From contig CAYMDR010000002.1 of the NCBI GenBank assembly GCA_964389195.1, positions 7,521-35,017 on the forward strand: a stretch of 27,497 bases of DNA, in the 5' to 3' direction. Shown one piece after another: positions 1-27,497 of this stretch (its first letter is position 1; every line of letters starts with the position of its first letter). Source of the stretch: an uncultured Candidatus Peribacteria bacterium (GTDB lineage Bacteria; Patescibacteriota; Gracilibacteria; UBA1369). The notes under the pieces are model-generated. The model worked only from the letters and a program-made list of their open reading frames with translations. It was not told the origin of the DNA and searched no databases. Made by a program: the position numbers and the translations under genes.

Positions 1-34
1 CCATCGTTTCCAGTTTTTGTTTATATTCGTGCAT
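1..34 (-). CDS. 5' fragment of a gene leaving the window (MHEYKQKLETM...)
   Basis: ATG at 34-32 is open to the window edge, with TATAAT (41-46, minus strand) 6 nt upstream. Only 11 codons are visible, so the product cannot be called. Confidence 0.35.
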   Translation of the reverse strand, partial: MHEYKQKLETM

Positions 35-40
35 AACGCC

Positions 41-57
41 ATTATATCATATATAAT
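41..57. promoter_or_regulatory. Back-to-back -10 boxes of a divergent promoter
   Basis: TATAAT on minus (attata 41-46) and on plus (52-57), between divergent start codons at 34 and 79. Confidence 0.5.
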
Positions 58-78
58 CGTCCCGATCTAAGCTTGATT

Positions 79-1629
79 ATGTCCGTCGCTCGTAAAATTC
101 TTTTAAACACCTTTTCCCAAATTGCGGGCAAGGCTGCTATTGCCCTACTCGGCATTGTTTCCATTAAAATTATTACCACCTACCTGGGCAAATGCGGTTA
201 TGGAGAGTATACCGCCGCCTTTGAATTTTTAGCTTTCTTTGCCATCGTAGCCGATATGGGTCTCTTTACTATTGGCATTCGCGAAATGGCAAAAGATGAT
301 CAAAAAATCCCTATTATTATAGGCAATATTTTAACGATTCGCACCTTTCTTTCGGTGGTTGTTGTCAGTATAGCGGTGATAACAGCTTTTATTCTGCCGC
401 AATATGAAGGGTCAAAAATCCCTCTTGCTGTAGGCATAGTAGGCCTTGGTGCTATTCTTAATATTCTTACTTCAACCGTTTCTACCGTGCTGCAAGTACA
501 TTTAAAGATGCAGTATAACTCGCTCGCTTCGGTTATAGGTAAAATCTTTACGGTGGGTTACATGGCTTTTATTATTTATGTATTGCATCCCGGGAATTAC
601 GATAGCGGTTTTTATCAGCTTATTTGGGCAGGTATTTTTGGTAACAGTACCATGCTTGGCGTAACCTTTTATTATTCCTCCAAACTCACCCATATTCGTT
701 ACCGTTTTGATAAAGCTTTTCTCAAAGATGTCATCATCAAGGCTCTTCCGTATGGCATTGCATTAGTGCTCAACACGCTCTATTTCCGCATCGGGTCAGT
801 ATTATTATCCCTTATTGGTAGCAAAACACAGGTCATAAATGAATGCGGCGAAGCTTCCAATTATGGCGAAGTGGCCATTTATGGTGTACCTATGCGCATG
901 TTAGAGGCGGTCGGTATTATTCCCGTATATTTTATGAACGCGGTTTTACCCGTCCTGACCAAAGCTTTAAATGCCAAAAATGGTAGCCATAAAAGAATTA
1001 TCCAATACGCCTTTGACTTCTTAGTCATGGGAAGTTTACCGATTGTGGCAGGAACGCTCGTTTTAGCTTATCCACTCATAGCCGTGGTAAGTACCCCTGA
1101 ATTTTTAAGTAATCTTTCCAAAGGTTTTTATGGTGCCGACATTGTCCTACAAATTTTAATTTTTGCTTCCGCCTTTTCCTTTATTAACAGTTTATTTGGT
1201 TTCTTATTGGTGGCCGATAATCGTCAAATGAGCCTTTTAAAACGCAATGCCATTGGCGCTATTCTTACCATCGGTGCCGATCTTATCTTAATTCCACATT
1301 TCGGCGCACGCGGTGCAGCTATTACCAATGTCATTACCGAAGGCTATGTTATGGTCGCCTCTTACCTCATCGCCAAACATTACATTAATTTCCAAATAAA
1401 CCTCAAAAGCACCTTCAAAATGGCGCTTTCCTCCATCGTTATGGGCATAGTTATCTTTTTCTTACGCGATCCAACTTTTTACTATTTGCAAAATAAAAAT
1501 ATCATCCTGCTTGTTCCTGTTGGAGCGGTCGTGTATATAGGTATGCTTTTTTTCACTAAAACTCTCAGCAAAGAGATGCTAGGACTGCTCAAAAAACCAT
1601 CTCTTCCTAGCGATATAGAAAGTGTATAA
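79..1629 (+). CDS. Wzx/MATE-like (MOP superfamily) oligosaccharide flippase
   Basis: Many hydrophobic segments. N-terminus KILLNTFSQIAGK...YLGKCGYGEY...ADMGL and GARGAAITNVITE are typical of Polysacc_synt flippases. ATG at 79 preferred over TTG at 73. Confidence 0.85.
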   Translation: MSVARKILLNTFSQIAGKAAIALLGIVSIKIITTYLGKCGYGEYTAAFEFLAFFAIVADMGLFTIGIREMAKDDQKIPIIIGNILTIRTFLSVVVVSIAVITAFILPQYEGSKIPLAVGIVGLGAILNILTSTVSTVLQVHLKMQYNSLASVIGKIFTVGYMAFIIYVLHPGNYDSGFYQLIWAGIFGNSTMLGVTFYYSSKLTHIRYRFDKAFLKDVIIKALPYGIALVLNTLYFRIGSVLLSLIGSKTQVINECGEASNYGEVAIYGVPMRMLEAVGIIPVYFMNAVLPVLTKALNAKNGSHKRIIQYAFDFLVMGSLPIVAGTLVLAYPLIAVVSTPEFLSNLSKGFYGADIVLQILIFASAFSFINSLFGFLLVADNRQMSLLKRNAIGAILTIGADLILIPHFGARGAAITNVITEGYVMVASYLIAKHYINFQINLKSTFKMALSSIVMGIVIFFLRDPTFYYLQNKNIILLVPVGAVVYIGMLFFTKTLSKEMLGLLKKPSLPSDIESV

Positions 1630-1638
1630 TCTAAACGT

Positions 1639-3027
1639 ATGGCACATGCAAAAACATATCAAATCTTTAGCTTTGATAGCTTCGATATCGATCAAGAGCG
1701 GAATCAAATTACTTTTCATTACTCCGTTGATAACACTTTCTTTTTCGATCCCATCATCGAGGTCGATCTAAGTTCTCTTAGGGCGGCTAACCAACATACT
1801 CAGCACCTTATTCATAAGGCGGTTTTTAACTTAGGAATGGCTGAAATCCCAAGTTTTTATAAAGCTTTTTGTACGCCCCATATAAGCATTAAAGCCGGTA
1901 CACTTTTGCCTGAACAAATAAATTTTTGGCAAAATTTATACTGCAAAGGGTTAGGTGAATTTTTCTATCGCAATAATATTGATTTTAGAAATCTCATCAA
2001 TATCCAGGTAGATAGCCGCAGTGAAGCACCGCTCCAGCCTCAAGCGCCAGCGGCGCTTGTCTCCCTCGAAAAATATCTGGTTCCACTAGGTGGAGGCAAA
2101 GATAGTATCGTTACAGCAGAATTATTAAAAGCCCAAAAAAAAGATTTTACCTGGTTTATGTTAGAGCCCTGGGCGGCTTGCCAAGAAGTAATAGCCGCTT
2201 CCGGCAATGCTAAAGTAGTATCAATGCGCCGTCGCCCCGCATCATATTTTGCTAAAATTATTGAACTCAATAAGCAAGGTTTTTATAACGGCCATGTACC
2301 CATCACCTCCGTTTATATCTTCAGCGCAGTTCTGGCCGCCCAACTTCAGGGTTTTACCCATGTCGCTTTTTCCAATGAACGCAGCGCCAATATCGGCAAT
2401 GTACAATATTTAGAAGAGGAAATTAACCATCAATACTCGAAAAGTTTTGAATTTGAACAGGCTTGCCACAACTATATTCAGCAATACATTACTCCCCAAG
2501 TCTATGTATTTTCCCTTCTTCGCAACCTTTACGAAATTCAAATCGCCCAAAAATTTGTCGACTACCCAAAATATTTCCCCGCCTTTTTAAGCTGCAATAA
2601 AGGCTTAAAAGAAGGCAATATTTTCGATTCAGTCGCCGCCACTGCAACAGCGCCAGCTCCGCTCCACGCCAACTGGTGCTGCAAGTGCGCCAAGTGTGCA
2701 TTTGTATATGCCTTAATGAGCGCTTTTCTTGAACCCCAAAAAGTCCAAACCATCTTCGGAAAAAATTTATTTGAAGACACGTCTCTGCTACCACTTTTTG
2801 AAGAGCTTCTCGGCCTTCGCAACATCAAACCCTTCGACTGCGTAGGCATCCCAGAAGAGGTCTGGCTCGCCCTTTATCTGGCTAAAAAACAGCATGAGAA
2901 AGCAGGGGCACCCCTTCCCACTCTCCTAACCAAAATCGACCCAGAAAAAGGCCGCCAGTATCTTCCACTTTTAGAAGCAAAAACTTTGCAGCACCTGATT
3001 CCTAAAAATTTATTAATCGATGTCTAG
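1639..3027 (+). CDS. murL: UDP-MurNAc-L-Ala-L-Glu epimerase (MurL family)
   Basis: PP-loop LGGGKDS, then SNERSA, NHQYSKS, a Cys cluster (SCN...WCCKCAKC) and KPFDCVG. Overlaps a murD-like gene by 8 bp, the known murL-murD2 pairing. Confidence 0.8.
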   Translation: MAHAKTYQIFSFDSFDIDQERNQITFHYSVDNTFFFDPIIEVDLSSLRAANQHTQHLIHKAVFNLGMAEIPSFYKAFCTPHISIKAGTLLPEQINFWQNLYCKGLGEFFYRNNIDFRNLINIQVDSRSEAPLQPQAPAALVSLEKYLVPLGGGKDSIVTAELLKAQKKDFTWFMLEPWAACQEVIAASGNAKVVSMRRRPASYFAKIIELNKQGFYNGHVPITSVYIFSAVLAAQLQGFTHVAFSNERSANIGNVQYLEEEINHQYSKSFEFEQACHNYIQQYITPQVYVFSLLRNLYEIQIAQKFVDYPKYFPAFLSCNKGLKEGNIFDSVAATATAPAPLHANWCCKCAKCAFVYALMSAFLEPQKVQTIFGKNLFEDTSLLPLFEELLGLRNIKPFDCVGIPEEVWLALYLAKKQHEKAGAPLPTLLTKIDPEKGRQYLPLLEAKTLQHLIPKNLLIDV

Positions 3028-4315
3028 AAAAAATCTCCCCCAGATCGCCATCGCCGGTTTTGGCCAAGCCGGCAAAGCGCTGTGCGAATACTTCAAGCAA
3101 ACCCACGAGGTTCATGTTTTCGATGAAGTCGCACCGCAATCCACCTCGTCACGCCAATTCTCCAAAAATCTCACTTTCCACCAAACCCTCACCATTCCTG
3201 GAACTTTTTCCATCGTCTATAAATCCCCCGGCATACCTCTTTCTAAAGTAAAACTCGCTTCATCAAAAACTCGTATCACATCTCTCACTAATCTTTTTTT
3301 TGAAAAAGCCAAAGGCACCATCATCGGCATAACCGGTACCAAAGGCAAAAGTACCGTCAGTAGTCTTATCTACCACATTTTAAAAAATGCCGATAAAGAT
3401 GCCAAACTCATCGGCAACATCGGCGAAACCGGCCTCAAACTTCTTAAAAGTGACCATCCTAAACGTTATTATATTTACGAATTAAGCAGCTACCAATGTG
3501 AGCTCCTCACAGCATCTCCTCATATTGCCGTTATTACTAATCTCTACCAGGATCACCTGCTTCATCACGGCTCCATTAAAAAATACCATCAAGCAAAAGC
3601 CAAAATAACCACCTTCCAAAAAACAAACGATCATCTTTTTATGTCGGCTCAAGCTCAAAAAGTTTTTAAAAATCTTCAAACCAAAGCTCATAAAATAATC
3701 CTCTCCGACGCCCCATCGCAAATTTTTAAAACCAAATTATTAGGCGAACACAACCAATTAAACATCGCCATTGCTTATGAAGTGGCAACACTCCTTAAAA
3801 TTCCCAATAAAAAAATACTTGCCAGCATTGCTTCTTACAAACCACTACCCGGTCGTCTCGAAAAAATCGCCACTATTAAAATGTCCACCACCACCGCCTC
3901 ATTCCGTGCCAAGCCACGCTCTATCACCTTTTACGAGGACGCACTCGCCACTATTCCCGAAGCCACCTGGAGCGCCATCCAGGCACTGCCTCAAATCAAC
4001 ACCATCATTTTAGGTGGCCAAGATCGCGGTATTGATTTTGAAATATTTGCCAAACAACTTGCCACAACTGACATCAAAAACTTCATCATTTTCCCCGATA
4101 CCGGGAAAAAAATGGTAAAGCATCTTAAAGATCGTCAAATTTTTAAGGCCAAAAATATGGAGCAGGCAATTCGTTTAGCCTACCAATACACCCAAGGAAT
4201 CTGCTTACTCTCTACTGCGTCGCCCAGCTTTAACATGTTCAAAAACTACCAAGATCGCAGCGATCAATACCGCTATTGGATTAAAACTTTGAGCCCTCCA
4301 CGCCAGGCACGCTAG
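3020..4315 (+). CDS. murD: MurD-family ligase, probably the L-Glu-adding MurD2
   Basis: IAIAGFGQAG Rossmann start, VYKSPGI, P-loop ITGTKGKST, YELSSYQ, NLYQDHL, LGEHN, LPGRLE, ILGGQDRG, SPSFNMFKNYQDR. L-Glu specificity is inferred from the murL neighbour. Confidence 0.9.
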   Translation: MSRKNLPQIAIAGFGQAGKALCEYFKQTHEVHVFDEVAPQSTSSRQFSKNLTFHQTLTIPGTFSIVYKSPGIPLSKVKLASSKTRITSLTNLFFEKAKGTIIGITGTKGKSTVSSLIYHILKNADKDAKLIGNIGETGLKLLKSDHPKRYYIYELSSYQCELLTASPHIAVITNLYQDHLLHHGSIKKYHQAKAKITTFQKTNDHLFMSAQAQKVFKNLQTKAHKIILSDAPSQIFKTKLLGEHNQLNIAIAYEVATLLKIPNKKILASIASYKPLPGRLEKIATIKMSTTTASFRAKPRSITFYEDALATIPEATWSAIQALPQINTIILGGQDRGIDFEIFAKQLATTDIKNFIIFPDTGKKMVKHLKDRQIFKAKNMEQAIRLAYQYTQGICLLSTASPSFNMFKNYQDRSDQYRYWIKTLSPPRQAR

Positions 4316-4384
4316 AACCCACACGCTACAGCAGAAAGAGTCGGCAGAATTGGCCAGATGGATGCGAATCGATCACAGCGCACC

Positions 4385-4471
4385 TCAGGCATCCACAATC
4401 AAAATAAAACTGGAAAAGGCCAGCATCGCCATGACTATTACCATAAGGGTTACATAAAGTCGTTTTTGCAT
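4385..4471 (-). CDS. Possible 28-aa single-TM peptide MQKRLYVTLMVIVMAMLAFSSFILIVDA
   Basis: Hand translation of the murD-rnj intergenic gap: basic N-terminus followed by a hydrophobic core. Below the ORF-track cutoff. Confidence 0.3.
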   Translation of the reverse strand: MQKRLYVTLMVIVMAMLAFSSFILIVDA

Positions 4472-4600
4472 AAGCTAGAAATAAAAAATATCTTTTAGGC
4501 ACTCATAATAACAGCTTGGCATCCACATTACAAAAAACAAGTACCGCCGTAGATTTTATTAGCTTTTTGGCATAAAGCAGAGTATGATTAAAGGAACTAC

Positions 4601-4631
4601 ATTCATTTGCGCGCGGCGCCGCCGAATGAAT
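4601..4631 (+). promoter_or_regulatory. Stem-loop in the rnj 5' leader
   Basis: ATTCATT (4601-4607) pairs with AATGAAT (4625-4631) around the palindrome GCGGCGCCGC (4613-4622). A -10-like TATGAT lies at 4583-4588. Confidence 0.4.
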
Positions 4632-4677
4632 CTTCCCACCCGGGAAAAATAAATATTACTTAACTTCACCTTAAAAA

Positions 4678-6897
4678 ATGGACGAAGCAAAAAATGGGCA
4701 ACCACAGAAAAACATACCTCCAGAAAATAACAAAGCTGAGAGTAAACTTGATTTATGGATTCGCCAAACCTTACAACTTGGAGGTCAAAAACAGGACACT
4801 AAAACAGTGCATAACCCGGTTCCGCAGGTTCCGGCAATATCTAAAAGTGTGCCTCACCAGGGGCAACAACAGCAGGGATCTAAGCAGCCACAGGGTGGCA
4901 AACAGCAGCATCCTCAAAGAAACCGTTTTCGAGGAGCTCCCCTTCAACGGTCACCTTTTAAGTCGCACCGTCCTAACCATACAGGAAAGGCGCAACCTCA
5001 GAATCCATCCAAGGGCGCCCCACTTACTCAAACTCAAGGTTTTCAAAATGGACAACAGCAAGGCGCAATACAACAGCAGCACAATCAAAAAGCACAACAG
5101 CCTGGCAGAAAATTCGGCTTCTTCTTTGGCAAAGGCTCCCAAAATCACACAACAACTCAGCCACAATCAGTAGTCCCTCACCAGCAAGCTGGTCAACCTC
5201 AACGCTTTCAAGGAAAACTCCGCGCTATTCCTTTTGGTGGACTCGATGAAGTCGGCAAAAACTCCATGGCCCTTGAATACATCGCGCCCGGCTCATCAAC
5301 AAGTGAAATCATCCTGATCGATCTTGGTTTTCAATTCCCTGATGAAGATATGTTGGGCGTAGATTACATCATTCCCGATGTTAGTTATTTGGAAGATAAG
5401 CTTGATCGTATTCGCGGTATCGTATTTACCCACGGCCATTTGGATCATATCGGCGCTGTGCCTTATATCGTTCCTAAATTAAACTTTCCTGCCATGTATG
5501 GAACTAGGCTTACGCTCGGCCTCGTCCAAAAACGCTTGGAAGAGTTTGGCCTTATGGGCAAATCTAAGCTTAACGTTATTACCGAAAAAGACACACTGAA
5601 ATTGGGCCCCTTTGAGGTCAGTTTCTTCGCGGTAAACCATAGCATCCCAGATTCAGTGGGTATCGTCGTAAAAACCCCGGCGGGCAACATTGTCCACACC
5701 GGTGACTTTAAATTCGATCACACACCTTCGGGTAATCAAAAGCCTGCTGACTTTGCCCGCATCGCCAGTTTGGCTAATCAAAATATCGGAGCGCTCTTTA
5801 TCGATTCTACCAATGCTTTAAAACCAGGTCACACCGTAACCGAAAAACGTATCGGTGAATCACTTGAAGCTATTATTAAAAATACCGAAGGTCGTATTCT
5901 TATTGCCTCATTCGCTTCACAAATTGGACGTATGCAGCAAATTATCGATGCCGCCCAAAAACATGGCCGCACCATCTTTTTAAGTGGGCGCAGTTTAGTC
6001 GATAATGTGGCCATGGCTTCCGAAATGGGCTACCTCCGCGTGCCCCAGGGTCTCGTGCATGACCTGCGCAAAGTAAAGAAAATTCCTGATAGCAAAGCGC
6101 TTATTTTAACTACGGGTAGTCAGGGTGAAGATGTAGCGTCGCTTACTCGCATGGCCTTAGAAGAACATCCCGCAGTAAAAATTAAAAAAGGCGATACCGT
6201 TGTGCTCTCTTCATCGCCTATTCCTGGCAATGAGCGTGCGGTGACCAATGTTACCAACAATCTTTGCCGCCTCGGCGCTCGCATTATCAATAATCAGATT
6301 ATGGATGTGCATGCTTCCGGCCACGCCCAACAAGAAGATCTAAAACTCATGATGAGCTTAGTACGGCCAAAATATGTAGTACCCGTCCACGGCGAATACT
6401 ACATGCGTTTCGGCAACAAAGAGCTCGCTCTCTCCCTTGGTTACGATGAAAAACATACCACCCTTATCGAAAACGGCGATGTTATTGAAATCGAAAATAA
6501 CGAAGTTAGCTACAAAGAAGAAAAAGTCCAAAATAATTATATCCTCGTAGATGGCTTAGGTGTTGGCGATATTGGTGCTCAGGTCATCATGGATCGCCAA
6601 ACCCTCGCGGAAAACGGCGTACTCATTGTCATCGTTCCGGTCGACGCGCAAAGCAAAAAATTGAAAGGCGAAGTAAATGTTATCTCCCGGGGCTTTATCT
6701 ACATGAGCCAATCGGAAGAACTCATTAAAGGCATCGCCCAAAACGCGGACGTAGCATACCGCAATATTATTGAAAAACGCGGCGCCGAGGTAAACCGTGC
6801 CGACATTAAAAAATATTTACGTGAGACCTTAGACAAATTCGTTCACCAAAAAATTGAACGCCACCCGCTGGTGATCCCGATTATTTTCGAGAAATAG
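4678..6897 (+). CDS. rnj: Ribonuclease J with a ~178-aa low-complexity N-terminal extension
   Basis: GGLDEVGKN, IDLG, metallo-beta-lactamase THGHLDHIG, NHSIPD, HTGDFK, ASFASQIGR, TGSQGE, HASGH, PVHGE. Confidence 0.95.
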   Translation: MDEAKNGQPQKNIPPENNKAESKLDLWIRQTLQLGGQKQDTKTVHNPVPQVPAISKSVPHQGQQQQGSKQPQGGKQQHPQRNRFRGAPLQRSPFKSHRPNHTGKAQPQNPSKGAPLTQTQGFQNGQQQGAIQQQHNQKAQQPGRKFGFFFGKGSQNHTTTQPQSVVPHQQAGQPQRFQGKLRAIPFGGLDEVGKNSMALEYIAPGSSTSEIILIDLGFQFPDEDMLGVDYIIPDVSYLEDKLDRIRGIVFTHGHLDHIGAVPYIVPKLNFPAMYGTRLTLGLVQKRLEEFGLMGKSKLNVITEKDTLKLGPFEVSFFAVNHSIPDSVGIVVKTPAGNIVHTGDFKFDHTPSGNQKPADFARIASLANQNIGALFIDSTNALKPGHTVTEKRIGESLEAIIKNTEGRILIASFASQIGRMQQIIDAAQKHGRTIFLSGRSLVDNVAMASEMGYLRVPQGLVHDLRKVKKIPDSKALILTTGSQGEDVASLTRMALEEHPAVKIKKGDTVVLSSSPIPGNERAVTNVTNNLCRLGARIINNQIMDVHASGHAQQEDLKLMMSLVRPKYVVPVHGEYYMRFGNKELALSLGYDEKHTTLIENGDVIEIENNEVSYKEEKVQNNYILVDGLGVGDIGAQVIMDRQTLAENGVLIVIVPVDAQSKKLKGEVNVISRGFIYMSQSEELIKGIAQNADVAYRNIIEKRGAEVNRADIKKYLRETLDKFVHQKIERHPLVIPIIFEK

Positions 6898-6932
6898 CTA
6901 GCAATCAGGAATCTAAGTTATAGTATTTAAAG

Positions 6933-6960
6933 TTGACAGAAGTATTAAAAATGCTAATAT
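6933..6960 (+). promoter_or_regulatory. Sigma70-type promoter
   Basis: Perfect TTGACA (6933-6938), 16-nt spacer, TGc-TAATAT extended -10 (6952-6960), upstream of the ATG at 6984. Confidence 0.6.
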
Positions 6961-6983
6961 AGCACCTTTTAATACAATAACTT

Positions 6984-9900
6984 ATGGCACTCCCTACTGG
7001 TACTCAAATGGGCCTTGATGCTGAATCTACAGCTCGTGAAAGGCAAAAAGCTTTAGCCAAAAGCCCCACAGTAGCTCAATTAAGAAAAATCGTAGAGGTT
7101 GCAAATGGGTCAGGTTTTCTTTTAAATTCTGAACTGATTGCAGCAGATGAGAATGATGACATCCTCATGAAAAATTTCCAAGAGGGAGATATGAATACCA
7201 TCCCCTTGATTTTAAAAAGGTTGGATGCCGGAACTATGGAATTAGCAGATGTTGAGGCAGTTTTAACACGCGAAAATATCAGTACTAGTATTGGTTTTTA
7301 TATAGACCTAAGATTAAGTTTAAGTCGTGAAAAAAAGCCTGCAGCCGTGGCGGGTTTGATCCAAAAAATACTACGTTCAAATGTAGCAACCAATCGCGAT
7401 TTATTAGCAGCTGCAACTCTACAAGAGCATCAAAATTTTATCTTAGACGTTATAGTAGCAAAAGGACTCCCCCCTCGTGCCCCTGGAGAAATAGCGCAGT
7501 ATTCAAGCTTACAAAGATTATTACTTTTTCTGGAAAATAGTAGTTTATTAGAAGGAGAGACAGAGCTCGAGGCCATCACAAAGGAAGAGCTCGTGCAAAA
7601 ATTCCAAGCTGACCCCACCAACATTCAGCATCTTTACGCGATTAAAAAAAAGACGGAGGAAGGCGAAATAGATCTCATAGAGTTAATAGAAGTAATACCT
7701 CCGCAAGAAATATCACAAATAATAGCCACGCTTATTCGAAGTATCTTTGAGCGTGTCTCTCAGGCTCCTGATAAAGGTGACCAAAATGCCTTAGCTTTTG
7801 AAATCACCAAAAATTTTGTACCCTCAGGCTTTATAACCTCTCAAGACTTAATAAATGCGGTGCGAGGCAAGGAAGATTTAGGTTTTCAAAAGTTTTTATT
7901 GACGTTTTTTCCTGGATTAGAGGCCAAAGTTAAGACAGTACAGCCTCCCTTCCCAGGTTCGCCGCAAGCTGCCAATGCAGAAGCTACTGACGATGGTCAA
8001 GCACTTGGCGATGATGATATAGAAATTGTAAATGAAAATATCACACTGCCCCTCCTCCACATCTACAAAGCCAATGGAGGTAGACTAACCGCTGGATACC
8101 CTTTAATACCAGGGCAAACTATCACCATAGGCCCTCCACCCAGCAATATAGAAATAAAAGGTCTTACTGAAACTATAACATTAAGGTTTGAAGTTTTAGA
8201 ATTTACTACTCCTGGGATTTCTTTAGCGGGACCTCGAGCTGCTACCGTTCAGACAGCATCTCAATTAGGTCAATTAAGCGGTGCTCAGTCACCAAATATA
8301 GGCCAGCACAGGTTAGGTTCGGCAGGTTTAACCATCGGCAATGGCTGCTTTCGTATTGTCGCTGATGGCGTACCGGATATTATTTTTGAAATAGCAGATC
8401 GTGAAATTCCTCCAGCTAAAATAGGGCCAGTGGTTAGTCATCATATCGCAAATCTTATCCAAAGGCGTTGGGTAGTTTTGGATCGAGAAGGCGCGAATAG
8501 TGCTAATTTAGAGGCATTAGATCAAGATTACCAAAAGGTCGTTCAATATGCGGCCGAAAAAAAACTAACCATCTTAAATGAAGCAGAAAGAGCCATTATT
8601 AGCGACTTAATAAACGAAAGACTTACCGGCCTCCTGCTTGAACGACAAAGATTAGTGGCCGAAAAAAATCCAGCCCTAGGTGTCCAAATGCAAATGGTTA
8701 CTGAACTTATCGAAGAGGTTACATCTTTTGCCAGAAAGAACGGTTTTGCTATACAAGATAAAGCGCAGATAGAAGCTAATAGAAAACAACTTCATCACAT
8801 ATTAACCGCCAGAGCCGCCGCTAGAGGTGATAGAAATGCTTTACGAGAAACCAATAAAGCCATGGCTGCCTATTTATGCAGCGCTCAGCAATGCACAACC
8901 TTCCATTATGAAAGTGGCGAACTTTTAGAACCAGACACATCGCCCGCTTATAAAGGCCACGTGATAATAGTCACCACCCCGGATGGTAAAGAACATATTC
9001 GTCCTTTTGTTTTAGAAACAGATACCATTATGGATCTCTTGGCGGAAGTACATCATGGTGATGCAAATACGGTTGAGCTACAACCGGAGGGGTACAAAGT
9101 AAGCGGTACTGGGGGACAATTCCCCAAAGGAGCCAAAGTTACCTTACAGGTTGGCCAGGAGGTAGTGGTACAAGATACTCATGGTCAAAACTACCGAGTA
9201 AAAATTGAAACCCACGCTTATACCGAACGTGCCTTAGAAACCAGCATAGAAGATCGAGTAAGTGAACTAAGCGAAGTAATTTTTGATAATACCCGCCTTC
9301 CCGATCAACAACATCAAAAAGCATGGGAAAAACTCCAATACCTCGTCAACTCAAACCGTATCACTGCTCTTGCTTGCCTAAGAATAATAGGATCAAGAAT
9401 TAGAGCAGCAGCAGGAGCCATTTCATTATGGAGTGCGGCAGAACCCAACGGCGATGCCCATGTTTTAAGTTTGATCCACGCTCTGCTCAACTATCCAGAT
9501 ACTGCTCAGTTACTTTCCGAACTAAAAACTCTAATAACTCCTGAGCTTATGGCCGCAGCCGTAAGGGATCGCACCATGTCTTACAACGATTTTGACCGTT
9601 TTGCACACCCTAAACTCGAATACCCCATTGCGCCCGTTGAAGGTTGGTCACGTTGGCCAGGAGCCAGAGGTCCAGCAGCAAAAAAAGCTTTTGATGAAAA
9701 AAACACCCAACTGGATCAAGAGGCCGCAGAGGCTCAAAGGCAATACGGTTCAAAAGCCAAAAATGGTGCCATTCAAATAGCCTGCTTTTTAGAAAGCGGC
9801 TTAAGCCAAACAGATGGCCTACGCCCAGAATATCTAGCCCAAATCAAAAAAATCCAAGAACAACGTGCTCAGCTACACGCTATTGATCATGGCCAAAATG

Positions 9901-11105
9901 ACATTGCCGCTTTAGACCAGCTTGCAGCACAAAGTGAAGGCATTACCCTAGGAGATTTTTTAACCAGCGCTGAAATCGGTAGCTACTCCCAAGCCCATGC
10001 TGCCTTTGCCCGCCCTACTCCTACAACCACCCTGAAAGCTTTTCTCACCCAAAAAGCCATACTCCTTGCCCGTGGCGCGTTCAACATACTAACAACAGAT
10101 CAGCAAGATAGAGCCGCTATGGCCAAACTGGACTACCTCTTCTTGCGCATGCAAAATATCACCATCTCTTATCGCGATATTGTCACGCCAGCCTTCCCAA
10201 ACCCTGAGGCCGTCTCTCAACACTTAGCCGCCGTTAACTATCTTCAAGAACAAATAATGGTAGGCCGAGAAGCCGTCCAGGGTCCTTTACTGGATGCTGT
10301 CCATGCCCGAGCCATCGAAGCCCTAAAAAAAGCCGGAGATGCCGTGCAAACCATTACCACCGCCACAAGCATCGATGTCCTCATCGCCCTTGCCGACCTC
10401 ATGCTCGACGACAGCTTAGCCGCCCACGTAGGAGAGATCCAAGTCCCCGCCCGTTATGATATGCAAGCCGGCGTAGCCACCCAACCCCTCAAAGGCAACT
10501 GGCAAACCGTACAGCAAATGTGGAGAACCAAACTCATAGAACTCGGAAAAGTAGCGGCGGAAAGAGCAAAAAAAGGTGACGATGCCGGCTTTTTAGCAAA
10601 AGTATTATTCCGTGCTGCCGGTGAAGATTATGAAAGAGGTAAAGATAGCAAAGGCCAAACTCGTCCTAAATTATTCGATCTGGCCGACGTAGGCATCACC
10701 CGAAGCGAACTAGCCGCAGGTATGCAAATTCAACAAGCAGAGTTCACTCGCCAAAAATATTTGCCCTTAGTAGATAAAGCCTGTGCGCTTCCGCCCGAAG
10801 ATTTTAGCTTCATGAAAGAAGCCCAAGCCTTTTACGCAACGGCTCCTCTACAAGAACAGGAGCACTTGGTTAAAACTACCTGGAGAATAATGAACGCAAA
10901 AATTCGCACCATGAAGGCTGAAATACAAGCTATTCAAGCCAAAAAAGAGCATGCAACCGCACAAGAACTAGCAAGAGAAGCCTTTCTAGTAGACAGAGTT
11001 TACCCTGTTTTACAAACGAGAGGCTTTACGACAGCCACACGAGAAACAATTTCAGAAGATGAAGTGAAAAAACTTTTAAGTGCAACCCCAGCAACCGCCG
11101 CCTAA
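6984..11105 (+). CDS. 1373-aa hypothetical protein, mostly alpha-helical, with a possible FHA-like beta domain
   Basis: Uninterrupted 4.1-kb ORF with its own promoter. No signal peptide or TM segment. Beta-rich stretch YPLIPGQTITIG...GLTIGNGCFRIV. Confidence 0.85.
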   Translation: MALPTGTQMGLDAESTARERQKALAKSPTVAQLRKIVEVANGSGFLLNSELIAADENDDILMKNFQEGDMNTIPLILKRLDAGTMELADVEAVLTRENISTSIGFYIDLRLSLSREKKPAAVAGLIQKILRSNVATNRDLLAAATLQEHQNFILDVIVAKGLPPRAPGEIAQYSSLQRLLLFLENSSLLEGETELEAITKEELVQKFQADPTNIQHLYAIKKKTEEGEIDLIELIEVIPPQEISQIIATLIRSIFERVSQAPDKGDQNALAFEITKNFVPSGFITSQDLINAVRGKEDLGFQKFLLTFFPGLEAKVKTVQPPFPGSPQAANAEATDDGQALGDDDIEIVNENITLPLLHIYKANGGRLTAGYPLIPGQTITIGPPPSNIEIKGLTETITLRFEVLEFTTPGISLAGPRAATVQTASQLGQLSGAQSPNIGQHRLGSAGLTIGNGCFRIVADGVPDIIFEIADREIPPAKIGPVVSHHIANLIQRRWVVLDREGANSANLEALDQDYQKVVQYAAEKKLTILNEAERAIISDLINERLTGLLLERQRLVAEKNPALGVQMQMVTELIEEVTSFARKNGFAIQDKAQIEANRKQLHHILTARAAARGDRNALRETNKAMAAYLCSAQQCTTFHYESGELLEPDTSPAYKGHVIIVTTPDGKEHIRPFVLETDTIMDLLAEVHHGDANTVELQPEGYKVSGTGGQFPKGAKVTLQVGQEVVVQDTHGQNYRVKIETHAYTERALETSIEDRVSELSEVIFDNTRLPDQQHQKAWEKLQYLVNSNRITALACLRIIGSRIRAAAGAISLWSAAEPNGDAHVLSLIHALLNYPDTAQLLSELKTLITPELMAAAVRDRTMSYNDFDRFAHPKLEYPIAPVEGWSRWPGARGPAAKKAFDEKNTQLDQEAAEAQRQYGSKAKNGAIQIACFLESGLSQTDGLRPEYLAQIKKIQEQRAQLHAIDHGQNDIAALDQLAAQSEGITLGDFLTSAEIGSYSQAHAAFARPTPTTTLKAFLTQKAILLARGAFNILTTDQQDRAAMAKLDYLFLRMQNITISYRDIVTPAFPNPEAVSQHLAAVNYLQEQIMVGREAVQGPLLDAVHARAIEALKKAGDAVQTITTATSIDVLIALADLMLDDSLAAHVGEIQVPARYDMQAGVATQPLKGNWQTVQQMWRTKLIELGKVAAERAKKGDDAGFLAKVLFRAAGEDYERGKDSKGQTRPKLFDLADVGITRSELAAGMQIQQAEFTRQKYLPLVDKACALPPEDFSFMKEAQAFYATAPLQEQEHLVKTTWRIMNAKIRTMKAEIQAIQAKKEHATAQELAREAFLVDRVYPVLQTRGFTTATRETISEDEVKKLLSATPATAA

Positions 11106-11140
11106 AACTTTTTTGTTCTTTGAAAATTCGCTATATCCAT

Positions 11141-11201
11141 AAGCGAACCTTTATTGGAAGGTAAATAATTTATTATCTTTCCATAAAGGTTCGCTTGTCT
11201 C
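11141..11201. repeat. Hairpin element A
   Basis: Perfect 14-bp arms AAGCGAACCTTTAT (11141-11154) and ATAAAGGTTCGCTT (11183-11196), imperfect pairing inside, followed by GTCTC. Confidence 0.85.
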
Positions 11202-11221
11202 TAAATCTCAAGAATTTCACC

Positions 11222-11241
11222 CCCCGCGGCTTGCCGCGGGG
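11222..11241. mobile_element. GC-rich short hairpin resembling an IS200/IS605 subterminal or REP-type palindrome
   Basis: CCCCGCGGC-TT-GCCGCGGGG; minus-strand context GAATCCCCGCGGCAAGCCGCGGGGG. No U-tract and no transposase in the window. Confidence 0.4.
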
Positions 11242-11301
11242 ATTCGTCTTTCCAGTCGTTCAACCTGTTTGCAGCCCGCAAAGGGCAGAAAGGGGTGCCA
11301 C

Positions 11302-12060
11302 ATGGCCACCCTCAGTCGAGAAGCGTTCGAGTGGATGTTGAAAGTCGGAGGCCAGGGGGATAAGATCCCTGGCCTCTCCGCGCTGATGACCGAAATGTTC
11401 GCGCAGCCGATGACGGATAGCCGTCTCGGCTTTTACACCGACGAGTTGAAGAACCGAGGAATCGTCCTTGTCTCCACTTTTCGGTGCGAAGAAGTCCAGT
11501 TCGCGTTCGAGCGCGAGGCCACACGCCCCGCACCCGTTCTCGGATTGCCCTCTACCACCGCCCCGCTCGCGCGGGTCGGTGCGACCGGGATCGCGATGCC
11601 CGCTCGGGCACCGCGCCCCCGCACGCTGCCGTCGTCGACCTCGCCGCTCGCCGTCCGCGGACGGGATGCCGGCGGCCTCACGGTCGCCAGCGCCCCCCGC
11701 ACGGACTTCCGGGACGAGTACCACCCGCGCCCGGAATGGGCAGGTGGTGCGCGCCCGATGCCGGCGAGCACACTGGTCGACGACTGGGGCGGCCTCGAAG
11801 CCCCCCGCGCCGCCGCCACGATCGACGACGAGGACCGCGACGAGGAGGACGAGGACGAGGACGAGGACGACTCCGGCGCTTACCGCCGGTCGCCGACCCC
11901 CCTCCCCCGGGAGGAGGATCGACCTCTGTCGTATTCGCCGTCGCCCGCCGCCCCCCTCGCGACGACCCGCAGCAGCAGCAACGCGCCCCTCTGGGCCGTC
12001 GCCGCGATCGTGGCGTTCGGCCTGATCGGGTTCATCGTGGCCTACTTGGCGACCCACTGA
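11302..12060 (+). CDS. GC-rich, probably horizontally acquired 252-aa protein: small N-terminal domain, Pro/Ala/acidic linker, C-terminal TM anchor
   Basis: ATG at 11302 is preceded by the SD-like GAAAGGGG. Codons are mostly G/C-ending in this frame. Ends LWAVAAIVAFGLIGFIVAYLATH. Hand-counted GC is 58% (11341-11400) and 80% (11581-11640) versus 25% (12541-12600). Confidence 0.75.
   Translation: MATLSREAFEWMLKVGGQGDKIPGLSALMTEMFAQPMTDSRLGFYTDELKNRGIVLVSTFRCEEVQFAFEREATRPAPVLGLPSTTAPLARVGATGIAMPARAPRPRTLPSSTSPLAVRGRDAGGLTVASAPRTDFRDEYHPRPEWAGGARPMPASTLVDDWGGLEAPRAAATIDDEDRDEEDEDEDEDDSGAYRRSPTPLPREEDRPLSYSPSPAAPLATTRSSSNAPLWAVAAIVAFGLIGFIVAYLATH
11845..11868 (+). repeat. (GAGGAC)4 tandem repeat encoding EDEDEDED
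   Basis: Four exact copies. Confidence 0.9.
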
Positions 12061-12084
12061 GGGTTGTCGGGTAGGCCGAAACTA

Positions 12085-12138
12085 GAGACAAGCGCACCCG
12101 TGTCGCTCCAGGCCCCGCTCTCGCGGGTGCGCTGTCTC
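12085..12138. repeat. Hairpin element B (related to A)
   Basis: GAGACAAGCGCACCCG (12085-12100) pairs with CGGGTGCGCTGTCTC (12124-12138): 15 bp with one bulged A. Confidence 0.85.
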
Positions 12139-12150
12139 GGCCAAAAAACG

Positions 12151-12193
12151 GAACCTTCTCTCGCCCGCTCACGCGGAACGATGACGGAGGTTC
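12151..12193. repeat. Hairpin element C (weaker)
   Basis: GAACCTTC...GGAGGTTC, 8 bp including one G-T pair. Shares the GAACC/GGTTC core with hairpin A. Confidence 0.45.
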
Positions 12194-12234
12194 TTAGGCT
12201 ATCCAAAATTTCTAAAAAAGCGGCCTAAATGGCT

Positions 12235-13380
12235 CTATAAAGGAAACTTAGTAGTAAAATTTATAAAATTATCAATATTAATTATTCCAAAAACAGCGTT
12301 TTTATAAGTCGACAGCCAGCTCTGTGGAGCCCGTGCGGTTTTGTGCCCGTATTTGAATTCATAGCCAAACAGCTTGCTATCTCGTTCTTCAATATAATCT
12401 AACTCCGCACCGGTGTAAGTTCGCCAAAAATATTCAGTGGCTAAAATTTTATTATAACGCAAAAATTTCAGGCGTTCTATCATTAAAAAATTCTCCCAAA
12501 GTTGACCGACATCATTTCTATCTCCTAAAGACTTAACATTATCAATAAGAATATTTCTTATCCCCAGATCATAAAAATAAATCTTGGGCATTTTAGTAAT
12601 TTCTTTTCTTAAATTTCTACTAAAACCGCTTAATCTGAAAACCACAAAGGATTTTTCCAGTAGGTCAATGTAGTGCTCAACTGTACCCTTACTAATACCT
12701 AGCGTATTAGCCAGTTCATTCATAGAAACTTCATTGCCAATCTGAAATGCAAGTAATTTTAATAGCTCGCGAATTTTTGCGGATTGTTTAATTGAAGCAA
12801 GTTCAAGAATATCTTTATAAAGGTAAGCGTTGCTTAATTGTTCCAAATAATCACGTTTTGTCTGGACATTTAAAATAGAAAAAATTTCGGGATAGGAGCC
12901 ATAAATTAAGCGTTCTTCTAATTGAGATTTAAGTTCAAATTCATTATAAATTTGGCTCAATTCCAAATAAGAAATTGGATAAAGCGTATAATTCCAGGCT
13001 CGTCCGGTTAAAGGTTCACTGACTTTATTTGCAAGATCAAAAGAAGAAGACCCCGTGGCAATAATTTTTAATTCAGGGAGATGATCAATTAAAATTTTTA
13101 AATTTAAACCTATATCAGGAATTTTTTGTGCTTCATCAATAAAAAGCAAATCATATCCCGCAATGAGGGATTTTAGTTTAATAAGATCCTTACTGGAAAG
13201 AACATCAATATATTTTTGCTGATCCCCGTCCACAAGCAAAGTTTTATAGGGCAAATCCGCAATCAAGTTTTTAACCAAAGTAGTTTTGCCAACTTGCCTT
13301 GGTCCATAAATAATAATTGCTTTATTATCCTCGTGAACTTTTTGTTTAAGCTCTTCAGTAAGAGATCTCATAATCATCAT
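12235..13380 (-). CDS. AAA+ ATPase (AAA_14 + DUF4143)
   Basis: Walker A GPRQVGKT, Walker B LLFIDEAQ, ATGSSS, LTGR, YGSYPE, KIYFYDLG, GQLWENF, YFWRT...ELDY. Confidence 0.9.
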   Translation of the reverse strand: MMIMRSLTEELKQKVHEDNKAIIIYGPRQVGKTTLVKNLIADLPYKTLLVDGDQQKYIDVLSSKDLIKLKSLIAGYDLLFIDEAQKIPDIGLNLKILIDHLPELKIIATGSSSFDLANKVSEPLTGRAWNYTLYPISYLELSQIYNEFELKSQLEERLIYGSYPEIFSILNVQTKRDYLEQLSNAYLYKDILELASIKQSAKIRELLKLLAFQIGNEVSMNELANTLGISKGTVEHYIDLLEKSFVVFRLSGFSRNLRKEITKMPKIYFYDLGIRNILIDNVKSLGDRNDVGQLWENFLMIERLKFLRYNKILATEYFWRTYTGAELDYIEERDSKLFGYEFKYGHKTARAPQSWLSTYKNAVFGIINIDNFINFTTKFPL

Positions 13381-13488
13381 ATTTTAATTATAACTAAAAT
13401 ATAGCATCTTCACAAACTAAAATTGCGCCAATTGGGTACATTAACCTGCCGAAATAGCGTTATTTCAGCTCTTACAATCTATTTTCTC

Positions 13489-13574
13489 TGGTGGGCAGAC
13501 TAGGATTCGAACCTAGGAAGGCGTAAGCCAGGAGATTTACAGTCTCCCCTCGTTGGCCGCTTGAGTATCTGCCC
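13489..13574 (-). tRNA. tRNA-Tyr(GTA)
   Basis: Acceptor GGGCAGA/TCTGCCC, anticodon loop CT-GTA-AA, long variable arm, GGTTCGAATCC, encoded CCA. Confidence 0.97.
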
Positions 13575-13626
13575 GTGAATGTCTCTTGGCTGTTTGTAGC
13601 ACAAAACCCGCAAAACAGCAAAAGCG

Positions 13627-13654
13627 ATTATAGCGGAAAAAAGGCTAAAGGCAA
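13627..13654 (-). promoter_or_regulatory. Promoter for tRNA-Tyr
   Basis: TTGCCT-16-TATAAT on the minus strand. Confidence 0.5.
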
Positions 13655-13713
13655 ATACATCAAGGTTAGTGAACCTGTGAGTACAAGTTCACCCCCCTCA
13701 GGTCACAAGCATA

Positions 13714-13762
13714 TTGACGAAATAGCCTTCAATCCCCTATACTGAAAGTAAGATTTTCTTAC
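13714..13762 (+). promoter_or_regulatory. TA operon promoter with palindromic operator
   Basis: TTGACG (13714-13719), 18-nt spacer, TATACT (13738-13743), then the inverted repeat GTAAGA-ttt-TCTTAC (13748-13762) around the expected start site. Confidence 0.6.
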
Positions 13763-13772
13763 ATTTAATAAT

Positions 13773-14042
13773 ATGGCTACCTTTGACATCACCTCATGTT
13801 CCTCAAAAGGGCAGATCGTTATTCCCCATAGTTTAAGAAAAGAACTCGGCATAACTACAGGTATAAAACTTATTATTTTTACCGATGGCTCCAACCTACT
13901 ATTGAAGCCTGTGCAGGCTCCAAAGCTGGAAAATTTCCAGAAACTTATTAAAGAAAGCAGAGCAGTAGCTCAGAAGAAAAAGTTCAACCTAGCGGATGTT
14001 AAAAAAATTATTAAACAAGTCCGACATGAAAATCGTCCTTGA
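13773..14042 (+). CDS. AbrB/MazE/SpoVT-family antitoxin
   Basis: SSKGQIVIPHSLRKELGITTG...LLLKP swapped-hairpin signature; overlaps the downstream PIN gene. Confidence 0.9.
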   Translation: MATFDITSCSSKGQIVIPHSLRKELGITTGIKLIIFTDGSNLLLKPVQAPKLENFQKLIKESRAVAQKKKFNLADVKKIIKQVRHENRP

Positions 14043-14415
14043 TACAAATGTCCTGATTTCTGGAATATTTTGGAAAGGCCTCCCCTATAAAGTTCTGGAA
14101 CTTTGGGTGCATGGTGATCTGCGGGTTTTCGCTACTAAAAAAATCCTCCAAGAGTATTTTGAAGTATTGAGTAGAATAGATCAATCAGGAGAGATAGCCA
14201 AAAAATGGCAGATCTTTATCCTCGAAAATATTATTGTTGTCGAAGAAAAAGAAGTTGTTCAGCTTTCCCGTGATCCAAACGACGATATGTTCATTGCCTG
14301 CGCTTTAGCTGCCAATGCTTCATATATTATCAGCGGCGATAAAGATTTACTCACTCTAAAAAAAGTTTCCCAAATTAAAATAATAACGGCGGCGCAATTT
14401 TTGAAAATGTTATAA
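14026..14415 (+). CDS. PIN-domain (VapC-like) toxin
   Basis: MKIVLDTNVLISG, ILQEY, SRDPNDDMFIACA, IISGDKDLL. ATG at 14026 preferred over 13996. Confidence 0.9.
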   Translation: MKIVLDTNVLISGIFWKGLPYKVLELWVHGDLRVFATKKILQEYFEVLSRIDQSGEIAKKWQIFILENIIVVEEKEVVQLSRDPNDDMFIACALAANASYIISGDKDLLTLKKVSQIKIITAAQFLKML

Positions 14416-14451
14416 TAAAAGTGCCTATAACAATTACATAACTTAAAATTT

Positions 14452-14595
14452 ATGCATCTTAAAAATTTAAAAAAAAAAGCAAAACTCACCCCCCAAGAAG
14501 AAAAAGCTTTCTGGATTAATTTAGCACAAAAAACTCCTCGCAAAACAAATAAAACAGCCGTAGAGCTGCTTAGAGAGGATCGATTATCTCACTAA
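14452..14595 (+). CDS. 47-aa peptide resembling a VapB antitoxin C-terminus
   Basis: Hand-translated MHLKNLKKKAKLTPQEEKAFWINLAQKTPRKTNKTAVELLREDRLSH. It fills the gap between genes, with TATAAT at 14411-14416 upstream. Confidence 0.55.
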   Translation: MHLKNLKKKAKLTPQEEKAFWINLAQKTPRKTNKTAVELLREDRLSH

Positions 14596-14606
14596 CTATA
14601 GTACCT

Positions 14607-15209
14607 CTATAAAAACGTTCCAAACTTCCTTTGCTCTGCAGGTGGCAACTCATTCACATTAATAGTCATAAATACTTTACCGGTTCCATCTAAAATGGGA
14701 ACAAAAGCCGAATTTGTACCACGTTCTCTTGTCACATGCATTATTTGTTCACAAGGAGGATTCGCTCCAGGAGAAGAAGGTAACGGCAAGCCAGGAGCAG
14801 AAGCAGGTCGGTGAGGAGCCGCTGGAATTATGCTAATTTTACTGATAGGTAAAGATCCCTTGGGTGGAGTTAAAACACCCAATACACCTATAATACTTTC
14901 TGCTGTAATATCACATATACCATCAGGAGTTGCTACGCCATAAACTTTAAGATCTTGAGAGCCACCAAGTCCAGCAAGAGCCTCTTTAGGTACCGTCCAA
15001 GAGTTAGGTATGGAAGCAACCGCCGGAGCTTGCATTGGCACACCGCCATCAACCGTTGCTTGAGCCGAAGCGGCAAGCGCCGCAACCTCTCGAGCAGTTT
15101 CCGCCGGAGCATCGCCATCTTTATTGCAATCCGCATCCATAGTAAGCGTCGCCGCCCCTAAAGCAGCTATCCCCAAACCCACCGCCATATTTCTTCTATT
15201 CATTTCCAT
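14607..15209 (-). CDS. Hypothetical exported/anchored protein with an RR-containing leader
   Basis: MEMNRRNMAVGLGIAALGAATLTMDADC N-terminus and a Pro/Ala-rich body. Confidence 0.7.
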   Translation of the reverse strand: MEMNRRNMAVGLGIAALGAATLTMDADCNKDGDAPAETAREVAALAASAQATVDGGVPMQAPAVASIPNSWTVPKEALAGLGGSQDLKVYGVATPDGICDITAESIIGVLGVLTPPKGSLPISKISIIPAAPHRPASAPGLPLPSSPGANPPCEQIMHVTRERGTNSAFVPILDGTGKVFMTINVNELPPAEQRKFGTFL

Positions 15210-15240
15210 AAATTTTCATAATTACTTGCACCTCTAACAG

Positions 15241-15273
15241 ACAAATACAAACATATGTTAACAAATACGTCAA
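15241..15273. promoter_or_regulatory. Operator-like site upstream of the 200-aa gene
   Basis: ACAAATAC at 15241 and 15261 (20-bp period) flank the palindrome AACATATGTT (15250-15259). TTGACG on the minus strand at 15268-15273. Confidence 0.4.
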
Positions 15274-15275
15274 AA

Positions 15276-17987
15276 TTAAAATACCGTAAAAATAACAGCA
15301 TTCCCATGAGCTTTTACAGCATGACTGGTCTTAAATTCACCTTCCGTAAGCCATGCTGCGCCAGTATTGATACCGCTAATAACCCCAAATTTCAGCGCCT
15401 TCTTTCCCGTTACTTTAATGGCTTTCTCTGCTGCAACTTCTGTTAATTTTTTAGGCATAAAATCACCATCCTTAACAGCCGCTATTCCTTTGACTCCAGC
15501 TAAACGCTCTATCGCTCCATGGGCAGCATAGATTAAAGCGGTCTGCCCCCATGACCTTAAAAAAGCACTTCCACTTTGGAAAGCGGACCAATCTTGCAAA
15601 ATCACTCCATGTAAAGATTCTTCCGTAAGTGTAAAAACACCTGTTTCTAAGCCAAAGAGTGCCGCTTTCCCCGTAGCAGTTCCTAAAAATGTTTCTAAAG
15701 ATCCTGCAGCTACAACCCCCTCAGTCAGAGTCCCCATCTCCGCCATTCCCATAGCGGTAGATAAAGTTCCCATTGCTCCCAACTCAGTTAACGCTGTGGC
15801 CGCCGCTCCACCAGTTGCGGTAGCAATCATCACAATCGAACTACCGATTGCGGTCTTTGCCGGTAAGGCATTCCAATCGTCATCACTCAGAAGGCCACCA
15901 CCCAAATCTTCTAATACCAGATTGCCTCCGTATACTTGGTTCCAATAAGCCCCCATATCCCAATTTTGCCCTTCAAAATCTTTATGCACCGCTATTCTAA
16001 TTTTCCTGTTGTGTTCAGTAGTAACCATGCTATCAACCATAAATTTCCTCATCTCTGCCAACTGTAAACCATTGGGAGCAGCTCCGTGTTCGCTTTTATA
16101 TTTTTCTCCCCAATGAGCTAGTTGTTCATCAATTTTCGCCATATTATCAGGGTCGCTAACAAACTTTTGATAGGTATCGACCTTATCAAATTTCTTAGCC
16201 TTTTCACTCAACTCTTTTTCAAAAAACAGATCGCAATACTGTTTGGCCACTTCCGTTAAACCCTGTTTGCGAGCCTGTTGAACCAGCTCCCACAGGTTAT
16301 GTTGCCGTTTTTCTTTATCTGGCTCATTAAGCAATTTTTGCTGTTGAAAAACATCAAAAACCACATCAGCTTTTTTACCATAATAATCGGTAGGGAAACC
16401 TTTTTGAAATCTACTTAAAGATGCTTGAAATTTGTCCTCTTTCAAGCTTTTTTTAGGTTTCATCGATCTTAGTTTTGCCTCCGCTTCCTCAATACTTAAC
16501 ACATCGCCGGATTCCACCATCTCCCGGGCTTTGCTTAACACTCTGGCCATATCATCAATAAACATATCCGCTTGATCTTTATTTAAAGCACCGTAGGCTT
16601 GATGCCCAAAAGTCGCCCAGTCAAAGCGGCCTTCTATAGACTCTTTCATCGCCATAAGACGGCTGGTTGCCTGCAATAATTCAATTTTGGTAATATATTT
16701 TAGTAAATCCTTAGTTTCCCCAAAATGGGGATTTTTTTCTTTATCCGCTTTAGCGAGCTGCAATTTGTAAAAACTCTGGAGAGCTTTTTTAGCTTCTATC
16801 CAATTCCCTGCCGCTAACATTTTTTTACCTTCAATAAAATCTTTCTCTTCGGGAGTTGCTAATTTTTCGTCCATCTCTAGTGAAATTTTAATTCTTAAAG
16901 CTTCCAATTGAGATAACACGTCATCCTGTTTTTCTTTGGGTAAGTTTTCAAACTCAGGAGCCTTTTTTACCGTTCCATCGGCCTGAAAAATAAGATAACG
17001 ATGCCAGTCAGTAAACTCTTTTGTTGCCGCGTAAAGTTTAATATTGGCCATATCTCTGATTTTTTCACCAATTTTTCCCACCATGATCTCATAATAGCCC
17101 CGATATTCAGAAGCCAGTTTATTTTGAGGTATAGCCAGTAATTGCTTATAAAGGTTGCTCATTTTTTGTAAAACCTCATCCGCAGCCGCGGTCATAGCCT
17201 GCATTTTTACACCAATAGCATCCGCCGCTGCAGTCTCCACCTCCTGCATAACTTCACTTTTCAAGGCGTAAGCATGGCTCGCATCTTGCAATAAAACATC
17301 ATAACCCGTCCTCACGCTATCAAGTGCTTGTATTTCCGGTTGCCCCCGTTTTTTATCAGGGAGAGTTTCTATATTCAAATCTACAATTTTCACAATGGTT
17401 GAGTCGATGCGTTCGGTTACATCATCAAAATATTTCTGAAGCACAGGATTCGCAGTTTTTAAGCCATTATATGGTTCGAGCGGGTTTTTTGCTCTATAAA
17501 GTTCTTCCAGCACAAAAGCCGTAGTTTCGCTTTTTTCCTTGGCTGTCATGGTATTCTGGAAGAGATCCTTAATAGCAAGCGTATCACGAATATGTGGTGC
17601 AAGTGCTTCATAATTTGCTTCTGCTTGAGCAATAGCCCGGTAGATGGGAACACTTTCTTTCATTTCTTGGATAACGCTCCGTAATTCTGCAGCAATTGCT
17701 GCAACAGGAGTACAGTCTAATCTATCTTCTTGAGCTAAAAGCTGCTGCCCTTTTTCGGCAGCACCTTGAATTAATTGATGAATTTTTGTCATGTCTTCAG
17801 CCAGGACCGTTTTTGCCGGATCAGGAAAAACTGCAACATCTATTTTACTTACATCATCAACCTGTTTAAAAAACACATCATGCTTTTCCCGCAGTGTTTG
17901 GCGCAAAAATCCAGCTCCTTTTTCGGCAGCAGCACCTTCAAGGCTAGTAATTAAAGCTTGATCCGGTTTAAAATTCTCTCCAGCCAT
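15276..17987 (-). CDS. 903-aa helical protein with a Gly/Ala-rich hydrophobic C-terminal region
   Basis: Long ORF. Charged helical body with a TPR-like FIEGKKMLAAGNWIEAKKALQSF. C-terminal TAIGSSIVMIATATGGAAATAL... Confidence 0.85.
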   Translation of the reverse strand: MAGENFKPDQALITSLEGAAAEKGAGFLRQTLREKHDVFFKQVDDVSKIDVAVFPDPAKTVLAEDMTKIHQLIQGAAEKGQQLLAQEDRLDCTPVAAIAAELRSVIQEMKESVPIYRAIAQAEANYEALAPHIRDTLAIKDLFQNTMTAKEKSETTAFVLEELYRAKNPLEPYNGLKTANPVLQKYFDDVTERIDSTIVKIVDLNIETLPDKKRGQPEIQALDSVRTGYDVLLQDASHAYALKSEVMQEVETAAADAIGVKMQAMTAAADEVLQKMSNLYKQLLAIPQNKLASEYRGYYEIMVGKIGEKIRDMANIKLYAATKEFTDWHRYLIFQADGTVKKAPEFENLPKEKQDDVLSQLEALRIKISLEMDEKLATPEEKDFIEGKKMLAAGNWIEAKKALQSFYKLQLAKADKEKNPHFGETKDLLKYITKIELLQATSRLMAMKESIEGRFDWATFGHQAYGALNKDQADMFIDDMARVLSKAREMVESGDVLSIEEAEAKLRSMKPKKSLKEDKFQASLSRFQKGFPTDYYGKKADVVFDVFQQQKLLNEPDKEKRQHNLWELVQQARKQGLTEVAKQYCDLFFEKELSEKAKKFDKVDTYQKFVSDPDNMAKIDEQLAHWGEKYKSEHGAAPNGLQLAEMRKFMVDSMVTTEHNRKIRIAVHKDFEGQNWDMGAYWNQVYGGNLVLEDLGGGLLSDDDWNALPAKTAIGSSIVMIATATGGAAATALTELGAMGTLSTAMGMAEMGTLTEGVVAAGSLETFLGTATGKAALFGLETGVFTLTEESLHGVILQDWSAFQSGSAFLRSWGQTALIYAAHGAIERLAGVKGIAAVKDGDFMPKKLTEVAAEKAIKVTGKKALKFGVISGINTGAAWLTEGEFKTSHAVKAHGNAVIFTVF

Positions 17988-17993
17988 GGGAAA

Positions 17994-18323
17994 TTAGATA
18001 TTTTTTAATTCTTCCTGTAAAAAAGTTTCTGCATTTTCCTTATTTGTTGCATCTTTTTCCTGAAATTCGCGAAAATGCTTTTGCAAATTTTTTACTTGGG
18101 CTTTAAGTGTAGGCAGTAAATCTGGATCAGCTTGAATAGCTTTATCGATATAGCTATCTAAAAGTACGTTTTTTTCTTTAAGGAAATTATAAAAATATTC
18201 AAGGAGAGGGGAAGGCAAGGTTTCTGCTACTTGAAGCCAATATTGCTTATCTTCATCTTCCAAAAGAATATTTTTTTTGATTTCACCTTTTAAATCTTCA
18301 ACAAGGGAATGTAACGGCATCAT
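17994..18323 (-). CDS. Small acidic helical hypothetical protein (~109 aa)
   Basis: ORF ends 6 nt before the start of the 903-aa gene. ATG at 18323 (track uses TTG at 18326). Confidence 0.7.
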   Translation of the reverse strand: MMPLHSLVEDLKGEIKKNILLEDEDKQYWLQVAETLPSPLLEYFYNFLKEKNVLLDSYIDKAIQADPDLLPTLKAQVKNLQKHFREFQEKDATNKENAETFLQEELKNI

Positions 18324-18324
18324 C

Positions 18325-18347
18325 AAAAAAGAGAGATTAAATCTCTC
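18325..18347 (-). terminator. Probable intrinsic terminator after tRNA-Thr (may double as an operator)
   Basis: Minus strand GAGAGAT-TTA-ATCTCTC followed by T6. An extended -10 TGgTATACT lies immediately upstream (18349-18357). Confidence 0.45.
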
Positions 18348-18387
18348 AAGTATACCATATTTCCCACTTTTATCCGAATCCCAAAAA

Positions 18388-18462
18388 TGGAGCCACCTGT
18401 CGGATTTGAACCGACGACCCGCTGTTTACAAAACAGCTGCTCTACCCCTGAGCTAAGGTGGC
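18388..18462 (-). tRNA. tRNA-Thr(TGT)
   Basis: GCCACCT/AGGTGGC acceptor, GCTGT-TT-TGT-AA-ACAGC anticodon arm, GGTTCAAATCC, encoded CCA. Confidence 0.97.
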
Positions 18463-18503
18463 TCAGCCATTATCTAGTATTAAAAATAGAAAAAGGCACG
18501 AAG

Positions 18504-18532
18504 ATAATATGGTAAGAAACAGTCCATGTCAA
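18504..18532 (-). promoter_or_regulatory. Promoter for tRNA-Thr
   Basis: TTGACA-17-TATTAT on the minus strand. Confidence 0.65.
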
Positions 18533-18547
18533 AAAAATCTTCCAATA

Positions 18548-18556
18548 TGATAGAAT
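18548..18556 (+). promoter_or_regulatory. Extended -10 promoter of murB (likely leaderless)
   Basis: TGaTAGAAT 6 nt before the ATG at 18563. Confidence 0.55.
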
Positions 18557-18562
18557 AGAGCT

Positions 18563-19507
18563 ATGTCCTACCAAAAACTACTGCAAAAATTCCCAGCCAT
18601 CCAGACCGATATTGCGCTAGCTCCTTTAACCAGCATGAATATTGGCGGCTCCGCTGATCTTTATTATAAGCTCACGGATATCAACCAGCTTCCAGCCCTT
18701 ATTGATTTGGCTTATCAATTACAGCTTCCCGTTTTTATGTTGGGAGGAGGAAGTAATACTATTTTTGCCGATGAAGGTTTCCGTGGCTTAGTAGTGCATA
18801 TGCAGCCCCACCACCTTGAAATTGATCATACTGAAAATAACCCTGAATTTGGCTATATCATAGCCGATGCCGGGACTTTACTTTCACAGGTAGTGCAGTT
18901 TTCTCTTAAAAATAATCTTTCCGGCCTAGAAAAAATGATGGGACTTCCCGGTACTATTGGGGGCGCAGTCAGAGGTAATGCCGGTGCTTTTGGCGTAGAA
19001 ATTCAAGATATTTTTAGCAAAGCTCTTATCTATACCCCAGAAAAAGGCCTCCATGAAGAGCCAAAAGCTTATTTTAACTTCAATTATCGCTTTTCAACCG
19101 TAAAAAAAAGCCAAGATATTATCCTCAAAGTCTTCTTAAAATTGGCAAAAAAAGACGCAGAAGCCTCCAAGACTGCCCTTGCCGAAGCTTTAGCTATTGT
19201 AAAAAATCGCATCAGTAAGCAACCAAAAGGTAAATGCTCCGGCTCTTTTTTCAAAAACCCTGATCCTCATAACGATCTATTAAAAGCCGGTTATTTACTT
19301 GATCAAGTCGGATGTAAGGGCTTGCAGATAGGTCAAGCTCAGGTATCTTTAGCGCATGCCAACTGGATTATGAATCTGGGTGGAGCAACTCAAAAAGATG
19401 TCCTTGAGCTTAAAAACATTATGCAAGAAAGGGTAAAAAGCCGCTTTAACATTAGTTTAGAGCCCGAAGTCCAGTTTGTCACCGCCACCGGTTTCTTACA
19501 AATTTGA
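18563..19507 (+). CDS. murB: UDP-N-acetylenolpyruvoylglucosamine reductase
   Basis: LAPLTSMNIGG, LGGGSNT, GLPGTIGGAVRGNAGAFG, YRFS, GSFFKNP, HANWIMNLG, LEPEV. Confidence 0.97.
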   Translation: MSYQKLLQKFPAIQTDIALAPLTSMNIGGSADLYYKLTDINQLPALIDLAYQLQLPVFMLGGGSNTIFADEGFRGLVVHMQPHHLEIDHTENNPEFGYIIADAGTLLSQVVQFSLKNNLSGLEKMMGLPGTIGGAVRGNAGAFGVEIQDIFSKALIYTPEKGLHEEPKAYFNFNYRFSTVKKSQDIILKVFLKLAKKDAEASKTALAEALAIVKNRISKQPKGKCSGSFFKNPDPHNDLLKAGYLLDQVGCKGLQIGQAQVSLAHANWIMNLGGATQKDVLELKNIMQERVKSRFNISLEPEVQFVTATGFLQI

Positions 19508-19514
19508 TCAATAC

Positions 19515-19543
19515 TTGTTTTTTTAGCACTTTTTTGGTACAAT
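19515..19543 (+). promoter_or_regulatory. Promoter of the pilin gene
   Basis: TTGTTT-17-TACAAT with a TG extension (TGgTACAAT 19535-19543). Confidence 0.55.
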
Positions 19544-19582
19544 TGAAGGAAGAAAAAAATAAAACTCAATAACCAAACCTTT

Positions 19583-20008
19583 ATGTCACAAAAAAATAGC
19601 CTCATGGCTCAAGGGAAACAAGCCCTTAAACAAGCTGTAATCGTAATGACCATTATGGTTATTAGCTTAACAACTTTTCTCCCTGCTTTTGCTCAAAGTA
19701 CCGGCGGAGGACTTATCAATGCGGGCGACAATCCATCACGTATCTCTGATGCCACAGGTGGACAAAGTAGTTTCCGTGAACTGGCCAAAACTTTCTTAAA
19801 CTTTTTCTTAGGGTTCCTAGGTTTTCTAGCGGTAATAATGATTATCTACGGAGGTATTCTTTATGTTACTGCAGGGGGTGAACAAGATAAAGTTGATAAG
19901 GGTAAAAAAATTATCATGTACGCCATCGTTGGTATCGTGATCATTTTGCTCTCCTTCGCTATCGTTTCCACCGTCCTTGGTGGTCTCGGCACCGGCTCAG
20001 ATCAATAG
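19583..20008 (+). CDS. TrbC/VirB2-like (T4SS_pilin type) pilin
   Basis: Signal peptide ending PAFA-Q, then two TM helices flanking YGGILYVTAGGEQDKVDKGKKIIMYAIVG, the common CPR pilin pattern. Confidence 0.85.
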   Translation: MSQKNSLMAQGKQALKQAVIVMTIMVISLTTFLPAFAQSTGGGLINAGDNPSRISDATGGQSSFRELAKTFLNFFLGFLGFLAVIMIIYGGILYVTAGGEQDKVDKGKKIIMYAIVGIVIILLSFAIVSTVLGGLGTGSDQ

Positions 20009-20027
20009 AAATCATACATCAAACATC

Positions 20028-20060
20028 AAAAAAGGAGCCCTTCAAAAGGCTCCTTTTTTT
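20028..20060. terminator. Bidirectional intrinsic terminator
   Basis: A6-GGAGCC-cttcaaaa-GGCTCC-T7 between convergent genes. Confidence 0.85.
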
Positions 20061-20091
20061 GTATTTAAAGCCATATCGCGTATTCTTTTTA

Positions 20092-20502
20092 TTAATCATC
20101 CCAAAAAGTCTTCGGATCTAATCTTAATGTATAAGGATCTTCGCCTTCATATATTTGGCTACCACCTCTTATGGCTAGATCAAACAAAATGTATCCTAAA
20201 TAATATTCTTCATCGTCAGTAGCGTTCCACTCTATGCCATACCTCCTTTTTTCTCCATCTTCTATATATAATTGAATAGTTTTACCTCTTGATCCTCTTG
20301 TAAAATATATAGCTAATTTTACGCCTGCTTGTATATCATTATCAGTCAATAGATCCCCTACCGGAGTAATAAAAATAACCTCTTGTCTGCCATTACCATC
20401 AGTTAAAAAGTCTAAGCGCTTTCCATTCTCAGCCTTACATAATAAACAATCTGGTACAATAAAACCCTCAGGCGTCTCATTACTAGGGCTTTGAATCGAC
20501 AT
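20092..20502 (-). CDS. 136-aa hypothetical protein (CxxC near the N-terminus)
   Basis: ATG at 20502 (MSIQSP...PDCLLC). The longer track version overlaps tRNA-Pro. Confidence 0.65.
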   Translation of the reverse strand: MSIQSPSNETPEGFIVPDCLLCKAENGKRLDFLTDGNGRQEVIFITPVGDLLTDNDIQAGVKLAIYFTRGSRGKTIQLYIEDGEKRRYGIEWNATDDEEYYLGYILFDLAIRGGSQIYEGEDPYTLRLDPKTFWDD

Positions 20503-20540
20503 ATTTAGGATACATACAATGATCGGATATCGTCCCAAAA

Positions 20541-20617
20541 TGGTCGGGGTGCAGGGACTTGAACCCTGGGCCTCCTGGTCCCAAACCAGGCGCGCTAGCC
20601 AACTGCGCCACACCCCG
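20541..20617 (-). tRNA. tRNA-Pro(TGG)
   Basis: CGGGGTG/CACCCCG acceptor, CCTGG-TT-TGG-GA-CCAGG anticodon arm, GGTTCAAGTCC, encoded CCA. Confidence 0.97.
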
Positions 20618-20766
20618 TTTTTAGCACCAACGCATGTAGTGCATACTTCTACCACGAGCGAAGCGAGCACCACCTACTTATAGACAAAACGCTCCACAAA
20701 GTCAATTCAGAACCATCTTTTTCCGCGACTAGCCTCCCTTGCTAAAATTGACTATACTCGAGTCCG

Positions 20767-21282
20767 ATGGACAAATATTACACTCAAATTATCGGTGTCC
20801 CTGTAATAACCGCTACTTTCCAAAGAGTCGGGCAAGTTTATAATGTCATTTTTAATACAGATACGGGTAAAGTTATAGCTTTTAGTATTGCTCCGGGTGG
20901 CCATAAAGTTATTACGCCTATTGATATTTTGGCTTGGGATAAAGAAGTTACCATTGCAGATGCCGATGATGTTTCTGAGGCCGAAGATATTCATCAACTC
21001 CAGCAAGCCCATCAAAAAAAATACCGTATTTTTAAAAAAAAGGTTCTCACTAAAGATGGTGAATATTTAGGACGAGTTATCGATTTTGCCATTCATAATA
21101 AGTTTTTTATCCTTACTAAAATTGTTGTTGCTAAAAATATTTTGAACCTCTTTTTTTACCATAAACGTCTCATTAATGCCGAAGAGATTCTTGAAATACG
21201 CAAAGATGCTATTATCGTTAAAAACCCTTTAGGTTTAGTACCTCTTAAAAAACTCCGAGTAGATGCCACACCCACGAGCTAA
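20767..21282 (+). CDS. Tandem PRC-barrel domain protein
   Basis: Two repeats: [29 protein letters not shown] and [21 protein letters not shown]. Confidence 0.8.
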
Positions 21283-22483
21283 AACCTTGGCTGTTCAAGT
21301 TGGAAATATCATCATTGGTGGAGGCAACCCGATTGCCATCCAGTCCATGACCAATACGTCTACGGCAGATGTACAGGCCACTGTTAAGCAGATTATAGAG
21401 CTTACGGATGCAGGTTCTGAGCTAGTTCGTATCACCGTAAATGACCTGGAGGCGGCGAAAGCAGTGCCCCTTATTAAAGAAAAGCTGATGCTCGCCGCCT
21501 CACCTTACAGCCATATTCCTATCATTGGCGATTTTCATTATAACGGCCATGTACTCCTAACAAAGGTTCCTGCTTGCGCCAAAGCTTTAGATAAATACCG
21601 TATTAATCCAGGGAATGTTGGTGCTAAAGAAGCACACGAATATAATTTTCGCACCATGATCGAGGCGGCCATTAAATACAAAAAACCTGTACGTATTGGG
21701 GTAAATTGGGGGTCGCTTGATCAAGAGCTTTTCACGCGTTTAATGGATAAAAATGGCCGCTCCAAAAAACCTCTCTCCGCTCAAGAGGTGCTCTATGAGG
21801 CGGTGGTTCAAAGTGCGCTTAATTCTGCTAAAGAAGCAGTAAAAATAGGGCTCCCTAAAAATCGCATTATTCTTTCGGCCAAAATGTCAGGCGTGCAAGA
21901 TGTCATTAGGGTAAATCAAATGCTTAACAAACGCTGCGATTATGCACTGCATATTGGGCTTACAGAAGCCGGAATGGGAACTAAAGGTCTCATTGCATCC
22001 GCATCCGCACTTGCAGTATTATTGCAACAAGGTATTGGTGATACCATTCGCATTTCCCTTACTCCTGAGCCAGGCGCGCCGCGCTCCCGTGAAGTCGAAG
22101 CCTGTCAGTTAATTTTGCAGACGATAGGTCTTCGTTCCTTCCGGCCAATCGTAAGTAGTTGCCCTGGTTGCGGCAGAACCTCTAGCGATTTTTTTCAACA
22201 TTTAGCGAAACAAGTAAATGATCACATTGCTCAAAAAATGCCAGAATGGAAGCGTAAATATCCTGGGGTGGAAGCTCTTCAAATTGCCGTGATGGGGTGC
22301 ATTGTGAACGGGCCTGGTGAATCCAAACATGCCGATATTGGCATCAGTCTGCCTGGAAAAACCGAACAGCCCATCGCCCCTGTATACATTGGTGGTCAAC
22401 AATATTGTGTACTAAAAGGCAAAAATATCCCTCAGGAATTTCTAAATATTTTAGAGAAATATATTGGGCAAAAATTTAAATAA
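21263..22483 (+). CDS. ispG: HMBPP synthase (MEP pathway)
   Basis: [61 protein letters not shown] and [10 protein letters not shown] (4Fe-4S ligands). Confidence 0.97.
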
Positions 22484-22491
22484 CTCAAAAA

Positions 22492-23064
22492 TCACCCAAT
22501 AATCTTTCGCCAGCTCTTCGTTTTCAAAATTTCGTCCTGTAAATCAAACATGATTTTCCGTTCATCTGCCTTTTCATGATCGTAACCAAAAATATGTAAA
22601 AGGCCATGCACAAACAAAAATTGCAGCTCTTGCTTAAGCGTTTTTTTATGTTCTTTAGCCTGGCGAGCCGCCGTTTCTAAGGAAATAATGACCTCTCCCA
22701 AAAGATTCTCAGGACCAAAAGCTGCATTAAAACCCTCAAACATCTCAGGGATATCGCTTTTTTTTACCATTTGCTTTAGCTCATTTTCAAAATAACTTAA
22801 AGAAACCACATCAGTTGAAACATCTTTTCCCCGATAATCACGATTGATAACCCGAACCGTAGGATCATCGCTTAAAATAAGCTGAATTTGTCCACCATGC
22901 ATTTTTTTTTGCAAATGTTTTTTATGCTGTAAAATATCGATTCCTCTTTTAAATAAAGGTAAAAAACAACTTTTAGCAAGGCCTGCTCCTAAAAGTTTTG
23001 CGGCAGGAAATTCATGTCGCGAAAAATCCAGTTGATATAAAGTTTTAGGCATAGCTTGATTCAA
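22492..23064 (-). CDS. ybeY: rRNA maturation endoribonuclease YbeY
   Basis: INRDYRGKDVSTDVVS, LGEVIIS, HGLLHIFGYDH. Confidence 0.93.
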   Translation of the reverse strand: MNQAMPKTLYQLDFSRHEFPAAKLLGAGLAKSCFLPLFKRGIDILQHKKHLQKKMHGGQIQLILSDDPTVRVINRDYRGKDVSTDVVSLSYFENELKQMVKKSDIPEMFEGFNAAFGPENLLGEVIISLETAARQAKEHKKTLKQELQFLFVHGLLHIFGYDHEKADERKIMFDLQDEILKTKSWRKIIG

Positions 23065-23618
23065 GTAAGAGTGCGTGTTTTTAAATATTTCATATATTGG
23101 TACAAAATTTCATACCCTACTATGCCATAAGCGGTAGCTACATTTAAAGAGTTGGCTCGCCCCAACATAGGGATTGAAACCGCCATGTCAACAAGTTTCA
23201 TGGCTTCATCGCCAATACCTTCTACTTCATTTCCAAGAACTAAAGCCATAGGAAAGGGGTATTGGAACTCATGATAATCCTGACTTTTATCAGTTAACTC
23301 TAGTGCACATATTTTGACCCCATTTTCTTTGAGTTTTAAGAGTGTTTCTCTTGAAGTTGGGTTGTACTCCCATGGCACCACGTCAGTCGCCCCTAAAGCG
23401 ACCTTTTCGATATCGTTACGTGGTGGAGTAGCCGTAATACCACATAAATATAATTTTTCTGCCAAAATTGCATCAGATGTTCTAAAAATAGCGCCTACAT
23501 TATGCGTACTTCGTATATTATCTAACACAACATGAATAGGTGTCCTCGCCATTTTTTTGACCTGACCAACCGTAGGTTTATGAAGATAAATATCTTCATG
23601 ATCCAGTTTCTTAATCAT
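23061..23618 (-). CDS. TrmH/SpoU-family RNA 2'-O-methyltransferase
   Basis: VVLDNIRSTHNVGAIFRT, LVLGNEVEGI, IPMLGRANSLNVATA. Confidence 0.92.
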   Translation of the reverse strand: MIKKLDHEDIYLHKPTVGQVKKMARTPIHVVLDNIRSTHNVGAIFRTSDAILAEKLYLCGITATPPRNDIEKVALGATDVVPWEYNPTSRETLLKLKENGVKICALELTDKSQDYHEFQYPFPMALVLGNEVEGIGDEAMKLVDMAVSIPMLGRANSLNVATAYGIVGYEILYQYMKYLKTRTLT

Positions 23619-24279
23619 TTTCTACATTTTCTATAGGAATAAGCGACAAAGTTGCCTTGAGCATACTATCAAATTCTTCCTTTGCAATGGGTTCATTTGG
23701 CTTAAAATAATGATCGGCTTTTACTATTTTTGCTTCAAGCGCATATTGGATATAACGGCTATACCACCAGCTAAAAGTATCTGTACTATCATCAATATCT
23801 TCAAAGCCGGTTGTAATTACGGGGGCATTGGTAAGTTCAAATTTTTCTTTCCATTTCATAAGATCCGCCGCCTCTAACATAACCCTTAATACTTCTATAC
23901 GAGTTATAGCTTCTTGCGGATAAAAAGGCGTAGATTTAACCTCTAAATGGCCATGCACTAGGCCTAAAATTGTTGCAACATTAATTTTTTTGGCATAGGG
24001 ATGGGCAGGAAAAACATCAGGATAGAGAATAAGCGGCTTAAAACGGATACCGTCATAATCTGACATAGCACTAAAAACAAAAAAGCACTCTCCTGTATTG
24101 TTGAGACAATTATGAATAAAAGTACCGTATTTTTTCTCTAAATTAAAACCATCAACAATTAAAGCCACAGCCTCTCCGCGGGTTAAAATATCATCGGATG
24201 TATTTATGCCTAAAGCCTTCACGCTAAAAACACCAGGTCTTCCAAGTAAAAATGCACACACTAAAATCCCAGTGAACAA
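23611..24279 (-). CDS. S-layer homology (SLH) domain protein
   Basis: LTRGEAVALI, FYPQEAITRIEVL, WYSRYIQYALEAKIV...FKPNEPIAKEE, plus a hydrophobic N-terminus. The true start may be ATA at 24324. Confidence 0.75.
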   Translation of the reverse strand: MFTGILVCAFLLGRPGVFSVKALGINTSDDILTRGEAVALIVDGFNLEKKYGTFIHNCLNNTGECFFVFSAMSDYDGIRFKPLILYPDVFPAHPYAKKINVATILGLVHGHLEVKSTPFYPQEAITRIEVLRVMLEAADLMKWKEKFELTNAPVITTGFEDIDDSTDTFSWWYSRYIQYALEAKIVKADHYFKPNEPIAKEEFDSMLKATLSLIPIENVEND

Positions 24280-24386
24280 ATATAATAATCTTTTTTTGAG
24301 CGTAAATTTTTTTATTTTAATTATGGGGAAAGATTATTACAAGTAAGGTTTATTATAGGCAGCTTGGCTTAAAAGTAAATCTATTT

Positions 24387-27497: not shown

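What the first reader, a model, noticed from the sequence alone, without database searches (positions are those of the whole stretch)
1639..4315. Racemase-independent D-Glu route (MurL + MurD2) in a CPR-like genome
Seen: a PP-loop protein with the MurL motif set is translationally coupled to a MurD ligase. Known: in Xanthomonas/Xylella and some actinomycetes, MurD2 adds L-Glu and the ATP-dependent MurL epimerises it on the UDP-muropeptide, replacing MurI. Inference: this organism builds peptidoglycan without free D-Glu, which suits a symbiont scavenging host L-amino acids and may reflect horizontal transfer.
Basis: partly seen in the sequence, partly recalled or inferred. Interest (0 to 1): 0.65.

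Follow-up and report, generated by a model that had tools for sequence, protein, structure and literature searches.

The report
MurL-MurD2 D-glutamate bypass gene pair
This ultra-small (Peregrinibacteria-type CPR) bacterium carries the known two-gene route that attaches L-glutamate to the cell-wall precursor and then flips it to D-glutamate with ATP; it is an ordinary new member of that pathway, but this window also shows the pair sitting where sister genera keep an ordinary murD, and an empty site where they keep glutamate racemase.

Summary
ORF 1639-3027 (462 aa) is a full-length MurL homologue with a GGGKDS PP-loop. Its stop overlaps by 8 nt the start of ORF 3020-4315, the genome's only MurD-type ligase.

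- The ligase has Arg336 at the position of E. coli Lys348. That residue is Arg in 71 of 72 MurL-linked MurDs and Lys in 11 of 11 MurDs from racemase-bearing CPR genomes. It also has Leu309, Pro402 and Phe404.
- It falls in the clade that holds a Xanthomonas MurD2.
- No murI was found in the 92%-complete genome. The site where three sister genera carry murI is assembled in this window as a 71-nt spacer.
- The one candidate D-amino-acid transaminase sits behind pabB and is most likely PabC.
- In 401 sampled Patescibacteria, MurL (55) and MurI (164) are almost mutually exclusive. In the window's own family, each of 15 other genera has exactly one of the two.
- Horizontal replacement is supported: equally related genomes show three states at this locus, and the window's MurL does not group with its sister genus's.

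The pathway is known (Feng et al. 2017). This scan has noted it on other DNA 264 times. It is a new member of a known kind, of modest interest. No enzyme activity was tested.

The parts
73..1629 (+). MOP-family flippase-like gene (Polysacc_synt). It is the conserved upstream flank of the locus and ends 9 nt before murL.
   Evidence: PF01943 E 4e-18. It is 62-65% identical to the gene at the same position in G410, G412 and contig L142.
1639..3027 (+). [quoted passage not shown]
   Evidence: NF041275 E 1.1e-76, full length. Relatives carry Pfam MurL_N + MurL_epimerase_C. AF2 model pLDDT 90 with a QueC-like PP-loop core. It shares 49 of 61 invariant residues with X. sacchari MurL.
2089..2106 (+). 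PP-loop ATP-binding motif GGGKDS (MurL residues 151-156).
   Evidence: G151, G152, G153, K154 and D155 are invariant in the 20-sequence MurL alignment A1 and conserved in X. sacchari MurL.
2677..2697 (+). Cys cluster C347-x2-C350-x2-C353 of MurL. With C319 it is probably a structural metal site as in QueC (inferred).
   Evidence: C319, C347, C350 and C353 are invariant in A1 and kept in X. sacchari MurL. QueC-family proteins are the best fold matches.
3020..3027 (+). 8-nt overlap between the murD start codon and the murL stop codon.
   Evidence: Read directly from the sequence. X. sacchari murL/murD2 overlap by 20 nt in the same order.
3020..4315 (+). [quoted passage not shown]
   Evidence: TIGR01087 244.5 bits. 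One each of MurC/D/E/F in the genome. It sits in the 98 SH-aLRT clade with X. sacchari MurD2. The AU test rejects grouping it with same-order canonical MurDs, p 0.0097.
4025..4027 (+). Codon of Arg336, the position of E. coli MurD Lys348 and X. oryzae MurD2 Arg358.
   Evidence: This position is R in 71 of 72 MurL-linked MurDs and K in 11 of 11 MurDs of MurI-bearing CPR genomes and in G412/G415/G418. The review PMC8788868 reports R358K among the mutations that switch specificity.
3551..3553 (+). Codon of Asp178, the position of E. coli Asp182 and X. oryzae MurD2 Glu197. This is the canonical-type residue and the one MurD2 signature not met.
   Evidence: D occurs here in 13 of 72 MurL-linked MurDs and E in 59.
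4678..6897 (+). rnj (RNase J with an N-terminal extension of about 180 aa). It is the conserved downstream flank and places the contig in its family.
   Evidence: TIGR00649 567.7 bits. It is 80% identical to G410 and 67-73% to five other same-family genomes. Named relatives are Peregrinibacteria and Gracilibacteria.
18563..19507 (+). murB, another peptidoglycan precursor gene in the window (context).
   Evidence: TIGR00179 200 bits, cut-off 144.5; E. coli MurB tblastn hit.
26510..26580 (.). Empty murI site: a 71-nt AT-rich spacer between two genes that flank murI in sister genera.
   Evidence: In G412 and G415, murI lies between the homologues of window 25766-26509(-) and 26581-27497(+). In G418 it lies next to the first of these.

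Best explanation
The two overlapping genes are a MurL-MurD2 pair, the known racemase-independent way of putting D-Glu into peptidoglycan. [quoted passage not shown] The organism, a Peregrinibacteria-type member of the Patescibacteria, therefore needs neither glutamate racemase nor free D-Glu. In evolutionary terms, the pair replaced a canonical murD in place, between a flippase gene and rnj. The pair is of a lineage different from that of the sister genus, so it was probably acquired horizontally within the CPR. murI is missing from its conserved site 22 kb downstream. Shown here: homology, signature residues, fold, gene order, distribution, synteny and phylogeny. Inferred from the characterised Xanthomonas/Micromonospora enzymes: the L-Glu specificity and the epimerase chemistry.
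For: MurL identity:
- Full-length NF041275 match. Thousands of homologues carry Pfam MurL_N + MurL_epimerase_C.
- 49 of 61 residues invariant in CPR MurLs, including all polar ones, are shared with X. sacchari MurL, which itself scores 836 bits against a 700-bit cut-off.
- The AF2 model (pLDDT 90, pTM 0.90) has a PP-loop ATP-pyrophosphatase core. Its best matches are QatC, QueC, Cap9, MnmA, TtuA and argininosuccinate synthase. This fits the ATP-to-AMP stoichiometry reported for MurL (PMC8788868).

Ligase type:
- Arg336, Leu309, Pro402 and Phe404 match X. sacchari MurD2 (R, I, P, F) and 71/72, 68/72, 32/72 and 23/72 (a further 45 have Tyr) of MurL-linked MurDs respectively. All 11 MurDs from MurI-bearing CPR genomes have Lys and Ala/Thr/Ser at the first and third positions.
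- A 98 SH-aLRT clade unites 72 MurL-linked MurDs, including the window's and X. sacchari MurD2.
- The AU test rejects the window's MurD as sister to same-order canonical MurDs (p 0.0097).

Context:
- murL is followed by murD on the same strand in 71 of 80 GTDB loci across CPR, Bacteroidota, Bacillota and Actinomycetota. The two are fused in 10 of 55 phylum hits.

No other D-Glu source:
- No MurI by HMM or by tblastn with E. coli and five same-order or same-class MurI sequences.
- The syntenic murI site is empty.
- The class IV aminotransferase on contig C70 lies directly downstream of a pabB-like gene and is closest to BCAT/ADC-lyase types.

Distribution:
- MurL is in 55 and MurI in 164 of 401 Patescibacteria. 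They overlap only in two weak (1e-12) MurI-like hits.
- In the window's family, 9 genera have MurL and the other 6 have MurI.

The rest of the pathway is present: MurB, MurC, MurE, MurF, MraY, MurG, FtsW, Ddl and a PBP.

Replacement and HGT:
- Flanking genes are 58-65% identical in L142, G410 and G412. Against the window, MurL/MurD are 58/56% in L142 and 35/37% in G410. G412 has no MurL and a canonical MurD at 29%.
- The window's MurL sits in a 100-supported clade with Paceibacteria-labelled homologues, apart from its family mates. The AU test rejects window + G410 as one clade (p 8.6e-14).
Against: - No activity was measured, so L-Glu specificity is inferred.
- The residue whose mutation most directly affects specificity in X. 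oryzae MurD2 (Glu197) is Asp178 here, the canonical state. 13 of 72 MurL-linked MurDs share this.
- The window's MurD is a long branch (1.2 substitutions per site). Its position at the very base of the MurD2 clade is not resolved.
- The MurL score is below NCBI's equivalog cut-off.
- The genome is 92% complete with 5.75% contamination, so absence of a second D-Glu source elsewhere cannot be proven.
- 46% of sampled Patescibacteria have neither MurI nor MurL, so lack of MurI alone is weak evidence in this phylum.
- The second AU test was framed after the tree had been seen.
Confidence: 0.85

Rival explanations
1. The pair is MurL plus a ligase of relaxed or dual specificity. With Asp178 (canonical) alongside Arg336 and Leu309, the ligase might accept both L-Glu (then fixed by MurL) and scavenged D-Glu.
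For: Asp is at the E. coli D182 position. The review reports that S. mutans MurD, which has Arg at the 358 position, is a D-Glu ligase that slightly accepts L-Glu, and that K319T lets E. coli MurD accept L-Glu (PMC8788868). The window has Leu at K319.
Against: 13 of 72 MurL-linked MurDs also have Asp, and they live in genomes that showed no MurI where this was checked. MurDs from MurI-bearing CPR genomes also lack Lys at the 319 position (A/F/Y), so that site does not discriminate in this phylum.
Confidence: 0.1
2. The PP-loop protein is not an epimerase. It would adenylate the stem peptide for another modification (for example amidation or ligation), or act as a QueC-like enzyme, while the ligase uses D-Glu taken from the host.
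For: Only homology links it to MurL. JGI names some relatives 7-cyano-7-deazaguanine synthase. The best fold matches are QueC, QatC and Cap9.
Against: There is no QueC family hit. The match to MurL is full length, with N- and C-terminal domains that QueC lacks. The polar residues of Xanthomonas MurL are conserved. Distribution is strictly complementary to MurI, including 15 of 15 family genera. Fusions to MurD exist.
Confidence: 0.04
3. The cassette is a binning or assembly artefact: it belongs to another organism in the metagenome and says nothing about this genome.
For: The MAG has 221 contigs and 5.75% contamination. The window's MurL groups with Paceibacteria-labelled homologues rather than family mates. 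FtsZ hits fall on two contigs.
Against: The cassette is flanked on the same 35-kb contig by a flippase gene and rnj that are 65% (80% over the RNase J core) identical to the sister genus and in the same order. An independent Logan contig (L142) has the same cassette lineage at the same locus. GC content is unremarkable. The genome holds only one MurD.
Confidence: 0.01

Closest known systems
MurL (XOO_1319) / MurD2 (XOO_1320) of Xanthomonas oryzae. [quoted passage not shown] 2017, as reviewed in PMC8788868 and PMC5808125).
   Same: Same gene order (murL then murD2) with overlapping stop and start. The MurL match is full length and shares its polar residues. The ligase has Arg, Pro and Phe at the positions of R358, P433 and F435. 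The genome has no murI and no convincing dat. The compared reference was the X. sacchari orthologue pair (L120).
   Different: Only about 31% identity for MurL. The best identity of X. sacchari MurD2 to any row in the alignment was 35%; the window-X. sacchari pair itself was not computed. The score is below the Xanthomonadales equivalog cut-off. Asp replaces Glu197. The host is a reduced Peregrinibacteria-type CPR bacterium. The pair lies between a flippase gene and rnj.
MurL-MurD2 pairs and fusions of other Patescibacteria, Bacteroidota and Bacillota (uncharacterised; named by IMG as EC 5.1.1.23-type epimerase and L-glutamate ligase).
   Same: 49-77% (MurL) and 47-58% (MurD) identity to the nearest database homologues. 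They share the same architecture and the same Arg signature.
   Different: Here the two genes are separate rather than fused. The cassette lineage differs from that of the sister genus at the same locus.
Canonical MurI + MurD route (E. coli, and sister genera G412, G415 and G418).
   Same: [quoted passage not shown] In the sister genera murD sits at the same locus between the flippase gene and rnj.
   Different: The sister MurDs have Lys at position 348 and are only 29% identical to the window's. They carry murI at a site that is a 71-nt spacer here, and they have no murL.
QueC and QueC-like PP-loop enzymes (QatC, Cap9).
   Same: The fold of the central domain, the PP-loop motif, a Cys cluster, and chemistry that starts with adenylation of a carboxylate.
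   Different: There is no sequence-family match. MurL has extra N-terminal (about 1-140) and C-terminal helical domains, and a different substrate and outcome.

Membership tests
[quoted passage not shown] | Full-length homology to characterised MurL (NCBIfam NF041275; Pfam MurL_N + MurL_epimerase_C) | tested here: met
   E 1.1e-76, residues 5-459 on model 5-440 of 447. Homologues at 40-77% identity carry PF26299 + PF26298. The 258-bit score is below the 700-bit cut-off, which is tuned to Xanthomonadales; no CPR genome reaches it (0 of 401).
[quoted passage not shown] | ATP-binding PP-loop and the conserved polar residue set of a bona fide MurL | tested here: met
   GGGKDS at 151-156. 49 of 61 invariant residues are shared with X. 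sacchari MurL, and all differences are non-polar or peripheral. The fold is a PP-loop ATPase.
[quoted passage not shown] | Encoded next to (or fused with) a MurD2-type ligase | tested here: met
   8-nt overlap with the ligase gene. The same arrangement is seen in X. sacchari and in 71 of 80 GTDB loci.
[quoted passage not shown] | Genome lacks glutamate racemase and D-amino-acid transaminase | tested here: met
   No MurI, and the syntenic murI site is empty. The class IV aminotransferases are a pabB-linked PabC-like gene and a split IlvE. Caveat: the genome is 92% complete.
[quoted passage not shown] | ATP-dependent, unidirectional L-to-D epimerisation of the terminal Glu, producing AMP | not testable with these tools
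   Needs an enzyme assay.
[quoted passage not shown] | Arg at the position of X. oryzae R358 (E. coli K348) | tested here: met
   Arg336. This position is R in 71 of 72 MurL-linked MurDs and K in all canonical comparators.
[quoted passage not shown] | Glu at the position of X. oryzae E197 (E. coli D182) | tested here: not met
   Asp178. 13 of 72 MurL-linked MurDs also have Asp, and 2 of 11 canonical CPR MurDs have Glu, so the site is not diagnostic in this phylum.
[quoted passage not shown] | Pro and Phe at the positions of P433 and F435 | tested here: met
   Pro402 and Phe404. Phe is also common in canonical CPR MurDs, so only Pro is informative.
[quoted passage not shown] | Groups phylogenetically with a reference MurD2 rather than with canonical MurD | tested here: met
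   98 SH-aLRT clade with X. sacchari MurD2. The AU test rejects a clade with same-order canonical MurDs, p 0.0097. A placement as the first branch of the MurD2 side is not excluded.
[quoted passage not shown] | Uses L-Glu and hardly uses D-Glu | not testable with these tools
   Needs an enzyme assay. TIGR01087 cannot discriminate, because X. sacchari MurD2 also passes it (298 bits).
QueC (7-cyano-7-deazaguanine synthase) | Match to QueC family models; about 220 aa, single domain | tested here: not met
   No QueC model at E<=0.01 in NCBIfam or Pfam. Only the core fold is similar (TM 0.57-0.59 on the target, about 200 columns, 14-15% identity).

The most novel reading that the evidence does not exclude
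The slot between the flippase gene and rnj may be an exchange point where whole 'D-Glu installation modules' are swapped by homologous replacement among Peregrinibacteria-type CPR bacteria. The modules would be canonical murD, or one of several unrelated murL-murD2 cassette lineages. Each swap to murL-murD2 would be followed by loss of murI from a fixed site about 22 kb away. The Asp178/Arg336 ligase, and the canonical-clade MurDs found next to murL in G134 and G331, could then be intermediates in switching chiral specificity.
Probability: 0.35. Interest if true: 0.45.

Novelty: new member of a known kind. Interest (0 to 1): 0.33.

Why it matters
The MurD2/MurL route was described as confined to a few genera and was proposed as a narrow-spectrum antibiotic target (PMC8788868). 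This window adds one more case showing that the route is common in the CPR. It is in 55 of 401 sampled genomes, and in at least 595 GTDB species across several phyla. It replaces MurI cleanly and can be recognised from a single residue (Arg at E. coli K348). Standard models (TIGR01087) still name these ligases D-glutamate ligases. The replaced murD and the empty murI site in one window give a clear natural example of non-orthologous displacement of an essential cell-wall step. The case is useful for annotation and for choosing enzymes for biochemical study, but it is not a new mechanism.

Tried and rejected
- Pfam scan of the 462-aa protein found nothing, because the local Pfam copy lacks PF26298 and PF26299.
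- A sequence search of the PDB found no MurL structure, only chance hits.
- Reading the class IV aminotransferase on C70 as Dat was rejected. Its best PDB matches are archaeal-type BCATs. The aligned segment shows no DAAT-type Arg-x-His motif; the motif itself is recalled from the Bacillus DAAT literature, not taken from a tool. The gene directly follows a pabB-like gene.
The reference pair came instead from an X. sacchari record in the plasmid collection.
- The first AU test (window MurD held with the canonical side) was uninformative. A basal position satisfies both splits, so it was replaced by the same-order test.
- The flippase gene is not a conserved partner of murL outside this family: 1 of 80 loci, and not adjacent there.
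- Promoter and terminator scans were at chance level.
- The paper on MurI of Ca. Saccharimonas aalborgensis (doi 10.1111/1462-2920.16621) is not held.
- Literature searches found no paper linking MurL or MurD2 with the CPR.
Full report
**Observation.** The window has ORFs at exactly the stated coordinates: 1639-3027 (+, 462 aa) and 3020-4315 (+, 431 aa). The ligase ATG at 3020 lies 8 nt before the end of the upstream stop codon (TAG, 3025-3027). [quoted passage not shown] That is below the 700-bit equivalog cut-off, which no Patescibacteria genome reaches (0 of 401). The protein has a GGGKDS PP-loop at residues 151-156 and a C-x2-C-x2-C cluster at 347-353. The 431-aa protein passes the MurD model TIGR01087 (244.5 bits against a 211.95 cut-off).

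**What the 462-aa protein is.** More than 6,000 database homologues were found. The nearest carry the Pfam domains MurL_N (PF26299) and MurL_epimerase_C (PF26298), and several are named MurL by IMG. An X. sacchari record in the plasmid collection supplied a reference murL (836 bits, above the cut-off) and the overlapping murD2. Of 61 residues invariant in a 20-sequence CPR MurL alignment, 49 are identical in the Xanthomonas enzyme. These include every polar one: K75, G151-D155, E161, R198, N217-H219, S245/E247/S249, N263-K268, C319, C347/C350/C353, K397, C401 and E407. An AlphaFold2 model (pLDDT 90, pTM 0.90) has a central domain that matches PP-loop ATP pyrophosphatases best: QatC, QueC, Cap9, MnmA, TtuA and argininosuccinate synthase. 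No MurL structure is in the PDB copy. These enzymes adenylate a carbonyl or carboxylate, which fits the one ATP to AMP stoichiometry and the proposed acyl-adenylate mechanism of MurL (PMC8788868). No QueC family model is matched.

**What the ligase is.** The review of the characterised enzymes names four X. oryzae MurD2 residues that differ from E. coli MurD: E197/D182, R358/K348, P433/A414 and F435/L416. It reports that E197D/R358K switches the enzyme to D-Glu, and that K319T lets E. coli MurD accept L-Glu. I aligned four sets of sequences:
- E. coli MurD;
- X. sacchari MurD2, whose residues E206, R367, P443 and F445 sit at a constant offset from the X. oryzae numbering;
- 72 MurDs encoded next to murL, or otherwise in MurL-bearing genomes;
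- 11 MurDs from MurI-bearing CPR genomes.

At the K348 position, 71 of 72 MurL-linked enzymes have Arg and all 11 canonical ones have Lys; the window has Arg336. At K319, 68 of 72 have Ile or Leu; the window has Leu309 and X. sacchari has Ile. At A414 the window has Pro402. At D182 the window keeps Asp178, as do 13 of the 72; this is the one signature not met. In a maximum-likelihood tree, a branch with 98% SH-aLRT support unites 72 MurL-linked MurDs, including the window's and X. sacchari MurD2. All MurDs of MurI-bearing genomes and E. coli MurD fall outside it. An AU test rejects placing the window's MurD with the canonical MurDs of its own order (p 0.0097, delta lnL 62). Its exact position at the base of the MurD2 side is unresolved. 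TIGR01087 also accepts X. sacchari MurD2 (298 bits), so the name 'D-glutamate ligase' attached to that model carries no weight here. IMG already names many relatives 'L-glutamate ligase'.

**Is there another D-Glu source?** The assembly has 1.46 Mb in 221 contigs, is 92% complete with 5.75% contamination, and has unimodal GC. It holds one each of MurC, MurD, MurE and MurF. It also holds MurB (in the window), MraY, MurG, FtsW, Ddl and a PBP. No MurI was found with TIGR00067 or PF01177, nor by tblastn with E. coli MurI and five MurIs from the same order or class. A class IV aminotransferase on contig C70 was the one candidate Dat. Its best solved relatives are BCATs (1e-56, against 1e-41 for DAAT). 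In the printed alignment it does not show the Arg-x-His carboxylate motif that I recall for Bacillus DAAT; that motif is from my own knowledge and was not checked against a tool result. The gene lies directly downstream of a (split) pabB-like chorismate-binding gene, so it is most likely PabC. A second copy on C163 is a split IlvE.

**Distribution.** In 401 evenly drawn genomes of the phylum, MurL is in 55 and MurI (E<=1e-10) in 164. The only overlaps are two weak 1e-12 hits (G002, G229), and none of the 125 above-cut-off MurIs is in a MurL genome. Fisher's test gives p about 1e-10, which overstates the case because relatives are not independent. Switches occur within genera (g62, g91, g141, g58). 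184 genomes have neither enzyme. In the window's own family, all 15 other genera have exactly one of the two: MurL in 9 and MurI in 6. Beyond the CPR, MurL homologues occur in at least 595 GTDB species, including Bacteroidota, Bacillota and Actinomycetota. In 71 of 80 loci, murD follows murL on the same strand. Ten of the 55 phylum hits are fusions.

**Synteny and origin.** The neighbouring RNase J is 80% identical to that of genome G410 and 67-73% identical to those of five other same-family genomes. Its named relatives are Peregrinibacteria and Gracilibacteria. The contig therefore belongs to this family. Equally related genomes show three states between the flippase gene and rnj:

| Genome | Flank identity to window | MurL identity | MurD identity | State |
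|---|---|---|---|---|
| Logan contig L142 | 58-65% | 58% | 56% | murL-murD2 of the window's type |
| G410 (sister genus) | 65% | 35% | 37% | murL-murD2 of another lineage, same order |
| G412, G415, G418 | 49-62% | none | 29-30%, Lys at 348 | canonical murD only |

In the three canonical genomes, murI lies elsewhere on the contig. In G412 and G415 it sits between the homologues of window genes 25766-26509(-) and 26581-27497(+); in G418 it sits next to the first of these. In the window these two genes are separated by a 71-nt AT-rich spacer (26510-26580) with no murI. The absence of murI is therefore seen directly and is not an assembly gap. In a MurL tree, the window's protein sits in a 100%-supported clade with homologues labelled Pacebacteria or Paceibacterota. 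A 99% branch separates that clade from its family mates and from G410. The AU test rejects a window + G410 clade (p 8.6e-14; this test was framed after the tree had been seen). The cassette thus replaced a canonical murD in place and was probably acquired from another CPR lineage. There is no compositional signal for this.

**Verdict.** The lifestyle rationale is untested and is not specific to symbionts. The system is the known MurD2/MurL route. The scan has already noted it 264 times on other DNA, with several follow-ups reaching the same reading, including in-place swaps and fusions in Patescibacteria. This is a new member of a known kind. Its modest added value lies in the synteny evidence and in the near-perfect Arg/Lys discriminator. 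Enzyme specificity and chemistry remain inferred.

Noticed in passing
L094 (G134:C3:26558-27889) and L103 (G331:C15:5178-6401): Two MurL-bearing genomes have MurDs that cluster with the canonical MurDs of MurI-bearing congeners. Both have Ala at the E. coli T321 position. G134 keeps Lys348 and its murL is convergent with murD. G331 has Arg348 and the gene order murD then murL. They may be recent in-place conversions or intermediates in the specificity switch.
   Followed up: partly
L121 (Pseudonocardia alni plasmid pPaSha1, 3764-5164) and two other Pseudonocardia plasmids: MurL-like proteins (28-30% identity, 44 of 61 invariant residues, K154R in the PP-loop) are encoded on actinomycete plasmids with no murD next to them. 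Their function is unknown.
   Followed up: partly
L120:5121-6557 (X. sacchari) and TIGR01087: The NCBI equivalog model named 'UDP-N-acetylmuramoyl-L-alanine--D-glutamate ligase' scores a Xanthomonas MurD2 above its cut-off, and RefSeq annotates it as a D-glutamate ligase. MurD2 enzymes are therefore systematically misnamed.
   Followed up: yes
G000 contigs C70 (L007:2248-3638) and C163 (L009:1-865): A pabB-like chorismate-binding gene and an ilvE gene are each split into two adjacent ORFs on one strand. These could be frameshifts, pseudogenes or assembly errors.
   Followed up: no
G000 contigs C27 and C174: E. coli FtsZ hits two contigs: a full gene on C27 and the first 68 residues at the end of C174. 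This fits strain mixture or the reported 5.75% contamination.
   Followed up: no
window 4678-5229: RNase J carries an N-terminal extension of about 180 residues with no family match. Relatives have extensions of variable length, giving proteins of 600-900 aa.
   Followed up: no
L142:5244-5993 and 7767-9598: In the Logan contig with the window-type cassette, three small ORFs (one YafQ toxin-like) sit between the flippase gene and murL. Two further ORFs sit between murL and murD, so the slot takes up insertions.
   Followed up: no
L031, L033 (G401, G402), L047: GTDB representative MAGs titled 'uncultured Gammaproteobacteria' have genomes of 1.0-1.3 Mb and CPR-type MurL-MurD2, so the NCBI organism labels are probably wrong.
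   Followed up: no
phylum sample: 184 of 401 sampled Patescibacteria genomes have neither MurI nor MurL at E<=1e-10. Their D-Glu source, or whether they make peptidoglycan at all, was not examined.
   Followed up: no
window 6984-11105: A 1373-aa ORF downstream of rnj has no Pfam family and only a weak 22% match in one relative (G418).
   Followed up: no

Follow-up and report, generated by a model that had tools for sequence, protein, structure and literature searches.

The chromosome of an uncultured Candidatus Peribacteria bacterium contains a GC-rich gene bracketed by two hairpins of similar sequence, here referred to as A and B. An earlier note on this DNA proposed these hairpins to be copies of a recombination site (or 3' RNA motif), shared by donor and recipient, which mediated the capture of a foreign gene. 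Do the hairpins represent such an unrecognised gene-cassette system, or are they part of a resident locus? We addressed this question for a stretch of 27,497 nucleotides (the window), which belongs to a 1.5-Mb metagenome bin of 221 contigs that is 92% complete with an estimated contamination of 5.75%.

Two similar hairpins follow plus-strand stop codons

Hairpin A (11141-11196; no strand assigned) consists of the arms 11141-11164 and 11173-11196, which are 88% complementary, include a perfect 14-bp base and carry an AT-rich apical part. When folded as DNA, it reaches -17.3 kcal/mol with a z-score of -6.4 against shuffled sequences. The GC-rich island ends at hairpin B (12085-12138; likewise without strand). 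The arms of B, 12085-12099 and 12125-12138 (15 and 14 nt), enclose a GC-rich loop and contain one bulge, a single A at 12090 or 12091, and the structure folds with -19.5 kcal/mol (z = -4.1 against shuffles). The stems of A (AAGCGAACC/GGTTCGCTT) and B (AAGCGCACC/GGTGCGCT) are shared at 8/9, with one compensatory pair from A:T to C:G, and in both cases GTCTC follows the stem. Hairpin A starts 35 nt past the TAA at 11103-11105, while the AAGCG of hairpin B lies 29 nt past the TGA at 12058-12060. The earlier description of two real and similar hairpins with strong folds, an AT-rich loop in A, a GC-rich loop and a bulged base in B, and a spacing of 29-35 nt behind plus-strand stop codons is thus borne out. 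The hairpins had also been called covarying; the compensatory change exists, but it concerns only one pair between two sequences.

Both the compensatory pair and the bulge in hairpin B would suit structure-specific recombination sites, attC-like or LE/RE-like, at which a recombinase encoded elsewhere captured a circular or single-stranded cassette. Integron cassettes with their attC sites are similarly built from a single gene followed by an imperfect hairpin, of which the structure is conserved and the loop variable, and their cargo has a composition unlike that of the host. In contrast to integrons, the locus lacks an integron integrase, an attI site, a tandem array and a repeated site family. 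As already stated in the earlier note, clear attC boxes are missing as well: inspection of the sequence showed that neither R'' (RYYYAAC) nor R' (GTTRRRY) is fitted by the stems of A or B, and neither hairpin has a dif-like pair of XerC/XerD arms or a T-run on its 3' side. Moreover, an attC site occurs only at the 3' end of its gene, whereas the repeat described below brackets the whole gene. Rfam gave no credible family match for hairpin A, hairpin B or the 3' element of comparable islands in genus g19 of the same family.

The usual terminators of this genome are of the A-tract/stem/T-tract type. This was determined by a census of perfect stems, as the folding energy of whole stretches behind genes did not discriminate between the ends of genes and their interiors. 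Since hairpins A and B lack the T-run of these terminators, a role in termination remains putative for both. A third hairpin (12151-12193), mentioned in the earlier note for its shared GAACC/GGTTC, has a weak fold (z = -2.0) and is followed by TTTTTT on the minus strand (12143-12148, A on the plus strand). The entire element (12143-12193, minus strand) is therefore, from its sequence, not a third site but an ordinary intrinsic terminator, which belongs to the convergent gene for a DUF4143/AAA_14 ATPase (12235-13380, minus strand), behind which a MazE/PIN toxin-antitoxin pair is located (13773-14415). Another terminator-like element, a hairpin with an all-GC stem of 8 bp and a T-rich tail (11222-11241, plus strand), is located where the GC-rich composition begins on the left, 60 nt ahead of the island start codon.

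The island gene encodes an orphan protein and is correctly assembled

The island (11220-12139) has a GC content of 70-76%, compared to 40.3% for the genome, and carries one gene only, with unrelated, convergent genes on either side. The island gene (11302-12060, plus strand; GC1/2/3 = 0.68/0.57/0.84) encodes a protein of 252 aa with an N-terminal domain of ~70 aa, a long disordered stretch that is rich in Pro/Ala/Arg and acidic residues, and a C-terminal membrane anchor. The protein has no match in Pfam or the Atlas, and searches among 5.8 and 1.84 billion proteins (the latter being representatives) returned no homologue but the protein itself. The upstream open reading frame (6984-11105, plus strand) encodes 1373 aa with no Pfam family, and no orthologue was found among 35 further family members or in JGI contigs.

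As the bin consists of 221 contigs with some estimated contamination, a fragment from a high-GC organism might have been joined into a contig of low GC content through short repeats, and the earlier note had named misassembly of the junctions as a possible objection. This explanation is essentially refuted. For the source run (SRR12487045), a 4.3-kb Logan contig produced by a different assembler is identical over 10940-12400 and crosses both junctions. Contigs of relatives from two other samples and studies cover 10857-11269 and 11988-12243, crossing the left and the right junction, with unchanged stems. A second Logan contig reproduces two further islands of the genome (C11a and C11b), and the same kind of island is present in a closed genome of genus g19.

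The relatives' contigs also show which parts of the locus are kept. The stretch 11138-11269, including the hairpin at 11222-11241, is ~91-96% identical. In the relatives X3 and X4 the base of hairpin A is unchanged and variation is confined to its apical part, and in hairpin B changes occur only in the loop and the bulge; in X4, hairpin B is unchanged although both adjoining stretches vary. The middle part, 11270-11987, is missing from these contigs, which could be explained by poor assembly of GC-rich DNA or by divergence. One RNA-library contig, obtained from a different wastewater sample, extends over 10897-11145 and stops at the foot of hairpin A; a break in assembly at the palindrome would account for this end just as well.

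An inverted repeat encloses the island

The sequence at 11188-11203 (GGTTCGCTTGTCTCTA; no strand), formed by the 3' arm of hairpin A plus 7 nt, matches in inverted orientation the sequence at 12083-12098 (TAGAGACAAGCGCACC; no strand), which overlaps the 5' arm of hairpin B. The reported match of 15/16 was confirmed, and the repeat encloses a GC-rich island of 0.92 kb. When random segments or real genes from the same genome were examined, inverted flank matches as good as this one occurred in ~0.4-0.5% of cases. The sequence may also be read as a direct repeat of GGTTCGCTTGTCTC (11188-11201) and GGTGCGCT-GTCTC (12126-12138), which bounds the GC-rich part almost exactly, a point in favour of a captured cassette.

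In total, the genome contains five single-gene GC-rich islands (that of the window, C1, C11a, C11b and C22). Their GC3 ranges from 0.78 to 0.88, compared to 0.36 +/- 0.06 for 486 long open reading frames with a maximum of 0.61. All five encode orphan proteins, three with lipoboxes and two with a single membrane helix. For the C1 protein one homologue was found, encoded at the corresponding locus in a sister strain, and for the C11b protein neither a donor nor a homologue. We did not obtain a family-wide count of islands, as runs of 30 G/C letters, used as detector in the relatives, mostly reported short GC-rich hairpins.

Three of the five islands are flanked by private inverted repeats of 16-18 nt, which are rare in ordinary genes (at most about 1.5%). 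C1 reached a score of 16 (perfect, 16/16), the window island 13 and C11a 12 (16/18); among 1012 ordinary genes, these scores were reached by 0.1%, 0.4% and 1.5%, respectively, and random segments behaved similarly. C22 and C11b are without significant flanking repeat. The three repeats are unrelated from locus to locus; a candidate common core reached 10/16 at best, with its orientation to the gene reversed, and was attributed to chance. The earlier picture of an alien, variable gene framed by sites accordingly stands with respect to composition and framing, and is extended by two more islands with flank repeats, but a site family common to them does not exist. The alternative outcome considered in the earlier note, namely ordinary terminators or REPs unlinked to variable genes, was not what we found either.

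Inverted repeats around three envelope-protein genes (15/16 in the window, 16/16 at C1 and 16/18 at C11a) are also a feature of invertons, in which a DNA invertase would use such repeats as crossover sites and flip the gene between them. Surface lipoproteins are classic examples of phase-variable gene products, and the left repeat arm of C1 overlaps what appears from its sequence to be a promoter-like site. We nevertheless regard phase variation by inversion as very unlikely. The repeats differ between loci with a core no better than chance, and no invertase gene is located nearby. In relative X3, two uncompensated changes (12084 and 12091) have reduced the window repeat to 13/16 while hairpin B remained intact. 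All contigs and assemblies seen show one and the same orientation, although contigs drop rare variants. Finally, the promoter-like site of C1, if real, is partly enclosed by the repeats along with the gene, so that flipping would change little.

Hairpins A and B have no further copies

Integron cassettes are accompanied by many sites of one structural class within a genome or lineage. The pattern AGCGNACC-N15-45-GGTNCGCT-N0-1-GTCTC occurred in the genome only at A and B and was absent from 400 further members of the class (0/400), and a broader search for a dispersed site family by fuzzy 16-mers and hairpin patterns in the genome, the 400 class genomes and JGI contigs likewise gave only A and B. 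The lack of further copies, which the earlier note had named as refuting its proposal, is thus borne out in these genomes. The junction of A was not present in JGI metagenome contigs. The linked recombinase or HUH enzyme that had been suggested was not found either: no integrase adjoins the island, the three tyrosine-recombinase matches of the genome are located on other contigs (C69, C82 and C99), and a Y1 HUH transposase (PF01797) gave no match in the 92%-complete genome. Reverse transcriptase (RVT_1) was without match as well and there is no second island copy in the genome, which are the two features of diversity-generating retroelements that were considered.

Arrays, empty sites and circular joints, which had been proposed as a further signature, were not seen in the contigs of four runs. 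Island and flanks had no DNA match in 40 relatives except for the DUF4143 gene, and an orthologous locus was not found in the family. That no empty site turned up follows from the upstream gene having no orthologue in the family and from the JGI contigs containing no relative.

Taken together, capture of a cassette at A and B appears quite improbable. The stems are kept in relatives, the direct repeat fits the edges of the GC-rich part, tyrosine recombinases are encoded in the genome, and C1 has a variable coding sequence within invariant flanks (see below), all of which would be in line with it. It is opposed by the lack of a second site pair in the genome and the 400 class genomes, by the differing and unrelated flank repeats of the other islands, by the absence of R''/R' boxes, arrays, an adjacent recombinase, an HUH enzyme and joints in the contigs of four runs, and by the age of analogous islands. 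Of the original proposal, the framing of an alien variable gene holds, while site family, linked enzyme and donor are not supported.

A sister island diverges rapidly, and an island of genus g19 persists at its locus

Compared to Logan contig L014 of a sister strain, C1 is identical at 595/600 positions upstream, and identity resumes ~10 nt before the stop codon. The coding sequences are only ~60-65% identical, with dS ~1.6, dN/dS of 0.18 and GC3 of 0.79/0.72. Divergence is thus limited to the stretch from start to stop codon; silent sites are saturated there, whereas the flanks are 99-100% identical. This evidence for allele swapping comes from one sister island and one allele pair, and exact-protein look-ups of neighbouring genes yielded either the source sample only or the same allele again.

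In genus g19, an island of 67-80% GC is kept at one locus, where the flanks are ~70-73% identical between species and the island proteins show only C-terminal similarity with 38% identity. It is framed by a conserved 3' hairpin with compensatory changes. Judging from these flanks, the g19 island was already at its locus, and has remained GC-rich, when species whose flanks now share ~70% identity diverged, and analogous islands can be regarded as ancient residents. The relatives found for the window island were all close ones. A covariance model of the g19 3' element matched g19 only and nothing in the Peribacteria genome studied. We also considered homology between hairpin B and this g19 hairpin via a common TAGAGACARGCG; this 12-mer is at chance level in the family (8 matches versus 9 in the control), and the resemblance was treated as coincidence.

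These data also bear on the possibility that the gene was acquired fairly recently, by plain horizontal transfer from a donor of high GC content into the space between convergent genes, with A as host terminator, B as donor terminator and their likeness coincidental. Sharp compositional edges and a GC3 of 0.84, typical of high-GC bacteria, agree with such a transfer, as does a variable region with toxin-antitoxin genes around, and a coincidental likeness predicts that there are no further copies. However, the empirical probability of the coincidence is ~0.004, and it recurs at two more islands (~0.001 and ~0.015). A donor homologue is missing from both protein sets, GC3 of C1 stays high despite saturated silent sites between near-identical strains, and the g19 island persisted across species. 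We consider recent transfer unlikely. Capture from a GC-rich donor, as envisaged by the earlier note, is doubtful, given that the 1.84 billion representatives contain no homologue and that the analogous g19 island is long resident.

Discussion

We tentatively favour, with a probability of roughly 0.4, a reading in which a resident single-gene locus has a conserved stem-loop at either end, A and B, in which neither stem-loop is a copy of a recombination site dispersed elsewhere, and in which their likeness is a local scar. The island gene belongs to a class of small orphan lipoprotein or membrane-protein genes with extreme GC content in an AT-rich chromosome, which is represented at five loci of the genome and whose members diverge far faster than their flanks. 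At the transcript level, the hairpins may insulate the island from transcription of the upstream gene or end it, and may protect the 3' end of the island mRNA. Hairpins and conserved leader and trailer would at the same time serve as homology arms, between which ordinary homologous recombination could swap diverged coding alleles. The likeness of A and B, amounting to three local copies of one 14-16-mer, would be the trace of a local event, in which the island gene probably entered an intergenic hairpin of palindromic sequence or came to lie next to it. The window locus would formerly have carried an intact palindrome GGTTCGCTTGTCTCTA-loop-TAGAGACAAGCGMACC, and the C1 locus AAAGGACAATCTAACT-loop-complement. 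Taken together, the two repeat arms of C1 resemble a split A-tract/T-tract terminator.

Recent transfer does not account for GC content, divergence and repeats together, nor does ordinary mutation pressure. It is conceivable, though improbable, that loci bracketed by hairpins or repeats are sites of localised GC-biased mutation or gene conversion, which would drive the GC3 of ~0.8 and the saturation of silent sites at once. In that case, a programmed hypervariable envelope-protein zone would have its physical limits at A and B. A possible route would be breaks induced by cruciforms or hairpins, followed by GC-biased repair synthesis or conversion.

Among known systems, the resident-locus reading comes close to replacement-type islets such as the 'minimal mobile elements' of Neisseria and the allele swapping of antigen genes, which have near-identical flanks, diverged alleles and breakpoints at gene edges, and which, as here, need no dedicated mobility enzyme. 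Unlike in those, the swapped part corresponds to the coding sequence within ~10 nt, and the gene exceeds the genome by 35-40 GC points, a difference that persists despite saturated silent sites. Insertions of IS1397/ISKpn1 and IS110-family elements into REP hairpins also leave former hairpin arms on either side of the insert and thereby locus-specific inverted repeats. In contrast to these, the present inserts have no transposase, the targets are no REP family, and we infer the split-hairpin origin. The pdif (XerC/XerD) modules of Acinetobacter plasmids are single-gene modules with short inverted sites and no recombinase of their own, but their sites have a 28-bp Xer consensus in common, whereas the repeats described here are chromosomal and unrelated between loci. 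Elements of the IS200/IS605 type and PATEs go with a Y1 HUH transposase in the genome and occur in several copies with like left-end and right-end hairpins, but the transposase is lacking here, and the locus is single-copy. We found no published description of persistently GC-rich single-gene islets in CPR bacteria.

If true, the earlier proposal would have opened a new class of CPR gene-capture sites; the evidence argues against this. Instead, an AT-rich genome of 1.5 Mb keeps a few envelope-protein genes at 70-76% GC, often with private inverted repeats. This combination points to one of three mechanisms, namely efficient allele exchange via leader and trailer structures, local GC-biased mutation, or selection on composition, and any of them would bear on cell-surface variation in ultra-small symbiotic bacteria.

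The five islands show no sequence relatedness beyond a short upstream motif. In the window, this motif (TCTTTGAAAATTCG; 11117-11130, plus strand) lies just before hairpin A, and an imperfect inverted copy, GAATTTCA (11212-11219), is located beyond the hairpin on its other side. The core TTTGAAAATTC is also present upstream of islands C1 and C22. The motif has 10 copies in the genome versus 2.2 expected, and 3/10 sit 100-190 nt upstream of island genes in the orientation of the gene.

Hairpins A and B at the edges of the window island

Hairpins A (11141-11196) and B (12085-12138) bracket the single gene of the window island (11302-12060, plus strand, 252 aa). The arms of hairpin A (11141-11164 and 11173-11196) are 88% complementary, their basal 14 bp pairing perfectly, and folding as single-stranded DNA yields -17.3 kcal/mol compared to -4.4 ± 2.0 for shuffles (z = -6.4). 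Hairpin B (arms 12085-12099 and 12125-12138, one bulged A) reaches -19.5 kcal/mol (z = -4.1 against shuffles). Both share a stem identical in 8/9 positions and a GTCTC tail, and 11188-11203 matches 12083-12098 in inverted orientation at 15 of 16 positions. Hairpin A starts 35 nt after the stop codon of a 1373-aa ORF, and the AAGCG of hairpin B lies 29 nt after that of the island ORF; between the hairpins, the GC content is 70-76% compared to 40.3% for the genome. In these features the sequence is as an earlier note had described it. The covariation claimed there stands as far as one compensatory pair (A:T to C:G) exists, but this is a single pair in two sequences only. Both hairpins failed the U-tract test for a canonical terminator, and no fitting family was found for them in Rfam.

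The third hairpin (12151-12193), regarded earlier as a further site, folds weakly (z = -2.0) and has TTTTTT within 2 nt on the minus strand, which identifies it, as far as sequence can tell, as the intrinsic terminator that serves the convergent ATPase gene (DUF4143/AAA_14, 12235-13380). Its A-tract/stem/T-tract form is that of the usual terminators of the bin genome, G000. With this assignment, the island ends on the right at about 12139, directly past B. Its left compositional boundary lies at 11220, where an 8-bp hairpin made up entirely of G and C is followed by a T-rich tail (11222-11241). An RNA-library contig from another wastewater sample (metatranscriptome X2) aligns with one difference to the 3' end of the 1373-aa ORF (window 10897-11145) and reaches no further than the foot of hairpin A; the transcript may end there, or the palindrome may have broken the assembly.

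The island is real DNA and its hairpin stems are conserved

The window corresponds to C2:7521-35017 of G000, a bin that comprises 1.46 Mb in 221 contigs (92% complete, 5.75% contamination). The Logan assembly of wastewater run SRR12487045, likely the source sample, was made with a different assembler; one of its contigs (4259 nt) shows no difference from the window from 10940 across both junctions, and both C11 islands recur on a second Logan contig. In addition, contigs from the unrelated pond X3 and metagenome X4 cover 10857-11269 and 11988-12243 at about 91-97% identity, so that all three hairpins and both junctions are represented, as are the GC-rich leader and the C-terminal codons. The window island is real DNA: a chimera, with misassembled junctions as the earlier note had considered, is excluded for practical purposes. 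The stems of A and B are unchanged in the X3/X4 relatives, with changes located in the apical part of A (11164-11175), the bulge and loop of B, the spacers and the third hairpin. At their loose ends, the X3/X4 contigs continue into leader and tail sequence that has diverged but can still be recognised as related. The island middle (11270-11987) gave no X3/X4 match at ≥85% identity, which may reflect divergence or poor low-depth assembly of GC-rich DNA.

Private inverted repeats flank three of five GC-rich islands

A whole-genome GC scan returned five segments far above the remainder: the window island on contig C2, C1:28760-29400, C11:17366-17940 (C11a), C11:19000-20080 (C11b) and C22:590-1240. 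Each carries one gene, with a GC3 of 0.78-0.88 compared to 0.36 ± 0.06 in 486 long ORFs (maximum 0.61), and the codon positions rank GC3 > GC1 > GC2, as in real coding sequence. All five proteins are Pro/Ala/Gly-rich; three are lipoproteins, with lipobox and signal peptide, the other two are membrane proteins of the single-pass or tail-anchored kind, and none contains a Pfam family. The islands show no sequence relatedness to each other. Among 5.8 billion proteins, the window and C11b proteins matched only themselves; when 1.84 billion representatives were searched exhaustively, the window protein again had no homologue besides itself.

We compared 260 nt upstream with 200 nt downstream of each island gene. 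Inverted repeats were present at C1 (perfect 16/16, AAAGGACAATCTAACT, at -153 and +61), the window (15/16) and C11a (16/18, at -50 and +103); the 11/12 repeat of C22 was not significant, and C11b had none in these flanks. Among 1012 ordinary G000 genes treated identically, the scores of C1, the window and C11a were reached by 0.1%, 0.4% and 1.5%, respectively, the window's by just four other genes of the genome, and random segments gave the same picture. As such scores are this rare, repeats at three of five islands are far beyond chance. Ordinary-GC genes with repeats of island strength are C123:2476-3336 (minus strand; score 26, arms of about 40 nt), C122:2092-2799 (plus) and C4:20556-22019 (minus); the fourth gene is a low-complexity AT-rich case on C20.

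Between loci, the repeats agree in at most 10/16 positions, and this best match pairs opposite orientations with respect to the gene; this locus specificity rules out one sequence-specific enzyme acting on all of them. The combined arms at C1 resemble one A-tract/T-tract terminator of the genome's type, split in two. At the window, the repeat consists of three local copies of one 14-16-mer (11188-11203, plus; 12083-12098, minus; 12125-12138, plus), the middle one being intermediate in sequence. In X3, two uncompensated changes in the right arm reduce the repeat to 13/16 while hairpin B stays intact, which argues for selection on the local hairpins and for the long-range repeat as a historical scar. 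Invertible genes, an explanation to which paired inverted arms at three loci would be suited, are very unlikely.

No site family or linked enzyme was found

The earlier note took A and B for recombination sites of a gene-cassette system. In the whole genome, neither the 16-mer (≤3 mismatches) nor the hairpin pattern occurs besides A and B; the pattern AGCGNACC-N15-45-GGTNCGCT-N0-1-GTCTC is present in 0/400 other genomes of the class, and the junction at hairpin A had no match in JGI metagenome contigs. The further copies on which a shared site family depended were thus not found. G000, at 92% completeness, encodes no Y1 HUH transposase and no reverse transcriptase, and its three tyrosine recombinase matches are all on contigs other than the island's. 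Contigs from four runs contained no joints indicative of circles or empty sites. A site-specific cassette system, for which the likeness of A and B would speak, is therefore improbable.

The locus does not qualify as an integron cassette, being without core boxes, integrase, array and site family, nor as an IS200/IS605-type element, a Xer module or a retroelement target. Closest in working are replacement-type flexible islets swapped via conserved flanks, and insertions into palindromic units are also similar; from both it differs in composition, precision and lack of an enzyme. We found no published description of the GC-rich islet pattern. New are the private flanking repeats at three of five loci and a saturation exact to the coding sequence between identical flanks.

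Diverged alleles between conserved flanks

The latter is seen at C1, whose lipoprotein has a single homologue (56% identity) at the same locus on Logan contigs of other samples. The upstream flanks are identical in 595/600 positions and identity resumes about 10 nt ahead of the stop codon, whereas the coding sequences of the two strains are about 60-65% identical, with indels (dS ~1.6, saturated; dN 0.28; dN/dS 0.18; GC3 0.79 and 0.72). Near-identical strains thus carry anciently diverged, purified alleles, which were exchanged or diverged exactly over the coding sequence, their composition kept GC-rich despite silent-site turnover. Downstream of the island, an intergenic 50-nt patch (L014:1221-1270, on the Logan contig with the relative's allele) is 70% identical to C1 within flanks of otherwise about 98%, and holds a small hairpin that differs between the strains (GAGCGC…GCGCT versus GAGTATGC…GCTTT).

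Another genus of the family, g19, has a single-gene island of 67-80% GC at one locus in three species, including the closed genome G018, with flanks 70-73% identical and proteins 38% identical in the C-terminal part only. On either side of it lies a structured non-coding element (L016:3872-3976 and L016:4829-4912 in G018; orthologous places in L032 and L034); both are strongly conserved, far better than the adjacent genes (~70% identity). The upstream element combines a conserved 25-bp long hairpin with a small GC hairpin and T-run; the downstream hairpin, found in g19 only, has 27 pairs with compensatory changes.

Taken together, the C1 and g19 data make it less likely that such islands were in general captured recently from GC-rich donors; for the window island itself, the relatives available were all close. 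Plain recent transfer, with a coincidental likeness of A and B, is unlikely here, and mutation or conversion with a local GC bias, confined between the hairpins, is also improbable. We tentatively favour, at a probability of about 0.4, a composite reading that starts from the observed structure, conservation, motif privacy and recurrence of flanking repeats: a locus of this class is resident here, and A and B are its conserved structural ends. The hairpins would bound the transcript, A together with the 11222-11241 hairpin insulating the island from the upstream gene and B protecting or ending the island mRNA. The conserved leader and trailer may serve as homology arms for allele exchange via ordinary recombination, and the likeness of A and B may record gene placement, the simplest case being a position within or next to an intergenic hairpin that is palindromic.

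Neighbouring genes and motifs

Toxin-antitoxin-like pairs adjoin the islands (MazE/PIN at window 13773-14415; overlapping 78-aa and 126-aa genes between C11a and C11b, L012:2743-3356), as do orphan genes; these neighbourhoods are variable parts of the genome. The 11-mer TTTGAAAATTC has 10 genome copies compared to 2.2 expected, three of them 100-190 nt upstream of island genes in gene orientation, and may be an operator or leader motif common to these genes. At C1 (29422-29432, minus) and C22 (1243-1253, minus) a small hairpin directly past a promoter-like site carries it in its loop; in the window, the motif and an imperfect inverted copy (11117-11130 and 11212-11219) lie on either side of hairpin A.

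Elsewhere in G000, an element of about 80 nt occurs in three copies (C17:11999-12082, C32:9566-9647 and C45:4771-4848; loci L045, L046 and L047) and matched no Rfam family. Its 44-nt loop is conserved (…CTGA…CCAATCGGGGTAGGGACCCCGTTCTTGG…GAAG…), while the stems vary, being perfect, 17-20 bp long, mutually unrelated and ending in CATG or TATG. The C32 copy directly adjoins a 6S RNA gene (RF00013, 49 bits, above the gathering score; L046:367-523, minus, C32 ~9666-9822).
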